The notes under the pieces: generated by a model
Seen by the model: only the letters and a program-made list of their open reading frames with translations
What the model was told of the DNA's origin: nothing
Databases searched by the model: none
Program-made: the position numbers and the translations under genes
Source: a virus
Reading direction: 5' to 3' (one strand)
Virus record (IMG/VR): IMGVR_UViG_3300024513_000016
Location: 32,001-96,000 of that record
DNA length: 64,000 bases
In this document: one piece after another, positions 1 through 64,000 of the stretch
Position numbering within the stretch: position 1 is the first letter of the stretch
How the letters are laid out: every line of letters starts with the position of its first letter

Positions 1-347
1 ATCCAAGCCTCAATTGAAAATTGAGAACTATTAGTTAAATTCAAACTATCAGATTCAGGTATTGTTCCCTTAGAAGTAGATGATCCATTGAAAACAAGGG
101 AAGAAAAATTAACAGTTGCAGTGTTAAATGATATATTTGTTAAAAATGCATTGTTATTTTGTCCACTTATATCAGTCCAAGTATTTCCATTTCCAGGATA
201 AGATGTTATTTTGTTGGTATTTAAATTTAAAACCAAACCGTCAGTAATTTCAGGTGGTTGAAAAAAAATATTTGAATAATTAAAATGTACTGAAGTATTT
301 AATCCAGAAACAGCAGTTGTTAAAGTTGGAAAACTATAATCTGCCAT
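1..347 (-). CDS. Partial virion protein with LamG/concanavalin A-like domain (runs off the left edge)
   Basis: Manual translation from ATG at 347 (TAATG overlap with upstream stop): MADYSFPT...DGLVLNLNTNKITSYPGNGNTWTDISG...FSIEAW, a motif typical of cyanophage LamG-like domains. Confidence 0.7.
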   Translation of the reverse strand, partial: MADYSFPTLTTAVSGLNTSVHFNYSNIFFQPPEITDGLVLNLNTNKITSYPGNGNTWTDISGQNNNAFLTNISFNTATVNFSSLVFNGSSTSKGTIPESDSLNLTNSSQFSIEAW

Positions 348-1816
348 TAGACTGTCCTCGCACAGAAGAGAATACCACGAGTTCTTGTAGTTTGATTGTA
401 AGAACCAGTAATTACAGTATAAACTTCAGATCCACTAATTGTGATTGTATCACCCTGTTGGATATTTGCAGATGGAGTTGCATAATCAAAATCAATTAAT
501 ACAAAATCATCAGGAATGTAATAAGGAACGGGAACTAACAAAGCATTAATTGGAATACCTTTAATTACAGCATTAAAGTTTGATGCTGATGGTAAGGTTT
601 CACTGAAATTGTCTCCACCGGATCCACGACTTGTAATATTTCTTACATAAATGTTAGAATCAGTAGCTGTATATGATTGTGAATGAGATGTTGAACGATA
701 AGTATTAGATTTATATGGTTGTGAATGTAAATTAGCACTATCAAATTGAGTATATCCAAATTCAGCAGCACGTTTTGATGGAACTGTTGAACTGTATGCA
801 GAGTATTCCCCTGCAGTATATGTTCTAAATTCTAAACCTGGATAATAATCATTTGAAATAGGTATAATCATTGTCATTCCACCCAGGAAAACATAATCAT
901 AATCCCATAAAGTGGATGTATGATTATGAAGTATGAATGTAAGGTATGTATTATCTCTCAATTTAGTAGAAGATAGTGTTGGATGCCTATAGGATAAAAC
1001 AGAAAATTTTGGATCTATTCCAGATTTGAAAATATTCAAATCTAATTGATAAGAAGTAGAATTTGCAATTGTTTCTCCACCATTATTTGCTGCAGTATAA
1101 TATCCAAACTGATCAGATGCCCTATCAAAATATGCACCACTTATAACTGGGGTATAAGGCATATCAAAATATGAGTTCCCAGCAAAACGATTTGGATATC
1201 CTTTCCCTCTATTTACATATACATTTGAAATATCTGAAGGATGAAATCCAGATCCAACGTGAAATTCTAAAGAAGTATCACTCATCATTTGGAATCCTCT
1301 GTAGGTATCTCCAAATTTCTTATTTGATTGAATTGTATGTCTCAATACTCCCCAAGGATATGTCCCCCCTGCGGTTACATCCTTATCGTAAAAAGCATTT
1401 GTTGCTCCATAACTAACGGGAGTTACACCACCATCAACTAAAACAGTAATACCAATCGCAACAGCTCCATTTGCAGCACCACCAATATCCGCTGGTGATA
1501 ATGTTACATACTCGCCATTCGTATATCCAACACCAGGACGATTGACATAAATGTTTTGAACCGTTCCACCAGATCTATCAACATAAAAACTTGCTCCAGT
1601 TCCAATTCCAGTTGTAGTTGCAGTAAATACATCATAGTGATCTGTACTTGATGATCCTACAGTTCCACCACCACTATAAGCACTAATACCAGTTACAATT
1701 CCAGTTTGAGTTGCCCCGTGCCAACCTAACCAAGTAAATGCACTTTCTAATTGCTCTATAACATTAGTTCTTGCCCAACCAGGATTAATTGAAATTGTTG
1801 TCGTTGTAATTGCCAT
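347..1816 (-). CDS. Virion structural/tail-associated protein
   Basis: 489 aa, G/T/S-rich, with the repeat-type motif GTGASFYV...PGVGY; lies in the fibre gene cluster. Confidence 0.6.
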   Translation of the reverse strand: MAITTTTISINPGWARTNVIEQLESAFTWLGWHGATQTGIVTGISAYSGGGTVGSSSTDHYDVFTATTTGIGTGASFYVDRSGGTVQNIYVNRPGVGYTNGEYVTLSPADIGGAANGAVAIGITVLVDGGVTPVSYGATNAFYDKDVTAGGTYPWGVLRHTIQSNKKFGDTYRGFQMMSDTSLEFHVGSGFHPSDISNVYVNRGKGYPNRFAGNSYFDMPYTPVISGAYFDRASDQFGYYTAANNGGETIANSTSYQLDLNIFKSGIDPKFSVLSYRHPTLSSTKLRDNTYLTFILHNHTSTLWDYDYVFLGGMTMIIPISNDYYPGLEFRTYTAGEYSAYSSTVPSKRAAEFGYTQFDSANLHSQPYKSNTYRSTSHSQSYTATDSNIYVRNITSRGSGGDNFSETLPSASNFNAVIKGIPINALLVPVPYYIPDDFVLIDFDYATPSANIQQGDTITISGSEVYTVITGSYNQTTRTRGILFCARTV

Positions 1817-1822
1817 TAGTCT

Positions 1823-4588
1823 TTATGCCTCCAGTTGAAGAATGGTTAGATTTGCTGTAATTGCTTGTGTAGAACCAGAAAGGTTTGTGATTGCTGCATA
1901 TATTGTAGTGTCAGTGGGATTATCAAGATTACCACCCATCACAAAAGGAGAAATAATTTGAGTAGTTGAAATGCCAGTAGTAATCACTTCAGCAATCACT
2001 CCACTTCCAGGTGTTGGATCAATTCCAACACTTCTAGAAGCATCAGCAGCACGAGATGCACTATCTGTATATAGTCTTAACCAACCTGCAGTGGAAAGAC
2101 CGACTCTCATTAAAGCATAAGACTTAAATCCTGTAATATTTGTATTACCAATTCCATTATTTGCAATTGATGTTGTTACACCAGTTACAGTAGTTCTTGA
2201 TTGTAGTGAACCACCAGATGCTGTAATTGTTGCAATACCAGAAGTAGAATAATCAACATCAAGTCCAGTTCCAAAGTTAATTGTTCGTGCAGAACCAACA
2301 TTTACATTATCGTCTAAAACAACAATACCAGATCCAGTTGCATTAACATTGAGAAGTGCAGAACCATCAATCGCAGGTAGTGATCCAGTTAATTGACCTG
2401 CAGGGAGACTGGTTATGTTTGCACCAGAACCATAGAAAGAAGTAGCAGTAATTACACCAGTTGCATTTATATGCCCAGAATTTGATAATGTAATTGCAGA
2501 TCCAACTTTAACATTTCCAATAAAAGTGTTATCCGAATTTCCATTAGATGTTAATGATCCATCTATTGAAAGATTTCCAGTATCAGAGTATAAAGTTGCT
2601 ATCTCAGATTTGTTTAAGAAAGATTCCTTTCTGTAGAATACAATATTTCCTCTATCACCATTTGTAAATCCATTTGCAGCAATTTGCAGTTCCTTACTGC
2701 TAGCATTAATATTTCCAGAAACACTACCTGCTGGATCCCTACCAATAATTATGGCATTATTAAGGTCTGAGTAACTACCTGCTCTTAAATAATCAACAGT
2801 GGTAATACCTGCGTAAATATTTGGAGTTCCTGCAAGACTATAAGCAGTTGTTGCTTCTGATACTGAACTTGCACCAGAGACAGTGGCAATACCAGACCCA
2901 AATGAAACATTTAAGTTTGTTCCAAAATCAATTGTCCCTGCAGTTCCCACTGGTGTTCCATCTTCTCTAATTTCAACTCCAGCACCTGTAGCAACAACTC
3001 CAGTCAATGCAGAACCGTCAATGGCAGGAAGTGCTCCTGTAAGTTGCCCAGCATTGAGTGTTCCATAGAAACTTGTAGCAGATACAACACCAGAAACTGT
3101 GAGTGCTTCTGTAGCTACTGTAGTCTTAATACCAACATTACCACTTGAGTTAATATATTGTCTGATGTTTCCTTCACCATCAGCAATGACTACATTATTT
3201 GATGATGTGCGAATATCTAATCCAGTCTGTCCATCATAACCACCAAGAATTACGTTATAAGAACCAGTTGTAATTTTTTGCCCTGCTCTTACACCAACAC
3301 CAATATTGTATTGTCCAGTGGTTGTGTCATAATAAGACAGTTCACCGATACCAATGTTTCTACCCTGACCACCGTTTAAAGTAACAAGAACCTGATCACC
3401 AATCGCAATATTTCTACCACTTCCAGATCCAGAAGGCAAATTACCAAATCTTAAGTTTGATGATGCATCTGCTTGAATTCTTCCCTGAGAAATTGTTGTT
3501 ACACCAGATACATTCAGTTGCGAAGCATTTGCATAACCACCTGTTAAGTTTGTTGCATCAGTTATAGAACCAACAAGATTTCCATAGAAAGTTGTAGCAC
3601 TAATAATTCCAGTAGAGGAATACATTGTGATGCCACTACCCACAAAAGTATTACCACTAAAAGTAGAAATACCGGAAGCATTTAATTGCCCTGTAACGGT
3701 TGTTCCTGTGATTGTTACACCAGTATTAGTGGTTGCTAACTTTTTAGATCCATTATAATAAAGATCTACAGATCCATCTGCAGTACAATCAAGCATGAAC
3801 TCAGCATCTGCTTTATTTTTTAATATAATTCTATCAGATGTTATCCTAAAAGTTGTGTTGCTGTATATTCTAGATCCAGTAACACCATTATATTGAAGAT
3901 AATATTGATTAGAATCTCCAAGATTGATATTAGAATTAGTAGAAAGATTTATATTATTTTTAAAAGTAGAAACACCAGTCACATAAAGTTGAGATGTTGA
4001 TGTTCCACTACCAACAACGGTAAGAGCACTTGTTGGATTTGTGGTTCCTATACCAACATTCGAAAGTGTATGAATTCCTACTAATGAAGATAACCAGTAA
4101 GACTCTCCAGAACCCCCTGTTGTATTAAGTCCTGCAGATGCTGGAGAAAAATCTACCCATTGTGAAGAACTTCCATCATTATAATATATAAATCCTCTTC
4201 CTAAAGTACTATCATACCATAAATTTCCACTAATAGGAGAGACAGGTTCAGTATCAGAAATGGTTACACTTGCACCACCACCTCCAGAGAATGCAATACC
4301 ATTCTGATATAAAGTTCCCGTAAGATTAATATCCCCAATTACTTCTAATTTATATTGGGAATTTGTTGTACCTATACCAATATTTCCATCATTATAGTAT
4401 GCACTGCCATTCGGGTTCTCAGTCCATACATTTAAAAGTGTGACGGTAGATCCTACTCCAACATTCTCTTTTCTTGCAAAGAGTCTACCATCATTAAAAT
4501 TATACCCTAACTCTCCAAGTTCTAAATCTGAAACTTGTGGTCTTTTTCCGGATACGGATGATCTTTTAAGTTTAAACGGAGTTGCCAT
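1823..4588 (-). CDS. Tail fibre-like protein
   Basis: 921 aa; N-terminal KLKRSSV.GK.P..LELGEL fibre attachment motif, GNVGIGTT repeats, internally duplicated AGQLTG.LPAIDGSAL module. Confidence 0.75.
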   Translation of the reverse strand: MATPFKLKRSSVSGKRPQVSDLELGELGYNFNDGRLFARKENVGVGSTVTLLNVWTENPNGSAYYNDGNIGIGTTNSQYKLEVIGDINLTGTLYQNGIAFSGGGGASVTISDTEPVSPISGNLWYDSTLGRGFIYYNDGSSSQWVDFSPASAGLNTTGGSGESYWLSSLVGIHTLSNVGIGTTNPTSALTVVGSGTSTSQLYVTGVSTFKNNINLSTNSNINLGDSNQYYLQYNGVTGSRIYSNTTFRITSDRIILKNKADAEFMLDCTADGSVDLYYNGSKKLATTNTGVTITGTTVTGQLNASGISTFSGNTFVGSGITMYSSTGIISATTFYGNLVGSITDATNLTGGYANASQLNVSGVTTISQGRIQADASSNLRFGNLPSGSGSGRNIAIGDQVLVTLNGGQGRNIGIGELSYYDTTTGQYNIGVGVRAGQKITTGSYNVILGGYDGQTGLDIRTSSNNVVIADGEGNIRQYINSSGNVGIKTTVATEALTVSGVVSATSFYGTLNAGQLTGALPAIDGSALTGVVATGAGVEIREDGTPVGTAGTIDFGTNLNVSFGSGIATVSGASSVSEATTAYSLAGTPNIYAGITTVDYLRAGSYSDLNNAIIIGRDPAGSVSGNINASSKELQIAANGFTNGDRGNIVFYRKESFLNKSEIATLYSDTGNLSIDGSLTSNGNSDNTFIGNVKVGSAITLSNSGHINATGVITATSFYGSGANITSLPAGQLTGSLPAIDGSALLNVNATGSGIVVLDDNVNVGSARTINFGTGLDVDYSTSGIATITASGGSLQSRTTVTGVTTSIANNGIGNTNITGFKSYALMRVGLSTAGWLRLYTDSASRAADASRSVGIDPTPGSGVIAEVITTGISTTQIISPFVMGGNLDNPTDTTIYAAITNLSGSTQAITANLTILQLEA

Positions 4589-4604
4589 ATTGGTATATAC
4601 CTAA

Positions 4605-4632
4605 TAAAAAAGGAGACTTATCTAAGTCTCCT
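4605..4632 (-). terminator. Rho-independent terminator
   Basis: AGGAGACTTA-GA-TAAGTCTCCT inverted repeat followed by a T-run on the minus strand. Confidence 0.8.
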
Positions 4633-4637
4633 AATAT

Positions 4638-4793
4638 TTATTCAGTTTCCAATTCTTCTAATGCTTCTAATGCACCTTGAAGTTTCAAGAATTCTTCTTT
4701 CTTTTTATTGAATTCTTGTTCCATAGCAAGAAGTTCATCTCTAATTTTAGTTGCCTTTTCAGTCAGAATGGTTTTCATTTCATCTTGTTTCAT
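4638..4793 (-). CDS. Small coiled-coil protein (51 aa)
   Basis: Manual translation MKQDEMKTILTEKATKIRDELLAMEQEFNKKKEEFLKLQGALEALEELETE; fills the gap before the terminator. Confidence 0.7.
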   Translation of the reverse strand: MKQDEMKTILTEKATKIRDELLAMEQEFNKKKEEFLKLQGALEALEELETE

Positions 4794-4799
4794 AATAGA

Positions 4800-5396
4800 T
4801 TATTTTAACTCTTCGTTATTTATACATTTATCAAAACCAAATCCAAGATACGTCCTACCATTATAAATTAATTTTTTATTTGAACCATTTCCATCAACAA
4901 AATGTAAAAAACATTGAAGATTCCATTTACTTTTAGAAATTGGTCCAGAATTTGATAAGTATCTACTGTCAAAGATACATAGGTCACCCGGATTTAAATT
5001 AATTTCAATAGAATCAAATTGTTTATTAACTCTATTAAGGTGGATTGGATCTACATCATTTTCTTTTGAAAATCCTAAAGATAAAATTGCCGTAATTTCA
5101 CCAGAATTTTTATTTACATCGTACTGTAATTGATCACCTTTCATATACATTCTAACAAAACTATATGTTGGAAGTATATTAATTCCTAAAATCTCACCTA
5201 AAGGTTCACATGAATTTTGTAATATAACTTCAGACAGAGAATCATAACAAAAATCATAAGTATTTTGATAAAGATTAATATCACTTGAATTAATTTTCAA
5301 TGTAAAATAATCTTGGATAAATTCAACAAAATCTTCTTCTAAAAAATTTCTAATTATTTTATAATGATCACTTTTAAAATTTTGAGGTTCTATCAT
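4800..5396 (-). CDS. 2OG-Fe(II) oxygenase-like protein, metal ligands degenerate
   Basis: LPTYSFVRMY..GD.L, LNPGDLCIF and QCFLHFVD..G match the cyanophage 2OG-Fe(II) oxygenase family, but the HxD and distal His are missing. Confidence 0.65.
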   Translation of the reverse strand: MIEPQNFKSDHYKIIRNFLEEDFVEFIQDYFTLKINSSDINLYQNTYDFCYDSLSEVILQNSCEPLGEILGINILPTYSFVRMYMKGDQLQYDVNKNSGEITAILSLGFSKENDVDPIHLNRVNKQFDSIEINLNPGDLCIFDSRYLSNSGPISKSKWNLQCFLHFVDGNGSNKKLIYNGRTYLGFGFDKCINNEELK

Positions 5397-5401
5397 AATT
5401 T

Positions 5402-6070
5402 TTATTTAAATCTTGGACCAATTACCCAACCAACAAGAACATATCTAGTTCCTTTTGTAATAGGAGTACATTCATGAAGAACATTAGATGGAAAAAATGT
5501 AATTAATCCTTTTTTCTTTTCTATAATTTGAGGAGTTTTACTTAAATGCAATCTCAATTCACCACCTTCATATTCAGACGGATCTGAAAGTTGTAATACA
5601 AAAGAAAGTTTCCTATCGTGTGGAACATTATTGTATATTGTATCCAAATGTGGTTTGTAAAAACTCTTAGTATTTCCATAATATTTTGTAAACTGAAGCA
5701 TTTCAATTTTTTCTAAATCAAATTTAAAATACTCAGAATTAACATAATTTATACAATCAGTTAATCTTTGATAAATCCATTCTGTTACATTATTAACAGG
5801 AACCCAAGATAATTTAGAAATTCTAGTTTGAATTTCTAAATCATTATTAGTTGAAACTAATGCATCAACTTCAGGAATACGATTGCAAATGGAAATTATT
5901 TTATTCAATTCATTATCTTTAAATAAATCACTATAATAATAAAATAAACCATTATTATTATAATTTTTTAAATAATATTCTTTTGCATTAACTACACTAA
6001 GTTCATCTTCATCTATCAATGGTCTGACCATGTTAATGATATTTTTACTTTTTAAAAATTTAGATATCAT
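5402..6070 (-). CDS. 2OG-Fe(II) oxygenase (PKHD/prolyl-hydroxylase-like)
   Basis: YKPHLD...RKLSFVLQLSDPSEYEGGEL...FPSNVLHECTPITKGTRYVLVGW. Confidence 0.9.
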   Translation of the reverse strand: MISKFLKSKNIINMVRPLIDEDELSVVNAKEYYLKNYNNNGLFYYYSDLFKDNELNKIISICNRIPEVDALVSTNNDLEIQTRISKLSWVPVNNVTEWIYQRLTDCINYVNSEYFKFDLEKIEMLQFTKYYGNTKSFYKPHLDTIYNNVPHDRKLSFVLQLSDPSEYEGGELRLHLSKTPQIIEKKKGLITFFPSNVLHECTPITKGTRYVLVGWVIGPRFK

Positions 6071-6672
6071 ATTTTTATCATATTAGAGGGCCAAGAAATA
6101 TCATTTGAAATCAATGAAAAAATATCTAAAATATCATTACATTTATCAATCTGATTATTAAGATCAAATTCTAAGTCAAATAGTTTTTGAAAAAATTTTT
6201 GAATTTCATTTACCATTTTAATAAATTCACTTGAAGTAAAATCAATAAATCCACTTTTTGATTTCCATTTGAATTTTAAATCATTATTAGAATTACATTC
6301 CAAATATTTTAATAGCAATAATGTTTTAGATCTATCGTCGGTAGATATTTCATATCTATTATCGATATTAATCCCTGAACATTCTATTTCATATCTTAAT
6401 GAACTTATTTGATCTTTGAATTGAGACTTTATAATTTCAAATAGTATACTATCACATTCAAATTCTTTCAACTTTTTTTCATTTTCTTTTGAAAATTTTA
6501 AGAACCCATGATTTGGATATCCTGCCCAAGAAAGATCATAAAGTTCATCTTTATTAAGATATACAATTCCTGAAATATTTTTCCAATTTATTTCTAATTT
6601 TTCTGGAGGACTTAAAATTTTTTTTTCTTTTGGATTTATTTCAAAATATAAATCAACTAAAATGTTCTTCAT
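6067..6672 (-). CDS. DUF4376-like tail fibre assembly protein
   Basis: LSWAGYP N-terminal part plus RYEIECSGI...ISTDDRSK...WKSKSGF, a DUF4376-like pattern; start chosen at MKNILV. Confidence 0.6.
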   Translation of the reverse strand: MKNILVDLYFEINPKEKKILSPPEKLEINWKNISGIVYLNKDELYDLSWAGYPNHGFLKFSKENEKKLKEFECDSILFEIIKSQFKDQISSLRYEIECSGINIDNRYEISTDDRSKTLLLLKYLECNSNNDLKFKWKSKSGFIDFTSSEFIKMVNEIQKFFQKLFDLEFDLNNQIDKCNDILDIFSLISNDISWPSNMIKI

Positions 6673-7321
6673 AATCTTTCCAAGCTTGGTCGGGATCTGC
6701 ACCATTTTCAATTGATTGTATAACTCTACGTTTAGCTATTTCTTTTTCACTCTTTTTCCTATCTTTTTTAACATTTTCTCTTAATTTTTCAAGATTTTTT
6801 AATGGTTCTTTTCCCAAATTATCAGAAATTTCTTCTTGAATTTTTAACTCTTCAAATACTTTTTTAGATTGTTCTTCAATATCAAAAGATTTATTTTTTT
6901 TCTTTGATTTTGTTTTTGTGGGAAGTGCCTTTTTCTCTTCAGTATTTCCTTCTAAAGATTTTTTATGTGTTTCCATTACCTGTTGCATTTGCCAAGGTGC
7001 AGCACCTGCCCAATATCTATCGTCAGCATCTAAATTCCACCCCCTCCAGGAAGCAAAATCTTGTCTAGGTCTCATAGCAATTTGAAGTCCTACTCCTGAG
7101 GCTAATTGTTCTATAAGTTCAATAACTTCTACAGGTTGAAGAACAGACCAAAGATTATAATAGTCTCCCCTCATTGATATTTCGACTACACCACCAAATG
7201 CAGTTCCCACTGTTACTGATCTAGCTCTACTTTTACTTGCTTTCAATCCTGCTAATTCATTTTCTTCATAAATTTGATTTATTTTTTCACGTATTTCATT
7301 AGTTTTCTTTTTTGAAGCCAT
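6653..7321 (-). CDS. Hypothetical protein
   Basis: 222 aa; core RARSVTVGTAFGG...LQPVEVIELI...PRQDFASWRGW with a charged tail. Confidence 0.7.
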   Translation of the reverse strand: MASKKKTNEIREKINQIYEENELAGLKASKSRARSVTVGTAFGGVVEISMRGDYYNLWSVLQPVEVIELIEQLASGVGLQIAMRPRQDFASWRGWNLDADDRYWAGAAPWQMQQVMETHKKSLEGNTEEKKALPTKTKSKKKNKSFDIEEQSKKVFEELKIQEEISDNLGKEPLKNLEKLRENVKKDRKKSEKEIAKRRVIQSIENGADPDQAWKDYEEHFS

Positions 7322-7344
7322 GTTAATTGCATCTCCTTATTATG

Positions 7345-9012
7345 TTATTGTGCATACCATCTCACAGTTATAAATCCTCCATCTGGGACTACAACATCAT
7401 ATAATTGAAATGGATTGATTGAAATATCATTATATTTAGTTAAATTTGCAACAGATCCAGGAAGACCTTTGTTTGCATTACCTGGACTGCCAGCAGCACC
7501 AAGTTTACCATAACTAGCAGTATTTAAATTCCCAGCAGTTCCAGCTCGACCTGGAGTTCCATAACTACCAGGATTCATATTACCAGGTCTTCCATAAATT
7601 CCTGGATTTCCATACCCATCTCTCCCCCCAGAACCATTAGTACCTGACTGAGCAGAACCTCCAATCCCATGACCTCCTCCACCTCCTCCACCTCCTCCAC
7701 CAACAGGGTTCCCTAGTTTATTACCAATTGAAGGACTTCCACTACCTTTACCTCCTCCACCTCCTCCACCACCATCAGTTCCATCACCCCCAGGATTTCC
7801 CCTACCATTCGATTCTCTACCTCCTGCAAATCCCCCAGCACCACCATTTCCAGAATTTCCACCACTTCCACCATTATCACCATTAGCCCATCCCCCAGCA
7901 GAACCATTACCCGGACTTCCCCCCGGACCACCTGCTAAAACTTTACCATGACGACCGGCACCACCACCTCCACCACCAGAACCTCCAGGACCACCCCTCC
8001 AATTAGAAGGAGTTCCATCTTCACCTCGATTTCCATTTCCAGCACTCCCAGGTTCACCTATATTTCCAGCATCTCCACCAAAACCTGCACTCCCTGGACC
8101 TCCTGCATTTCCTGCAATTCCACGTTCACCTACAGTTCCAGGTGTTCCAAAATTTCCAGTTCCAGCTAATCCTCCAGCACCACCTACAAAACTATATCCC
8201 AACATTCTAGAAGAAGAACCAATATTTCCAGGTAAACCACTAGATCCAGATTTACCTGGACTGTTTGCATTTAAATTTCCAGGAAAACCATCAGTACCTG
8301 GAAATGAAGTAGCATTAGTATTTAAATTTCCAGGACTACCTATACTTCCGTTTCTACCAGGCCCACCACCAAACCCAGAAGATCCATTACCTCCAGGCTG
8401 TCCAATATTATTAGCTTGATTGCCAGGTTCACCATTTGCACCATTCCCCCCATTTCCACCATCTCCACCAGTACCATATGCTGATATTAATTCATAACCC
8501 ATAGTACCACTAGCTCCACCTGCACCACCTGGACGATTTCCAGTACATCCACCATTTCTACCATTTGCACCATTCCCACCTGCACCAGATCTACCATTTT
8601 GATTTCCTGCCCCTACAGATTTTTTAGGTCCCCAGGCACCTCCACCTCCTCCACCTCCACCCCCAGAGGCACCAGTACAACCAGCATTTGCAAACCCAAA
8701 TCCACCAGCACCTCCACGACCCCCAGTTCCAGGATTTCCAGGGTCTCCACCTGCCCCAACATTTCCATCACTCCCTTTATTTCCAGCAGGTCCTGCAGGA
8801 CCTGCTGTACCATCACTTCCTCGATTTCCAGCATCACCAGGTAATCCAGCAGTTCCATCAGTTCCAGAAGAACCTTTGGCACCTATACCTTCCAAATTTA
8901 CACGAGTAATTCTAGTTGAAGGTGCCTGCCAAGTAGCAGGTGCGTAAAAAGTAATTGACCCAGGAGGGGTCATTGTTGCTTTTGTTGCTCTTCTAGTGAT
9001 TCCAAATGCCAT
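7345..9012 (-). CDS. Glycine-rich (Gly-X-Y / polyglycine) fibre or adhesin-like protein
   Basis: 555 aa of G-X-Y triplets and poly-G runs between short non-repetitive caps (ITFYAPATWQAP; YDVVVPDGGFITVRW). Confidence 0.8.
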   Translation of the reverse strand: MAFGITRRATKATMTPPGSITFYAPATWQAPSTRITRVNLEGIGAKGSSGTDGTAGLPGDAGNRGSDGTAGPAGPAGNKGSDGNVGAGGDPGNPGTGGRGGAGGFGFANAGCTGASGGGGGGGGGAWGPKKSVGAGNQNGRSGAGGNGANGRNGGCTGNRPGGAGGASGTMGYELISAYGTGGDGGNGGNGANGEPGNQANNIGQPGGNGSSGFGGGPGRNGSIGSPGNLNTNATSFPGTDGFPGNLNANSPGKSGSSGLPGNIGSSSRMLGYSFVGGAGGLAGTGNFGTPGTVGERGIAGNAGGPGSAGFGGDAGNIGEPGSAGNGNRGEDGTPSNWRGGPGGSGGGGGGAGRHGKVLAGGPGGSPGNGSAGGWANGDNGGSGGNSGNGGAGGFAGGRESNGRGNPGGDGTDGGGGGGGGKGSGSPSIGNKLGNPVGGGGGGGGGGHGIGGSAQSGTNGSGGRDGYGNPGIYGRPGNMNPGSYGTPGRAGTAGNLNTASYGKLGAAGSPGNANKGLPGSVANLTKYNDISINPFQLYDVVVPDGGFITVRWYAQ

Positions 9013-9019
9013 TTGCTTT

Positions 9020-9622
9020 TTACTCTAGATAAAACCAACCTGTTACTATATATTTGGATTTATTGCCATGAACTACATTTCCCCTATGTGTATGTGTATA
9101 TGCAGCAGGGAAAATAACAAGAGAATTTTCTTGTGGGGGTATTCTCATTCTTTGATATAAAAGTTCAGTCTCCCCTGCACCATCTTCATCAATATCATTA
9201 AGATATAAAATATAAGTTAATGCTCTAGCAGAAGAATCACCATTTCCCTGTTCACAATGCCATACATGATATCCACCACCGGGAAGAGTTTTTTGTACTT
9301 TAACACTTGTACATTTCATATTTAAATCATTAAGAACATCATATTCTCTCACATAAGAGTCATAACATCTCTGAAGTCCATCAAAAAAAATATCAGTGGC
9401 AGAAAATCCATTAAAAGAAGAAAAAGAATGATTCTTAAGATTTAAAAAGAAAAATTCATCCTGCTTTTTTGTTTTTGTAGTATTTTCACTATCCTGCCTA
9501 TTTCCACAATATCCACCTTCACGGAATCTTTCGAATTCACAAATCATGTGATTGCAAAATCCATCAGGATAAACATCCTTATACATTCCTACAAAATCTT
9601 TATAAGTTTCATTCATATTCAT
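9020..9622 (-). CDS. 2OG-Fe(II) oxygenase
   Basis: GGGYHVWHCE...YLND...GETE...FPAAYTHTHRGN...KYIVTGW. Confidence 0.9.
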   Translation of the reverse strand: MNMNETYKDFVGMYKDVYPDGFCNHMICEFERFREGGYCGNRQDSENTTKTKKQDEFFFLNLKNHSFSSFNGFSATDIFFDGLQRCYDSYVREYDVLNDLNMKCTSVKVQKTLPGGGYHVWHCEQGNGDSSARALTYILYLNDIDEDGAGETELLYQRMRIPPQENSLVIFPAAYTHTHRGNVVHGNKSKYIVTGWFYLE

Positions 9623-9644
9623 GAAAAAATTAATTTAAAATTAT

Positions 9645-12600
9645 TTATGAGAAATTATAGAGTGCTATATTACCATACCAAGTTGTACCTTGATTTGGAG
9701 TAATGAAAATCCAAATATCAGTTTTTCCTGCATCTTGAGTTCTAATTGGACTCAAGTTATTTGGGAATTTAACATTACTTGAAGGATTCCAAGAAACAGA
9801 ATATGGACCACCAGTTCCATTTGTTAAAATTAAAGTGAAACTGCTGCCAACATTAGGAAGATTAATTGGATTTGTGATTGTAAATGTAGAATTAGCAGTT
9901 AAAGTTCCAATGAATACATTTCCATCATTTAGATTAATATTTCGATTTCCTGCAATATCTCCCATGTTATAAACAGTTTCACCATATTTTTGTAATACAA
10001 CATCAGTAAGATTTTTACCATTAAATGTAGAATTTGCATTTACATTTATTGAAGTAAATTGTGCTGAAGCACGAACAGCCGCACCAATAACTGTACCATC
10101 AATATTTCCACCATTGATGTCAACAGTAGCAAGTTGTGCAGTGCCATCAACAATCAGATTTTGATTAACCGTTACAATTCCACTGATTCTTGCATTGCCA
10201 GCAACATTTAAATTCTTAGCAATACCCACACCACCAGAAACAACAAGTGCTCCAGTATTTGCATTATTCGATTCAGTAGTTCCAAGAATATTAACTCTAG
10301 AAGTAATAGAATTAGAAGCAATATTTACATTATTAGCATTACCAAAAGCATTAATTGTAGTAACGTTTGTATTGAGTAAATTGAATATTCCAGTTGAAGT
10401 AGATATAAAATTAGATCCACCTAAAGTCAGATCTCCTGAGATTAGAGTATTTCCATTTGGATCCACTCTTAATTTAGCATCTACATCAAAATTCTCATTA
10501 CCATATGGAACTGTTACTAGAGGATTTGCTAACTTCCAGCTATATCCATCACTTGTATCAATACCTGCATACCAACGAATATTTGAGTTATTATGAGTGA
10601 TGTCCCAAGACATTGCAACATCACCAGTTCCACCCTGATTAATCTTAAAGTGAGCACCTCTAAGATTCTGACCAGAATTATTTTGATATGATGTTATTGT
10701 TCCTGAAGATCCAACTCTAAATTTCTCACTATTGTTGGTAAAAATACTTACATCAGCAGAATCTACAGTAATTAATCTAAGTGCAGCAGTTCCACGATGT
10801 AAAATATCAGAAGTTACATTTCCAATTCCAGCAGATCTTCCAATGCGAAGTCCATAATCAGGGAATACTCTAACATCATTATTGAATTCTGCATAAGATG
10901 TTTGATTTGTATTACCTACACCAAGTCTCAATACAGATGCTTCATTAATATATGCAGTTACGACTCCTAAATTAGGTACACTAATATTTCTTGTCGTAGA
11001 GATTGAAACATTTCCATCCGCAACTTTGAAATTAGAGTTTACAATTACATCACCAGATTTAGATTTGAGAACCAATTCTCTAGTTTTGGTGTCAATAATA
11101 TGAGATGCTGCAATTCCTACTCTAATTTCATCAAGTTCAATTGAATCTACAAAAAGATTATTATTAATATAAACATTTCCTGAGAATGTAGATACACCAA
11201 CTACTTCTAAATGATTGAGTCTAGATATACCTCTCTCATGAATCTGAGTATAAGATGTTCCAAGTCCTGTGATTGGATCAATTCCAGTTCCAGTAAATCT
11301 TGCAGTTCTATTAACAACAATATCTTCAAATTCAACATCACCCAAACTTTGAGTTTGATCAAAAACTACTTGTCCAGTTACACGAAGGTTTTGAATTAAA
11401 GTATCACCGTTAACACTAAAATTATAATTACCTACGGCAATAGTCCCTATTCCAAGTTTATCAAATTTAAAGTCTAAAATATCAGGAGTTCTACTAATAG
11501 GTCCCCAAGGTCTCCATTCATTTTCCAAATAAATGTGTCCAATATAACCATTGGTTGGGTTTGAAATATAAGAAATATCACCAAGAGTTGGATTTGGAAT
11601 GATTGCAGAAGTTGGAGTAGATAATCCAACAGTAAATAGTTTTTCTTGAGATGCTGTTCCACGAATATAAAAATTCTTGGTTAAGATTCCATCTTCAGAA
11701 AGATTAGTGATCTTTTGAGTAAAGTTTACTGGTCCATAGAATTGAGAACTTTGATTATTATTTTCTCCACCTTCTACAGTAATTCTTTCACGAACAAGAA
11801 TTTCATCAAATACACCACTCAATCTATTGCTATTTTCACCCTCTGCATCATCACCAGTGTAAGTAAGAATTGGTGCTTCAATTACTTTTTCTTCTCCAGT
11901 TGCAGAAATAAGTTTCTTACTTCCTGAGAAAAATTCTCCACTGTCATTCATACCAGTATAAACTACTGTTCCACCTCTTTGCTCTCTTGCCTGAGATGTT
12001 AAAATATCATCCTCATCAAGAATTCTATTTTGTTTTTGTGGTAAACCAGTAGAATAGTTACCTGGACCATATCCAAGATATTCAAATGTATGTCCAGATG
12101 CCCTCATGAATGAAGGTCTACGTAATTCCATAGGAAGAACTTTAATCTTCTTAATTAAAGATCCTACAGGTGCAGTAGTTTTAACAGTTCCGAATTGTCC
12201 ACGGAGAATATCAAATTCATTACCATTTGCAGTACTTGCAAGTCTAACAATTTCAGAGTTTATAGCAATATAATCTCCTCTATAAAATCCATTAGAACTT
12301 TGTAGTTGAATAATTGTACTATTTTCTGTTATGCCTTGAGAAATAGTTGTGGTTACACCTGCATAGATTGTAGAAGCACGAGATCCTAAATTCTCTTCAC
12401 CTCTACCAAGATTTTTAGCATTAGCAGATATACCATGCTTAAATACAAATCCAGTAGTTGAAGATTTAGTTTCTGTAACGATTCCTACATTAAAGGTAAA
12501 TGTATTGATTCCAATGTTATCACGGACTACAAATGTACTATTGTACATCGTATGACCACTGCCAACTATAGAAATTTTATTTCCAGGAAGTAATCCGTGA

Positions 12601-15600
12601 GGTTGACTTGTAGTTACAGTAACAATTCCCGAAGATACATTAGTAAAACTAAATGAAGTTATTCCTACTCCTTTAGATGCCAAATATCCAATAGGAACAT
12701 CATTATTGCTATTTTCTACATAGGAAGAAATTCCAGTTGGATGATAAATTTTAATAGTTTTACTATCAAGAACATCGATAATTTTAAAAGTTCCATTCAA
12801 TGGAATTGTAGAATAGAATCCAGAAAGATCTAATGCATCATTTACATTATTATTAATATCCTGAACCGTAACTACAGCATTATTTCCAGCAGATCCTCCT
12901 TGAATTTCAAGTCTCTGTCCTACAGTATGAGCAGATCCAACATCAACCAATCTCAAAGTTGAAGGATTGATTGCACCAGTTACAGTAGTATTAAATCTAC
13001 AGGTAGCATCTTCTTCTAAAAGGAATTGATCTATTAGATTTGCACTATAGATGCTAGAACTAATTGGATATCCTGCACCAGGAGAAACTACAGATAGTGA
13101 CTTAATTGAATTTAACTTATGTTCTATATCAGTATAAAGGGTAATTGTAGTATTACCAGTTCCAGAAATAGAAAGTCCAGTAATACCAAATCCAACTCTA
13201 CTATTTCTAAGTAATTGATTTAATGCTTCACGAGTTGTAGATTTCTTCTTATCATCTGTTACAACTCTTCCTAAGATATTTAAATCTGCGTAACTGATCG
13301 ATGGTAATGGATCTGGTGCATAATTATCTCTATCTGTCTGTGGATAAAGATTTCTAACATCTTGATTGAAAGTTTTTTCCGATACACCATAACCAACAAT
13401 TTCTTCAGGTCTTACACTCGAAGACAACATAATAATGTGGTAAATACCATCTTGACCATCTTCACCTGGAATGTGTCTCTTGACAGTGTTTACACGATAA
13501 GCAAAATAATTATCAAGATATGATTCTCTAGATACTAAAGGAAGATCATCTCTTTGTTGTCTTGTTGTACGAGAATTTATTGCATTTAAGAAGTTTCCTG
13601 GATTAGTAGATACCCCAGAAATTCTATATTTAAATGATTTAGAATCTAATACATCAACAACAGGATAAGATCCATTGAAAGTAGAAACAATTCCTGTTCC
13701 TGAAGTATTATTAGTACTCTTAATCTTTTGAACTTTTACAATATCTCCAGGGATAAAGTTATGAGGAACTTCAGTAGTAATGGTAACTACTTGTGAATTA
13801 TCGACAATACTATCTGCTATTGCATCGATAATAACTTTTTCATTTCTCAAATCTACTGGACTCTGAAGGTTAGTGCCTTCATCAATAGTCAAACTAGAAA
13901 TTCCAACATTCTTAGATTCTTGAAGAACAAATCCTGCCTGAGGTGGTCTTGCAAAAGTATATTCTTTTGGAATTACATAACGAAGTTTATAAATCTTATC
14001 TTCAATTGCTCTATTATCTAATTTTCTCTTAAAATAAGTTGAAGGACTTTCCAATCCTAATATTTCAGTTCCAAGTCCAACTACTGCACCATAAATTTTA
14101 TTTTGAGCAGTGAATTGAGAACTTGTAAGATACCAAGATCCCACATTTTCATCCCATTGGACTGGATGACCTAGATCTCCAGGGAACTTATCACTTACTG
14201 TACTTAAAACAGTAATTCTTCCGCCATTATTTCCAATACCTTGAATTGGAGTTCTAGATATTGCATCATTTAATGAAAATGCAAGTTGTATTTGATTATC
14301 AGATAAGAATCCACCAGTAATTGCATAATAAACTTTATCAATTTGAATACCATCAGGTGCTTGACCTGTATCACTAAAAATTCTTACTCGTTCACCATTA
14401 AACAACTGATGGTTTTGAGTTAGAGTTAAAATATTTGAAGATATATTATTGAAACCACCAGTTCTTGCAATTGTATATTCTTTTTTCGATGTTACACCTT
14501 CTCCACCACCAGGGACTGGCATGTATATTGGAGATTCAAAAGTTTGAAGATCTGTTCCTTGAGTAACAGTTAAATATAATTTATCTTGTAATTTAGCACC
14601 AATTCGATATCCATCAGTCTGAGAAGGTGGTGCAACATCTTTAGTACTATAACTAGAAATATATAATCTCTTTAAAGTATTTGATGGATTTATAGTTTTA
14701 TAAGTATCAATTGATAACCAAGTTACTTGGTTTTCATTAGTAGTAATTTCTTTTGGTGGAATAATATGAGTGATGTATCCAACATCATCCCTATCAAAAG
14801 ATTCTCTTCTATATCCAACACTTTCTAATGAAATTGCACCAAAGTTTGAGTTAGAGTTAGTGATGGACATGTCACCACCACTTTCAGTTACAAAGTGCTT
14901 TGCAAAACCGATGGCAAAGATAGAGACAGATTGGATAAATCCATCATTAGAGGTTTTAATATGGAAATTTTCGTATTCTGGTTTATAAATTGCTCTAGAA
15001 TTAGTATGTAACGGTCTCTCTGTGCTGTTATTAGGAAGAGTTAAATTATCATAATAAACACCATCCTCATAAATCAAAAATGCATTATCATCTTTCTGAA
15101 GGGAGACTCCCGTGTATTGAGCAACAACCATGGATTTAAATCCATCTGCTTTACTACCATCTCCATGCATACCACACATACCATAAACTGAACGCAATGA
15201 ACAGTTAAAGATATATGGAGATGCGGAAGATACTGTATCACTTTCTACAACAACAGTAGCAGTGTCAAAAGCAGCAGGATCTGGCAATAAATTAGTAGGA
15301 GTAGATACTGCACTAAAAGTAAAAGTAGTTAAACCTACAACTTCTCTTACAACAAATGACCCATTATATGATGCAGGTTCTTCAGTTATGCCAGAGATAA
15401 GAACTGGGGTATCAATAAACAATCCATGTGGTTTAGGAGTTCCTGTTTGAAGATCTGCTGTAGTTACAGTAATAATACTATTATCACCTGTACCGTCACC
15501 ATTTCCTGCACGAATACTTGAAATGCCTAAGGGATTTGATTGAAGAGATCCAACAATTCTGTATTCATCTATACTTGGTTCAAAATCATTATTAAGTGGA

Positions 15601-16385
15601 TAATCACCCAAACCTCTTCCAGAGATGTCACCATATGCTCTGGCAACTTTATAATAATACATTTGCAGATCTGTAAGATCTGTTTGTTCATATCCAAGAC
15701 GTGCTTTATTTACTCCATCAGCATATGTAAAAGCTGTAAGTTTATGGTGAGAAAAATTAGGAACAGAACGATTGTCTGTGTAATCTTTAAATACTGTCTT
15801 TGTAGTATCTGCGTCAAAGAATGTAAATGTACTGAAGTAACAAGTACCAGTTACATTAAAAATACTAGAAAGATCGACATCATCATCATAAGGATTGGGT
15901 ATATAAAGTGGTCTAATCTTGGTTTTTCTAAGGTCTACACCAATAATAGATGTACCACGAGGAAGAATTACTCCACCACTAATAGAATTAAATTTATAAA
16001 GATCATTATTGGTATCGAAAATATCAAAATTTGAAGAAAAAGATAATGGATCTAAAGTAGTAGTCTGCCAAGTATCTTTACCTACTCTTTTTTTATATAC
16101 TGCACTACCATTAACATCTTGGATTGAATATCCTGGTCTATTATCAATATAATGAGTTGATGGATATACCATAATGGTAGTCCTATCATTTAAATCATTA
16201 TTCTTACCTTGTTGGTATGAAAATCTTGCTGCTTCAATTAATGCTCTTTGAATTGAAACAAATGGTCTTACAAGACTATCTCCACGATTCTCTATGCTGT
16301 CTGTAGCATCAAAATTGTTAGGATCGACATATAGTATATTCCCTTCAGGATTACGAAGGAAGTTGTCTAAACGAGATAAAGGCAT
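9645..16385 (-). CDS. Large virion structural protein (tail/baseplate-associated)
   Basis: 2246 aa; MPLSRLDNFL start, RPFVSIQRALIEAAR and SPYIFNCSLRSVYGMCG motifs typical of cyanomyophage giant structural proteins. Confidence 0.8.
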   Translation of the reverse strand: MPLSRLDNFLRNPEGNILYVDPNNFDATDSIENRGDSLVRPFVSIQRALIEAARFSYQQGKNNDLNDRTTIMVYPSTHYIDNRPGYSIQDVNGSAVYKKRVGKDTWQTTTLDPLSFSSNFDIFDTNNDLYKFNSISGGVILPRGTSIIGVDLRKTKIRPLYIPNPYDDDVDLSSIFNVTGTCYFSTFTFFDADTTKTVFKDYTDNRSVPNFSHHKLTAFTYADGVNKARLGYEQTDLTDLQMYYYKVARAYGDISGRGLGDYPLNNDFEPSIDEYRIVGSLQSNPLGISSIRAGNGDGTGDNSIITVTTADLQTGTPKPHGLFIDTPVLISGITEEPASYNGSFVVREVVGLTTFTFSAVSTPTNLLPDPAAFDTATVVVESDTVSSASPYIFNCSLRSVYGMCGMHGDGSKADGFKSMVVAQYTGVSLQKDDNAFLIYEDGVYYDNLTLPNNSTERPLHTNSRAIYKPEYENFHIKTSNDGFIQSVSIFAIGFAKHFVTESGGDMSITNSNSNFGAISLESVGYRRESFDRDDVGYITHIIPPKEITTNENQVTWLSIDTYKTINPSNTLKRLYISSYSTKDVAPPSQTDGYRIGAKLQDKLYLTVTQGTDLQTFESPIYMPVPGGGEGVTSKKEYTIARTGGFNNISSNILTLTQNHQLFNGERVRIFSDTGQAPDGIQIDKVYYAITGGFLSDNQIQLAFSLNDAISRTPIQGIGNNGGRITVLSTVSDKFPGDLGHPVQWDENVGSWYLTSSQFTAQNKIYGAVVGLGTEILGLESPSTYFKRKLDNRAIEDKIYKLRYVIPKEYTFARPPQAGFVLQESKNVGISSLTIDEGTNLQSPVDLRNEKVIIDAIADSIVDNSQVVTITTEVPHNFIPGDIVKVQKIKSTNNTSGTGIVSTFNGSYPVVDVLDSKSFKYRISGVSTNPGNFLNAINSRTTRQQRDDLPLVSRESYLDNYFAYRVNTVKRHIPGEDGQDGIYHIIMLSSSVRPEEIVGYGVSEKTFNQDVRNLYPQTDRDNYAPDPLPSISYADLNILGRVVTDDKKKSTTREALNQLLRNSRVGFGITGLSISGTGNTTITLYTDIEHKLNSIKSLSVVSPGAGYPISSSIYSANLIDQFLLEEDATCRFNTTVTGAINPSTLRLVDVGSAHTVGQRLEIQGGSAGNNAVVTVQDINNNVNDALDLSGFYSTIPLNGTFKIIDVLDSKTIKIYHPTGISSYVENSNNDVPIGYLASKGVGITSFSFTNVSSGIVTVTTSQPHGLLPGNKISIVGSGHTMYNSTFVVRDNIGINTFTFNVGIVTETKSSTTGFVFKHGISANAKNLGRGEENLGSRASTIYAGVTTTISQGITENSTIIQLQSSNGFYRGDYIAINSEIVRLASTANGNEFDILRGQFGTVKTTAPVGSLIKKIKVLPMELRRPSFMRASGHTFEYLGYGPGNYSTGLPQKQNRILDEDDILTSQAREQRGGTVVYTGMNDSGEFFSGSKKLISATGEEKVIEAPILTYTGDDAEGENSNRLSGVFDEILVRERITVEGGENNNQSSQFYGPVNFTQKITNLSEDGILTKNFYIRGTASQEKLFTVGLSTPTSAIIPNPTLGDISYISNPTNGYIGHIYLENEWRPWGPISRTPDILDFKFDKLGIGTIAVGNYNFSVNGDTLIQNLRVTGQVVFDQTQSLGDVEFEDIVVNRTARFTGTGIDPITGLGTSYTQIHERGISRLNHLEVVGVSTFSGNVYINNNLFVDSIELDEIRVGIAASHIIDTKTRELVLKSKSGDVIVNSNFKVADGNVSISTTRNISVPNLGVVTAYINEASVLRLGVGNTNQTSYAEFNNDVRVFPDYGLRIGRSAGIGNVTSDILHRGTAALRLITVDSADVSIFTNNSEKFRVGSSGTITSYQNNSGQNLRGAHFKINQGGTGDVAMSWDITHNNSNIRWYAGIDTSDGYSWKLANPLVTVPYGNENFDVDAKLRVDPNGNTLISGDLTLGGSNFISTSTGIFNLLNTNVTTINAFGNANNVNIASNSITSRVNILGTTESNNANTGALVVSGGVGIAKNLNVAGNARISGIVTVNQNLIVDGTAQLATVDINGGNIDGTVIGAAVRASAQFTSINVNANSTFNGKNLTDVVLQKYGETVYNMGDIAGNRNINLNDGNVFIGTLTANSTFTITNPINLPNVGSSFTLILTNGTGGPYSVSWNPSSNVKFPNNLSPIRTQDAGKTDIWIFITPNQGTTWYGNIALYNFS

Positions 16386-16435
16386 TTTATCAGAACTACT
16401 TACATTTCCTATGTTCTATTTAGGAGTTCTATATA

Positions 16436-16462
16436 CAACAAAACCTCCAATAAGGAGGTTCT
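16436..16462 (-). terminator. Rho-independent terminator
   Basis: AACCTCC-TTATT-GGAGGTT followed by TTGTTGT. Confidence 0.6.
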
Positions 16463-16527
16463 GAAGTCACACTTTTCGGGTCACTGTAGGAATTCCTCCC
16501 ACCGAATAAATTGTAAATTAAAATGTA

Positions 16528-16695
16528 TTAACTGTCAAGTTCTCCTCGCAGTTCAGCAAGTTTTGCTGTAGCAAGACATTCAACACATGTCCAATAGGTT
16601 TCACCACTAATAGGAAAATTATTATCCGTAAAGTGTGCTGCAATATCTTCCTGAAGCTCTCTAAGGTCTTGAAGTGTGTCTCGCTCAATGTACAT
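16528..16695 (-). CDS. Small hypothetical protein (55 aa)
   Basis: Manual translation MYIERDTLQDLRELQEDIAAHFTDNNFPISGETYWTCVECLATAKLAELRGELDS; has its own promoter. Confidence 0.75.
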   Translation of the reverse strand: MYIERDTLQDLRELQEDIAAHFTDNNFPISGETYWTCVECLATAKLAELRGELDS

Positions 16696-16722
16696 AATTA
16701 AGTTTTTTCATCCTACAGATTC

Positions 16723-16751
16723 ATTGTAGCAATATTCGAGTATCCTGTCAA
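16723..16751 (-). promoter_or_regulatory. Sigma70-type promoter
   Basis: TTGACA-17 bp-TACAAT. Confidence 0.8.
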
Positions 16752-19700
16752 GTGTCACCAAAAACCTTTGAATTCAACTTTCGAAGTTGTTCTTTTAGTT
16801 CTAAATTTTCTTCTTTTAAAGTTTTTACACTTTCAATAAGAAGACCAATTAAACCATTATAATTAACTGTCTTAGTTTCTCCATCAGTAACTAATTCAGG
16901 AATAACTGCTTCAACATCTTGAGCAATAACACCAGCAGATTGCTTTTTGTTTTCCTTCCAGTTAAAAGTTACACCGTTTATTTGAGAAACAATTTCTAGT
17001 GAATTTTCAATCTTATTAATATTTTCTTTTAATCTTCTGTCTGAAGTTGTATTATAATCAAATGCAGTTACAATACCAGGGAAATTTGCATTTCTTCCAA
17101 AATTAACATCGAGATCGGAGATACTAATAGTTGAATTTAAATTACTACTACTTCTGATTTCAGATGCAATAATCTTTCCTTGGAATGAAACATCACCCGA
17201 TGTGCTATACATATAGAATGAATTTGTTCCATCGGGTGCTTTAATAAATCCACTGGAAGAAATAAATGAATTTGCTGTTACAATTCCAGTAAAATTACCA
17301 GTAGTCGCAGTAATTGATCCAACTACAATATTTGGAGTTCCAGTAAGTCCCTGAGCAACAGTTGCAATTCCTGCTGAAGTTGCATAAGTTGCAATTCCAG
17401 AAGAAGTTGAATATGTAGATATTCCTGCAATACTTGCATAAGTTGCAATGCCTGCATAATTTACATACTGTTGATCAGTAAAGGTAATTGTTGCACCAAC
17501 ACCAATCGAATCAATACTTAAATTATTACCAACAAAATTTATTAAACTAATACTAGAAGCAGATCCAACTAAAACACCATTATCTAATAAAGTAATACCT
17601 TCAATTGCACCAGAAGCAGCAGCAGGTCTCCATTCAGGTTTTCCTGAGGAAACTGAAAGTACATATGATTCTGGACCAATTGAAAGGAAACTGGTAATAC
17701 CTACATTTTCCTGATAAGGTATTGCATATGAGGTTCCACCACTTAAATTGATCGAACTAGTTGCAGTTCCACTTAAATTTCCATAGAAATAATTGGCAGA
17801 TACTGAATCATCTGATACTGTTACTGCAGAACCTACTGCAAGTCTAACTCCATTTTTAACTTGAGTGGATCCAATACCAACCCCATAATTAAATAACCAA
17901 GCATCAGTAGTTCCTGTTCCAAGAGTTCCACCCTTTACCCAAGTTATCTGCTTATAAGTTGAAGAAATATCACCATTTGATAGATTTACTAATGGTGAAC
18001 CCTCAGTACTCGCAATCGAAATTCCACCATAATTAGCAGAAGTATCAGTTTCGTTATGAGATGTAGAGTATCCTAGAACAATATTCTTATCTTCTATAAG
18101 TTGTTCTACAACATTTAATATAACTTGTGTTCCATTAACAGTTAAATTGCCATCAATAACAACGTTATTATTAACTGTAAGATCATTTTGAATGGTTACA
18201 TTATTTGGAAGTCCAACTACTGGGGAAGACCCCTCACCAGTAGAAGATGTAACCTCAACTTCATTTACTGTTCCACTGATAGTCTTAACATAATCTCCGA
18301 AAGTATCAGTCCCCAGACCGACAGAATTTGGTTGAATAGTTGCAGCAATAGAAACATTTCCTGTTCCATCAAAAGTAACTCCAGAACCTACAATGTCACC
18401 AGTGATTGAAAATGTTCTTGGAGTTTGAAGTTTAGTTGATTGTGTAGATATTCCTGCAGTAGATGCATATGTTGCAATTCCAGAAGATTGTGAATATGCA
18501 GGTGTAGAAAATGTAATTACTGCTGTTGTTCCTACACCAGTAGCAGTAACATAATCACCAACAAAATCAATTGTTGCAAAACTGGAAGCAGATCCTACAA
18601 TATTTCCTTCATCTTTAATTGTAATCCCTTCAAGTTTAGATAGAATAAGATCCGTAAGATTCCCACCAGATCCATAAAATGCTGTAGCAGTTACAACTCC
18701 AGAAACATAAACCTGATTTGCGGTTACAATTCCTAAAGTAGAAATTCCACTGACATTTAAATTAGTAACTGATGCAATTCCACCAATTACGTTTGTAGAT
18801 ACTCCAGCAGTGGTTGCATAAGTAGCAATTCCAGCAATAGGAGAATAAACTGCTGTTACATTAGTTAATCCTGAACCATCTCCAACATGACTTCCACTAA
18901 AAATACCTGCAGAAAGTCTTCCTGAGAAAGGATTATAAATTAAACCGTTAGTTCTTACGGAAGTATATCCACTTTGACTAGTGAAAAATCCTACATAATG
19001 ATTTTGATTGCCTGAATAAGTACCTATTAAAACCTTATCGGAATTTGTAGCAATGCCTGCTGAAGTTGCATAAGTCGAAGTTGATGCATTTCCATCTAAA
19101 GTTCCAACAAAAGTTGTTGCAGTAACAACACCACTAAAATTTCCATTACCTGTAACATTTAGATCTGATACTATTTGTCCTCCGATAGACAAATTAGTAC
19201 TAATAGAAACTAAATTTGCATTTAAATATAGATCATTTGGACTCGTTATATTTGGAGTCCCAGCATTAGTAGAAACAAATGAATTTGCAGTTACAACACC
19301 AGTAAAATTACCATCCCCACTTACATTTAAATTAGTAACTGATGCAATTCCACCTATTACGTTTGTAGAGACTCCTGCAAAATCTGCATAAGTTGCTATG
19401 CCAGAAGAGGTTGCATAGGTTGATATGCCAGAAGAGGTTGCATAGGTTGATATGTCAGAAGAGGTTGCATAGGTTGATATGCCAGAAGAGGTTGCATAGG
19501 TTGCTATGCCTGCAGTAATTGCATAGGTAGCAATACCAGCATAAGAAGCATATTCAGTGTCAGTTTCTGAAAGAGGATACCAGAATCTACCACCCTCAGA
19601 AGTAGCAGTTGCAACTAAAATAAATACCTCTCCAGGAGGAAGAGGATTTGCCCCTATAGATGAGGGACCAACTAAAGGATCCCCAAGGTTAGGTTCAGCT

Positions 19701-19792
19701 TGCTCTAATCCTAAAAATTGATACCTATCAGGTGTGATATCAACTTGAGGAGTTCTTTTTACTCTCTTACTTAGGAACCCTTGATTTGCCAT
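16748..19792 (-). CDS. Tail fibre protein with C-terminal intramolecular chaperone (peptidase S74-like)
   Basis: SDRRLKENI...GVIAQDVE...VNYNGLIGLLIESVK followed by a coiled coil; AGIATYA repeats. Confidence 0.85.
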   Translation of the reverse strand: MANQGFLSKRVKRTPQVDITPDRYQFLGLEQAEPNLGDPLVGPSSIGANPLPPGEVFILVATATSEGGRFWYPLSETDTEYASYAGIATYAITAGIATYATSSGISTYATSSDISTYATSSGISTYATSSGIATYADFAGVSTNVIGGIASVTNLNVSGDGNFTGVVTANSFVSTNAGTPNITSPNDLYLNANLVSISTNLSIGGQIVSDLNVTGNGNFSGVVTATTFVGTLDGNASTSTYATSAGIATNSDKVLIGTYSGNQNHYVGFFTSQSGYTSVRTNGLIYNPFSGRLSAGIFSGSHVGDGSGLTNVTAVYSPIAGIATYATTAGVSTNVIGGIASVTNLNVSGISTLGIVTANQVYVSGVVTATAFYGSGGNLTDLILSKLEGITIKDEGNIVGSASSFATIDFVGDYVTATGVGTTAVITFSTPAYSQSSGIATYASTAGISTQSTKLQTPRTFSITGDIVGSGVTFDGTGNVSIAATIQPNSVGLGTDTFGDYVKTISGTVNEVEVTSSTGEGSSPVVGLPNNVTIQNDLTVNNNVVIDGNLTVNGTQVILNVVEQLIEDKNIVLGYSTSHNETDTSANYGGISIASTEGSPLVNLSNGDISSTYKQITWVKGGTLGTGTTDAWLFNYGVGIGSTQVKNGVRLAVGSAVTVSDDSVSANYFYGNLSGTATSSINLSGGTSYAIPYQENVGITSFLSIGPESYVLSVSSGKPEWRPAAASGAIEGITLLDNGVLVGSASSISLINFVGNNLSIDSIGVGATITFTDQQYVNYAGIATYASIAGISTYSTSSGIATYATSAGIATVAQGLTGTPNIVVGSITATTGNFTGIVTANSFISSSGFIKAPDGTNSFYMYSTSGDVSFQGKIIASEIRSSSNLNSTISISDLDVNFGRNANFPGIVTAFDYNTTSDRRLKENINKIENSLEIVSQINGVTFNWKENKKQSAGVIAQDVEAVIPELVTDGETKTVNYNGLIGLLIESVKTLKEENLELKEQLRKLNSKVFGDT
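19385..19545. repeat. 27-bp tandem coding repeat (ATYATSSGI/STYATSSGI)
   Basis: Unit GCCAGAAGAGGTTGCATAGGTTGATAT in about four near-perfect copies plus degenerate flanks. Confidence 0.9.
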
Positions 19793-19802
19793 TTCTTATA
19801 TA

Positions 19803-20159
19803 TTATTGATTAGAAGTTTCAAGAATACTGATAATAAACTTTAAATCAGTTGAACTACTACTACTTATAGTAATATAATCCCCTTGCTCAAGAACTAATT
19901 TTCCAGGCAATAAGTTTGCAGTATCATTACTAGGAATGTGAAAATTTTTAACAATTTCCGTAGAAACTGTTCCTACACCAGACACTACACGATTGTGATA
20001 CCAACTTAATGTTTGAGTTTCGTTACCAATATTTGAACATTGTGCAAGCAAAAACACTCCAACGAATCCAACGGGTGCTTCATATATATTTTCTGTCGAT
20101 AATCCAACAACTTTAGTAATTGTACGGAAATTATTTACTGCTGCTGCTGCAACTGCCAT
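19803..20159 (-). CDS. Small virion-region protein
   Basis: 118 aa; GKLVLEQGD motif common in cyanophage fibre-associated small proteins. Confidence 0.7.
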   Translation of the reverse strand: MAVAAAAVNNFRTITKVVGLSTENIYEAPVGFVGVFLLAQCSNIGNETQTLSWYHNRVVSGVGTVSTEIVKNFHIPSNDTANLLPGKLVLEQGDYITISSSSSTDLKFIISILETSNQ

Positions 20160-20174
20160 TTTTAACGTTCCTCC

Positions 20175-23100
20175 TTAGTCTGATAGTGCAAGAATAAAAG
20201 GGGTTAAAGTTGTAAACAAACTCTTGGAGTAAATTCTACCAGAAATTGTTCCTGATGCTTGATTTATAACAACTCCATCACCAATTCGGAAATTTCCTGC
20301 TTGGTCGGTACTGGTATAAACTACAATTCCTCCATTTTCTTGAACAACTTCATTATCTTGAATAGCAACACCACCGAGAGCAGGTTTGGCACGATTAATA
20401 TCATTTCCAGAACCAACCCATTCAAATGAATGAGATGATGTAATTTGTAAACTTACTCGTGTAAAGTATACTGTAGTTCCTGCACTAACTGTATTATTTA
20501 GGTTCTGTAATAAAGTGATTGTAGAAATTCCGGCACTTGGTAAAGTAGCAGAATCAACTTTATAAAATATTGGTTGCATTCTAGACACTGATGCTTGTGC
20601 TTGAACTCCAACTCCAGTTGGAGGAGCAATCGTGACAGTGGGGGGATTTAAATATTGAGTTCCCGAGTTTATAATATTGATAGAAACCACTCTTCCATTT
20701 TCAATTGTAGATGTAGCTTGAGCAGTAATTCCATTTTCACCCTCAGGTGCAGAGAAAAACACTCTAGGTGCAGATTCATATCCGAATCCACCATCAGTAA
20801 CTTCTACGGTATCGACAAAATTATATAAATCTCCAAAATAACAAACCTGTCCATCATAAGGTCTATATGATCCTAATCCTCCAACCTGTACATCATTATT
20901 TTTTGCTGGAGAATCTGTGGTAACTGTTCCAGTATAACGATAAATTGATTTAGTATTTTCATCTCCATCTCCATCGGCATAAAGTCCTAGTCTACCAAAT
21001 GATGAGTTAGAGTTTGTAATATCACATTGACCTCCAGATCCAGTAAATACTGAAATATCATTACAAATAGTAAAGATAGAAACTAACTGTGCATATGCAC
21101 CATTTGTAATAGAAACTCCAATTCCACCTTGATTATACTGAGTGTATGAGTCAACACTCATTGTACCAGTAACACCTATATCATTTAAATCACCAGGTTC
21201 AGCATCAAATCCTTCCACTTTCATGCCTATACTGTTACCAATAAAATTGGTACAGTTTCTTACATATGGTCCCTGTGTAATAGGTCCTACACCTTTAGAA
21301 TATGGAGGTAAAACTAATCCTCCAGAAGAATAAGTATGCGGAATAGTAGAAGTTCCAACTACGATTGTAAATGATCCTGGAGATGGTACATCTATTACTC
21401 TGAACTGATACCCCTCACTTCCTGTTGGATATATTGTAGTGGTCCCTGCACCACTCATACATGTAAATTCTAAATCACGAATTCCAACTAAATCACCTAC
21501 ATTAATGATTGCGTTTGGTGAAGAAATTGTAGTAATTCCTGTAGTATGATCATAATCTGCATCTATTACAGGAATAGAACGATCCACTACAAATCCACCT
21601 GAAACATAAGTATGAGGTAGCGTAGATACTCCAACGTAAATATCAAAAGAACCATCTTCATTAACTTGCTCAACTAAAAATTGATTTCCATATTTTCCAG
21701 ATGGGAACTTTTGAGTAGATGTAGTTATACCAGAAGAACACTCAAATACTAAGTCATATATTTCTACGGTGTCATTTTCTTTTACTGAAAAATTAGGAAT
21801 TGTAAGTGTGGTTCTTCCACTTACTTCATCATAAACTGCATTGGTAACTTCTTTTACTGTTGTAAATCCAATTCCTGCATTTCCTGGATATGTAACATTA
21901 AATACATTGCCCAAAACAGTTGGACCTTGATCAATAATTGTAGTTACAACACCAACACATGAATAGATTGCAGATACTACATTTGCACAAGAATTTATAT
22001 CAATATTTGATCCTGTAGCACTGTCTGCTTGCATTCCAAGATCTCTAATTTGAGTAAATTCGGATTGATAATTACCATCCCAGGAGACATTATTAATACA
22101 AGATTTTGCAATTCCTGCAGCATAACGAATAGTATCTATAGTTTCAGTCTTAACACCAACAATATGTTGAAGAGTTTCATCACTATAATATGAAAGTCCT
22201 GCTCCTACACACTTAGAATTACCACCCCTAGTAATATCAAAGCAAATTGCTTTAAAAATATCCTTAATGTCATCTTTACATGAAGTATAGTCATTACTAG
22301 ACAAAGTAAATGCTGGATATTGGTAATCTGTACTGGTTAAATATCCAACTGCTTCAGATGCAATAAAATCAAGATTCATACGAATCAGTCTTGCAGCATC
22401 AAAAAATCTATCTTCAGATACACCTAAAAGTGGTTGAAATGCTACAACTGCTGCACCTGAAGTAACATTAGGTCCAACAAAACTCATATCAGTTATATGG
22501 CATCCATTATTTACATGGAATAGATCTCTATCCAAATATTTTGGAGTGACTATACAGTTTCTCAGTTCAGTTCCTTCTACTGATACTGTTCTAGAAAGAA
22601 CAATTGGATTTTCTTCAACATAAGCTCCAGGGAATACTTTTATAGTATCTCCAGACAATGCAACTGCGGATGCTGATTTAATTGTTCTTTTTGGATGATT
22701 TTCTGACAATCCTGTATTATTATCATCACCATTTTGGGAAACATAAATTGTTTTACCAACTGGTCTATATGAAGATATTTCAACTACACCCTTTCCAGCA
22801 GTTTGACTGCTGTTAATATCAATACCAATTCCTGCAACAAGTTGTGTTACTATCCCAACCAGTCCTACACCATCACCAAGATATTCATTAGCAATAACAG
22901 TATTAAGAGTAGATACTCCAGATACAGATAATTGCGTTACCGAAGCAATTCCACCAACAACGTCAGTAGATACACCAGATGCTAAAGTGTATGCAGAAAC
23001 TTCTGTTTGGAAAGACGTTCCTGTGATATTAATATCATATGTTCCAGACAGTCTTTCTTTAGGAATAACACCATCAAGAATATTTGCACCATCTGTTAAA

Positions 23101-23459
23101 AAATTTGCAGTATTTGCAGATCCAGTAACATTAATATCATAAGTTCCCTGAAGAACTGATGTGGAAACTATTCCACTCTTAATATTGCCTGCGTCTTCAA
23201 GAAAGTCTGCACTATCTACTGAAACTGGATAATAACCAGATAATCTTTCAGAACTAATTGTTCCTGAAATAATATTTGAACCATTCAGTAAAGCATTAGC
23301 AAAGTCTGCAGTTCCTGAAAAAATACCAACAAATTTGTTTGCAGTAATAGTAGATGCACCTACTATACTATTCCCATCAAGATTTAGATTATCCCCGTAG
23401 GACAGTTCCTCAATCTTACCTGTATCGGGATTAACTATAAGTGGATATCTATCGGCCAT
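20175..23459 (-). CDS. Virion structural / baseplate-associated protein
   Basis: 1094 aa; YVSQNGDDNNTG...KRTIKSA beta-helix-like start, GPYVRNCTNF, TSTDQAGNFRIGDG motifs. Confidence 0.75.
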   Translation of the reverse strand: MADRYPLIVNPDTGKIEELSYGDNLNLDGNSIVGASTITANKFVGIFSGTADFANALLNGSNIISGTISSERLSGYYPVSVDSADFLEDAGNIKSGIVSTSVLQGTYDINVTGSANTANFLTDGANILDGVIPKERLSGTYDINITGTSFQTEVSAYTLASGVSTDVVGGIASVTQLSVSGVSTLNTVIANEYLGDGVGLVGIVTQLVAGIGIDINSSQTAGKGVVEISSYRPVGKTIYVSQNGDDNNTGLSENHPKRTIKSASAVALSGDTIKVFPGAYVEENPIVLSRTVSVEGTELRNCIVTPKYLDRDLFHVNNGCHITDMSFVGPNVTSGAAVVAFQPLLGVSEDRFFDAARLIRMNLDFIASEAVGYLTSTDYQYPAFTLSSNDYTSCKDDIKDIFKAICFDITRGGNSKCVGAGLSYYSDETLQHIVGVKTETIDTIRYAAGIAKSCINNVSWDGNYQSEFTQIRDLGMQADSATGSNIDINSCANVVSAIYSCVGVVTTIIDQGPTVLGNVFNVTYPGNAGIGFTTVKEVTNAVYDEVSGRTTLTIPNFSVKENDTVEIYDLVFECSSGITTSTQKFPSGKYGNQFLVEQVNEDGSFDIYVGVSTLPHTYVSGGFVVDRSIPVIDADYDHTTGITTISSPNAIINVGDLVGIRDLEFTCMSGAGTTTIYPTGSEGYQFRVIDVPSPGSFTIVVGTSTIPHTYSSGGLVLPPYSKGVGPITQGPYVRNCTNFIGNSIGMKVEGFDAEPGDLNDIGVTGTMSVDSYTQYNQGGIGVSITNGAYAQLVSIFTICNDISVFTGSGGQCDITNSNSSFGRLGLYADGDGDENTKSIYRYTGTVTTDSPAKNNDVQVGGLGSYRPYDGQVCYFGDLYNFVDTVEVTDGGFGYESAPRVFFSAPEGENGITAQATSTIENGRVVSINIINSGTQYLNPPTVTIAPPTGVGVQAQASVSRMQPIFYKVDSATLPSAGISTITLLQNLNNTVSAGTTVYFTRVSLQITSSHSFEWVGSGNDINRAKPALGGVAIQDNEVVQENGGIVVYTSTDQAGNFRIGDGVVINQASGTISGRIYSKSLFTTLTPFILALSD

Positions 23460-23502
23460 TAACTTATGTTTAGATGCTTTTAGTTCTTATAATATATAGG
23501 TT

Positions 23503-25185
23503 CTACTCATAAGGCCTAAAATCAAAATTAGATATATCTGAAATAACTGCTTCCAATTCTGTTATTTCTTCATCTAATTTAGATGCAGATTGAAGAATAG
23601 ACCATGCATATCTTTGAAGTTTTTCCCTTTGCTTTCTTAACGTATTAGATATAGATGCAGTTTGTTTAATTGCAGGAACATTTTTATTTCTAGTTTGAGT
23701 ATAAGAATTTAAAGAATTATTAATTGTATTATCAAAAGAAGAACAGTTTGGAGGAAAAACTCCGAGAGGTGGAGGTCCTGCAGCATATCCAATTACATCA
23801 GTTGCTGTAGCTGCTACTGTAACTCTAGTTCCTTCGGGTGCATACTTTATAGTATAAATTGGAGGATCACCACCATTAGAAGTTTTTATTGTTGGCCACT
23901 GAGTTGTTCCAATATTATAACCACCTCTTCCTGCTCCTACCTCAGGCTCTGCATTCCTAATACATTCTCTCGTATCTTTATTCCATGTTGTATTTGATCT
24001 TAAAGTCCCATCACTTTTATATAAACAATCATTTTTATTTTTTTTAGTGCTGTCAACATAAGTTTTTCCGGGTTTATACTTATCAAACTCATTTTCTATT
24101 CCAGATTCGTCAAAATAAACACTACCCCCAGTACCTACAGTTGAAGATCCAATTATACCTATTTTAATAGGAGAATTTGGACTTTTAGTATAATCAAATC
24201 CTTTATAAATTTGAGAATCAACCCTTAGTGCAATAAGATCTGTAGTCAATCCGGACCTTGATGCTTCAGTTGATAAAAATACTGCAGAATAATTAGTAAG
24301 TATTCCAACAAAAAATTCACCCTCTTCAATATAATCAGTTGCATTTGCACTCAATATTAAAGTATTGACTGTCAATAAAGATGTTTCTAAAACACCATCT
24401 TCACCATAATATTCAATAGGTTGACTGGCACTACCAAAACCAGTAATAGTTGTTAGATATGGAATGACTGGAGGATTAGTACCTACACCCAAATGAACAA
24501 GAGTCATGCCAGTTTTGATACCAACAAAACTACCTGCACCAAAGTTATTAAAAACATTAGAACCAGTAGAAATACCCCCTATTAGAGATGTTATTACACC
24601 AACTGAAATAGTTTCACCAAATCCAACTATCTCAGGTAAATTTCCAGGAGAATATATTGAAGGGTTATCAATATCGTCTGAAATTGTATCATTTATTTTT
24701 AATTCAGGTGGTCTAGATGTCGGATTTCCATCTTCATCCGTAATTGCAATAATTGTAGATCCAGAAGAAACATTAGCATAAAACTCTGCAACTAAAGTTG
24801 ATCCATAATCACGATCTAAAGGTTTTTTATAATATTTCAAACCAACTTTTGGTTTATAATCATAAGTGTCTGGATTTTTTTGTACTTCCCAAACTTTATA
24901 TTGTCCTATATTAAAAGGTGTAGGAGATTCTATTTCTACCCATTTTAAATCTGTTCTACATCCTGAAGCAATTCTTGCATCATATGCTGCTTTTACAGCA
25001 TCTACAGAAGCATTTACTTCACCGGATAAAGGTAAAGTACTTTCATCTATTGGATCAATTAGTCCATCATACTTATCAAGTTTAATATCTATTAATGATA
25101 ACTGATCCAATAAATTATTTAATTGATTTTTTTTTCTTATTATCTCTAACTTATATTCTTCAATAATGTCACTAGAATTACTCAT
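23503..25185 (-). CDS. Hypothetical structural protein
   Basis: 560 aa with terminal coiled coils, located in the baseplate operon. Confidence 0.6.
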   Translation of the reverse strand: MSNSSDIIEEYKLEIIRKKNQLNNLLDQLSLIDIKLDKYDGLIDPIDESTLPLSGEVNASVDAVKAAYDARIASGCRTDLKWVEIESPTPFNIGQYKVWEVQKNPDTYDYKPKVGLKYYKKPLDRDYGSTLVAEFYANVSSGSTIIAITDEDGNPTSRPPELKINDTISDDIDNPSIYSPGNLPEIVGFGETISVGVITSLIGGISTGSNVFNNFGAGSFVGIKTGMTLVHLGVGTNPPVIPYLTTITGFGSASQPIEYYGEDGVLETSLLTVNTLILSANATDYIEEGEFFVGILTNYSAVFLSTEASRSGLTTDLIALRVDSQIYKGFDYTKSPNSPIKIGIIGSSTVGTGGSVYFDESGIENEFDKYKPGKTYVDSTKKNKNDCLYKSDGTLRSNTTWNKDTRECIRNAEPEVGAGRGGYNIGTTQWPTIKTSNGGDPPIYTIKYAPEGTRVTVAATATDVIGYAAGPPPLGVFPPNCSSFDNTINNSLNSYTQTRNKNVPAIKQTASISNTLRKQREKLQRYAWSILQSASKLDEEITELEAVISDISNFDFRPYE

Positions 25186-25207
25186 ATACTTTTCCTCATC
25201 AATTTAA

Positions 25208-26095
25208 TTAAGAATTAATTCCTGGTCTATAATCATAATGATATCCAACTATAGATCTTTGATCTTTTCCCGGATAATCTTCTATTTTACCTTCATATTC
25301 TACAACAATTTTATCTACATCTTTTCTTTCACCATAAACAATATAACTACAGTGAACTGCACTCCCTGCATTATTTAGAACTTTAATTTTAGACCCCCAA
25401 TCTGATATTTCATAATAAAGTTCTTGATATGTTCCAATAGGAGTCAGGTAAACTGTAATTGTTTCCGAATCTACTAAACCTTTCCAATATTCTGGTAATT
25501 CTATAATATTAGAATCTTTTAAAATTCCTCTATGATAGACTGCCGCTTCAGGACCTTCTAAACAAATATGAGTCAATCTCCACCCTTTTTTAGTAGGGTG
25601 ATGCATATCAAATCCTTTTGGAGGTGATGCTGCTGCAGTAGCTAATTGAGCATCAAGCCATTCACAACTAATAACTCCATCAACTCTCAATGCTCCATTT
25701 ACAACTTCTGTAAGATTTGCTATACAAACATCATTACCAATTGCTAAGGCATTGCTGAGACTCGTTCCTTGTTTAATGTCTGCAGATTGTTTAATTTCTA
25801 TTCCTTCACAAACAACTGCACCTGCAAATAAACTAGAACCTTCTACATTAAAAGATCCAATAATATTTGTTATACCATCGACAACAAGAGATGCAGGAAA
25901 AGAAGCAGATACTGGTGGTCCAATTGTGCAAGTAGCTCTTGCTGCAGGAGCAGCAAGAGCAGCACCCATCAAAACAGGTCCATTCAATACTGCAGTTCCG
26001 GGTAAAACTTTACTAGTAGCACTAATAAATGAAGTATCAAGTTGTCCTACAATAAGTTTATCACCTACTTGTGATATAGAAGTGGTATGTGACAT
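25208..26095 (-). CDS. Baseplate/spike-associated protein
   Basis: C-terminal KGFDMHHPTKKGWRLTHICLEGPE...IELPEYW domain seen in phage fibre/spike proteins; downstream of the gp5 genes. Confidence 0.6.
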   Translation of the reverse strand: MSHTTSISQVGDKLIVGQLDTSFISATSKVLPGTAVLNGPVLMGAALAAPAARATCTIGPPVSASFPASLVVDGITNIIGSFNVEGSSLFAGAVVCEGIEIKQSADIKQGTSLSNALAIGNDVCIANLTEVVNGALRVDGVISCEWLDAQLATAAASPPKGFDMHHPTKKGWRLTHICLEGPEAAVYHRGILKDSNIIELPEYWKGLVDSETITVYLTPIGTYQELYYEISDWGSKIKVLNNAGSAVHCSYIVYGERKDVDKIVVEYEGKIEDYPGKDQRSIVGYHYDYRPGINS

Positions 26096-26096
26096 A

Positions 26097-26648
26097 TCAA
26101 ATCATTTTCAAGAATTTTTTAAGATTACTTAAAGCACTTAGTATCGATCCAACAAATGATCCTTGTGTTACATCTGAGAATGACGCACTAGATACTTGAA
26201 CATTTGCTGCCATATCTACAGTTTGCCCATACATACCAATTTCATTTGTAGCCGTAATATCGACATTTGTTCCTTTCGTTCTAACAATAGGAGCATTAAA
26301 TTCTATGATTTTACCGGACCCCAGAGTAATCTCACCACTACCATCTGTAGCAACAATTCTTATATTTCTTGCACGAATTATAATATCTCCAGCAGGGGCA
26401 TCTAAATAAATATCACCATTTTTTGCGTATATGACTTTCGCAGGTTCATCATCTACACATTTTGATCCAACAACTTCTATGGAAGTTTTAGGATTTGCCT
26501 CCACCCTATTTCCGTCTTCTCTAAGTTGAATCGAACTTCCACTATCAGTAGTTACTGCCCATTCATATGTTGCTTCTTTGTTAGTAACATTATCATAAAT
26601 CTTATGTGCAATATTTGTATCTATATTTTGCCTTTCGCTTTTACTCAT
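26097..26648 (-). CDS. gp5 C-terminal-like spike protein
   Basis: Beta-strand repeats (AKNGDIYLDAPAGDIIIRARNIRI) immediately after gp5. Confidence 0.55.
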   Translation of the reverse strand: MSKSERQNIDTNIAHKIYDNVTNKEATYEWAVTTDSGSSIQLREDGNRVEANPKTSIEVVGSKCVDDEPAKVIYAKNGDIYLDAPAGDIIIRARNIRIVATDGSGEITLGSGKIIEFNAPIVRTKGTNVDITATNEIGMYGQTVDMAANVQVSSASFSDVTQGSFVGSILSALSNLKKFLKMI

Positions 26649-29155
26649 ACGCAGTCAACAACCGTAAGTATTCCAACTTGATTAATAATAACTCTTGGGA
26701 GAATTGATAGTTGAGGCAGATATTCCAGAACTGGATATAAATCTGCACCTTCACCATTTTGACTATTTATAATCGCATTAGGAAGTGCATCAAAAATATT
26801 AGCACAAGTAATAGATTGAATTCCAACAATAGATCCATTAGGAGTAACAATAGGGGTAAATGTACAAAGACCTACTTGAATGACATCCCCTGTCGAATAT
26901 CCAATTCCAGGATTTTCTACGACAATTGATGTTATAATTCCAACAATATCAGTTCCAACTCCAGGTCCAGGTGGTATGACATTATCAAATATTTCTTTTG
27001 GAAATGTTCCAACTCCAGTTGAAACTGGAGTTCCAGGTGGAGTTTGAATAGGATCGTCCGGAATTGGAGTAAGTATTGGAGATAGTCTATTTGATATGTT
27101 TACTATGGTCCTTGCTACAATAACACCAGAGGTATCTTGTAAATCAAAGAACATCTGTTCTACAGATTCTTGTATACTATCTTGACGTATTTTAACTTTA
27201 ACTTGTGCAGTATTTGATTTTATTGTCACACTTCCATTCATACTTCCTTCTATATCATTAGAAGTAATATCTCCACCCAACATATAAGATAAAGATGTAT
27301 TATCTTTAACATTTTGAGTAAAAATAGTATAAGTTACAGTTTCACCTTCAAAAAAAGTATATCTATCTGCAGTAACCAAATATGAAGGAATATCAAACTC
27401 TGAACTTAAATCTGGTGGACAATATCCTGTTCCAGATCGAGTTAGATATATTTGCGTAATTCTTCCTCTAGAAATAGATGCAGATGCTTTTGCACCAGAA
27501 CCGTGATTTGTTTTATCTACTATTGAAATTCTAGGTGGTTTACTGTATCCAAATCCAGAATTAATAATTTTTACAGAAATTATGCTTCCATCTTTTGAAA
27601 CAATTGGAACTGCCTTTGCCCCAGATCCATCTCCAAATATTTCTATCTTAGGTGGAACACAATATGGATATACTTTTCCTGTATCAGTCAAATCATCTTG
27701 ACCCTTTGGAGTTTTTACTTTTTTGGTACAATCTCTAAATACAGAACCTTCATATCCATATAATGATAAAGAACCTAATGCATTATCAATATTATCATTT
27801 ACACCTTTGAGGACATTCATATTCCCCAAAACATTATTCCAATTATCAATCCCTGCTCGTTTAGGTCCAAACTTTAATGACCATTCAGATGGGGTTTTAC
27901 ATTTTAAACTATCACAACCAATAAAATTAAGAATTTGATTTGCAATTGAAGATACTTGAGATAAAATTCCTTTAATTTGAGATAATCCACCAAGTAACCA
28001 ATCAAGTCCAGACATTACTGGTTCTAAAAGTTCTTCAATTTTATCCATTAATTTAGAAAGAATTGCTGAAGTAAATTGTTCAGCAGCACAAAGTGGTGCA
28101 TTGATAGCTCTACCTACCAATCCCTTAAGCATATCTAAAAGAAAATCTAAAAGCAAATCTATAAGTTTCTCAAAGATACAAAATATAATATTCATTATAT
28201 TTTTAGTTGCTTCTGCAACTGGAGTATGTTGAGGTAAGGGTAAAACTAATGCAATAAATTTTCCAAACAAATCACCTACCAATTTCATTATGGTAGATCT
28301 AAAATTATTAATAATAAATTTAATTACTCCTGTAATTATTCTTGCAGTTCTTTTAATTTCATTAGTAATATCAATTATTGTATTTAAAACTGGATCTACA
28401 TAAGCATCAATATATCCTTCCAATCCATTAACTATTGTAATAAAATCTTGAATTGCCCTTGTAATCTTTCCAATTATATTATTATCACAACCATTTTCTT
28501 TTGTAATGGTAATACTACCTACTTCTTTTTGAATTATATCAAGTTGTTTATCAACATAAAATATTTTATCCTTACCAGAGTTCCTATCCGAACCTAGATC
28601 TACAGAAATTGGATTTTCAATTTTACCACCAATAATAGTGGGAGGAGATTCTTCTTCTTTAGCATCTCCCTGTTTAGGGTCAACAGTTGGTTGTATTTTT
28701 GTCTGGCCTTGTGCAACTGTTGATCCTAATGTGGTATCATTTCCTTCAAATGGTTGAAATGCTATATCAGATTCAGGAAATGATTTTACATTTTTATCTC
28801 TATGAATTACTCCAATTACTACTGGTTGTTGGGAATCATCACCATCTAGGAAAAATCCAAAAACAGTTTCTCCTCCAACTAATTTATGACTTTTACCTAA
28901 TCCACCTTGAGCACTACCATCAGTAGCACCAAGCATTATTTGTGCCCAAGGTAGATCTTTATCTGGAAGTTCTTTTTTATTATAGGTATGATATCCAATT
29001 ATTCTAACCTTACATCGATATGCCCAAGATCCACCAGTAACTATATCAACCTTTTCTGGTATATCCCATACCTTTGCAGGAGCAACCTGACCTATCCACC
29101 AAATAAAACCATCTTTTCCAAGATAGTTACTTTTTAATAAAGCATCATCAATCAT
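26645..29155 (-). CDS. g5: Baseplate hub subunit gp5-like (N-terminal OB fold)
   Basis: GKDGFIWWIGQV...RCKVRIIGYH...DLPWA...GETVFGFFLDGDDSQQPVVIG. Confidence 0.85.
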   Translation of the reverse strand: MIDDALLKSNYLGKDGFIWWIGQVAPAKVWDIPEKVDIVTGGSWAYRCKVRIIGYHTYNKKELPDKDLPWAQIMLGATDGSAQGGLGKSHKLVGGETVFGFFLDGDDSQQPVVIGVIHRDKNVKSFPESDIAFQPFEGNDTTLGSTVAQGQTKIQPTVDPKQGDAKEEESPPTIIGGKIENPISVDLGSDRNSGKDKIFYVDKQLDIIQKEVGSITITKENGCDNNIIGKITRAIQDFITIVNGLEGYIDAYVDPVLNTIIDITNEIKRTARIITGVIKFIINNFRSTIMKLVGDLFGKFIALVLPLPQHTPVAEATKNIMNIIFCIFEKLIDLLLDFLLDMLKGLVGRAINAPLCAAEQFTSAILSKLMDKIEELLEPVMSGLDWLLGGLSQIKGILSQVSSIANQILNFIGCDSLKCKTPSEWSLKFGPKRAGIDNWNNVLGNMNVLKGVNDNIDNALGSLSLYGYEGSVFRDCTKKVKTPKGQDDLTDTGKVYPYCVPPKIEIFGDGSGAKAVPIVSKDGSIISVKIINSGFGYSKPPRISIVDKTNHGSGAKASASISRGRITQIYLTRSGTGYCPPDLSSEFDIPSYLVTADRYTFFEGETVTYTIFTQNVKDNTSLSYMLGGDITSNDIEGSMNGSVTIKSNTAQVKVKIRQDSIQESVEQMFFDLQDTSGVIVARTIVNISNRLSPILTPIPDDPIQTPPGTPVSTGVGTFPKEIFDNVIPPGPGVGTDIVGIITSIVVENPGIGYSTGDVIQVGLCTFTPIVTPNGSIVGIQSITCANIFDALPNAIINSQNGEGADLYPVLEYLPQLSILPRVIINQVGILTVVDCV

Positions 29156-29360
29156 CGTAAATTCTACATTCTAATGAATTTGGATTTTCGTCGCAGTATA
29201 ATTCCAGTGGAGTTGGATCATGATCATCTTCTGGATGACGTTCACGATATCTTTCCAATGATTCCAATTCTTCTTCAGTATGACGACGTGACTGAGAAGA
29301 AATCATAGGATCATCAAGTATTTTTTTGTCGTTTTCAATGTGTTGATGGATGTTTTCCAT
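29148..29360 (-). CDS. cp12: CP12 Calvin-cycle inhibitor (phage type)
   Basis: 70 aa from MENIHQ; C-terminal DPTPLELYCDENPNSLECRIYDD CP12 motif. Confidence 0.92.
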   Translation of the reverse strand: MENIHQHIENDKKILDDPMISSQSRRHTEEELESLERYRERHPEDDHDPTPLELYCDENPNSLECRIYDD

Positions 29361-29361
29361 T

Positions 29362-30708
29362 TTAGTACTGTACGTTAGTTGAACTATAGAGACCATAACT
29401 GTCTCTTATTAATCTTAAACTAGTAATCATCTGTCCAGGTTCCATATGATGTCTCAATTCTTTAATTAAATAATTTCCACTTTGTTGAGGATCTGCCTCT
29501 TTTTTATCACTTCTATCAATCTTAGGAAATTCTGCATAAATGATATCACCAGCTTTCAAAGTCACATTACAAGGAACTACCATATTTAGTGCTTGAGTAA
29601 ACAAAAGATTGTAACGAGAAAATGATTTTGCCATATCTGCTTCATCCCTCATATTTGTTTTATCATCAATCTTCGAATCCCCTTCTATAGTATTATCCAT
29701 AACTCCAATATCAGAGGTTCTTACCATTATTCTCGATACAGATTCTCCAAATTCTTCAGATACTGCTATTGATGCATCTCCACTGAGAACATTGGCATTT
29801 CTTATTTCATCCTTTAACGTATATTTGTAAATATTTAATTTATTTTTATAAAGATCATAAAAATATGTTTTACTAGAATACATACCTACTCTTAAATTTG
29901 TTAAAAGATTATTATTTTTTTCAAAACTATAATTTAATATTTTGTAATTATTTACTGGTTTGTTATGCTCAGTAACTTGAGTATAATAATATTTTTGAAT
30001 ATTTTCAGAATTAGAACTACCAGATTGAACTCTGGTATTTTTTACAAGACTGTCAATACTTCTAAAATTAAATCCATCTTTATTCTCATAAAATAAAAAT
30101 CCTGCTATACCTTTACCTTCACTTGCAACTCCACTACCAGATACTCCTGTCGTTTTAGATGTAGTTGGTATAGATTTAGGACCTAACCAAGTTAAGATAT
30201 GAAATGGTTTTTTCTGATTTCCAATAAAAGCATAACTATTCAAAGTTTTTTCTATATTCTCTGCTTTATATTTTTTAGTTTTTAAAATATCTTTTAAAAT
30301 TGAAGTGACCGATTGGTCAATTGTTCCTCCATATCTTTTTACACATCTTACTGTCTCATTGGTAAGTGCTTCCCGAGAAACTAGATTCAGAGTAAACATT
30401 TCACTGGTACTATCTGGACTTATTCCACTAACTTTATACACATACAGTGAATTTTCCCCATCAAATTCAAATTTTCCAAATCCAGTATCAACACTTAAAA
30501 ATACCTTTTCACCACCACGTATTGGAAGTAAATTTACAAGTGATGTACTATTCATCACTTGAATTGTCATAGTAATAGATGGTGATAAAATATCTTCAAA
30601 ATAATCTAAAAACATGATGGAAGATGATCCTGCAAGATCAACAGATTTAGATCCATCTAAAGATTGAATAACAAACCCATTCGGTTTTAGTGCGTTTACT
30701 GCTGACAT
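29362..30708 (-). CDS. Baseplate hub/tail protein (gp27-like)
   Basis: YFEDILSPSIT, LPIRGGEKV, GFLFYENKDGFNFRSIDSL, SGNYLIKELRH motifs; position upstream of g5. Confidence 0.7.
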   Translation of the reverse strand: MSAVNALKPNGFVIQSLDGSKSVDLAGSSSIMFLDYFEDILSPSITMTIQVMNSTSLVNLLPIRGGEKVFLSVDTGFGKFEFDGENSLYVYKVSGISPDSTSEMFTLNLVSREALTNETVRCVKRYGGTIDQSVTSILKDILKTKKYKAENIEKTLNSYAFIGNQKKPFHILTWLGPKSIPTTSKTTGVSGSGVASEGKGIAGFLFYENKDGFNFRSIDSLVKNTRVQSGSSNSENIQKYYYTQVTEHNKPVNNYKILNYSFEKNNNLLTNLRVGMYSSKTYFYDLYKNKLNIYKYTLKDEIRNANVLSGDASIAVSEEFGESVSRIMVRTSDIGVMDNTIEGDSKIDDKTNMRDEADMAKSFSRYNLLFTQALNMVVPCNVTLKAGDIIYAEFPKIDRSDKKEADPQQSGNYLIKELRHHMEPGQMITSLRLIRDSYGLYSSTNVQY

Positions 30709-32420
30709 TATGCGAAAGATAAATTGGTTAAAAGAATTGTCTTAACTAAACTATTTACCACAGCACCTTCAGATGGTCCAGTGACTACTACCTGATTGCC
30801 ATTACCTCCACCACCTGAAGGAATAATAATTGGTTTTTGAGAACCACCACCCCCACCTCCAGATGCAATAATCATTGGTCTATCAATAATATAAGATTGC
30901 CCCTGAGAATAAGAAGGATAATATGCAACCATCTGAGGTTGAATATTTTGGGAAATTGAATCTGGTGCAAGTGAAACCATAGATTCATATGCAGAACTAG
31001 ATTGCATAGATGGAGGTTGAATTTTTGGAGATGTTTCTGCAGATTTAATTGCAGATTCTTCATTTCCCGCAAAAGATGTTTTAACTTCACCAAGTTTCAT
31101 TCCCACATCTGATGCTTTTCTTTCTGTAACTTTAACCGATCCACCAAATCTAAAATAAGAAGATGCAACACCTTTGGGATTTACTGGTTTAGTTCCAGGT
31201 CCCCCAGGTCTATACTCAAAATGAACATGAGGTCCAGTAGATCTTCCAGTGCTACCTTGATTACCAATGACAGTCCCTGGTGATATTCTTTGACCTTTTT
31301 TTACATTTACTCTACTTAAATGTCCATAAAAAGTTTCAGAACCATTATCATGTTTTACTGCAACCCAATTTCCATATCCTGCTTCAGTACCAACATCTAC
31401 AACTCCTGCCTGTAGAATGGAAACTGGTGCAGTTGGATTTGGATGTGCAAAATCTGCACCATTATGCATTTTACCCCATCTCCACCCATACCCAGATGTA
31501 AAATGCTTTGATGGATCATCTCCACCTTCTGCAGTAGTTACTGCACCAACCTCTTCAGTTGAAGGTTGTTCATCAATATAAGAAGTATCTACCTCTCCAG
31601 TTGCATCTTCCATGGGAGGGGCACCATCTTCACCCATTAATGATGCACCAAATCCACTCACAAATTTTTCAAATTTTGACACAACACTATCAAATCTCGA
31701 AACTACCTGATCAAATCCCGTAGTACTTTGAGCAGATAATTTTTGCTTTACTTCTTGTTCTTTTATTTTTTGCTCTGTTTTTTCTTTGAGAGATGTACCA
31801 GAAGTAAAATCCATTGCTCGATCTGCAGCATATCCACCTAAAAATCCACCAGCCATACTGCCAAGAACAAAACCTAGACCTGGTACAGGTATCAGTGCCT
31901 GACCTATGGCACCACCAAGCATAGACCCCGCAAGAGATCCTCCTGCCCCTGCTGCAGCCTTCCCTATACCTTCACCCTGTTGAAGTCCAGTGGCAAAGTC
32001 CAACCCCGCAAAAACAGCATTAGCAATTCCCAATGCTCGAATTCCACCAAGTCTAATTCTACCACCTCTTATCGATGGTTTTCCACCTGGAGTTTTAGAT
32101 TTAGGAGAACTTCCAACTTTCTCACCACGTCCAGGAAAAAATCCTCTTACTAACCCACCAAGATCTAAAGCACCACTTAATAATGATCCCAAAAGGCCAC
32201 CTGCATTTCCAAATGTATTAACGATATTAATATTTGCTAGTTGCCTTATTTTTTTCTCATCTGGTAATTTTATTCTTTCAATTTCAAATTTTCTAACTTC
32301 TAAGAAGTTCATAAATTGATTAAATTCCCCTTGAGCCTTAGGAAGTGCTCGATTGGAACGATTTCCAATAGATACAATATTATTTGCTGCAGTTGCTAAT
32401 GGTGATGATAGTACTGCCAT
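30708..32420 (-). CDS. Tail/baseplate protein with M23 metallopeptidase domain
   Basis: HNGADF...GYGNWV...YGHLS...GSTGRSTGPHVHFE; Gly/Ala-rich hydrophobic segment. Confidence 0.85.
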   Translation of the reverse strand: MAVLSSPLATAANNIVSIGNRSNRALPKAQGEFNQFMNFLEVRKFEIERIKLPDEKKIRQLANINIVNTFGNAGGLLGSLLSGALDLGGLVRGFFPGRGEKVGSSPKSKTPGGKPSIRGGRIRLGGIRALGIANAVFAGLDFATGLQQGEGIGKAAAGAGGSLAGSMLGGAIGQALIPVPGLGFVLGSMAGGFLGGYAADRAMDFTSGTSLKEKTEQKIKEQEVKQKLSAQSTTGFDQVVSRFDSVVSKFEKFVSGFGASLMGEDGAPPMEDATGEVDTSYIDEQPSTEEVGAVTTAEGGDDPSKHFTSGYGWRWGKMHNGADFAHPNPTAPVSILQAGVVDVGTEAGYGNWVAVKHDNGSETFYGHLSRVNVKKGQRISPGTVIGNQGSTGRSTGPHVHFEYRPGGPGTKPVNPKGVASSYFRFGGSVKVTERKASDVGMKLGEVKTSFAGNEESAIKSAETSPKIQPPSMQSSSAYESMVSLAPDSISQNIQPQMVAYYPSYSQGQSYIIDRPMIIASGGGGGGSQKPIIIPSGGGGNGNQVVVTGPSEGAVVNSLVKTILLTNLSFA

Positions 32421-32421
32421 A

Positions 32422-34365
32422 TTATCCGTCCACTATATTGTATACCATTCTAGAATACATGACAAAGAAATTATCAGGATTAGATGTAGGTAAAAATGGA
32501 ACTTCAGGACCTGCATGTTGCTGGGGTGGTGGGGCAATTACTTCACCCGTAGATTGGGGTTGCTGCTGTGCTCCCATATTCATAATTTGTGGTGGCAATT
32601 GTATCATCTGAGGTGCCTGTTGTGCAGGTTGTGATATATCTTGCGATCTTGTTTGTGTTGCTTGTGTTTGTGTAGGTGCTGCAGATACTTGAGATTGTTG
32701 TGTTGGAGATGTAGCAACTGTTGGTGATTTTAATGATTTTGAATAAGATCTTTGAATATCACTCAAAGATTTTACAGATTGTCCATAATAACTTTTACCA
32801 CTTAAAGTTGGAAATGAAGCCCATACTGGGGCCAACTTATTAACAACATTTGCAGATAATCCTTCTTTAGATAATAATTCTGGAGTAACTCCTTTTTCAT
32901 AAGCTAACCATAAAGCAGCTTCATCTTGTTTTTGTGGAGTGAATGGTTCATTTGGTTTCAATACTCCTTTATTGACAAGATCTTGTAAAGTATTAGGCAT
33001 AAATTGATATCTTCCAGTAGCCCCACTCCATTTATGTTTACTTCCAGGTTTTCCAAAAGTATTTCCAAGATCAATAACATCTTTGACAGTCAATTTACCT
33101 TGTTCTAAATCTTTATTTACTTCACCTCCAGATACTGTTCCATAACTTCCTTGAGTTCCTTCAGCAAAAGATATAGCATCTAACATAGCTTTTTGCTCTG
33201 GTGTTCCAGACATAGCTCCTGGACCACCAGAACCCGGTGGAGGTTCCCGACTAGGTGCTGCACCTCCTCCTCCACCACCAGATGTTGTAGAACCCTTTTT
33301 TTCACTCTTACTGATTAAATTTTCTACTGCATTTGAAAATCTATCTATTATTGCAGATAAACTATCAATCATATTTGAAGGAAGCATTCCAGTAGAAGGA
33401 ACTGCCTGAGCCTCTGAAAGTTTTCTTTCTTGGAATTCTTTTGCAGCAAACATTCCCGTAGCACCTAATCCAAGTCCACCTAAACCTATAGCACCCATTC
33501 TTAAAAGAGATGATCCCCTTCCCCTACCCACATTTCTTACAGAAGGTCCTGCAGATTGCTTCAATCTTCCACCGGGAACTCCAACATCAATATTCAATCC
33601 ACCTGCATTAGGATTTGCTCTAGGTAAATTGGAAAGTTGATTTACAATTTTTATAATTGTTTGACGAAGTACTTTTGCAATATCAAAACTATTTTGAAAT
33701 AACTTACGAAGTGCTTTTAAATTATCTTCTACTTTTTTTATATTTTTTACGTTACCAAAGAAATTAACAAACCCTATAGCATTTCTATAAAGATCTAAAA
33801 ACTTTCCTAAAATAGTAGAAGGTTTAGTATCATCTATGCCCTTTATTTTTTGTTGATAATCTTTTGAAAAATTACTTATAGTATTTGAAAGTACTTGTTG
33901 AGATTGTGCCTGAATATTTTGAACTACTTGCTGTATTTGTGTAACAGGTGTTACTGATTGTACGGGAGTCTTCGAAACATTATCCTGTAAACTAGAAATA
34001 GTTTTTGACAAATCTTTTTTAAGATTGTCTATGGTAGATTGAGTGTTTGAGATATTTTTATATAATTCATCTCTTAGAGAATTTATTTTTTTATCTACAT
34101 CACTTAATATAAAATTTGTAGTATTTTTTATTGAATTATCTACATTATTAACAATATTATTGGAAATACTACTAACCAGATTATTAATATCAGGTCTGAC
34201 AGGAGATACTGGTTCTCTAGAAAAACCTACAATCTTATTTGCAGCAGATCCTACCACAGAAGATCCCAGAGGAGCAGTTTCACCAGTAAAAAATTTTTGA
34301 AATGCTTCTGGGTTTCTTTTCTGTTGCCCTATTATTTTTTGTGGACTTAGGACACTACTGACCAT
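32422..34365 (-). CDS. Tail/baseplate protein with lambda-lysozyme-like muramidase domain
   Basis: AMLDAISFAEGT...ATGRYQF...FTPQKQDEAA...LAPVWASFP. Confidence 0.8.
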   Translation of the reverse strand: MVSSVLSPQKIIGQQKRNPEAFQKFFTGETAPLGSSVVGSAANKIVGFSREPVSPVRPDINNLVSSISNNIVNNVDNSIKNTTNFILSDVDKKINSLRDELYKNISNTQSTIDNLKKDLSKTISSLQDNVSKTPVQSVTPVTQIQQVVQNIQAQSQQVLSNTISNFSKDYQQKIKGIDDTKPSTILGKFLDLYRNAIGFVNFFGNVKNIKKVEDNLKALRKLFQNSFDIAKVLRQTIIKIVNQLSNLPRANPNAGGLNIDVGVPGGRLKQSAGPSVRNVGRGRGSSLLRMGAIGLGGLGLGATGMFAAKEFQERKLSEAQAVPSTGMLPSNMIDSLSAIIDRFSNAVENLISKSEKKGSTTSGGGGGGAAPSREPPPGSGGPGAMSGTPEQKAMLDAISFAEGTQGSYGTVSGGEVNKDLEQGKLTVKDVIDLGNTFGKPGSKHKWSGATGRYQFMPNTLQDLVNKGVLKPNEPFTPQKQDEAALWLAYEKGVTPELLSKEGLSANVVNKLAPVWASFPTLSGKSYYGQSVKSLSDIQRSYSKSLKSPTVATSPTQQSQVSAAPTQTQATQTRSQDISQPAQQAPQMIQLPPQIMNMGAQQQPQSTGEVIAPPPQQHAGPEVPFLPTSNPDNFFVMYSRMVYNIVDG

Positions 34366-34537
34366 TTTGCTGCTGTTTTAATTTTTCTTCTTCAATATGC
34401 TGCTGTAGTAATGCTAAATAGATTTCCCTCTCATATGGAATCATATTTTCCACCTCAGTCAAAGAGTATTTATGATACTGCATGAGTGCAAAATTAATTC
34501 GATAATAACTCTCCAACTCCATATACGACATCATCAA
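34355..34537 (-). CDS. g51: Baseplate hub assembly catalyst gp51
   Basis: YYRINFALMQYHKYSLTEVENMIPYEREIY. Confidence 0.85.
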   Translation of the reverse strand: MMMSYMELESYYRINFALMQYHKYSLTEVENMIPYEREIYLALLQQHIEEEKLKQQQNGQ

Positions 34538-35262
34538 CCGAAAAAACTTGTCAATCCCTCCAACTTAACAGTATTTTCAACTTTAGTTTTTGGATTAATG
34601 ACTGTTATAGTATGAGATAAAACAGGCATAGTTTCAAAGAATTTTTCAATTTCTTTGAATTGTTGAGTATTCATACTATCAATAAATTCAAAAAGTTCTT
34701 TTTTAGTGCAGTCTGATGCACTCCAAGAATCTTCTGAATTGAAAATAATATCAATACATGAAGCAATAATATCAAATGATTTTTCAATGTTTGAAGAACT
34801 TTGCTCTGAAGTAAAATCGAAATTGTTTTTAATGAATTGCTCTAAAGATGGATACTTCATTCTAAGAACTAGGTTATCATCTAGTTTAATATCTTTAGAA
34901 TGTTCTGGAGATTTCTCCACCTTTATTTCATCAATGTATATTGTTACTGGAACTTGAGTTTCTCCATCATCACTACAAGTTATTATTAGATCTAAAGATT
35001 CACCTACAGATTTTCCTCTAACATTTAAGAAAATATATTCAATGTCAAAGGTAGGAAGTTCTTCTACTTTAATACCTTTAGTAATAATACATTCTTTTAA
35101 AATTTGTTTTATAGCATTAGTAATTTGTTTATTATCTCTACTTTCTAATGCAAGAAGTAATATTTTTTCTTCTTTAACTAAAAATGGTCTATATTTAATT
35201 GTTTTTTCAGTTGATGGCAAAATCAACTCAAATATTGGAGTACTAATCTTAGGTAATGGCAT
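34534..35262 (-). CDS. g26: Baseplate hub subunit gp26
   Basis: MPLPKI...YRPFLVKEEKILL...FDIEYIFLNVRGKSVGE...LEGLTSFF. Confidence 0.9.
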   Translation of the reverse strand: MPLPKISTPIFELILPSTEKTIKYRPFLVKEEKILLLALESRDNKQITNAIKQILKECIITKGIKVEELPTFDIEYIFLNVRGKSVGESLDLIITCSDDGETQVPVTIYIDEIKVEKSPEHSKDIKLDDNLVLRMKYPSLEQFIKNNFDFTSEQSSSNIEKSFDIIASCIDIIFNSEDSWSASDCTKKELFEFIDSMNTQQFKEIEKFFETMPVLSHTITVINPKTKVENTVKLEGLTSFFG

Positions 35263-35284
35263 ACTTTACAATAATAAGTAATGA

Positions 35285-35292
35285 TATTTATT
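35285..35292 (-). promoter_or_regulatory. T4-type late promoter
   Basis: AATAAATA upstream of g26. Confidence 0.55.
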
Positions 35293-35300
35293 TCTTTTAT

Positions 35301-36071
35301 TCAAAGTAAATCGTCAGTTCCTTTATTGTATTCGATAACATATCTATTGTAATCGAAAGTAACTGTTGTTTTTGTGATTGTACTTCCTTCATATGTAACT
35401 GGAATAGCAGTAATATTTGTAGGGAAAGCTTCAATCATTCTATAAGTTAATGATGGAACATTGCCAAGTTGATTAGAAACATTAGTAAGATTTCCTGGAT
35501 TTTTTAAAAAGTTTCTTTCAAATTTTACTATAGATATAGTTCTTTTATATGTGTTTGGATATCTAAATCTGAAAAAATCTGTTCTATCTTTTGCATCACC
35601 TTGACCACTTCGAGTTCCAGGATAAACACCATTTTTACCATAAATTGGATTGATATAATTCATCCATTCTTCAAATAATCTCAACATTCTATAGTCTTTA
35701 TCAACATAAAAAGTCATGGTAAATGGAGCATAAACTCTTCTATTTGGAAACCTTTCCAAAACTCCCTGACGACTTCCTATTTCTTCAATGGTATCAAAAG
35801 TTGCACCAGGTAATGCAGCATCAGAACAATAAAAATTATAGTACTCATTTATTTCTGCATTATCAGTCAATCCAACTTGATTTAAATATTGACTTAAAAA
35901 GTCTCCAGCATTTGTCAAGTGTAAAGCAACTTTAAATTGACTTGTTACCGATAATGCACCAAAAATTTCTAATGCACCTGGAAGATTAACACTACCATCA
36001 GTTCTTCCAGTAGTTTGCTTTATGTATAATGGTCCTATATCTGGTTTACCTTTGCCTTGCTCCTGAGCCAT
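35301..36071 (-). CDS. Tail tube-like protein (gp19/gp54 family)
   Basis: CSDAALPG...MTFYVDKDY...FEEWMNYI...YRMIEAFPTNI...TVTFDY. Confidence 0.75.
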   Translation of the reverse strand: MAQEQGKGKPDIGPLYIKQTTGRTDGSVNLPGALEIFGALSVTSQFKVALHLTNAGDFLSQYLNQVGLTDNAEINEYYNFYCSDAALPGATFDTIEEIGSRQGVLERFPNRRVYAPFTMTFYVDKDYRMLRLFEEWMNYINPIYGKNGVYPGTRSGQGDAKDRTDFFRFRYPNTYKRTISIVKFERNFLKNPGNLTNVSNQLGNVPSLTYRMIEAFPTNITAIPVTYEGSTITKTTVTFDYNRYVIEYNKGTDDLL

Positions 36072-36072
36072 C

Positions 36073-36151
36073 TATAAATACAATAAACCTTTTTAGTATT
36101 TATGGTGCATAAGGAAGATCGGTCATATTTTTAAAAAGTTAGATATAAATA
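36073..36151. promoter_or_regulatory. Divergent late promoters
   Basis: TATAAATA on + at 36073 and 36144; CATAAATA on - near 36097-36104. Confidence 0.75.
36102..36134 (+). pseudogene. Possible relic 5' end of g4 (MVHKEDRSYF*)
   Basis: Short ORF at a normal distance from the 36073 late promoter, cut off just before the endonuclease cassette; interpretation is inferred. Confidence 0.4.
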
Positions 36152-36174
36152 TAAGGGAGATCCTACACAACAAT

Positions 36175-36834
36175 ATGTTTGTTTATCAAATAGTCAATAA
36201 AATCAATAATAAAAAATATATTGGCATAACATCTAGATCATTGAATAAAAGATTTAATGAACATAAAAAACAATTAAATTGTGGGATAGCATCAGCACTG
36301 GTAAAATACGGAGAAGAAAATTTTTATATAGAAAAACTAGAAGAATGTAAAAATTGGGAAGACTTGTTGGAAAAAGAAAAATTATGGATTAATAAAATAA
36401 ATCCAGAATATAATAAAACTTTAGGTGGAGAAGGATTATTAGGATTTAAACATTCAAAAGAAACTAAAGAAAAAATAAGTTTAAAAAATAAAGGAAAACC
36501 TACTCCAGATCCAAATGGTGAAAGATTAAAAGAATATAGAGAATTACATGGAAATTTTTGGGTTGGAAAAAAACATACGGAAGAATATAAAAAATTAAAA
36601 TCTATAGATAGATTAAATTACTATAAAACAGAAAAAGGAATAAAACAAAAAGAACAAATATCAAAAACTTTAAAAGAAAAAGGAATAAAACCTCCCAATA
36701 ATACTTTAGGAATAACAAAAGGGACATCCTGGTGGAATAATGGAAAAATTAATAAAAGATCAGTCGAAAGTCCAGGAGATGATTTTATGCCAGGAAGAAT
36801 AAAAGGTAAATGGAAATGGAATAAAAAGAAATGA
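36175..36834 (+). mobile_element. Free-standing GIY-YIG (Seg-like) homing endonuclease with NUMOD3 motifs
   Basis: FVYQIVNKINNKKYIGIT...RFNEH...EKLWI...YNKTLGGEG; HSKETKEKIS, GKKHTEEYK. Confidence 0.9.
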
Positions 36835-37277
36835 AAAATTATATTCAAGGAAGATATTCACCAAAACTACCAGAAAAATATAATGGAAATCCATGTGAAA
36901 TATATTATAGAAGTTCATATGAACTCAAAATGTTTCAATATTGTGATTTAAATGAAAATATAATTTATTGGGAAAGTGAAGAAAAAATCATTCATTATCT
37001 TGATCCAATTACTGGAAAATATAAAAGATACTTTCCAGATATATTCATCAAATATAAAGATAAAACTGGAAATATAAGAAAAGCACTTATTGAAATAAAA
37101 CCAGCTAAAGATTTAATAGAACCTGAAAAAAATCCAAAAAGAAAAACCAAATCATGGGTATATAAAGTTCAAACGTGGGTGAGGAACAATGCAAAATGGG
37201 AAGCAGCTAAAAAAACATGTGAGCAAAATGGTTGGGAATTTCGTGTATTTACTGAAAAAGAATTAGGAATAAAATAA
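36831..37277 (+). CDS. g4: Head completion nuclease gp4
   Basis: YRSSYELKMFQYCD...WESEE...RYFPD...EIKP...NNAKWEAA...FTEKEL. Confidence 0.92.
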   Translation: MKNYIQGRYSPKLPEKYNGNPCEIYYRSSYELKMFQYCDLNENIIYWESEEKIIHYLDPITGKYKRYFPDIFIKYKDKTGNIRKALIEIKPAKDLIEPEKNPKRKTKSWVYKVQTWVRNNAKWEAAKKTCEQNGWEFRVFTEKELGIK

Positions 37278-37792
37278 TGATCTCAGAAGATATAACAAAA
37301 AGAACTGGTGGAAAATATCAAAGTGGAAATTGGTGGACCAATGCACTTATGAATGAATTGAGTTCATATCAAAAAAAGAATATAAATGAGTTAGATACCT
37401 ATTTTATATCACCGGGAGATCTAGTATTCTTCTTATATTCTGCACAATATCCACAAAAATATCAATTCTGGGATCAACATCCATTAGTCTATGTGATTGA
37501 AGTAAATCCAAGAAAAGGTTTATTTTTAGGATCAAATGTTCACTACTTAAGTCCAGCATACAGAGGTGCTGTCACTAAATCTTATCTAAATAAAAAAGGA
37601 ACTGTAAATGCACCCAGAAAAACATTAAAGAATTACCTTTTTGGTAATGTAGTTACTGATTTCTATAAAGTTCCCGAAGAAGATTGGGAGGGTGTTTCAT
37701 TATTACCAACTGAAAGTTTTGTTGATAAAAAAGGACAAAAAGTTCCCAAATATAAAGTTTGGGATTATCCAGATTCACTTTCTTCCCCATAA
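37277..37792 (+). CDS. g2: DNA end protector gp2-like
   Basis: PGDLVFFLYSA...FWDQHPLV...GSNVHYL...LPTESF; synteny g4-g2-g48-g53. Confidence 0.75.
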   Translation: MISEDITKRTGGKYQSGNWWTNALMNELSSYQKKNINELDTYFISPGDLVFFLYSAQYPQKYQFWDQHPLVYVIEVNPRKGLFLGSNVHYLSPAYRGAVTKSYLNKKGTVNAPRKTLKNYLFGNVVTDFYKVPEEDWEGVSLLPTESFVDKKGQKVPKYKVWDYPDSLSSP

Positions 37793-39264
37793 TGGCATAT
37801 CAATATCTAAATGACAATCGATATAGATGTGAAACATGTGGTCCACTTGGACTTCAACTTGCATTGCAATATGACCCCAAAACTGGAGACTATAGGTTAG
37901 TAGAAAAAAATCTATTGGGAACTGGGTCAGCAGTATTCTATCAGAATGGTGTATGGTACTCTGATGCAATAAGAGATCCAAAATTATTTGAGGATGGGGA
38001 TCCAAATAAACCAACAGCATTATCTAGACAACTAAGTGAAAATCTTAGAAAAGAAGTGTATTCTGCATATCAAGCTTATGGTGGACAAAATAAAGGAAAT
38101 AAAGTAAACAACTCTGCATTACCACAAAATCAAAAAGCAGATCCTGGAGTAACAAATGCATATCCTGGAACTTCACCTACAGTCCCAGGTCCACTTTCTG
38201 CTCCACCTGGACAAGGAAATTTATTAGATCCAGGATTGTCTATAGATGTTACAGAATATTTTGGTGGTGATAATTTAAAAACTATAGTAAAAGATAAAGC
38301 AAATTTATTATATCCATTAGATATTTTAAAGACACAACAAGATACACTTCAAATCACACAATTTACATATAAAGCACCAAGGGGTGAAACATTTTTAACT
38401 AATAAACCAATAGATACTTTAACTCAAGGAGTTCAAAGGAATTCTGCGTTAAGAGATCTAATTGGTACTGTAGTATTACCAATACCAAATAATGCTATGG
38501 ATAGTAATAACGTGAGTTGGGGTTCTGATCATATGAACAATCTTACTGCTGCAGTTACTGCTTCATATATTCAAAATCCAGGTGCAGCTTTAACTGGAAC
38601 AATGGCAGCACAAATTCCACAACTTGCCGGATTACCAATTCCACCTGCAGCACTAGCACAAATAGGTGCCATTATGGGTGCAGGTGGACTTCAAGCATTA
38701 AATAATCCTCAAGCAAAAACTGCATTATTATCATTATTATTAAACCAAGCAAACTTCCAAGTTTCTCCAGAGAGTATTCTTGCAAGAGGATTTGGTGTTA
38801 TTCCAAACTCAAATCTTGAATTATTATTCAATAGTCCAACTATAAGACAATTTTCGTTTGCTTATAGATTAAGTCCAAGAAGTGAAGAGGAATCTAGGAA
38901 TGTTAGAAAAATTATTAGATTTTTCAAGCAAGGAATGGCACCTAGAAAAATAACATCTCAAGCAGGAGGAAACTCCCTTTTACTAGGAACTCCAAATGTA
39001 TTTAAATTACAATATAAAACTGTTGGAGATCAAGAAATTGAAGGTATGAATAAATTTAAAATATGTGCTTTAGTAGGATACTCAGTAAATTATAGTCCAG
39101 ATGGACAATGGGCAGCATATGATAAAGGACAACCAGTGTCTGTAACTATGAACATGCAGTTTGAAGAGTTGGAACCAATTTACAATACCGATTATCAAGA
39201 AAGTGGACCACTGATCACCAGTGGAGATCAATCAAAAGTAGGTCCAAACGACGTAGGATACTGA
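37792..39264 (+). CDS. g48: Baseplate tail-tube cap gp48
   Basis: VLPIPNNAMDSNNVSW...NSNLELLFNSPTIRQFSF...KIIRFFKQGMAP...FEELEPIY; start taken at ATG 37792. Confidence 0.85.
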   Translation: MAYQYLNDNRYRCETCGPLGLQLALQYDPKTGDYRLVEKNLLGTGSAVFYQNGVWYSDAIRDPKLFEDGDPNKPTALSRQLSENLRKEVYSAYQAYGGQNKGNKVNNSALPQNQKADPGVTNAYPGTSPTVPGPLSAPPGQGNLLDPGLSIDVTEYFGGDNLKTIVKDKANLLYPLDILKTQQDTLQITQFTYKAPRGETFLTNKPIDTLTQGVQRNSALRDLIGTVVLPIPNNAMDSNNVSWGSDHMNNLTAAVTASYIQNPGAALTGTMAAQIPQLAGLPIPPAALAQIGAIMGAGGLQALNNPQAKTALLSLLLNQANFQVSPESILARGFGVIPNSNLELLFNSPTIRQFSFAYRLSPRSEEESRNVRKIIRFFKQGMAPRKITSQAGGNSLLLGTPNVFKLQYKTVGDQEIEGMNKFKICALVGYSVNYSPDGQWAAYDKGQPVSVTMNMQFEELEPIYNTDYQESGPLITSGDQSKVGPNDVGY

Positions 39265-39265
39265 T

Positions 39266-40102
39266 ATGGCATACTTTAACGAACTACCAAATTTACAATA
39301 CGTTTCAAGATTTCCAAATCAATCTTCAAACGAAGATGTTACTCTGACAAAAAATCTTTTTAAAAGAGCAAAACTTCGTGAAGATATTGCCAATGTAGCA
39401 ACTGCTTTCGATTATTATCAAATAAAAGGAAATGAAAGAGCAGATCAAATAGCAGAAAGAGTTTATGGTGATTCCGAATTAGATTGGGTAATATTAATTA
39501 CAAACAATATCACAAATGTTCAAGATCAATGGCCTTTAGATGATGTAAGTTTCAGGAAACATCTTTTAGAAAAATATGGTTCTGAAGACAATTTATATAA
39601 AAGAAAGCATTATGAAACTATTGAAAGTCGTGATGAATATAATCGTGTAGTAGTTCCTGGAGGACTAGTCGTAGATGATGATATTAGTCAAGAATTTAAA
39701 ACTACGGAAGAAAAGACTACATATAATCTTACATCATTCCCAAACACTACTCAACCATTAACTGTAAGTATAAATTTAAATCAAAAGATAAAAGTTACAA
39801 GTAGAGGAAATAAAACTAGTGATGTAATTATTGATGATATTAACATCACAACTTCAGTAATTTATGTAAGAGGTAAAGATAGAATTAGTAAAAGATCTGT
39901 AGTATTCCCAAATACTTTAAATGAATGGCCTAGAAGTTGGGGTGGTTCATTATCAATTAAACAAAGAAATGGAAATCAAATAAAAATTGATGTAGATGAT
40001 ATGATTGGAACTAAGGACATAAATATAGATACTCGATTATATGAAATTGTAGGAGAAGAATCTCCTACAGGTGGCATCACACCAGCATTCAGATTTAAAT
40101 AA
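39266..40102 (+). CDS. g53: Baseplate wedge gp53, N-terminal part plus extra domain
   Basis: MAYFNELPN...YQIKGNERADQIAERVYGDSELDWVILITNNI...QWPL...HYET. Confidence 0.85.
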   Translation: MAYFNELPNLQYVSRFPNQSSNEDVTLTKNLFKRAKLREDIANVATAFDYYQIKGNERADQIAERVYGDSELDWVILITNNITNVQDQWPLDDVSFRKHLLEKYGSEDNLYKRKHYETIESRDEYNRVVVPGGLVVDDDISQEFKTTEEKTTYNLTSFPNTTQPLTVSINLNQKIKVTSRGNKTSDVIIDDINITTSVIYVRGKDRISKRSVVFPNTLNEWPRSWGGSLSIKQRNGNQIKIDVDDMIGTKDINIDTRLYEIVGEESPTGGITPAFRFK

Positions 40103-40104
40103 AA

Positions 40105-40392
40105 ATGTCAACTCCATTACCAGGACTAACGATTAAAATTACATCTGAAACAGAATTAGAATATTTGAATACACAATATCAAATTATTCAAATTAGAAAT
40201 CAAATTAAAGAAGTTACTAATTATGAATATGAATTAAGAGAAAGAGAAAATAAAAGACAAATTTTAATTTTAAAACCTGAATATCTATCAGTAATGCTAA
40301 GTGATATGAGAAACATTATGAAGTATGGTCCATCATCTCAATACATAGATGATAAAACTAAAAAAGTATATAATCCTAAATTAAAAAGTTAA
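40105..40392 (+). CDS. g53: Baseplate wedge gp53, C-terminal part as a separate ORF
   Basis: VTNYEYELRENENKRQILILKPEYL...NIMKY is the usual gp53 C-terminus. Confidence 0.75.
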   Translation: MSTPLPGLTIKITSETELEYLNTQYQIIQIRNQIKEVTNYEYELRERENKRQILILKPEYLSVMLSDMRNIMKYGPSSQYIDDKTKKVYNPKLKS

Positions 40393-40420
40393 AAAAAGAC
40401 CCCCAACTGGGGGTCTTTTA
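40392..40420. terminator. Bidirectional terminator between convergent g53 and g32
   Basis: AAAAAAAGACCCCCA-AC-TGGGGGTCTTTT. Confidence 0.9.
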
Positions 40421-40426
40421 ATTTAA

Positions 40427-41356
40427 TCACATCTCAGCAAGTTTCGAGAAATAATCTAGTGCATTATCTTCATCCTCATCTTCATCATCTTCAATGACAG
40501 TTGGTTTAGAAGATTTTGTTGGTGAAGATTTTTTCTCCATGAGTTTTTCATACTCATCTTCAACTTCATCTTCAACCTCAGGATCAATTTGCTTACGATT
40601 ATTAGAACTCTTAAGTCCAAGAACCAGGTCTAGACGATTCTTCAAGTCATCATAAGATTTAAATTTCTCGGGATCAACAAAATCATTCAAGTTGTAGAGT
40701 GTATCATAAACTTTCTTAAGTTCATCATCATCTCCATCAAGAAACTCCGAGGGTGTAGAAAATTCAGATTTATCATAGTTCCAATAACCATCAACCTTAC
40801 AGATCTTCAGTTTAAAATCTGCACCTGACCAGAAATCAAATGGGTTGATTGCTTCTTCATCTTGAAACTTAGGACGAAGTGCGGCATCAATCTTTTCAAA
40901 GATTTTTTTACCGTACTTAAAGATTTTAACCTTACCTTCATTTTCAGGATTAGCAGGATCTTTAATGATATAAACGTTAGAGTAATAAGAAAGTTTCCTC
41001 TTACGATCCCTTACAATGTTCTGTTTTTCTTTGCTACCAGTATTCCAGTCTTCCCTATTATGATCACAGACTGGACATTTACGACTAAGTGTAGTTGGAC
41101 AATTATCAATTAACCATTGTCCACTAGGACCCTGGAAAGCATGATTGAATACTTGCACATACTCATCATCCCAATCACCCCCAGCAGGCATAAAACGAAT
41201 TACTGCATACCCTGTGCCACTCTTATCCATGGAAGGTTTCCAAAACCTTTCATCATCAGATCCCCCACCACCATCATTAAGCTTTTCAACTTGTTTAATG
41301 AGTTTCTCAGTAAGAGAACCCATTTTAGATTGCTTTTTAAGATTAGCAAAGCTCAT
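40427..41356 (-). CDS. g32: ssDNA-binding protein gp32
   Basis: MSFANLKK...DERFWKP...GYAVIRF...HAFQGP...KRKLSYYSN...FKYGKKIF, acidic tail. Confidence 0.95.
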   Translation of the reverse strand: MSFANLKKQSKMGSLTEKLIKQVEKLNDGGGGSDDERFWKPSMDKSGTGYAVIRFMPAGGDWDDEYVQVFNHAFQGPSGQWLIDNCPTTLSRKCPVCDHNREDWNTGSKEKQNIVRDRKRKLSYYSNVYIIKDPANPENEGKVKIFKYGKKIFEKIDAALRPKFQDEEAINPFDFWSGADFKLKICKVDGYWNYDKSEFSTPSEFLDGDDDELKKVYDTLYNLNDFVDPEKFKSYDDLKNRLDLVLGLKSSNNRKQIDPEVEDEVEDEYEKLMEKKSSPTKSSKPTVIEDDEDEDEDNALDYFSKLAEM

Positions 41357-41426
41357 TGTTTTACCTCGTATTAAGTGTATTTGGCCTTTTTGACTTAGCT
41401 TGGATGCGGATTGTCTAGCCGCAATC

Positions 41427-41455
41427 ATCATATCACAGTTCCAATCCTTCTTCAA
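41427..41455 (-). promoter_or_regulatory. Sigma70-type promoter for g32
   Basis: TTGAAG-17 bp-TATGAT. Confidence 0.6.
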
Positions 41456-41765
41456 GTTTATTGATGGTCCCCTGAAGAAGCTCGAAAAATTCGTCCATCC
41501 CCTGTCCCTCTAGTAAACCAAACATTCGTGCAGATTGCAAGATTTTATCTCGGGTCTCTTTAGCCTCGGGATCATCAGAAAGAGACATTCTAAAGAAAAG
41601 CAATTTTTGCTTCTCAAGAAAATCTTTCATCAATTGAAGATGTCCTCTCTTCTGTTCCTTTGCCATATAAGGAAGATATAAAACTTGCCGAACCAATTCC
41701 TTTTGCATTTCAGCAAGTTCATTAAGTGTTTCTCTCACTATTTCTGAACTAAAAAAATCACTCAC
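41433..41765 (-). CDS. DUF1825-like protein
   Basis: FFSSEIVRE...LEKQKLLFFRMSLSDDPEA. Confidence 0.75.
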   Translation of the reverse strand: MSDFFSSEIVRETLNELAEMQKELVRQVLYLPYMAKEQKRGHLQLMKDFLEKQKLLFFRMSLSDDPEAKETRDKILQSARMFGLLEGQGMDEFFELLQGTINKLEEGLEL

Positions 41766-42351
41766 AAATGGTCTCCTTCAAAATCTTTGAATACTTCTTA
41801 ATATCTATATTTAGAAATGGTTTATACTTTTTAATTTTCATTCCCAAAACATCCCAAACTGGATCGTCTAAAATCTTATCGTAGTTATCTACGTAATTTA
41901 AAATATAATCAAGTATTACTAAAGTTTCAATAGATAATGCACCTTGCAAGTGTTTTTTAATTAAATCTGAATGGACTCCATTTTTACAAAGAAAAAATTC
42001 ATTAAAATTTTCTTTGTGAATAAAAACTGAAGATTCAGTTTGAAATGCGTAAGACATACTTTGCATTCTTTTTTTCCATTGCAAATATACTTCTTCTCCG
42101 TTTCTTATTATTTCAGAAATGTATACTTGCTGCGGATTGTCACAATTAACAAAATTGGATACAAAAAAATCTCTTATGTCTTGTTCTGATTTTTTTCTAG
42201 ATAACCTTTCAAAAAAATACTTGTCTGTCCTTTTATTGAAAGATTCTACAGAAGCTCTAGACTTACCACAATACTTAAAGTAATCATATGTATCTTTAGT
42301 AAAATGATTTTTTAATGCTAAAAATAATTTATAAACTTCAAAAGGTGTCAC
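41758..42351 (-). CDS. g59: Helicase loader gp59
   Basis: FEVYKLFLALKNHFTKDTYDYFKY.GK...DKYFFERLS. Confidence 0.9.
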   Translation of the reverse strand: MTPFEVYKLFLALKNHFTKDTYDYFKYCGKSRASVESFNKRTDKYFFERLSRKKSEQDIRDFFVSNFVNCDNPQQVYISEIIRNGEEVYLQWKKRMQSMSYAFQTESSVFIHKENFNEFFLCKNGVHSDLIKKHLQGALSIETLVILDYILNYVDNYDKILDDPVWDVLGMKIKKYKPFLNIDIKKYSKILKETICE

Positions 42352-42352
42352 A

Positions 42353-42613
42353 TCAAATTACCATTTTAGTTTTTGTAGTTTTTTTCAAGAAATTTAATTG
42401 AGTTGCATTGTGTCTAAGTTTTTCTTTTAATGGTTTAGAAATTAATTTAGGAATTGTTTCTATCTCAATATTGTTTTGCTCGCAATAATTTATAATTCCT
42501 TCAATGTAATCGCAATTATTTTCATGGACATATTTTTCAATGTCCAGTGCAAACTTTTCAGGAGATAAAAATTTTGTTTTTATAATTTCATCTACAGTAG
42601 TTGTATTGATCAT
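42353..42613 (-). CDS. g33: Late transcription co-activator gp33
   Basis: KFALDIE...YIEGIINYCEQNNIEIE...LISKPLKEKL..A..LNFLK. Confidence 0.9.
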   Translation of the reverse strand: MINTTTVDEIIKTKFLSPEKFALDIEKYVHENNCDYIEGIINYCEQNNIEIETIPKLISKPLKEKLRHNATQLNFLKKTTKTKMVI

Positions 42614-43281
42614 TTTGTATTTTCTTTTACGAAATGTTTGATGTATCTTACCAGAAGTTTGATGTATTTTGCAAGGTCTCTCTCCTCATAAACTACAAGT
42701 TCTCCATTTTCACAAGCCATAATTATAACTAATTTTTTTGCTTGAATGCCTGTGAGTTCATAAAGCATACATGCATATGCAGTTGCTTGTACAAAATAGT
42801 TTTCAATCCACTCACGAGGTTTTGGTTTTTTAGAAGACTTGTAATCTATAATAGAAATTTCACCGTCGAATTCTGCTATTGTATCAGCAGTTCCTGCAAT
42901 ACCAAGATATTTACTATAAAGACCTATTTCAATTCCATAGATCTTTCCAATTCTATCCAGAGCAGGTTTTATGATATTGAACAAATTAGTTGCAATTTCT
43001 GTGGTGTCTTTAGGCAAATCCTCATTTGAAATATAATGTTCAACTAAGGTGTGCATATCAGTTCCACGAGTAGTTGCTGCTTTTGTAATGCGATCAGCTT
43101 CAGCATTTCCTACTCGTCTTCTCCAATTTTCAAAAATCAAACGATTATAGAAACTAGTAACAGATGTAATAGAAACTAAACGAAGAAGATCATCTTCGTC
43201 TGGAACTTTATAATATCTAACTCCATCAATCATCTCCCTCTCTAATGGAAGGAGATCTAATTTAACATGTTCAAATTTCAC
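42610..43281 (-). CDS. PD-(D/E)XK exonuclease
   Basis: SITSVTS...RGTDMH...AGTADTIAE...IIDYKSS...YFVQATAY. Confidence 0.85.
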   Translation of the reverse strand: MKFEHVKLDLLPLEREMIDGVRYYKVPDEDDLLRLVSITSVTSFYNRLIFENWRRRVGNAEADRITKAATTRGTDMHTLVEHYISNEDLPKDTTEIATNLFNIIKPALDRIGKIYGIEIGLYSKYLGIAGTADTIAEFDGEISIIDYKSSKKPKPREWIENYFVQATAYACMLYELTGIQAKKLVIIMACENGELVVYEERDLAKYIKLLVRYIKHFVKENTK

Positions 43282-44039
43282 AATCCAAGTTCTCTTTTTG
43301 CTAAAATAAATTCTTTCACTAGACCGGAACGTACAATATCTTCTACTCCGAATTCAACAATATCCACTGATGGCATAATTTGCAAAACTCGAATAAAATC
43401 GTGGATTCCGTTCTTTTCGTTTGTTTTAATTAAATCACTTTGCTCAGCATCACCACTAAACATAATCTTACAGTTTTCACCAACTCTAGTAATTAGTGAA
43501 GACAATTCATGGAAATTACAGTTTTGCATCTCATCAATAATAAGAATGCAATTATCAAAAGTAGTTCCACGTAAGAATGATGTGCTCCAAAAACTGATAG
43601 TCTCTTGTGCTTTCAAATTTCCATAAAGCATTTCAAAATCTGCTTCAGATGGAAGTTGGAACATGTATTTTACCATATTCTTATATGGTATTTCAAACAA
43701 TTCGGATTTATCTTCATGCGATCCTGGAAGAAATCCGATTTCACGAGTTTGAACCAGAGATCTTATGATATAAATTTTATCATAAGATGAAACTTCATTT
43801 AAAACTTCTCTTAGTGCTTTGTAAAGAAGAACAAATGTTTTTCCACTACCAGGAACACCATGTGCAACTATATGTTTACCCTCATCGTAAGAAGAAAATA
43901 ATCTTTTTTGATTATCAGTCAATGGTTCAATATCTAAAAGCAAATCCAAATTAATTGGTTTTTTTCTTTTCATTTGCTTTGCAGTCATACCAGATCCGAT
44001 TCCAGTATAATCACCACTAGTTCTTTTTCTTCTTGCCAT
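43278..44039 (-). CDS. phoH: PhoH-like ATPase
   Basis: GVPGSGKT, REIGFLPG, SFLRGTTFD, IIDEMQN, GDAEQSD, DIVRSGLV. Confidence 0.95.
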   Translation of the reverse strand: MARRKRTSGDYTGIGSGMTAKQMKRKKPINLDLLLDIEPLTDNQKRLFSSYDEGKHIVAHGVPGSGKTFVLLYKALREVLNEVSSYDKIYIIRSLVQTREIGFLPGSHEDKSELFEIPYKNMVKYMFQLPSEADFEMLYGNLKAQETISFWSTSFLRGTTFDNCILIIDEMQNCNFHELSSLITRVGENCKIMFSGDAEQSDLIKTNEKNGIHDFIRVLQIMPSVDIVEFGVEDIVRSGLVKEFILAKRELGL

Positions 44040-44046
44040 AAAATTT

Positions 44047-44298
44047 TTATCCAATTGGTTTTACTTTTGATCCAGGAACCTGAGAAACTTTACTTAGAAC
44101 ATCATTCCATCCAGGTTTGGATTTAACTAATTTATCTTTCCATTCTCCAACTTCACCTGGAGTTGCACATCCTTCAGACCAATCCCTCTTCCATTCAGGA
44201 TTCTCTGAATACCATTGCATAATATCATTGACACTCATCTCAATGACTTTTTTTTCACCTGTTTCTTTATGAATTATTGGATAAATTGCCAAATTCAT
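44047..44298 (-). CDS. Hypothetical protein
   Basis: YPIIHKETGE...PGWNDVLSKVSQVPGS; upstream of phoH; start uncertain. Confidence 0.7.
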   Translation of the reverse strand: MNLAIYPIIHKETGEKKVIEMSVNDIMQWYSENPEWKRDWSEGCATPGEVGEWKDKLVKSKPGWNDVLSKVSQVPGSKVKPIG

Positions 44299-44321
44299 TC
44301 CTCCATAGTACGTAAGGATAT

Positions 44322-44480
44322 TTATTCAATGCAAATGGATGGTGCATCATCACATTCAACACAATTTATGCACTCATCCATATCTGGATTTTCTTTAAGA
44401 AATCCTTGAAATTCTTCTTTGGTCATAAGAATTTTAAAAACATGACCAGTAAGAGTATCTTTAATACAATAAGATTTCAT
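44322..44480 (-). CDS. Small Cys-containing protein (52 aa)
   Basis: Manual translation MKSYCIKDTLTGHVFKILMTKEEFQGFLKENPDMDECINCVECDDAPSICIE. Confidence 0.6.
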   Translation of the reverse strand: MKSYCIKDTLTGHVFKILMTKEEFQGFLKENPDMDECINCVECDDAPSICIE

Positions 44481-44505
44481 ATGATTTAATTCAAATAAAC
44501 TTTAT

Positions 44506-45258
44506 TTATGGAGAAAGTCTTGCTTTATGAAGTCTCTTTTCTTCATAATAATCCCATACATTAGGTGCCCATCTTTTAAGAATAGGTGCAATTTGTTCAG
44601 TAAGTGCTTGAATCTCAAGTTGAGCATCTAGTTTTGCTCTAAGATCCATTAGGTGAAGAGCAGATCTGAGATTAAATGATACTACAAAATTTTGTCGGAT
44701 TGCTTGTGCAAGATAATCACGAATGTGCTCTTCGCACATACCCTTTTCATACTTTACAGCATACCTTTTACAACCCTCTAAAATCCAATTAAGTTCATCA
44801 TGATAATCTTCTTCTGTCCAATCATATTTTTTACCATAACGATTTACATAAAACCCAGGAGGACGAACGTAAAAAACATCTTCAGTATTAAGTTCCCCAC
44901 TTGCAACTTTTACAACTCTTTTTCCAGTATAACGTTGTGATTGAACATCAAAACTTACTCCCACTCTGTGAGTCCTTGCTTGCATCGCAACGTTATGGAC
45001 ATACCCAGAGACCGAAACGGTAATGCCAGGGTGCTCCAGAGGTCCCCAGTGACCCTTATCATTCGATAGGAGACGTTCTACAATCCATTTGCCACACCCA
45101 GATGAATTTGGAATGTCTTGAGTATGAATAGGTGTCTCAGAGTAATCACACTTTGCTGCCTGATAAATGACTTGTTCTGGAATTGGATAGCATTGTAGCA
45201 TTACTACTTCCAAATTTTTATCAAGTTCAAGAAGATCTTTTGCTTTAATTGGTTTCAT
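44506..45258 (-). CDS. thyX: Flavin-dependent thymidylate synthase
   Basis: GHWGPLEH, QARTHRVGVSFDVQSQRY, NLRSALHLMDLR...AQLEIQ. Confidence 0.93.
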   Translation of the reverse strand: MKPIKAKDLLELDKNLEVVMLQCYPIPEQVIYQAAKCDYSETPIHTQDIPNSSGCGKWIVERLLSNDKGHWGPLEHPGITVSVSGYVHNVAMQARTHRVGVSFDVQSQRYTGKRVVKVASGELNTEDVFYVRPPGFYVNRYGKKYDWTEEDYHDELNWILEGCKRYAVKYEKGMCEEHIRDYLAQAIRQNFVVSFNLRSALHLMDLRAKLDAQLEIQALTEQIAPILKRWAPNVWDYYEEKRLHKARLSP

Positions 45259-45416
45259 TTTGTTCCAAATCCTTTACTAGTTTTTTTCTTATTTTCTTTC
45301 AGAAGACTTTCAATATTAATCATTTCCTTTTTCATGTACGAAAGTTCTTCATCACTATAAAGATGATCTTGCTTCAATGCTTTTTTGATCATCTTCAATA
45401 TTGCCTTTTCTCTCAT
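45255..45416 (-). CDS. Small hypothetical protein (53 aa)
   Basis: MREKAILKMIKKALKQDHLYSDEELSYMK...SKGFGTK; ATGA overlap with thyX. Confidence 0.7.
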   Translation of the reverse strand: MREKAILKMIKKALKQDHLYSDEELSYMKKEMINIESLLKENKKKTSKGFGTK

Positions 45417-45422
45417 TTTTAA

Positions 45423-45575
45423 TTACTCATCGAAGATTTCATCATAGTCCATAATAGAAGAATCTACAACATAATTATCTTTTACAGTTGTTTTATCTTC
45501 AATCATTTCAAGTTTTAATTGGTTAAGTAACAACTCCATATTTTTTATAATGAGTTTTATACGTTCTTTATCCAT
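45423..45575 (-). CDS. Small hypothetical protein (50 aa)
   Basis: MDKERIKLIIKNMELLLNQLKLE...DYDEIFDE. Confidence 0.7.
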   Translation of the reverse strand: MDKERIKLIIKNMELLLNQLKLEMIEDKTTVKDNYVVDSSIMDYDEIFDE

Positions 45576-45592
45576 AAATAAATGTTTTTTTA

Positions 45593-45630
45593 ATTTTACA
45601 TAAAAAAAGGGGGGAAGTCAAGTCCCCCTT
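45593..45630 (-). terminator. Terminator with embedded sigma70-type promoter
   Basis: AAGGGGGA-CTTGACT-TCCCCCC-T7 hairpin; TTGACT-17 bp-TAAAAT overlaps it. Confidence 0.75.
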
Positions 45631-45634
45631 CATA

Positions 45635-45736
45635 TTATTTTGCTGCTAACAAAGTAGCAAGAGATGCTTGATGACGACGTTCTTCTTTTTGTTTTTGTTC
45701 TTTAATCAATTGAAGTACATTAATAGTTTTAATCAT
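45635..45736 (-). CDS. Small peptide (33 aa)
   Basis: MIKTINVLQLIKEQKQKEERRHQASLATLLAAK; ATGA-coupled to the DUF4278 gene, SD GGAGG. Confidence 0.65.
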   Translation of the reverse strand: MIKTINVLQLIKEQKQKEERRHQASLATLLAAK

Positions 45737-45870
45737 TTATGTCCCTCCTTTACAAACTTAACCCCACGATAGGTCTCGTTGTATTGTTGAGGTTGTTGCA
45801 TCATTTGTTGTTGATACTCAAGACGTTTTTGGGTATCATACTCGACACCACGATAAACTACTTTAGACAT
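45733..45870 (-). CDS. DUF4278-like small protein (45 aa)
   Basis: MSKVVYRGVEYDT...ETYRGVKFVKEGHK with two YRGV motifs; SD AAGGAG; follows the riboswitches. Confidence 0.85.
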   Translation of the reverse strand: MSKVVYRGVEYDTQKRLEYQQQMMQQPQQYNETYRGVKFVKEGHK

Positions 45871-45902
45871 TAGGGTTGCTCCTTTACTTTTTAAGGTTAG
45901 GT

Positions 45903-45948
45903 GGCGTTCCTTCCGTCGGCTTTTGCGTCCCTTAGTAGGATGAACGAC
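45903..45948 (-). ncRNA. Glutamine-type riboswitch aptamer 2 (glnA/Downstream-peptide family)
   Basis: GUCGUUCA-UCCU-ACUAA-GGGA-CGCAAAAGCCGACGGAAGGAACGCC; P1 CGUUC/GAACG; directly upstream of a DUF4278-like gene. Confidence 0.8.
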
Positions 45949-45989
45949 CTACTCTTTTTCCACAATAGGTATAGAAAAACATAGGCATT

Positions 45990-46244
45990 CCGTTCCGAGT
46001 CGGCGTACTTCCGTCCTATTTAATTTTAGCACTTTTGAATAAAATCCTTTCGGAGTTCTAATAGCAATCGGTCTTCTGTTCTTTGATTAACTACATCGTC
46101 GTTTTTAACGATGTCCATTAGTTCCCACACAGTATCACAACTAAGTTTAACTGCATATTCAGTTGCAGTTAGTTGTGAAGTAGAAAAAGAAAGAAATGGA
46201 ACCCATGCTAAAAGCAAAAGTGCTTTAGCCATAGGATGAACGAT
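45990..46244 (-). ncRNA. Glutamine-type riboswitch aptamer 1, with an ORF in the P2 loop
   Basis: 5' half AUCGUUCA-UCCUAU (46244-46231); 3' half AUAGGA-CGGAAGUA-CGCCGACUCGGAACGG (46019-45990). Confidence 0.75.
46026..46232 (-). CDS. 68-aa protein with N-terminal hydrophobic segment, nested in riboswitch P2
   Basis: MAKALLLLAWVPFLSF...LSC...QKC; signal-like N-terminus and two Cys. Confidence 0.7.
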   Translation of the reverse strand: MAKALLLLAWVPFLSFSTSQLTATEYAVKLSCDTVWELMDIVKNDDVVNQRTEDRLLLELRKDFIQKC

Positions 46245-46250
46245 AATTGC

Positions 46251-46279
46251 AGTATACTACCTACAATATATCTAGTCAA
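46251..46279 (-). promoter_or_regulatory. Sigma70-type promoter for the riboswitch transcript
   Basis: TTGACT-17 bp-TATACT; predicted +1 near 46244, the first base of aptamer 1. Confidence 0.85.
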
Positions 46280-46295
46280 TTATTTTGTAACAAAT

Positions 46296-46550
46296 TTATT
46301 TTTTCTTTTTATTTTCTTTTACTTGATATCCGTATGTTTTAGGATTTACCGTACCAGAAGTCCAATCAATGCTTTTTACATTTCTATAATTATCATAATA
46401 ATAATCAAAAATTTCTACTCTAGATCCAGATTGCACAATATCATAAACAGGATGTTGAGCATCATCTAGATATGAAACTAAGTATGAATTTCTAGGTAAC
46501 TCTTTATTTTTTGCGTAGGTTGGATCGCAATCTCTGTGAATAATGTTCAT
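46296..46550 (-). CDS. Hypothetical protein
   Basis: IIHRDCDP...LPRNSYLV...IFDYYYD...GTVNPKTYG. Confidence 0.7.
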   Translation of the reverse strand: MNIIHRDCDPTYAKNKELPRNSYLVSYLDDAQHPVYDIVQSGSRVEIFDYYYDNYRNVKSIDWTSGTVNPKTYGYQVKENKKKK

Positions 46551-46557
46551 TTAAATT

Positions 46558-47175
46558 TTATCTATTAACTTCCCATGTAATATCAGGATAGGCTTCAGAT
46601 ACAATTTCTTTTGTAATGTTATACTTAGATTGTAATTTTTTATCTTTAACTAGACACATGATCTCTGCATCCAATGGATGTAAACCTTCTAGCATTTGAA
46701 TAAACATACTTTCACGACGAAGTTTAGGAACTCCTGCATTTCCAGGAACACCATTCTTAGACATTACAAAATTAATTAGTTTTTCATATTCAGTTCTTAA
46801 TGTTGTATGTCCTGTTCTAATTTTTTCAGTATAGCTTACAGAAGAACTTTTTTCTACTTCCATTTTTTCAACTTCTTTTCCAATCCTTTCTGAAATTGAT
46901 CCAGTTTTTACTAGATCATCAGAAACTGTTCCATATGGAACTTCACCTTCAGGTAACATGGAAATTACATTATCATCAAAATTCCAAATAAAAATAGCCT
47001 TCAATGAAGGATGTTCATGTTCTTTAAGAATTTGAACTTTTTTTGCATTCGTTCTTTGCTTACTTACCAATTGAAAAACTTCAAAAACAAAAGGATTATT
47101 TGGAAGTTTTTCAATTTTATCTACTGTTGCTTTTGTAGTAGTACTAGTTTTTTTTCTAGTTGTTGTAGAAGTCAT
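46558..47175 (-). CDS. Conserved T4-like phage hypothetical protein
   Basis: IWNFDDNVISMLPEGEVPY...RRESMFIQMLEGLHP. Confidence 0.75.
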   Translation of the reverse strand: MTSTTTRKKTSTTTKATVDKIEKLPNNPFVFEVFQLVSKQRTNAKKVQILKEHEHPSLKAIFIWNFDDNVISMLPEGEVPYGTVSDDLVKTGSISERIGKEVEKMEVEKSSSVSYTEKIRTGHTTLRTEYEKLINFVMSKNGVPGNAGVPKLRRESMFIQMLEGLHPLDAEIMCLVKDKKLQSKYNITKEIVSEAYPDITWEVNR

Positions 47176-47210
47176 AATTGTTTCAATTCATTTGTACTAT
47201 CTAGTCTAAC

Positions 47211-47444
47211 TCAATCGTCATCATCGTCATCATCTTCATTCTCAAAATATCCATTTTCAAATCTTACTGCAAGTATTTCATCTGGCATGACGTTTCCATT
47301 TTCATCAAACATCTCAGGGTGCATGAAAATTCTTTGAGGTTGCGTCTCGTAGGAGTGTGTCTTTGCTAACCAGCCAATTACCGACCCTACACATAAAAAC
47401 AAAATACTAATTAAACAAAAAATAGTGAGTTCTGCTGCTAACAT
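47211..47444 (-). CDS. Small membrane protein
   Basis: N-terminal TM helix, HPEMFDENGN, acidic tail. Confidence 0.7.
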   Translation of the reverse strand: MLAAELTIFCLISILFLCVGSVIGWLAKTHSYETQPQRIFMHPEMFDENGNVMPDEILAVRFENGYFENEDDDDDDD

Positions 47445-47644
47445 CTTTTTTCTCCTGAGATGTTGGTTTTTCTTTTAATAAAGAATTCTATTTGAAAATT
47501 AAATTCCCATCTTAAAATAGAAAATTTTTTTTTCAAACTAAATTTCTTACTTTTATTTTGTTCCCTTTTAGTTTTCTCCCTATGAAGCAGTAGTTCGACT
47601 CCACGATTTCTTTCGTGAATACTATTATTTAGATCTATCATCAA
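47438..47644 (-). CDS. Hypothetical basic protein
   Basis: 68 aa, NRGVELLL; overlaps both neighbours. Confidence 0.55.
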   Translation of the reverse strand: MMIDLNNSIHERNRGVELLLHREKTKREQNKSKKFSLKKKFSILRWEFNFQIEFFIKRKTNISGEKRC

Positions 47645-47892
47645 AGAAGATTATTTTCTTGCAGATATTTAACCGTATCTACACATCCACCAAGATGCTC
47701 AGTATCGTTCATAATAATTTGTGGGAAAGTAGATCCTTGTCCAAATTCTGCATAAAACTCTTCTGCAGTAAAATCTGTACCCAATTCATAACAAATTACA
47801 GGAGTTCCTCTCTTAATACTTAAATCTCCAAGAACCATTTTAATTTTGTCACAGAATGGACATCCAAGTTTTGAATAAATTGTAAAATTCAT
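47641..47892 (-). CDS. nrdC: Glutaredoxin
   Basis: CPFC, TFPQI, LGGC. Confidence 0.9.
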   Translation of the reverse strand: MNFTIYSKLGCPFCDKIKMVLGDLSIKRGTPVICYELGTDFTAEEFYAEFGQGSTFPQIIMNDTEHLGGCVDTVKYLQENNLL

Positions 47893-47899
47893 AGTAATT

Positions 47900-48274
47900 T
47901 TAAATTGCTGTATTGTTTTTACGTGGTCTATAAACTCTCAATTCTTGTTTAGAAAGTTGAGTCCTCCATTCTACTATATCACTGTATCTTTGCAATGTAA
48001 AGAACTCCTGTCTGCGAAACCAAGTTTCCCAATTTTCATGTGCTTTAGATCGATTACACTTTTCACATGCACATATAACATTCGTTAAATGATCAGTTCC
48101 ACCTTTAGATTGTGGAATTATATGATCCATTGTTAAATTTTCATCAGATTTACAATAAGCACATTTGTACTCCCATTTTTCTTTAATTGAATTTTTCCAT
48201 AATCTTCTAGATTCAGATGTTGAAGAAGTTTCAAGATTATACAAATAATCTTCTGAAGAATTGTAGAGTTGCAT
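47900..48274 (-). CDS. HNH endonuclease
   Basis: CAYC...TMDHIIPQSKGG...NVICACEKCNRSK. Confidence 0.9.
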   Translation of the reverse strand: MQLYNSSEDYLYNLETSSTSESRRLWKNSIKEKWEYKCAYCKSDENLTMDHIIPQSKGGTDHLTNVICACEKCNRSKAHENWETWFRRQEFFTLQRYSDIVEWRTQLSKQELRVYRPRKNNTAI

Positions 48275-48298
48275 TCTTTATTATAGAACTTGTAATAT

Positions 48299-48502
48299 CT
48301 AGTGAGATTTTTTAGTAGTATTTTTCCTTTTACATGCATCTCTTGCCCAAGCACGAGAAAGACTATTCACATACGAACAGGATGTATTATCTTTCCCACA
48401 ATATGGACATTTAGAATCTGGTGGATCTGAAAGATATCCTTCAGGTGTATACATCCTTTTCTTCTTTTGATTCTCTGCTTGTTTTTTCTTTCTGTGATTC
48501 AT
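48299..48502 (-). CDS. Small Cys-rich protein
   Basis: CPYCG...C...C. Confidence 0.6.
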   Translation of the reverse strand: MNHRKKKQAENQKKKRMYTPEGYLSDPPDSKCPYCGKDNTSCSYVNSLSRAWARDACKRKNTTKKSH

Positions 48503-48816
48503 ATAATCACAGGTTCCCCTTGACCTTCGGGAAGTTTGATCTGAGATAATTGCCTTCCAAATGCCATAGATTCTTCTATTTCCAGAGATCCACCAAAACC
48601 ACTAGTCTTGTTTACTACAATTTCTGTTGTTGGAAGTGCTTTTGGAATTTCAATATCAATAACATCACTCATCAACATTTTATTTACTCTATACTCACGA
48701 TTTTGTGGATCCATGGAGATCAACATCCTTGCATCTTCCCTAGTACCACAATCTGCAATTTTTTTTCCAGTTCTTTTGTGAAATACTGAAAAATACTCTT
48801 CGTTATACTTTTTCAT
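48499..48816 (-). CDS. Hypothetical protein
   Basis: 105 aa, KKIADCG motif, coupled stop/start. Confidence 0.65.
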   Translation of the reverse strand: MKKYNEEYFSVFHKRTGKKIADCGTREDARMLISMDPQNREYRVNKMLMSDVIDIEIPKALPTTEIVVNKTSGFGGSLEIEESMAFGRQLSQIKLPEGQGEPVII

Positions 48817-48925
48817 TTTTTAAAATCTTTTGATTACTATAGGTTTTTATGGGAATCCTGTAAAGTCCAGGCCAAGTATCACGGATAATTTCTGAAAGTT
48901 TATTCGGTGTAGTAGATGATATCAT
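48803..48925 (-). CDS. Small hypothetical protein (40 aa)
   Basis: MISSTTPNKLSEIIRDTWPGLYR...; ATGA overlap with the upstream gene. Confidence 0.6.
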   Translation of the reverse strand: MISSTTPNKLSEIIRDTWPGLYRIPIKTYSNQKILKNEKV

Positions 48926-49476
48926 ACTAATATAAAATTAGACTTACGTTGTTGAGATAATAGCATTAGAATTTTAGGATCTTTTGCACTCTTTTTTACA
49001 GATTCATAATAATCATAATATCCATTATGGAGAATAATTGCATCTTTCAATGATCCAGTTTGGTTTTGCAAACGTCGAAGTTTACTTGACAATAACCAAA
49101 CTGTTACTTCATCGTCATCCAATAGTTCTTTTTTTGGAGGAAGTCCTTGTATTACCAATTCATTTATCCCCAATTGTGCAACTCCAAAAGTTTTTAAATC
49201 TACTGGTTTGCGGTGAATAATCTCTTCATAAAGAATTGCAGAAATTACATTTTCTGGAATATTAAATTGTTTACTAGAAACTTTAATGTATGGAATTAGA
49301 GTTTCTAGTTTCCTATAAGCAAATTCTCTAGTCACAGGGACATTTGATACAACCTTACTAATCACTGTTGGAGTGATTGTTCGGTCTTTTACTCCATAAT
49401 TACTAAGAGTTTTATTTTGACTCTTAATTGGAATAAAAGAAAAAATTATAATACTCAATAAAAAAAGTCTTTTCAT
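48922..49476 (-). CDS. Secreted/anchored protein, possible lysozyme-like (SLT) fold
   Basis: Signal-like N-terminus; ISAILYEE...FGVAQL...AIILHNG pattern. Confidence 0.5.
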   Translation of the reverse strand: MKRLFLLSIIIFSFIPIKSQNKTLSNYGVKDRTITPTVISKVVSNVPVTREFAYRKLETLIPYIKVSSKQFNIPENVISAILYEEIIHRKPVDLKTFGVAQLGINELVIQGLPPKKELLDDDEVTVWLLSSKLRRLQNQTGSLKDAIILHNGYYDYYESVKKSAKDPKILMLLSQQRKSNFILV

Positions 49477-49547
49477 AAATCTTGAAGTATGGACAGTATG
49501 AACATAAAAATTCCGAAGAGTTGAAATAGGACTAAGATGAGTAACAT
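49473..49547 (-). CDS. 24-aa single-TM peptide
   Basis: MLLILVLFQLFGIFMFILSILQDL; ATGA-coupled to the next gene. Confidence 0.5.
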   Translation of the reverse strand: MLLILVLFQLFGIFMFILSILQDL

Positions 49548-49573
49548 TTTAATCTTTTACTAGTAATTTGAAT

Positions 49574-50608
49574 TTATCTAACGTGATGTCCACCGAACAT
49601 ATATCTCATACCATTAAGGATTTTAGATCCGAATGAACCGAGATTTCGAGAGTTAAATCTTTCAAATAGTGCCGTGGTAATAACAGGAGCAGGAACTCCA
49701 AGATCGACAGCAGCAGAAACAGTCCAACGTCCCTCACCACTATCAGATACCCCACCAGAGAACTTTTTAAGATCACCATCCTTGCGTAGTACATCCGCAG
49801 TAAGATCAAGTAACCAAGAACCAACTACACTACCACGACGCCATAATTCAGCAACCTCTGCAACATTGATATCATAACAGTAACTTTCAGGATCTGCCAT
49901 AGGTGCAACTTCAGCATCACCTTCTTTAATGTATTGAGATCCATTATTTGCATTCTTGAGAATATTGAATCCTTCGGCATATGCCTGCATCATTCCATAT
50001 TCAATACCATTATGCACCATCTTCACAAAATGACCTGCACCAGGTCCACCACAATGCAACCAACCATATTCTGCAGAAGTTAGATCAGATGTTGGATCTG
50101 TTCTATGGCAGGAGTGAATGTCTGGGGAGAGTGCAGAGAATATTTTTGAACAAGTGGAGACCGCAGTATTTCCACCACCAACCATAAGACAGTATCCACG
50201 ATCCAAACCGTAAACACCACCGCTAGTACCACAATCAATATATTGGATGCCCAGTTTTGCCAGACGTTCTGCTCTTTTCCGACTGTCTTTAAAATTGCTA
50301 TTGCCATGATCAATAATAATATCTCCTTCACTACAATATCGTAGTAACTCATTGATCGTCTCCTCTACAGTTTCAGCAGGCACAACCATCATAAAAATTC
50401 CTGGTTGAGTTTCACCCTTTTTATTTTGTTTAACTACTTTAACAAGGTTTTCAATATCATCTACAATTCCATTAACATATCCTTTTTCAAATGCTTCTTG
50501 TGCTTTTTCATAATTCCTACGATAACCCCAGACTTCGATATCTGCTTTCATCATACGACGGGACATTCCTTCCCCCATCCGACCAAGACCAATTAATCCT
50601 ACTTTCAT
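49574..50608 (-). CDS. gnd: 6-phosphogluconate dehydrogenase
   Basis: GLIGLGRMG, IIDHGNS, DCGTSGG, GAGHFVKMVHNGIEYG, DSGEGRW, FGGH. Confidence 0.97.
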   Translation of the reverse strand: MKVGLIGLGRMGEGMSRRMMKADIEVWGYRRNYEKAQEAFEKGYVNGIVDDIENLVKVVKQNKKGETQPGIFMMVVPAETVEETINELLRYCSEGDIIIDHGNSNFKDSRKRAERLAKLGIQYIDCGTSGGVYGLDRGYCLMVGGGNTAVSTCSKIFSALSPDIHSCHRTDPTSDLTSAEYGWLHCGGPGAGHFVKMVHNGIEYGMMQAYAEGFNILKNANNGSQYIKEGDAEVAPMADPESYCYDINVAEVAELWRRGSVVGSWLLDLTADVLRKDGDLKKFSGGVSDSGEGRWTVSAAVDLGVPAPVITTALFERFNSRNLGSFGSKILNGMRYMFGGHHVR

Positions 50609-50815
50609 TTAATCCTCCCAAGTTTCGTATTGTTCTTTAAAATAAGCATCAACTTTTTTTAAATCGTCTAAATGAATATTACAAACATAATCATTCTCAT
50701 CGCACCATTCTAATGCAAATGCATGTATTCTTTCATCACTTTTTGTTTTATTAACACCATAAATTCTAGAGAAAGATGACATTACAAAATGCCAACATTG
50801 ATGTTTCTCTTTCAT
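50609..50815 (-). CDS. Hypothetical protein
   Basis: 68 aa between talC and gnd, WHFVMSSFSRIYG. Confidence 0.7.
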   Translation of the reverse strand: MKEKHQCWHFVMSSFSRIYGVNKTKSDERIHAFALEWCDENDYVCNIHLDDLKKVDAYFKEQYETWED

Positions 50816-50824
50816 TTTTCCTTT

Positions 50825-51484
50825 TTACTTTTTACTTTTAAGAACTTTTTCCCAATCATTCTGGAAAAGTTCCAGACCCTTATCAGTCATAATGTTCTTA
50901 TACATTCCCCAGAATACAACTGGTGGAATAGTAACTACATCAGCACCAGAAAGAGCAGATTGTTCTACTTGCCTTACGTCACGAAGAGATGCAGCAAGGA
51001 TTTGTGTTGATGTACCTGAATAATCAAATGCATTACGAATATTTTTAATCAACTCAATCCCATCAATTGAATTATCCATCCAACGACCTACGAAAGGTGA
51101 GATGAATGTTGCCCCTGCTTTAGACGCAAGAATTGCCTGAGCAACTGAGAATACTAATGTTACGTTAGTTTGAATTCCCTTATCAGAAAGGAATTTACAA
51201 GCTTTAAGACCCTCTACTGTGCAAGGAACTTTAATTGTAACTGCAGGTGCAATTGTGTAATATTTTTGTGCCTCAGAAAGCATTTCTTCTGCAGTATCTG
51301 CGACAACTTCTGCGGAAATGCTCTGTAAGTTTGAAAAGTCTGTTGCAATCTCGTGGATGACCTGTAAAAGTTGTCTTCCACTTTTAAGAATTAATGATGG
51401 ATTTGTGGTAACACCATCTAATAATCCTGTTTCATATGCAGGTTTAATTAAGGAAACATCTGCAGTATCTAAAAATATCTTCAT
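50825..51484 (-). CDS. talC: Transaldolase (TalC/FSA family)
   Basis: IFLDTAD, GVTTNPSL, TIKVP, NVTLVFS, SPFVGR, LAASLR. Confidence 0.97.
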   Translation of the reverse strand: MKIFLDTADVSLIKPAYETGLLDGVTTNPSLILKSGRQLLQVIHEIATDFSNLQSISAEVVADTAEEMLSEAQKYYTIAPAVTIKVPCTVEGLKACKFLSDKGIQTNVTLVFSVAQAILASKAGATFISPFVGRWMDNSIDGIELIKNIRNAFDYSGTSTQILAASLRDVRQVEQSALSGADVVTIPPVVFWGMYKNIMTDKGLELFQNDWEKVLKSKK

Positions 51485-51559
51485 AAAAAAAGAAAGAACT
51501 TATAACTAATTATAATAAATTTTATCTAGGTTTTTATGAATTGTTATGAATTAAATATA

Positions 51560-52120
51560 TTACAATCTTTTTAGATTTTCTACTAACAATTCCAGTTCTT
51601 GTAGAGATGCGTCGTTTTTAAGTGTGTTTGCTCTATTACTGATGACCCATACATTGCCTTTTATGTATCCCTTTTCTGGAATGATTTTATCCAATGAAGG
51701 ACTATTTGGATGATATCCTTTCTTTGGTTGTATCTCAATAGGAATACCAAGCAAAGGGCAAGTTTCTGGAATGACTATATCAGTAAGTTCAAGATTAAAT
51801 GGAATATTATTTTGTTTTGCCCTACTCTTTGCTCTTGTTAACATCCTATATTCAACTGACTTTGATACTGCGTTTGGGTCAAATCTTTTTTTATTTGTCT
51901 CAACAGATCTTTCAGTTCTTAAACATCCACAAGATTGAGTTTTACCACTCAATAAACACTCCCTTCTTGTAGATTTGGTTTTACCACCACAAGAACAAGA
52001 ACACTCACATAAAATATATTTTGGACCAGAACGATATTCATTTTCAACAGTCAATCTTCCAAAAGTTTTTCCAATTAAACCACCACACGGAATTGATTTT
52101 TTATTTAAAGTCATACTCAT
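51560..52120 (-). mobile_element. HNH-type homing endonuclease
   Basis: GKTFGRLTV...CSCG...QSCGC...CPLLG...SLDKIIPEKGYIKGNVWVISNRAN. Confidence 0.8.
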
Positions 52121-52135
52121 TAACTACTCTATTAT

Positions 52136-52171
52136 TATTTATATAATACCATAGTTAGGGTCATAAGTCAA
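52136..52171 (-). promoter_or_regulatory. Overlapping sigma70-type and late promoters for the endonuclease
   Basis: TTGACT-17 bp-TATTAT, plus TATAAATA at 52136-52143. Confidence 0.7.
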
Positions 52172-52172
52172 T

Positions 52173-52195
52173 AAAAAAGACCCCGAAGGGTCTTT
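52173..52195 (-). terminator. psbD terminator
   Basis: AAAGACCC-TTCG-GGGTCTTT followed by TTT. Confidence 0.9.
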
Positions 52196-52222
52196 GCGTT
52201 TCCGCAGGGTATTATATTTTTA

Positions 52223-53284
52223 TCACAAGGCATTGCCTCGTGGTAATACCTCTTCGGGTAGCACAAAATTTTCATGTGGTTGGTCTACTGGAGCCATCCA
52301 GGCACGCAAGCCTTCGTTTAATAATATATTTTTTGTGTAAAATGTCTCAAATTCGGGATCTTCAGCAGCACGAATCTCCTGAGAGACAAAATCGTAAGCA
52401 CGAAGGTTAAGGGCAAGACCAATAATACCGATACTGGAGGTCCAGAGACCCATAACAGGCACAAACAACATAAAGAAATGAAGCCAACGCTTGTTACTAA
52501 AAGCAATACCAAAAATCTGAGACCAGAATCTATTAGCAGTGACCATCGAGTAGGTCTCTTCTTCCTGTGTAGGTTCAAATGCTTTGAATGTATTTGATTG
52601 ATCACTGTCTTCATAAAGTGTATTTTCTACTGTTGCTCCATGAATTGCACAGAGCAGTGCTCCACCAAGAATACCAGCAACTCCCATCATATGGAAAGGG
52701 TTGAGGGTCCAGTTATGGAAACCTTGAAGGAACAAAAGGAACCTGAAGATTGCTGCCACCCCAAATGATGGAGCAAAGAACCAACTGGATTGACCCAGTG
52801 GGTACATCAGAAACACAGAAACGAATACTGCAATAGGACCAGAGAATGCGATTGCATTATAAGGACGGATACCCACTAGACGGGAAATCTCAAACTGACG
52901 AAGCATGAAACCGATCAGACTAAAGGCCCCGTGGAGTGCCACAAAAGTCCAGAGTCCCCCAAGTTGGAACCACCTGACGATATCCCCTTGAGCCTCAGGA
53001 CCCCAAAGTAGAAGAAGAGAATGACCCATAGAATCTGCAGGCGTTGACACAGCTGCTGTTAGCACATTACAACCTTCTAAAAAACTTGAAGCAATACCGT
53101 GTGTATACCACGATGTCGTAAATGTAATGCCAGTCAACCAACCACCAAGAGCAAGATAGGCACAAGGTATAAAAAGTAATCCAGACCATCCAATAAACAC
53201 AAACCTATCTCGTTTCAACCAATCATCAACTAGGTCAAATAAACCTCGTCGTTGATTTTGTAAAGAAATTGTAGATGAAACCAT
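52223..53284 (-). CDS. psbD: Photosystem II D2 protein
   Basis: [16 protein letters not shown]...[15 protein letters not shown]...[10 protein letters not shown]; start MVSST after SD GGAGG; no intron. Confidence 0.99.
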
Positions 53285-53307
53285 CAAACCTCCGTAATGA
53301 TTTGTAA

Positions 53308-53341
53308 TATTTATTTTATCACTTCTTAACAAAAGGGGCAA
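53308..53341 (-). promoter_or_regulatory. psbD promoter (sigma70-type plus late-type motif)
   Basis: TTGCCC-17 bp-TAAAAT overlapping AATAAATA. Confidence 0.65.
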
Positions 53342-53350
53342 TAGAGATTT

Positions 53351-53989
53351 CTACTTACTCTTCTTTTTCATAGGAGTATCTGGGTCAAGTCCTCTTTCTA
53401 TTCTATATTGTCTCCATCTTTCCTTTGCTCTTTCACTACATTTATTTTTACCTTCTTCTGTTTTAGGTCCTTGGACTTCTGGTTTTTTTCTATTTCCTTC
53501 ATCCCAAGATTTCTTACAACCTTCACTTAATTTTTTCTTATGTTCTTCTGTTTTTGGAGCATAAGAAGCACCAGGAATAAATGTCCCTTCTTGGAACTTT
53601 CTTTTTAGAGTTTCACTTCTTTTCTTATTACTTTCTTCTGTTTGAGGAACACCAGTTTTTGTTTTCCTCATCTTTTCAACTGCTTCTGGTTTTTTAGGTT
53701 TTCCTAAATGAAGCAATCTTAATTTTTCCTTACTTTCTTCACTCATAGGTCCTCTATTTTCTCTTCCCCTTTCTTGTCCCAACTTCATAAGAAGAGAAAT
53801 AACTTCTTCTTTACCTATCATACCAGATAGACCCATCCAAGCAATTCTATCCTCCTCCTTTCCATATTGTTCCCACAATTTTTTATGTGCCTCTGCGTGT
53901 TCCTCAATAGTCATTTCAACAAGATTAGAAGGGTCATCAGTTCCTCCCATATGTCTTGGAATAATATGATGCTTGTGAGTAAGGGTCAT
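53351..53989 (-). mobile_element. HNH homing endonuclease with NUMOD3 repeats
   Basis: HKHHIIPRHMGGTDDPSNLV...EHAEAH; SEESKEKL, TEESNKKRS, TEEHKKKLS. Confidence 0.85.
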
Positions 53990-54011
53990 ATCAAGTATGT
54001 TTAACTAATAC

Positions 54012-54019
54012 TATTTATA
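54012..54019 (-). promoter_or_regulatory. T4-type late promoter
   Basis: TATAAATA about 22 nt upstream of the HNH gene. Confidence 0.75.
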
Positions 54020-54064
54020 CCAGTAGGTATACTAACAGGTATAAATGTTAAGAAATGCTGATAC

Positions 54065-54088
54065 AAAAAAGAGACCTTCACAGGTCTC
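54065..54088 (-). terminator. Terminator ending the early-region transcripts
   Basis: GAGACC-TGTGAA-GGTCTC-TTTTTT. Confidence 0.85.
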
Positions 54089-54096
54089 CTCTTTAC

Positions 54097-54303
54097 TCAT
54101 TTTCTAAAAAGTCGTTCAAGTTTTTCTTTGTTCTTGAAGAGTTCATAAGATTTGATTTGCTCTCCATAATACTTGCTGATATGCCTACACAAATCTTCTT
54201 CTTGTTTAGTAATATCCAGATTATGTTTGTCTTTCAAGATAAGGATAGTTTCAATATCTTTGAGAGTACTATATGGAATATTCAAAAATTCTTCGTAAGT
54301 CAT
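54097..54303 (-). CDS. Hypothetical protein
   Basis: 68 aa, ATGA-coupled. Confidence 0.65.
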   Translation of the reverse strand: MTYEEFLNIPYSTLKDIETILILKDKHNLDITKQEEDLCRHISKYYGEQIKSYELFKNKEKLERLFRK

Positions 54304-54446
54304 TTTCTAATCACAGCAATTACTTTACGGTTTGGATACTTCTCTACAATTATATCACGAGCACTCTCATAATCAATAGCATCCTTTACGGTTTCATAAT
54401 ACACAGTTTTATCTGCGTCATCCCAAGTTTGAACTTCGTAAGTCAT
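54300..54446 (-). CDS. 48-aa protein, copy 1
   Basis: MTYEVQTWDDADK...KVIAVIRK; near-identical copy at 63617-63763. Confidence 0.75.
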   Translation of the reverse strand: MTYEVQTWDDADKTVYYETVKDAIDYESARDIIVEKYPNRKVIAVIRK

Positions 54447-54466
54447 TTCTTCTCCCAAAAAGGGTT

Positions 54467-54652
54467 TCATTTCAATCCACTCACACAAATGGAACAAAGA
54501 CAATCATCAGTTTTAGGAACTCTAAACATAATGTGATTTCCAGAGCAACAATCTCTATCACCACATTTCATACAATTATCACAAACCCACTCTTTTTGAT
54601 TACGACATTTGACGAAATCTTCAAGAGTATAGTTTTGAAGAAGATTAGTCAT
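54467..54652 (-). CDS. Small Cys-rich protein
   Basis: 61 aa with multiple CxxC; first gene after promoter cassette 1. Confidence 0.65.
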   Translation of the reverse strand: MTNLLQNYTLEDFVKCRNQKEWVCDNCMKCGDRDCCSGNHIMFRVPKTDDCLCSICVSGLK

Positions 54653-54667
54653 TTCAGGTGTCTGTGT

Positions 54668-54734
54668 GTATAAGAGTATTATAGGGCATCCAGAGGCACC
54701 CAGAGCATCCCCTGTGCCAGTTCTTCAAGTGTCC
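54668..54734 (-). promoter_or_regulatory. Early stem-loop promoter cassette, copy 1
   Basis: GACAC-N6-AACTGGCACA-N29-TATAAT-ACTCTTATAC. Confidence 0.85.
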
Positions 54735-54896
54735 TCAATAATTGTCGAAGCAACCATCATCATAAGCCTTATCATAGATTTCTTGGGCAAACTTCACAAA
54801 GGCATCAAAGTTTCCAGAATACTCCCAACCATCATTCTCATCCCAATCTTCTTCAAAGTGTTCTTTTACAAGTTTTAGGATTTGTTCTTCACTCAT
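54735..54896 (-). CDS. 53-aa protein (EEQI...KFAQEIY family)
   Basis: Manual translation MSEEQILKLVKEHF...FVKFAQEIYDKAYDDGCFDNY. Confidence 0.7.
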   Translation of the reverse strand: MSEEQILKLVKEHFEEDWDENDGWEYSGNFDAFVKFAQEIYDKAYDDGCFDNY

Positions 54897-55027
54897 AGTG
54901 CCTCCAAATCTCCATTAATAATGTCTTTGACAATATTATACTTGATTTTATCAATTTCTTCATCCACCCACTTCTTTGTATTCTCATTCAAATTTTTGAG
55001 TGAGGTTTCCCATTCTTCGTCAGTCAT
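54893..55027 (-). CDS. 44-aa protein
   Basis: MTDEEWETSL...KDIINGDLEAL; coupled on both sides. Confidence 0.65.
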   Translation of the reverse strand: MTDEEWETSLKNLNENTKKWVDEEIDKIKYNIVKDIINGDLEAL

Positions 55028-55191
55028 CGTTCAGCAACCACGATAAAGTCATTCATAGAAATACTCCTCTTACTTTTAGCAAGAATACCTTGATTTGGAA
55101 AATAAGGAACTGCTACAAGATTATAGAATGGTCTCAACTGCTCATAGAGAGTATAAAGGTGTCCGTCTTTCTTGTATCGGTAGAGTTTCAT
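55024..55191 (-). CDS. 55-aa protein
   Basis: MKLYRYKKDGHLYTLYE...; coupled on both sides. Confidence 0.65.
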   Translation of the reverse strand: MKLYRYKKDGHLYTLYEQLRPFYNLVAVPYFPNQGILAKSKRSISMNDFIVVAER

Positions 55192-55358
55192 AGTGCCTCC
55201 AATTCATCAGCAAGTTCAAGAATGTTCTTTTCAGTAATACCGATATACTTGAGTTCTTCTACAACTTTACGAAGAGCAGCAGCAACTCCATCTTTTGGAA
55301 AGTTGTAAGTATCCTCTGCTTCGTATGCTCTCATAATCTTTTTTGCTCGTTCAGTCAT
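55188..55358 (-). CDS. 56-aa protein (AAALR...LADELEAL family)
   Basis: MTERAKKIMRAY...VAAALRKVVEEL...LELADELEAL. Confidence 0.7.
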   Translation of the reverse strand: MTERAKKIMRAYEAEDTYNFPKDGVAAALRKVVEELKYIGITEKNILELADELEAL

Positions 55359-55561
55359 AGTGCCTCCAATTCGTTAGCAAGTTCATAAAGTGCTTTTTTC
55401 TCAACTACAGTTACATCATTATTAGGCATAAAGATTGTGTATGATAATTCATCCGCAATTACACGAATAGCAGCAGCAAGTGCTTCTTTCATATCATCTG
55501 TGGGTTCTACAATCAATTCTGCTTTGAATGTTTCCCAGATTTGGTATGCGGTATTAGTCAT
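55355..55561 (-). CDS. Small protein (AAALR...LADELEAL family)
   Basis: MTNTAYQIW...LAAAIRVIADEL...YELANELEAL. Confidence 0.7.
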   Translation of the reverse strand: MTNTAYQIWETFKAELIVEPTDDMKEALAAAIRVIADELSYTIFMPNNDVTVVEKKALYELANELEAL

Positions 55562-55764
55562 TGTGGTTCTCCAAAAAGTCCAGTGTATCCAGTGGAATAA
55601 GATGTTTCGTAGCAACCATCATCATAACCCATTTGATAGATTTTTTGGGCAAACTTCAAGAGGTCTTCTTCATCACATTCCCAGTAAATGTCGTGTGTTG
55701 TTTTACTTATGTGCCTATCAAACCCATAGGTGTTAGCAAGTTTGATGATTTCTTCATTATTCAT
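55558..55764 (-). CDS. Small protein (EEQI...KFAQEIY family)
   Basis: Paralog of 63760-63972 and 54735-54896. Confidence 0.7.
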   Translation of the reverse strand: MNNEEIIKLANTYGFDRHISKTTHDIYWECDEEDLLKFAQKIYQMGYDDGCYETSYSTGYTGLFGEPQ

Positions 55765-55973
55765 CAGGCATCCTCCAAACGAATGTACTTTTCAAATAAT
55801 CCTCTCATATCATAAAAATACGATTTACCTCTCTCAAGAACAAAAGCATCATAATCTTCTTGGGTTGGTTCATCTTCCATTTCCATATCCTTCCAACACT
55901 CCAAGAAATCTTCAACAGACATATGATATTCCAGAGGAATGTATGCTACTTTGGGAGTGATTGTGGTAGTCAT
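55764..55973 (-). CDS. Hypothetical acidic protein
   Basis: 69 aa, coupled. Confidence 0.65.
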   Translation of the reverse strand: MTTTITPKVAYIPLEYHMSVEDFLECWKDMEMEDEPTQEDYDAFVLERGKSYFYDMRGLFEKYIRLEDA

Positions 55974-55974
55974 T

Positions 55975-56148
55975 TCAGTTCTGGTGATTTTTCAGGAAGA
56001 TTTTGATACAATTCATAACATCTTCAAGAGTAGGAGCACTACCCTCATAATAGAAATCTTGGTTGATTACATCAGTCACTTTGAGAGTGAAATGAAAATC
56101 TCCATCAGAAGAATACTGCTGAATGTTGATGTAGGTTTCGTAGTCCAT
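55975..56148 (-). CDS. 57-aa protein
   Basis: MDYETYINIQQY...IFLKNHQN; first gene after promoter cassette 2. Confidence 0.65.
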   Translation of the reverse strand: MDYETYINIQQYSSDGDFHFTLKVTDVINQDFYYEGSAPTLEDVMNCIKIFLKNHQN

Positions 56149-56160
56149 CGGTTTGGTTGC

Positions 56161-56227
56161 TTATGAGAGTATTATAGACCAGTAGGAGACCTTATGGGGT
56201 CTCCTTGTGCCAGTTCAAAAGGTGTCC
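56161..56227 (-). promoter_or_regulatory. Early stem-loop promoter cassette, copy 2
   Basis: GACAC-N6-AACTGGCACA-[AGGAGACC-CCATAA-GGTCTCCT, N29]-TATAAT-ACTCTCATA. Confidence 0.85.
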
Positions 56228-56733
56228 TTCTCAAACTTCTCCTTGAGTTTCAGGTAGAGTTCATATTCTTCTTTGTTTTCTTTATATTTCTTCAGTTCTT
56301 CTTCAAGTTCTTTAACCTTTTGAGAAAGTGAAGTATTATCTTGAGATTCTTCTTTCTTCTCCAGAATGGTTCCAGTTACATCAGCAAACTCAAGATCGGC
56401 ACCGTTAAGATTGGCACCCTGAAGATTGACACCCCAAAGATAGGCACTCCGAAGATTGGCATCCCGAAGATTGACACCCTCAAGATAGGCACTCCGAAGA
56501 TTGGCACCCACAAGATTGGCACCCTCAAGATAGGCACTCCGAAGATTGGCACCCACAAGATTGGCACCCTCAAGATCGGCACCGTTAAGATTGGCACCCA
56601 CAAGATTGGCACCCTCAAGATCGGCACCGTTAAGATTGGCACCCTGAAGATTGACACCCTCAAGATAGGCACTCCGAAGATTGGCACCCTGAAGATTGGC
56701 ACTAGGTTTGATTTCGTAACCGTTGACTTTCAT
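56215..56733 (-). CDS. Pentapeptide repeat protein
   Basis: About 20 A(N/D/Y)Lxx repeats followed by a coiled coil; start MKVNGY downstream of promoter cassette 3. Confidence 0.9.
56385..56702. repeat. 15-bp tandem repeats with 45-bp higher-order units
   Basis: AAGATTGGCACCC../AAGATAGGCACTCCG units encoding the pentapeptides. Confidence 0.9.
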
Positions 56734-56747
56734 TGGAGTTTCTTTGT

Positions 56748-56814
56748 GTATGAGACTATTATAAGGCATCACAGGGGCATTTGGAGTGTCCCTGTGCCAG
56801 TTCTTCAAGTGTCC
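56748..56814 (-). promoter_or_regulatory. Early stem-loop promoter cassette, copy 3
   Basis: GACAC-N6-AACTGGCACA-N29-TATAAT-AGTCTCATAC. Confidence 0.85.
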
Positions 56815-56966
56815 TCAACATACCAATACTCCTCACAACATTTTACATAATCACTTTGAAGATAATGGAAGAACTCCCCATCATCGTGGGTCATAGTATA
56901 ACACCATTCCTCATAAATTTCACCGCACCAATACCACCCAGATTGGAGTTTATCAAAGACATTCAT
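56805..56966 (-). CDS. 53-aa aromatic/acidic protein
   Basis: MNVFDKLQSGWYWCGEIYEEWCYTM...; stop lies inside the promoter cassette. Confidence 0.6.
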   Translation of the reverse strand: MNVFDKLQSGWYWCGEIYEEWCYTMTHDDGEFFHYLQSDYVKCCEEYWYVEDT

Positions 56967-56980
56967 AGGTCTGTTGTATT

Positions 56981-57589
56981 TCATTCATCTACCCAAACAA
57001 ATCCCAAACAAGTTTTCATAAAGAACCTCGCAATCATATTTGGTTTAGTAGGCATATAATACCTGATATATCGTCCATTACCAAAAGTATAATAACCTTC
57101 GTGTTTGTTTCCTTGTTTGATTACAAAAGAGGTTTCAATACAAGAATTAACACTCAATCCAGTTCCATAAGTAAGGTTTAGTTTGAGTGGGAAGTTTCCA
57201 TTCTCTTTTGCATACTCAAAGTCCTGAATAATCCTATCAAACTTTGTGTTGTATAATTTTTCTGAAATATACTTGGATTGATGGAACTTATTTTTGGTGT
57301 TCTCAATCAGTTTATCAATCTTCTCATCAAACTCTTGTGTGATTTCATCCAGAGTTTTTGGGTTTTCTGGGATTATGAGGAGATATTTTACCTCATCAAA
57401 TCTTTCATTAGTTTCAGATATTTTCAATCCAATAGCAAAAAATAATGCCTCTACATCTTTGATAGAAGTTATTTTAGTAGTATCTACATCATACCACTTA
57501 CTTCCAATATGTAAAGTTCCTACTGGTGGAATGTAAGTATCTGATACTGGTTGTCCTATGTTTTGTTCGGTTGGTTTCCAATCAGTCAT
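56981..57589 (-). CDS. Hypothetical protein (paralog of 63093-63620)
   Basis: Shared PKTLDEI.QEFDEKIDK...HEGYYTFGN...YYMPTKPN. Confidence 0.75.
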   Translation of the reverse strand: MTDWKPTEQNIGQPVSDTYIPPVGTLHIGSKWYDVDTTKITSIKDVEALFFAIGLKISETNERFDEVKYLLIIPENPKTLDEITQEFDEKIDKLIENTKNKFHQSKYISEKLYNTKFDRIIQDFEYAKENGNFPLKLNLTYGTGLSVNSCIETSFVIKQGNKHEGYYTFGNGRYIRYYMPTKPNMIARFFMKTCLGFVWVDE

Positions 57590-57592
57590 AAA

Positions 57593-57793
57593 TCACTCCA
57601 CATAATGATACACAGGTTCTTTGTATTTTCTCAGTAGTCGTATTGATTCTTGTGCTTCTTCAAGTGTTTGGAATGTAGCATCTGAGTGAAGAACATATTT
57701 TTTTTCAGCAAGATGATAATATTGAATGAAAAAATAAGGTTTCAAAGTTTTCAAATTGAGGTCTTCTACAATTCGGTAATCATAAACTTTCAT
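57593..57793 (-). CDS. Hypothetical protein
   Basis: MKVYDYRIVED...KEPVYHYVE. Confidence 0.65.
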   Translation of the reverse strand: MKVYDYRIVEDLNLKTLKPYFFIQYYHLAEKKYVLHSDATFQTLEEAQESIRLLRKYKEPVYHYVE

Positions 57794-58011
57794 TATTTCC
57801 GTGCCTCCCAAAGTTTTCCTTCCTCACCACATCCACCATAAGGTAATCTCATATTATCACAGAATTTACGACCATTACTTTTTCCAGTCACCAGATTTTG
57901 ACTTAATACTGGATTGTGGCAAGTATCAAATATAGTTCCAGCACCAGTAAGGTGTTCAAACCAATCTTTCTTATACCACTTACAATCTTTACATAGACGA
58001 AGTTCAGTCAT
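57793..58011 (-). CDS. Small Cys-rich protein
   Basis: LCKDCKWY...C..P...C..MR...CGEEGKLWE. Confidence 0.7.
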   Translation of the reverse strand: MTELRLCKDCKWYKKDWFEHLTGAGTIFDTCHNPVLSQNLVTGKSNGRKFCDNMRLPYGGCGEEGKLWEARK

Positions 58012-58012
58012 C

Positions 58013-58213
58013 TCAAATACCTGCGTCAGCATCAATAGTGAAGTTTGGTTTTTCTGTGATGACTTCTACACTCATACTATCCATAATCACAGCAATCAAA
58101 TCCCTCACATTCTCCCTTGACTTGGGAGTATAATAACCACTCCAGTTTGATACTGCTAGAGAATGAGTGAGTGTATCAGTAATAACTGCTAATTCGTGTG
58201 CTGTCAGTTTCAT
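58013..58213 (-). CDS. Hypothetical protein
   Basis: 66 aa, coupled. Confidence 0.6.
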   Translation of the reverse strand: MKLTAHELAVITDTLTHSLAVSNWSGYYTPKSRENVRDLIAVIMDSMSVEVITEKPNFTIDADAGI

Positions 58214-58440
58214 TTCACAAAATCCTCAAGTTTAGGAATTTCACCACAATAAGAATTTACTTCTGTTGGACTTCTACCTTTGAAAGTAATACGACACTCC
58301 ATAGATTTGTCGTAGGTTTTCTGATACAAACTTTGCCTCTGCATATCGGTATAGAAATACCCGTATATCATACCAACCATAATGGTAAATCCAAGCATAA
58401 CACAGATAGCAACAAATACTTCTCTACCATCTACTTTCAT
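58210..58440 (-). CDS. Small membrane protein
   Basis: N-terminal TM helix, two Cys. Confidence 0.65.
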   Translation of the reverse strand: MKVDGREVFVAICVMLGFTIMVGMIYGYFYTDMQRQSLYQKTYDKSMECRITFKGRSPTEVNSYCGEIPKLEDFVK

Positions 58441-58452
58441 TAATTTTCTCCA

Positions 58453-58638
58453 TCAAATATCGTAGGGATGTTGGGGGTCTCTGGTCCAGAGTTTAGAATA
58501 CACCAACCATTTCTCTTGTTTGTTATCCATCTCTGCAGACCAGTGGATACCATTCTCATCAATAGCATCAAGATAATGAATACCTTTGCGGTCATCAATC
58601 ACACGGGTGACTGATACAAACTTAATTTTCTCAACCAT
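58453..58638 (-). CDS. Hypothetical protein
   Basis: KFVSVTRVIDD..GIHYLDAIDENGIHW. Confidence 0.65.
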   Translation of the reverse strand: MVEKIKFVSVTRVIDDRKGIHYLDAIDENGIHWSAEMDNKQEKWLVYSKLWTRDPQHPYDI

Positions 58639-58640
58639 AA

Positions 58641-58931
58641 TCAATTGCACATAGGAAAATAAGCAGGACCATGAAGTTCTCCATCTGGTCCCAAATAAGA
58701 CCAATCACCTTTTTCTACATCCCACCAACAATCTTTGGGATAATCATTGTGAGCATCATAGTATTTTCTCACAGCATCCCATTGTTCTGGAGACCAGTTC
58801 TTCCAGTTACTCATCTTATCAGCAAGGAAATGATTTTCAATCTTTCGTTTGATGATAGCATCAGTAGTGGTGTTGTAAATCTCAATCACATCAGAATGAT
58901 TGAGATGTAGTGTCCAAACTCGTTCAGTCAT
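58641..58931 (-). CDS. Hypothetical protein
   Basis: 96 aa, Trp-rich, coupled. Confidence 0.6.
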   Translation of the reverse strand: MTERVWTLHLNHSDVIEIYNTTTDAIIKRKIENHFLADKMSNWKNWSPEQWDAVRKYYDAHNDYPKDCWWDVEKGDWSYLGPDGELHGPAYFPMCN

Positions 58932-59173
58932 AGTTCATCATCCTCCAGTTCATCAGCAAGACGCAGTATAGCATCCTTTACCCAGTTTTGTCCTTTGATG
59001 AAATGGTGTTTTTCAATAGAAAGTTCTTTTTCTGGTCTATCCTCAATATTGAGACCTTCAACTGCTTCACGGAGAGCAGCAGCAACGGCAGAGTTATCAT
59101 AGTAATATGGTCCTGGACCCAACTTACTATAATACTCATTCATTATTTGTTGTACTCTGGATTTTCTACTCAT
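58928..59173 (-). CDS. Small protein (AAALR...LADELE family)
   Basis: AVAAALREAVE...ILRLADELE. Confidence 0.7.
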   Translation of the reverse strand: MSRKSRVQQIMNEYYSKLGPGPYYYDNSAVAAALREAVEGLNIEDRPEKELSIEKHHFIKGQNWVKDAILRLADELEDDEL

Positions 59174-59361
59174 AATGCTTCTACCTCATCAGCAATTTCA
59201 CGCAACACAGATACGGGGTCTTCAAGTTCTCCACAATCAGTGCATAACCTATCAGCAACTTCATTGATTACACGAGCAATCAATTTCTGCCTATCTTTAC
59301 TTTTGGGTCTCATAGAGAGTTCCATTGTGGATTCCAAAATTTGCAGTGCTCTAGTAGTCAT
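59170..59361 (-). CDS. Small protein (AAALR...LADELE family)
   Basis: MTTRALQIL...LIARVINEVAD...LREIADEVEAL. Confidence 0.65.
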   Translation of the reverse strand: MTTRALQILESTMELSMRPKSKDRQKLIARVINEVADRLCTDCGELEDPVSVLREIADEVEAL

Positions 59362-59623
59362 CACGATTTCTCCTGTACCATTCAAGGTCTCTTGGTCGTG
59401 CAGTAATTACACTCAAATCAAATTCAAATCTTTTGTATCGGATGAAAAATGAAAGCAACGTACTAGAGTTGATACACAAAGAAAATTCTGGGAGGATAGA
59501 ATCGGAACCAAAATCATCCCACTGAACTGTGATATCCAGTAGAGCAAACTTTTGGAATCTAAGGACTTGGAAAAACCACTCCTTCCCAAAATCTTCATAG
59601 GTTTCATAATCAAAGAGTTTCAT
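59351..59623 (-). CDS. Hypothetical protein (paralog of 60249-60491)
   Basis: EDFGKEWFFQVL...VQWDD. Confidence 0.65.
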   Translation of the reverse strand: MKLFDYETYEDFGKEWFFQVLRFQKFALLDITVQWDDFGSDSILPEFSLCINSSTLLSFFIRYKRFEFDLSVITARPRDLEWYRRNRDDY

Positions 59624-59906
59624 ACTTTGCCTCCACTTCTTTTACACGTTCCATAAAACTATCATCACCATGATCACCTGAATACAGATAATCAATGTGC
59701 CTCATAATCTCTGCCATCTTACGAAGTTTAGGGAGTTGTGCCTTCATGTATTCAATACATTCTTCATCAAAGGCAGGATAGTATTCTTCACCATAGTATC
59801 CACCATCCTCACGTTTCTGACCATTCTTGAGAATTTCTTCTTCAAGTTCATCAGCAAACTGTGCTACCTTGTAGTAATCATAATCTCCAAAATGTCCTCC
59901 ACTCAT
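59610..59906 (-). CDS. Hypothetical phage protein
   Basis: MSGGHF.Y...IDYLYSGDHGDDSF. Confidence 0.7.
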   Translation of the reverse strand: MSGGHFGDYDYYKVAQFADELEEEILKNGQKREDGGYYGEEYYPAFDEECIEYMKAQLPKLRKMAEIMRHIDYLYSGDHGDDSFMERVKEVEAKYETL

Positions 59907-60061
59907 TTTTTTAACCTCACTCGTGGTTCGATATCGTTGAGTTCATCATACAGCATCTTTGCAAACCCATAGTGGGGTCTTGTGCCAGTTTCAATACTGG
60001 TACTCGTTGCGACCGTCCACATTATATCAAGTTCTTTTTTATCTGGTAGAGGTTTCGTCAT
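59903..60061 (-). CDS. 52-aa protein
   Basis: MTKPLPDKKELDIMWTVATS...; coupled on both sides. Confidence 0.65.
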   Translation of the reverse strand: MTKPLPDKKELDIMWTVATSTSIETGTRPHYGFAKMLYDELNDIEPRVRLKK

Positions 60062-60249
60062 TTTAAATATCTTGGTTTTTCTGAGTCAAATTGGTAAAAC
60101 TTAGCATCCCTCATATTCAAACACATCAAAACTGTTTGATGCTCTCTGTCGTAAAGTTCCCAATCTTTTTTAAGTTTGGCATTATGTCTCCTTTGATAAG
60201 CACAACACCAAACATTATGGTATATCTTTGCTTTTTCGGAAATACTCAT
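60058..60249 (-). CDS. Hypothetical protein
   Basis: YHNVWCCAYQRR...REHQTVLMCL. Confidence 0.65.
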   Translation of the reverse strand: MSISEKAKIYHNVWCCAYQRRHNAKLKKDWELYDREHQTVLMCLNMRDAKFYQFDSEKPRYLK

Positions 60250-60491
60250 CAGTCATCATACTTATCGGGCCAATTATATCCAAGCAAATCAAAATCAATA
60301 CCAAGTCGGTAAACCCAAAAAAGAACAGAAAGAAGTCTGCCACAACCAGATGAAACTTGAAAATAAGGCCAACCAGCATAATCATTCCAATTCACAGAGA
60401 ATTGGAAGAAAGACCGATTTTTACCTTTTAGAACACAAAAGTAATATTCGTGTCCAAAATCTTGAATATATTTAAATTTAATAAATTTCAT
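60249..60491 (-). CDS. Hypothetical protein (paralog of 59351-59623)
   Basis: QDFGHEYYFCVL...VNWND. Confidence 0.65.
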   Translation of the reverse strand: MKFIKFKYIQDFGHEYYFCVLKGKNRSFFQFSVNWNDYAGWPYFQVSSGCGRLLSVLFWVYRLGIDFDLLGYNWPDKYDD

Positions 60492-60682
60492 TCTTCTAGT
60501 TCTTTTGCTAACTCTAGCATATCATTTTTATCAAGAACAATCAAGTTGTTTTGGGCAGTGTAAAATTGAACATTTTCAGCAGCAATACGAAGAACGGCAG
60601 CAATCAACTTTTCTTCTGTATCAGCACCAGAGTTTCTTGCTGCCCAAATCTCATCCATTAATTTTTTTGCTCTTTCATTCAT
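60488..60682 (-). CDS. Small protein (AAALR...LADELE family)
   Basis: MNERAKKLM...LIAAVLRIAAE...LELAKELEE. Confidence 0.7.
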   Translation of the reverse strand: MNERAKKLMDEIWAARNSGADTEEKLIAAVLRIAAENVQFYTAQNNLIVLDKNDMLELAKELEE

Positions 60683-60927
60683 TTTTTATTTTGTTTTTCT
60701 TCAGTTTGAGGTTTTGGTTGAGTGTAAGGAACTTTACCAGTTTCATTATACATCAAAATGTCATACTTGAACTTACATTCAAGTGGTTTTTGATTACACA
60801 TTTTAAGTGTATTATTAGTGATTGTAGTGACAGAAGTTGTACCACCAATAGCATATCCAGTGATTGCAATCAAAATCAAAATAGGATAAGCAACATAAGG
60901 TTTAATAAACATAATAATCAATCCCAA
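60679..60927 (-). CDS. Small membrane protein
   Basis: TM helix, CNQKPLECKFKYD. Confidence 0.6.
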   Translation of the reverse strand: MGLIIMFIKPYVAYPILILIAITGYAIGGTTSVTTITNNTLKMCNQKPLECKFKYDILMYNETGKVPYTQPKPQTEEKQNKK

Positions 60928-61280
60928 GAAATGTTTTCAACTAGAACTCCAGGCATCACATAAGTCCAACCAGAACCAGCAACTTTATAATCCCACTTAT
61001 ATTCATACTTATTATGACTATCCCAAGTCATATATCCTTTCTCTTTATCAAATCTACCCTTAATAGTTAGTGAAAATTTATTAGAGAAAATGTTACGGGT
61101 GCGTAAAGCACCATTTGATTCTCTAGTTTCAATCACTACGCAGGTATCTTCAAAAAAATAATTTTCTGTTTCCAATCCACAAGGAGTTTCATATCGAAAA
61201 GGACGATACCCTTTAGTTTCTTGTGCGAAAACAGGAGAAGTCAGAAGGAGTGTAGCAAGAAGAAAAATACTTTTCATCAT
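60918..61280 (-). CDS. Secreted hypothetical protein
   Basis: Signal peptide ...TSPVFA; RPFRYETPC. Confidence 0.7.
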   Translation of the reverse strand: MMKSIFLLATLLLTSPVFAQETKGYRPFRYETPCGLETENYFFEDTCVVIETRESNGALRTRNIFSNKFSLTIKGRFDKEKGYMTWDSHNKYEYKWDYKVAGSGWTYVMPGVLVENISWD

Positions 61281-61281
61281 A

Positions 61282-61488
61282 TCACTTAACAATTTGCCAG
61301 TTAAAGTCTTGTTTTTTATCTAAGGTAAATTTGTACTTACCATTCACAGAAGTCAGAAACATAAGACCATCCTTTTCATCGTCCACATAACAACTATGAA
61401 GATGGTCCATTTCTGTATCAAACCGAAGTTTTGCGACACTAGAAACAGGTTCAACACAGACAAATTTGCGTTTAATAGTTGTGGTCAT
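61282..61488 (-). CDS. Hypothetical protein
   Basis: 68 aa, FVCVEPVS...LHSCYV. Confidence 0.65.
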   Translation of the reverse strand: MTTTIKRKFVCVEPVSSVAKLRFDTEMDHLHSCYVDDEKDGLMFLTSVNGKYKFTLDKKQDFNWQIVK

Positions 61489-61646
61489 TTTTCAAGAACA
61501 ACGATATTATGAGGTGAAAAAATAGTACGTCGTAGATAAGATGCTCGAAGAACTTGCTTCAGTGTAGAAGACTCTACAAGTTCAATGTCAGAGGGGGAAA
61601 GTTCCCCCCATCGAATAGATGCGATAAAAACTTTAATCGGATTCAC
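61485..61646 (-). CDS. 53-aa protein (GTG start)
   Basis: SD GGAGG then GTG: MNPIKVFIASIRWGELSP...VVLEK; ATGA-coupled downstream. Confidence 0.6.
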   Translation of the reverse strand: MNPIKVFIASIRWGELSPSDIELVESSTLKQVLRASYLRRTIFSPHNIVVLEK

Positions 61647-61662
61647 TGCTAGACCTCCATGC

Positions 61663-61729
61663 GTATGAGAGCATCATACGACAAAACCACCTCCTTGTGG
61701 GAAGTGGTGTGCCAGTTGTTAGAGTGTCA
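61663..61729 (-). promoter_or_regulatory. Early stem-loop promoter cassette, copy 4
   Basis: GACAC-N6-AACTGGCACA-[CCACTTCC-CACAA-GGAGGTGG, N29]-TATGAT-GCTCTCATAC. Confidence 0.8.
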
Positions 61730-62125
61730 CTTTTGAATGTCAAAAGTGGGAACAGGTGCTCCACCATTACTCGGCACCATATAAACAGTACGACTGGTGT
61801 TTTCTTCACCTTGAGTAATCCACAGATACTGAAGATAAGCAGGATTACCCTTTAGACTATCTCCGATAATGGAGTTTGCCTTAGCAACACCAGTAGCACG
61901 GATGATTTCAGCATCAGCAAGTTGTTGTGCCGAATCTTTCTTTGCTTGTGCTTCAAGCACTGCAATCTGTCGGTTACTTTCGGCACGGGCAAGTTCTGCA
62001 CGACCAGTTTGAGATTGTTCCCAAACTCGGTAAATCGGACCAACGATTGCATCAATAATAAACAGAGAGAGGATAAATGCGACTGCAATTGTAATCAAAT
62101 TACGCATAAAGTTATCTTGTTTCAT
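61727..62125 (-). CDS. Membrane protein with SPFH/prohibitin-like coiled-coil C-terminus
   Basis: TM helix then AEIIRATGVAKANSIIGDSL...YLQYLWI. Confidence 0.7.
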   Translation of the reverse strand: MKQDNFMRNLITIAVAFILSLFIIDAIVGPIYRVWEQSQTGRAELARAESNRQIAVLEAQAKKDSAQQLADAEIIRATGVAKANSIIGDSLKGNPAYLQYLWITQGEENTSRTVYMVPSNGGAPVPTFDIQK

Positions 62126-62144
62126 AATTTACCTCAAATAAAGT

Positions 62145-62567
62145 TTAGGGAATAATCCAATCATAACTACCAGGAGTTTCTACACTCTCATATCCATCAT
62201 ACTCATCAATACGATAAGGACCAGAAACTTCATCAATACGAAGTTTAGCACACATTCCGTTTGCTTTGTCTTTCAGTTCTTCTACAACTTGAACCAGAGC
62301 AGGATCGTGACGGACAGCATCACCATAATACCAAGATTGTGCCGAATATGCTTTATTGTAAGCAGTTAGTTCATCTTTACTCATAGTAAGGATTTCTTTT
62401 GTGGTTTGTGGTTTCAGTCGTTGTTCAGGTGGAACTAACCAAACACTAAATCCCCACTCATTATCTTCAATCCAAACTTGTTGTCCTTTGATTTCCCAGT
62501 ATCGTTGAACTGCTTCTTTAGAGAGACCGAACCCACCGTAGCAGGCATTATAAACAACTTTAGTCAT
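62145..62567 (-). CDS. Hypothetical phage protein
   Basis: KVVYNACYGGFGLS...RHDPALVQVVEEL...IDEYDGYE. Confidence 0.8.
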   Translation of the reverse strand: MTKVVYNACYGGFGLSKEAVQRYWEIKGQQVWIEDNEWGFSVWLVPPEQRLKPQTTKEILTMSKDELTAYNKAYSAQSWYYGDAVRHDPALVQVVEELKDKANGMCAKLRIDEVSGPYRIDEYDGYESVETPGSYDWIIP

Positions 62568-62582
62568 TTCAGGTGTCTGTGT

Positions 62583-62648
62583 GTATGAGAGTATTATAAG
62601 GCATCCAGAGGCACTCAGAGCATCCCCTGTGCCAGTTCTTCAAGTGTC
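62583..62648 (-). promoter_or_regulatory. Early stem-loop promoter cassette, copy 5
   Basis: Near-identical to copy 1. Confidence 0.85.
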
Positions 62649-62747
62649 TTTACACCGATGTAATGGAATACGAAGAAACTGAAAGAACCTTCCAATATAT
62701 CCTATCTGTGCTCCACATTTAGGGCAACAATACGATGGGTAGGTCAT
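62640..62747 (-). CDS. 35-aa Cys-containing peptide
   Basis: MTYPSYCCPKCGAQIGYIGRFFQFLRIPLHRCKDT; coupled. Confidence 0.55.
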   Translation of the reverse strand: MTYPSYCCPKCGAQIGYIGRFFQFLRIPLHRCKDT

Positions 62748-62929
62748 TTCAATCCAATCAGTTTAGCAAAATCAGGAGTGATAGTAAGGTTTTGTTCTCT
62801 TACAAGATTACGAACTTCCTTACGAAGATTTATCCACTTATTGTAGTAATCTTGTGATGCTTTTTCTGCTCTGTTTTTAGCATCAAAGTCGCACTGGTGC
62901 TCGTAAGTTCTGGTTTCGTAGTATCTCAT
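62744..62929 (-). CDS. Hypothetical protein
   Basis: 61 aa, coupled. Confidence 0.6.
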   Translation of the reverse strand: MRYYETRTYEHQCDFDAKNRAEKASQDYYNKWINLRKEVRNLVREQNLTITPDFAKLIGLK

Positions 62930-63096
62930 TTTTCATCCTTTCGTGGTTCTTTACCTTTACACCAAATCGTATGAAGTTCATCAACACGATTTTCCCAAAT
63001 CATAGTATCTACAATATAGTCATATGGGGTTTCATAAGTGTCTTCATACACTTCTCTAATGAAGATAGATTTATTTACTGATTGGGGGTATTTCAT
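62926..63096 (-). CDS. 56-aa protein
   Basis: MKYPQSVNKSIFIREVYED...; coupled on both sides. Confidence 0.6.
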   Translation of the reverse strand: MKYPQSVNKSIFIREVYEDTYETPYDYIVDTMIWENRVDELHTIWCKGKEPRKDEK

Positions 63097-63620
63097 TTCT
63101 CACTCACCCAAATAAAAGATAGGCAATTTTTCATAAACCAACGAGTAATAGCATTCGGTTTAGTCGGCATATAATACCTGAAAGACCTACAATTACCGAA
63201 TGTATAATATCCTTCGTGGTTATTTCCTTGTTTGATTACAAAACTGGAAGTAATATTACTACCAGTCGCAGTAAGTTTAGAGTAATCTAATTTTGCTGGA
63301 AAACTTCCATTCCTGCGAGCATACTCAATATCCTCAATAATCTTGGTAATCTTTTTACTAAACTGATACTCTTGACGATATTTGAGTTGTGCGAACTTAT
63401 ACTCTACATCCTCAATCTGTTTATCAATCTTCTCATCAAACTCTTGTGAGATTTCTTCCAGAGTTTTAGGTTTCTCTGGAATATCAAGATAAGGTTTGAT
63501 TACATCAAAATACTCATAATCTTCGGTGTAATAAAAAGCACCAACAAAATAAGGAAGAATAATTTGAGGTGCTCCTTTGAGTTTGTTTGGGTTGAGTTTA
63601 TATCCTATTCTTTCAGTCAT
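63093..63620 (-). CDS. Hypothetical protein (paralog of 56981-57589)
   Basis: Shared C-terminal two-thirds. Confidence 0.75.
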   Translation of the reverse strand: MTERIGYKLNPNKLKGAPQIILPYFVGAFYYTEDYEYFDVIKPYLDIPEKPKTLEEISQEFDEKIDKQIEDVEYKFAQLKYRQEYQFSKKITKIIEDIEYARRNGSFPAKLDYSKLTATGSNITSSFVIKQGNNHEGYYTFGNCRSFRYYMPTKPNAITRWFMKNCLSFIWVSEK

Positions 63621-63763
63621 TTTCTAATCACAGCAATTACTTTACGATTTGGATACTTCTCTACAATTATATCACGAGCATTCTCATAATCATTAGCATC
63701 CTTTACGGTTTCATAATACACAGTTTTATCTGCGTCATCCCAAGTTTGAACTTCGTAAGTCAT
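63617..63763 (-). CDS. 48-aa protein, copy 2
   Basis: Three substitutions relative to 54300-54446. Confidence 0.75.
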   Translation of the reverse strand: MTYEVQTWDDADKTVYYETVKDANDYENARDIIVEKYPNRKVIAVIRK

Positions 63764-63972
63764 AATCCTCTGCGTGATACTTCTTCATTTAATTCCCAAC
63801 CAGAATCGTGCCCTACTTTGAAACCTTTAGTATAACCCTCATTATAAAGTTCTCGGGCAAACTTCAAGAAGTCATCTTCATCACATTCCCAGTAAATGTC
63901 GTGTGTTGTTTTACTTATGTGCCTATCAAACCCATAGGTTTTAGCAAGTTCACGGATTTGTTCTTCACTCAT
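63760..63972 (-). CDS. Small protein (EEQI...KFA family)
   Basis: TYGFDRHISKTTHDIYWECDE identical to 55558-55764. Confidence 0.7.
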   Translation of the reverse strand: MSEEQIRELAKTYGFDRHISKTTHDIYWECDEDDFLKFARELYNEGYTKGFKVGHDSGWELNEEVSRRGL

Positions 63973-64000
63973 AATGCCTCCACATCACCATTAATAATGT

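Follow-up and report, generated by a model that had tools for sequence, protein, structure and literature searches.

The DNA analyzed here (the window) comprises 64,000 nt of the viral record IMGVR_UViG_3300024513_000016, positions 32,001 to 96,000. The locus of interest is encoded by the minus strand, where a sigma-70-like promoter precedes AUCGUUCAUCCUAUG, an ORF of 68 codons (46232-46026; named ORF1) and AUAGGACGGAAGUA...GGAACG. The segments bracketing ORF1 are the two halves of an aptamer akin in sequence to type-1 glutamine riboswitches (aptamer 1). On their 3′ side are found a compact glutamine aptamer (aptamer 2), a Shine-Dalgarno sequence (SD) and a DUF4278 (IF17-like) gene. The features of the locus are, in order of transcription:

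46251..46279, minus strand: sigma-70-like promoter, TTGACT (46279-46274), 17 nt, TATACT (46256-46251); 10 of 12 consensus positions
46230..46244, minus strand: 5′ half of aptamer 1 (AUCGUUCAUCCUAUG), with P1 5′ strand CGUUC (46242-46238), A (46237) and P2 5′ strand UCCUAU (46236-46231)
46026..46232, minus strand: nested gene ORF1, 68 aa; signal-peptide-like N-terminus, variable linker and conserved Cys-x35-Cys helical domain
45990..46019, minus strand: 3′ half of aptamer 1 (AUAGGACGGAAGUACGCCGACUCGGAACGG), with P2 3′ strand AUAGGA (46019-46014), CGGAAGUA junction and P1 3′ strand GAACG (45995-45991)
45949..45989, minus strand: spacer between aptamers 1 and 2, ~44 nt; hairpin possible
45901..45948, minus strand: compact aptamer 2, glutamine riboswitch type 1-like, P2 UCCU/GGGA; match to RF01739
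45879..45884, minus strand: Shine-Dalgarno sequence AAGGAG of the DUF4278-like gene
45733..45870, minus strand: DUF4278/IF17-like gene, 45 aa, two YRGV motifs; PF14105 and phrog_5049 matches
45635..45736, minus strand: 33-aa ORF overlapping the DUF4278-like stop codon via ATGA; weak PHROG matches only
45603..45628, minus strand: terminator-like intrinsic hairpin and T run, candidate operon end

The promoter, the aptamer halves, the ORF and the pairing of its ends had been claimed in a first-pass annotation, and all were verified at the minus-strand positions given here and below. The promoter call is weak by itself because six such sites were observed while about five occur in shuffled sequences; its position is kept across related loci. 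Transcription is predicted to start near 46244, yielding a leader of ~12 nt devoid of an SD. The spacer between the two aptamers is reduced to just 3 nt in most relatives. The downstream DUF4278 gene, also anticipated by the first-pass annotation, corresponds to ORF 45870-45733, which matches phrog_5049 (E = 1e-10) and Pfam PF14105 (E = 0.0017, missing the cut-off of that family). The aptamer-upstream-of-DUF4278/IF17-like-gene synteny is the same in all relatives inspected. The operon likely ends at the terminator-like hairpin.

The Nested Gene ORF1

Homologues of ORF1 are numerous in metagenomes (at least 250) and were found in 209 viral loci, with a protein identity of 65-81% within the ORF1 type. 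The signal-like N-terminus and the Cys pair noticed at first sight hold up, the start being signal-peptide-like and the Cys-x35-Cys arrangement conserved. The gene itself is conserved, with a dN/dS of 0.25 and indels in multiples of three. When the second type of nested gene (ORF2, see below) is included the dN/dS range is 0.25-0.36, and by this measure both nested genes are under purifying selection. These conserved proteins of 50-68 aa probably act on their own.

Pfam and PHROG searches with ORF1 gave no match, as did tblastn against isolate phage genomes, and a search of the ESM Atlas retrieved its own viral cluster only. The AlphaFold2 model has three helices; with its mean pLDDT of 59 it is not good enough to search for related folds. 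Cellular genomes gave no evidence of a host copy, the single match being in a MAG contig of 3.8 kb that is itself probably of phage origin. A reading of ORF1 as lipoprotein or spanin was dropped since no lipobox is present beside the hydrophobic segment.

Anatomy of Aptamer 1 and its Kinship with Glutamine Riboswitches

The P2 stem UCCUAU/AUAGGA of aptamer 1 is found at the expected place, its loop being a 195-nt gene instead of tetraloop-sized. The initiation codon of that gene (AUG, 46232-46230) contributes its AU to the P2 5′ strand. P1 (CGUUC/GAACG, 46242-46238 with 45995-45991) is invariant and paired in 26 of 26 aligned sequences, and is 99.8% paired across 80 distinct aptamers. The junction GGACGGAAGUA that follows P2 is identical to the RF01739 Rfam consensus at 11/11 positions and unchanged in 43 loci save one G/C position; between it and the P1 3′ strand lies a mini-P3, the AC?/CG-CCGA-CU region. 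Exact occurrences of the words CGTTCATCC and GGACGGAAGTA in the 64-kb window are limited to the aptamer sites.

Rfam searches at gathering level returned zero matches of any family in the whole window, intron ribozymes included. The Rfam model cannot score an aptamer split by an insert of ~200 nt and therefore natural ORF-less orthologues and a custom covariance model were used (the gathering scores are 35 bits for RF01739 and 33 bits for RF01704). The natural ORF-less forms of aptamer 1 in DSL-LC02 and P-SSM2 score 35.6 and 35.1 bits, respectively, against RF01739, and seven of 17 ORF-less metagenomic variants reach 35.9-40.1 bits. A covariance model built on second-aptamer sequences alone matches 45988-46244 from end to end and accommodates the ORF as an insert in the P2 loop (14.5 bits; the E-value is 0.003 when 8 kb are searched and 0.076 for the whole 112-kb genome). 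The third candidate of the genome (record 27919-28041, 12.6 bits) was rejected as a chance match that sits in an open reading frame. Scores with RF01704 (glutamine-II) are 15.2 bits in the window and at most 29.8 bits in relatives, all under the gathering score. The initial proposal of a glnA/type-1 glutamine aptamer carrying a gene in its P2 loop is thus borne out by ORF-less orthologues that reach the RF01739 threshold, and at the level of sequence the kinship of aptamer 1 with RF01739 is shown.

Glutamine is contacted by C1, G2, G22, C58 and G59 in the solved glutamine-I aptamer 5DDP (PMC6698751). According to our own sequence alignment their equivalents are present in aptamer 1 (CG of CGUUCA, G of the ACG junction and CG of GGAACG). 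The loop-E motif of aptamer 1 is without its GAA strand, the GAAG before GGAACG being replaced by CG, and P3 has about 2 bp (xG-CCGA-CU). Glutamine binding by aptamer 1 may be weakened or lost because of these two deviations. ORF-less forms that share them still score 35-40 bits against RF01739.

Folding of the 255-nt RNA

The complete 255-nt RNA has a minimum free energy (MFE) of -71.4 kcal/mol while shuffled sequences average -50.2 +/- 4.3 kcal/mol (z = -4.97), a value that none of 200 shuffles equals. The elements of secondary structure located in or next to the ORF are:

46215..46224, minus strand: ORF-end helix, 5′ strand AGCACUUUUG, codons 3-6
46028..46037, minus strand: ORF-end helix, 3′ strand CAAAAGUGCU, last codons and U of the stop codon
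46192..46214, minus strand: 5′ strands of three more long-range helices, codons 7-14; RNAalifold consensus of 26 sequences
46046..46077, minus strand: 3′ strands of those three long-range helices, codons about 52-63; RNAalifold consensus
46093..46114, minus strand: internal ORF hairpin of 8 bp, nearly invariant, ACAUCGUU...GACGAUGU; alignment of 26 sequences
46202..46235, minus strand: alternative local 5′ hairpin, CCUAUG/CAUGGG and GCUAAAGCA/UGCUUUUAGC

P1, P2 and the ORF-end helix are all formed in the MFE structure. As originally claimed, the two strands of this helix (46224-46215 and 46037-46028) are exact complements of each other. Its six consensus pairs (46224-46219 with 46033-46028) are formed in 98.7% of alignment cells and display one compensatory CG to UA change, while 98.5-99% of cells are paired in the three inner long-range helices. 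RNAalifold run on the 26 sequences recovers P1, P2 and the four long-range helices, 99.1% of cells pairing in these helices as compared to 39-59% when partners are slid. The pairing between ORF start and ORF end totals ~30 bp. In the internal hairpin a compensatory CG to UA change is found in one of the 26 relatives and synonymous sites are almost fixed. Along ORF1, synonymous-site conservation is 0.95 in paired columns versus 0.84 (p = 0.03). Closure of P1 and P2 contributes about -7.8 kcal/mol beyond the ORF helices; a modest ligand energy could therefore tip the fold.

The competing local 5′ hairpin that had been described from the same bases exists. It is larger than first thought and cannot be taken simply as the "on" state because it sequesters the AUG as well, within CCUAUG/CAUGGG. 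It forms in the nascent RNA (-13.5 kcal/mol in truncations of 45-200 nt) and when enforced in the full RNA it lies 5.3 kcal/mol above the MFE. This burial of the AUG in nascent RNA counts against the explanation that we favor below.

The long irregular duplex of about 30 bp, the absent loop-E GAA strand, the minimal P3 and a P1 starting ~2 nt from the predicted 5′ end could also be read as the marks of a ligand-independent fold, made of the aptamer halves and the ORF-end helices, in a split aptamer 1 that no longer binds glutamine. Such a fold could protect the 5′ end and circularize the small mRNA, shielding it from RNase E or J; alternatively it could create a site for processing by RNase III or RNase E, at which the nested mRNA is parted from the downstream one. 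An RNase E-linked processing site is found inside the Synechocystis glutamine riboswitch (PMC8682795). A plain clamp, however, needs no invariant CGGAAGUA junction, all glutamine-contact positions of the solved structure are retained and invariant, and the ORF-less forms that reach the Rfam threshold carry the very same deviations. We regard this fold without ligand as quite improbable and lean towards the view that split aptamer 1 still senses glutamine.

Conservation of the Split Aptamer

Both aptamer halves are kept in 77 of the 80 related viral contigs with ORF1. They are invariant while third codon positions of ORF1 average 0.85 and its dS is 0.39. The 10 nt preceding the AUG and the segment AUAGGACG.AAGUA are invariant in 43 unique loci; the spacer of 4-8 nt after the stop codon varies. 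Two of the 80 loci (L024 and L043) retain the ORF and have lost the aptamer halves, showing that the ORF1 protein is not strictly aptamer-dependent. For aptamer 1 of the ORF1 type, the pairing is supported by conservation and thermodynamics; covariation is contributed by its forms lacking the ORF and by aptamer 2, its paralogue. The layout is general, being found in hundreds of related marine and freshwater cyanophages.

Aptamer 2 and its Nested Gene ORF2

Aptamer 2 is the sole match of the window to RF01739 at the E-value threshold (27.8 bits, E = 6e-4), under the gathering score of 35; its orthologues reach up to 40.1 bits. It lacks the AGUA strand of the loop-E motif. A nested gene of a second type, ORF2 (phrog_504), occupies the P2 loop of aptamer 2. 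This holds for all 80 of the 80 freshwater loci, for at least 42 of the 54 unique marine loci when strict regular expressions are applied, and for all seven cultured or published genomes inspected (P-SSM2, S-SSM7, S-SKS1, S-CAM4, S-MbCM100, S-SRM01 and DSL-LC02). The nested gene is missing from the annotation of the P-SSM2 RefSeq record. ORF2-type proteins match phrog_504 with E-values from 9e-16 to 0.011 while ORF1 of the window does not. An hhalign comparison of ORF1 and ORF2 aligns Cys to Cys (P = 0.008) with a probability of only 5%, which is no more than suggestive of a paralogous relationship between the two sequences.

About 96 split aptamers with ORF2 score 22-64 bits with the custom covariance model. 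The AUG of every variant begins 3-5 nt past CGUUCA, within the P2 5′ strand, and is not preceded by an SD. In ORF2-type units the aptamer core itself is made up of the final six codons of the nested gene together with its stop codon. Compensatory changes were identified in eight P2 pairs across 80 distinct sequences, amounting to 113 compensatory cells versus 47 +/- 5 in shuffles (0/500). P2 therefore covaries across nested ORFs in relatives; P1 and P2 of the ORF1 type are invariant. The native ORF2 end duplex has an energy of -14.9 kcal/mol compared to -11.8 +/- 0.5 kcal/mol with swapped partners (0/5000): the two ends of ORF2 co-evolve. Aptamer halves are invariant in the ORF2 type at a dS of about 1.0.

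This degree of constraint bears on the idea that the halves have no function at present, being either the decaying relic of an aptamer disrupted by a recent insertion or a match due to coincidence. The lack of a gathering-level Rfam match in the window and the fairly close kinship of ORF1-type sequences could be invoked in its favor, but the halves stay invariant over the dS values of both ORF types next to spacers that vary in length and sequence. The layout is moreover common to marine and freshwater phage genera, P2 covaries, the fold has a z of -5, and the related loci are dozens of distinct sequences, not assembly duplicates of one genome. We find the remnant or coincidence hardly credible.

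Both aptamers are polymorphic for the nested ORF. Among unique loci, 31 have a compact and 13 a split aptamer 1, whereas for aptamer 2 the compact form was counted 11 times and the split form about 25 times. A pattern scan for aptamers with inserts of 90-120 nt gave 67 matches, about the chance expectation, and revealed no other nested gene; the only real ones are L192, where the ORF has decayed, and L216, which carries an in-frame deletion. The nested ORF could be a passenger, cargo in an insertion-tolerant P2 loop of an aptamer that serves only the downstream IF17-like gene, with the tandem providing a more digital response. The ORF ends would be complementary merely to keep the aptamer foldable and the AUG within P2 would reflect compaction, not control, the P2 loop being likened to the intron loops that hold homing-endonuclease ORFs. 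Along with the polymorphism, this accounts for the ORF remnant of L192 in an otherwise intact aptamer, the two loci with ORFs and no aptamer halves, and the better conservation of the halves than of the ORF. It fits less well with the AUG being at the same place of the P2 5′ strand, with CAU opposite, in four sequence-distinct variants, and with every nested gene being deprived of its own SD or leader. Opportunistic cargo would also not be expected to consist of one protein family only (Cys-x34/35-Cys) across the marine-freshwater split, nor the scanned inserts to be free of other genes. A mere passenger is in our view unlikely.

A Model for Glutamine-Dependent Control of the Nested Gene

The anatomy of the locus, its conservation, the P2 covariation, the selection on the coding sequence and the RF01739 kinship are the observed base of the model outlined here. 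The gene-in-aptamer architecture is almost certainly real and conserved. The locus is probably best described as tandem type-1 (glnA-class) aptamers that precede an IF17-like (DUF4278) gene, the first of them built around a protein gene.

The 5′ strands of P1 and P2 directly follow the predicted transcription start and contain the nested AUG; the P2 3′ strand, the ligand-binding core and the P1 3′ strand come just past the nested stop codon. The nested mRNA is predicted to fold back, so that the pairing of ORF start and end prolongs P2 into a long and irregular arm and the core of the aptamer could assemble across 207 nt. Glutamine binding would stabilize P1-P2 closure and occlude the SD-less initiation codon, so that at high glutamine the nested Cys-x35-Cys protein would be off. 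Ribosomes on the nested gene would in turn keep the aptamer open. That aptamer 1 is an OFF switch on the nested gene is close to an even call, falling slightly short of it. The compact aptamer 2 might turn on the IF17-like gene at high glutamine, as in Synechocystis, where the DUF4278 gene gifB is switched on through a type-1 glutamine riboswitch (PMC6212724). More tentatively still, we propose that gene-in-aptamer riboswitches may serve as two-input gates throughout the T4-like cyanophages, P-SSM2, S-SSM7 and S-SRM01 among them. Formation of the aptamer would require a nested gene free of ribosomes, and initiation on that gene would require low glutamine. The output of one short transcript would then be reciprocal and set by nitrogen status, the Cys-x35-Cys protein being made when glutamine is low and the IF17-like glutamine-synthetase inhibitor when it is high.

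The usual picture of a riboswitch is a compact leader placed ahead of the gene under its control. Here the sensor wraps around a gene whose coding sequence provides the ~30 bp added to the P2 arm and whose initiation codon lies inside a sensor helix. If the model is correct, translation would be physically and directly coupled to ligand sensing, opposite outputs would be obtainable from one short mRNA, and the coding sequence would be a structural part of the sensor in this riboswitch class. It bears on how cyanophages read and manipulate host nitrogen status via IF17-like glutamine synthetase inhibitors. The model is immediately testable, the architecture being found in the published model phages P-SSM2, S-SSM7, S-SKS1, S-CAM4, S-MbCM100 and S-SRM01. 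It also points to a blind spot of annotation with covariance models, in which aptamers with long inserts score as nothing.

Comparison with Known Systems

Tandem arrangements of the type-1 glutamine riboswitch (glnA RNA, RF01739) and its link to DUF4278/IF17 are already known (Weinberg 2010, PMC2864571; Klaehn 2018, PMC6212724). The locus shares with RF01739 the CGUUCA...P2...GGACGGAAGUA...GGAACG core, the P1/P2 topology, the tandem layout, the downstream DUF4278 gene and the occurrence in cyanophages. It differs by the P2 terminal loop, normally of about 4 nt, which holds a 50-68-codon gene whose AUG is part of P2, by the P3 cut to 2 bp, and by the loop-E strands lost, GAA in aptamer 1 and AGUA in aptamer 2. 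In the searchable full-text literature we found no riboswitch described as carrying an ORF in one of its loops; this search did not extend to Ames & Breaker 2011 or to Ren et al. 2015, which might contain an earlier mention.

The succession of CGUUCA, hairpin, CGCA and GGAACG is common to the glutamine-II (Downstream-peptide, RF01704) riboswitches, which precede short ORFs in picocyanobacteria, and marine compact aptamers score alike on the RF01739 and RF01704 models. In contrast to the aptamers described here, RF01704 has a pseudoknot and no three-way junction, and its short ORF is downstream, not inside. The glutamine-II scores (15-30 bits) are below those for RF01739 and below the gathering score of 33.

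Group I and group II introns carry homing endonuclease or maturase genes in peripheral loops and their flanking strands still pair. Unlike them, the window has no gathering-level match to an intron or ribozyme family, the nested protein is devoid of any nuclease or maturase domain, and the host RNA is, by kinship, a metabolite sensor with the initiation codon in its helix. Translation and leader fold are mutually exclusive also in leader-peptide ORFs, such as mgtL in the Mg2+ leader of Salmonella mgtA and the attenuation peptides. Those peptides are short regulatory read-outs with low conservation at the protein level, whereas the nested genes found here encode conserved proteins with an invariant Cys pair, as expressed by their dN/dS. 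In the RNA phages MS2 and Qbeta the start region of a gene is masked by pairing with sequences hundreds of nt downstream and is opened by ribosome passage; here, by contrast, the long-range pairing rebuilds a small-molecule aptamer in the mRNA of a DNA phage.

Organization of the locus

The window derives from a 112-kb IMG/VR phage fragment, and the genes neighbouring the locus are a typical T4-like cyanophage set; ORF 44506-45258 is taken for a thymidylate synthase (ThyX) on the basis of its own sequence and of synteny with S-SRM01. The transcriptional unit contains the following elements:

46279-46251, minus strand: promoter-like site TTGACT-17-TATACT
46244-46230, minus strand: 5' half of aptamer 1 (AUCGUUCAUCCUAUG), 3' of the promoter-like site; its AUG starts ORF1
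46232-46026, minus strand: ORF1, 68 codons
46019-45990, minus strand: 3' half of aptamer 1 (AUAGGACGGAAGUACGCCGACUCGGAACGG), 6 nt past the ORF1 stop codon
45948-45901, minus strand: compact aptamer 2, aligned end to end with RF01739 in Rfam
downstream of the compact aptamer, minus strand: AAGGAG site, then a 45-aa gene with two YRGV motifs
before the hairpin below, minus strand: 33-aa ORF, ATGA-coupled to the 45-aa gene
45628-45610, minus strand: terminator-like hairpin closing the unit

The sequence statements of the first-pass annotation, which placed a gene in the aptamer P2 loop, were all correct, including the pairing of the ORF1 ends (codons 3-6 and the last codons form a perfect 10-bp complement). 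Aptamer 2 scores 27.8 bits (E = 6e-4) against RF01739, the Rfam glutamine riboswitch type 1 (glnA RNA), below the gathering score of 35. The 45-aa gene matches DUF4278 (E = 0.0017) and phrog_5049 (E = 1e-10). The inter-aptamer spacer (45949-45989) is 44 nt with hairpin potential; it is 3 nt (GAU/GAA) in almost all relatives and ~20 nt in a few.

Aptamers of the glnA type are already known, and it is on record that they occur in tandem, are associated with DUF4278 genes and are present in cyanophages. No description of a gene inside the aptamer was found in the searchable literature, with Ames & Breaker 2011 and Ren 2015 outside its scope. The nested layout is well supported as anatomy.

Conservation and folding of the ORF1-containing aptamer

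Metagenomes contain at least 250 homologues of ORF1, and IMG/VR lists 209 loci. Of 80 loci fetched, 77 have CGUUCAUCCU-AUG directly 5' of ORF1 and AUAGGACG(G/C)AAGUA...GGAACGG 4-8 nt 3' of it. Among 43 unique sequences (median dS 0.39) these flanking stretches are invariant, while the mean major-allele frequency at third codon positions of ORF1 is 0.85 and the spacer past its stop codon varies in sequence and length. That the arrangement is a relic or due to chance is accordingly given a negligible probability.

The 255-nt RNA has a minimum free energy (MFE) of -71.4 kcal/mol, to be compared with -50.2 +/- 4.3 in dinucleotide shuffles (z = -4.97), and P1 (CGUUC/GAACG), P2 (UCCUAU/AUAGGA) and the ORF-end helix are closed in both its MFE and centroid structures. 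RNAalifold recovered the same three helices from 26 ORF1-type sequences, together with three more long-range helices (RNA nt 31-53 with 168-199) and two internal hairpins; standard pairs make up 99.1% of the 1426 pair cells of this consensus versus 39-59% with slid partners. Synonymous positions of ORF1 are more conserved in paired than in unpaired columns (0.95 versus 0.84; one-sided p = 0.03). Compensatory pairs are sparse because the sequences are close: there are three, a number reached in 7 of 500 shuffles. The covariance model R1 was trained on second-aptamer sequences only (9 compact and 3 ORF-containing, the nested ORF being handled as a loop insertion). It matched 45988-46244 over its full length with 14.5 bits (E = 0.003, 8 kb searched); over the entire 112-kb record this was the second-best match (E = 0.076), a marginal result if taken alone. 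A single-aptamer relative (L019) reached 21.4 bits (E = 3e-4).

An 8-bp hairpin within ORF1 (46093-46114, encoding DIVKNDDV) shows almost no synonymous variation and one compensatory change in the 26 sequences, and may serve a separate function. Two loci, L024 (3205-3460) and L043 (3205-3260), keep ORF1 with the aptamer 3' halves deleted; L024 also keeps ORF2, and L043 has a terminator-like hairpin directly 3' of ORF1.

A second nested gene in freshwater and marine phages

Roughly two of every three ORF1 loci (freshwater) also have a split aptamer 2, in which CGUUCAUCU-AUG-G is followed by an ORF of 50-59 codons (ORF2) and CAUAGACGCAAAAGCCGAC-UGA-AGGAACG. The ORF2 family, which matches phrog_504, comprises 370 IMG/VR loci and was found by tblastn in 128 phage records; both aptamer halves flank it in all 80 loci fetched. 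P-SSM2, S-SSM7, S-SKS1, S-MbCM100 and S-CAM4, the five marine genomes inspected, share one layout: a promoter, a compact aptamer 1, a 3-4-nt spacer, CGUUCAUC(C/U)(C)AUG and the nested ORF, then CAUGGGACGCA...GGAACGG, a Shine-Dalgarno sequence (SD) and a DUF4278-like gene. Annotations of published phages give the nested gene as hypothetical (e.g., SSSM7_289); the 50-codon gene of P-SSM2 (L238, NC_006883.2 245213-245362) has no RefSeq feature and is a "predicted protein" in GU071092.

About 96 split second aptamers score 22-64 bits with R1. In an alignment of 80 distinct rows, which was fitted to R1 and is thereby biased towards the structure, P1 is 99.8% paired and P2 cells are 89% paired versus 31-52% when slid; eight P2 pairs carry compensatory changes (113 compensatory cells; shuffles gave 47 +/- 5, 0/500). 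Aligning 24 freshwater sequences independently with MAFFT gave the same P2 picture. The two ends of ORF2 (24 nt each) co-evolve, with a native duplex at -14.9 kcal/mol versus -11.8 +/- 0.5 for permuted partners (0/5000).

In freshwater loci the aptamer core is itself the last six codons of ORF2, (I)DAKAD, and its stop codon, so that the protein tail is fixed by RNA function. The core GACGCAAA..GACUGAAGG encodes (I)DAKAD or DAND with a UGA or UAA stop (L004:3386-3406 and equivalents; L238-L242). At L192:7095-7214 (minus strand) aptamer 2 carries a 95-nt P2 insert starting UCCUAUG and encoding only MIELALLA and then a stop; apart from this apparent remnant of a decayed nested ORF, the aptamer is intact. 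Two tRNA genes are found close by (5351-5498). An in-frame 48-nt deletion in L063:3245-3373 (= L216) shortens ORF2 to 35 aa and leaves the aptamer halves and P2 extension intact.

The nested proteins

By their substitution patterns the nested ORFs are real genes: dN/dS is 0.25 for ORF1 and 0.36 for ORF2 (dS ~1.0), and their indels are multiples of three. ORF1 is essentially limited to viral contigs. Its product has the signal-peptide-like N-terminus and Cys pair proposed initially, with a variable linker before an invariant SC...WELMDIVKN...EDRLLLELR...C domain. ORF2 has no signal-like segment and shares the Cys-x34/35-Cys spacing. hhalign places Cys onto Cys (P = 0.008, probability 5%); the two are probable, though unproven, paralogues. 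AlphaFold2 gives a helical hairpin with low confidence. As a guess, these are small helical proteins stapled by a disulfide bond, of which the ORF1 form would be exported.

Proposed regulation

With the ORF helices already formed, closing P1 and P2 adds only about -7.8 kcal/mol; whether the first 15 nt and the SD-less AUG within them are exposed or buried could therefore depend on the ligand, and for this reason an OFF switch that acts on the nested gene in response to glutamine is favoured. Glutamine binding would bury these 15 nt and turn the gene off, while a translating ribosome would have to unzip the P2 extension and would therefore hold the aptamer open. The compact downstream aptamer may act as an ON switch, as the gifB glutamine riboswitch does (PMC6212724), giving a reciprocal output. 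That the nested gene is simply a passenger of the aptamer is a less likely reading, though one to be taken seriously. A ligand-independent structural clamp or processing site, to which the RNase E-linked site of a Synechocystis riboswitch (PMC8682795) is relevant, seems improbable.

The conformational scheme may involve more than two states, for three reasons. The local hairpin claimed to compete with the aptamer does form in the nascent RNA but also hides the AUG. In most relatives, 3 nt separate the P1 3' strand of aptamer 1 from the P1 5' strand of aptamer 2, and the two strands are mutually complementary. One marine lineage has changed GGAACG to GCAACG in aptamer 1 and CGUUCA to CGUUGA in aptamer 2 (L269, L273, L293, L311, L320, ~545-600; also L249, L270, L272, L313), a G-to-C plus C-to-G change that preserves the inter-aptamer hairpin and weakens both P1 helices by a mismatch. 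Some of these loci have lost the 5' half of aptamer 1.

An inverted repeat that stops a few nt short of the aptamer surrounds the -10 hexamer in most related loci, with the hexamer placed in its loop or between its arms (L002-L081 just upstream of CGTTCA, e.g., L005:1375-1405; L238-L242, ~440-490). The arms covary (GGGG/CCCC, GGAG/CTCC, GAGG/CCTC, GTGG/CCAC; marine GTGTTA/TAACAC or TGGTA/TACCA), and the window copy (46262-46249) differs from those of relatives. Proteins may bind this repeat, or it may form a hairpin as DNA or RNA.

Relation to the glutamine riboswitch family

ORF-less forms of aptamer 1, which serve as natural counterparts of an in-silico ORF deletion, are known from two freshwater phages (the isolate S-SRM01 and the metagenome-assembled DSL-LC02) and from 31 unique metagenomic variants. 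They share promoter position, 3' half and synteny with the split form, and their short P2 hairpins covary freely (UCCC/GGGA, UCUGG/CCAGA, UUCGCUAUU/AAUAGCGAA and others). Relative to the RF01739 gathering score of 35, compact first aptamers score 35.6 bits in DSL-LC02, 35.1 in P-SSM2, 35.9-40.1 in 7 of 17 metagenomic variants (31-34 in the rest) and ~25-26 in the remaining marine phages; compact second aptamers reach up to 40.1 bits. The glutamine-contacting positions of the solved glutamine-I structure (C1:G59, and G2:C58 in a triple with G22; PMC6698751) are present by sequence alignment. Unlike the RF01739 family, P3 has only ~2 bp here, and the GAA strand of loop E is missing from aptamer 1 and the AGUA strand from aptamer 2. 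By score the aptamers rank as borderline-to-member representatives of the family, and their P3/loop-E arm is a variant.
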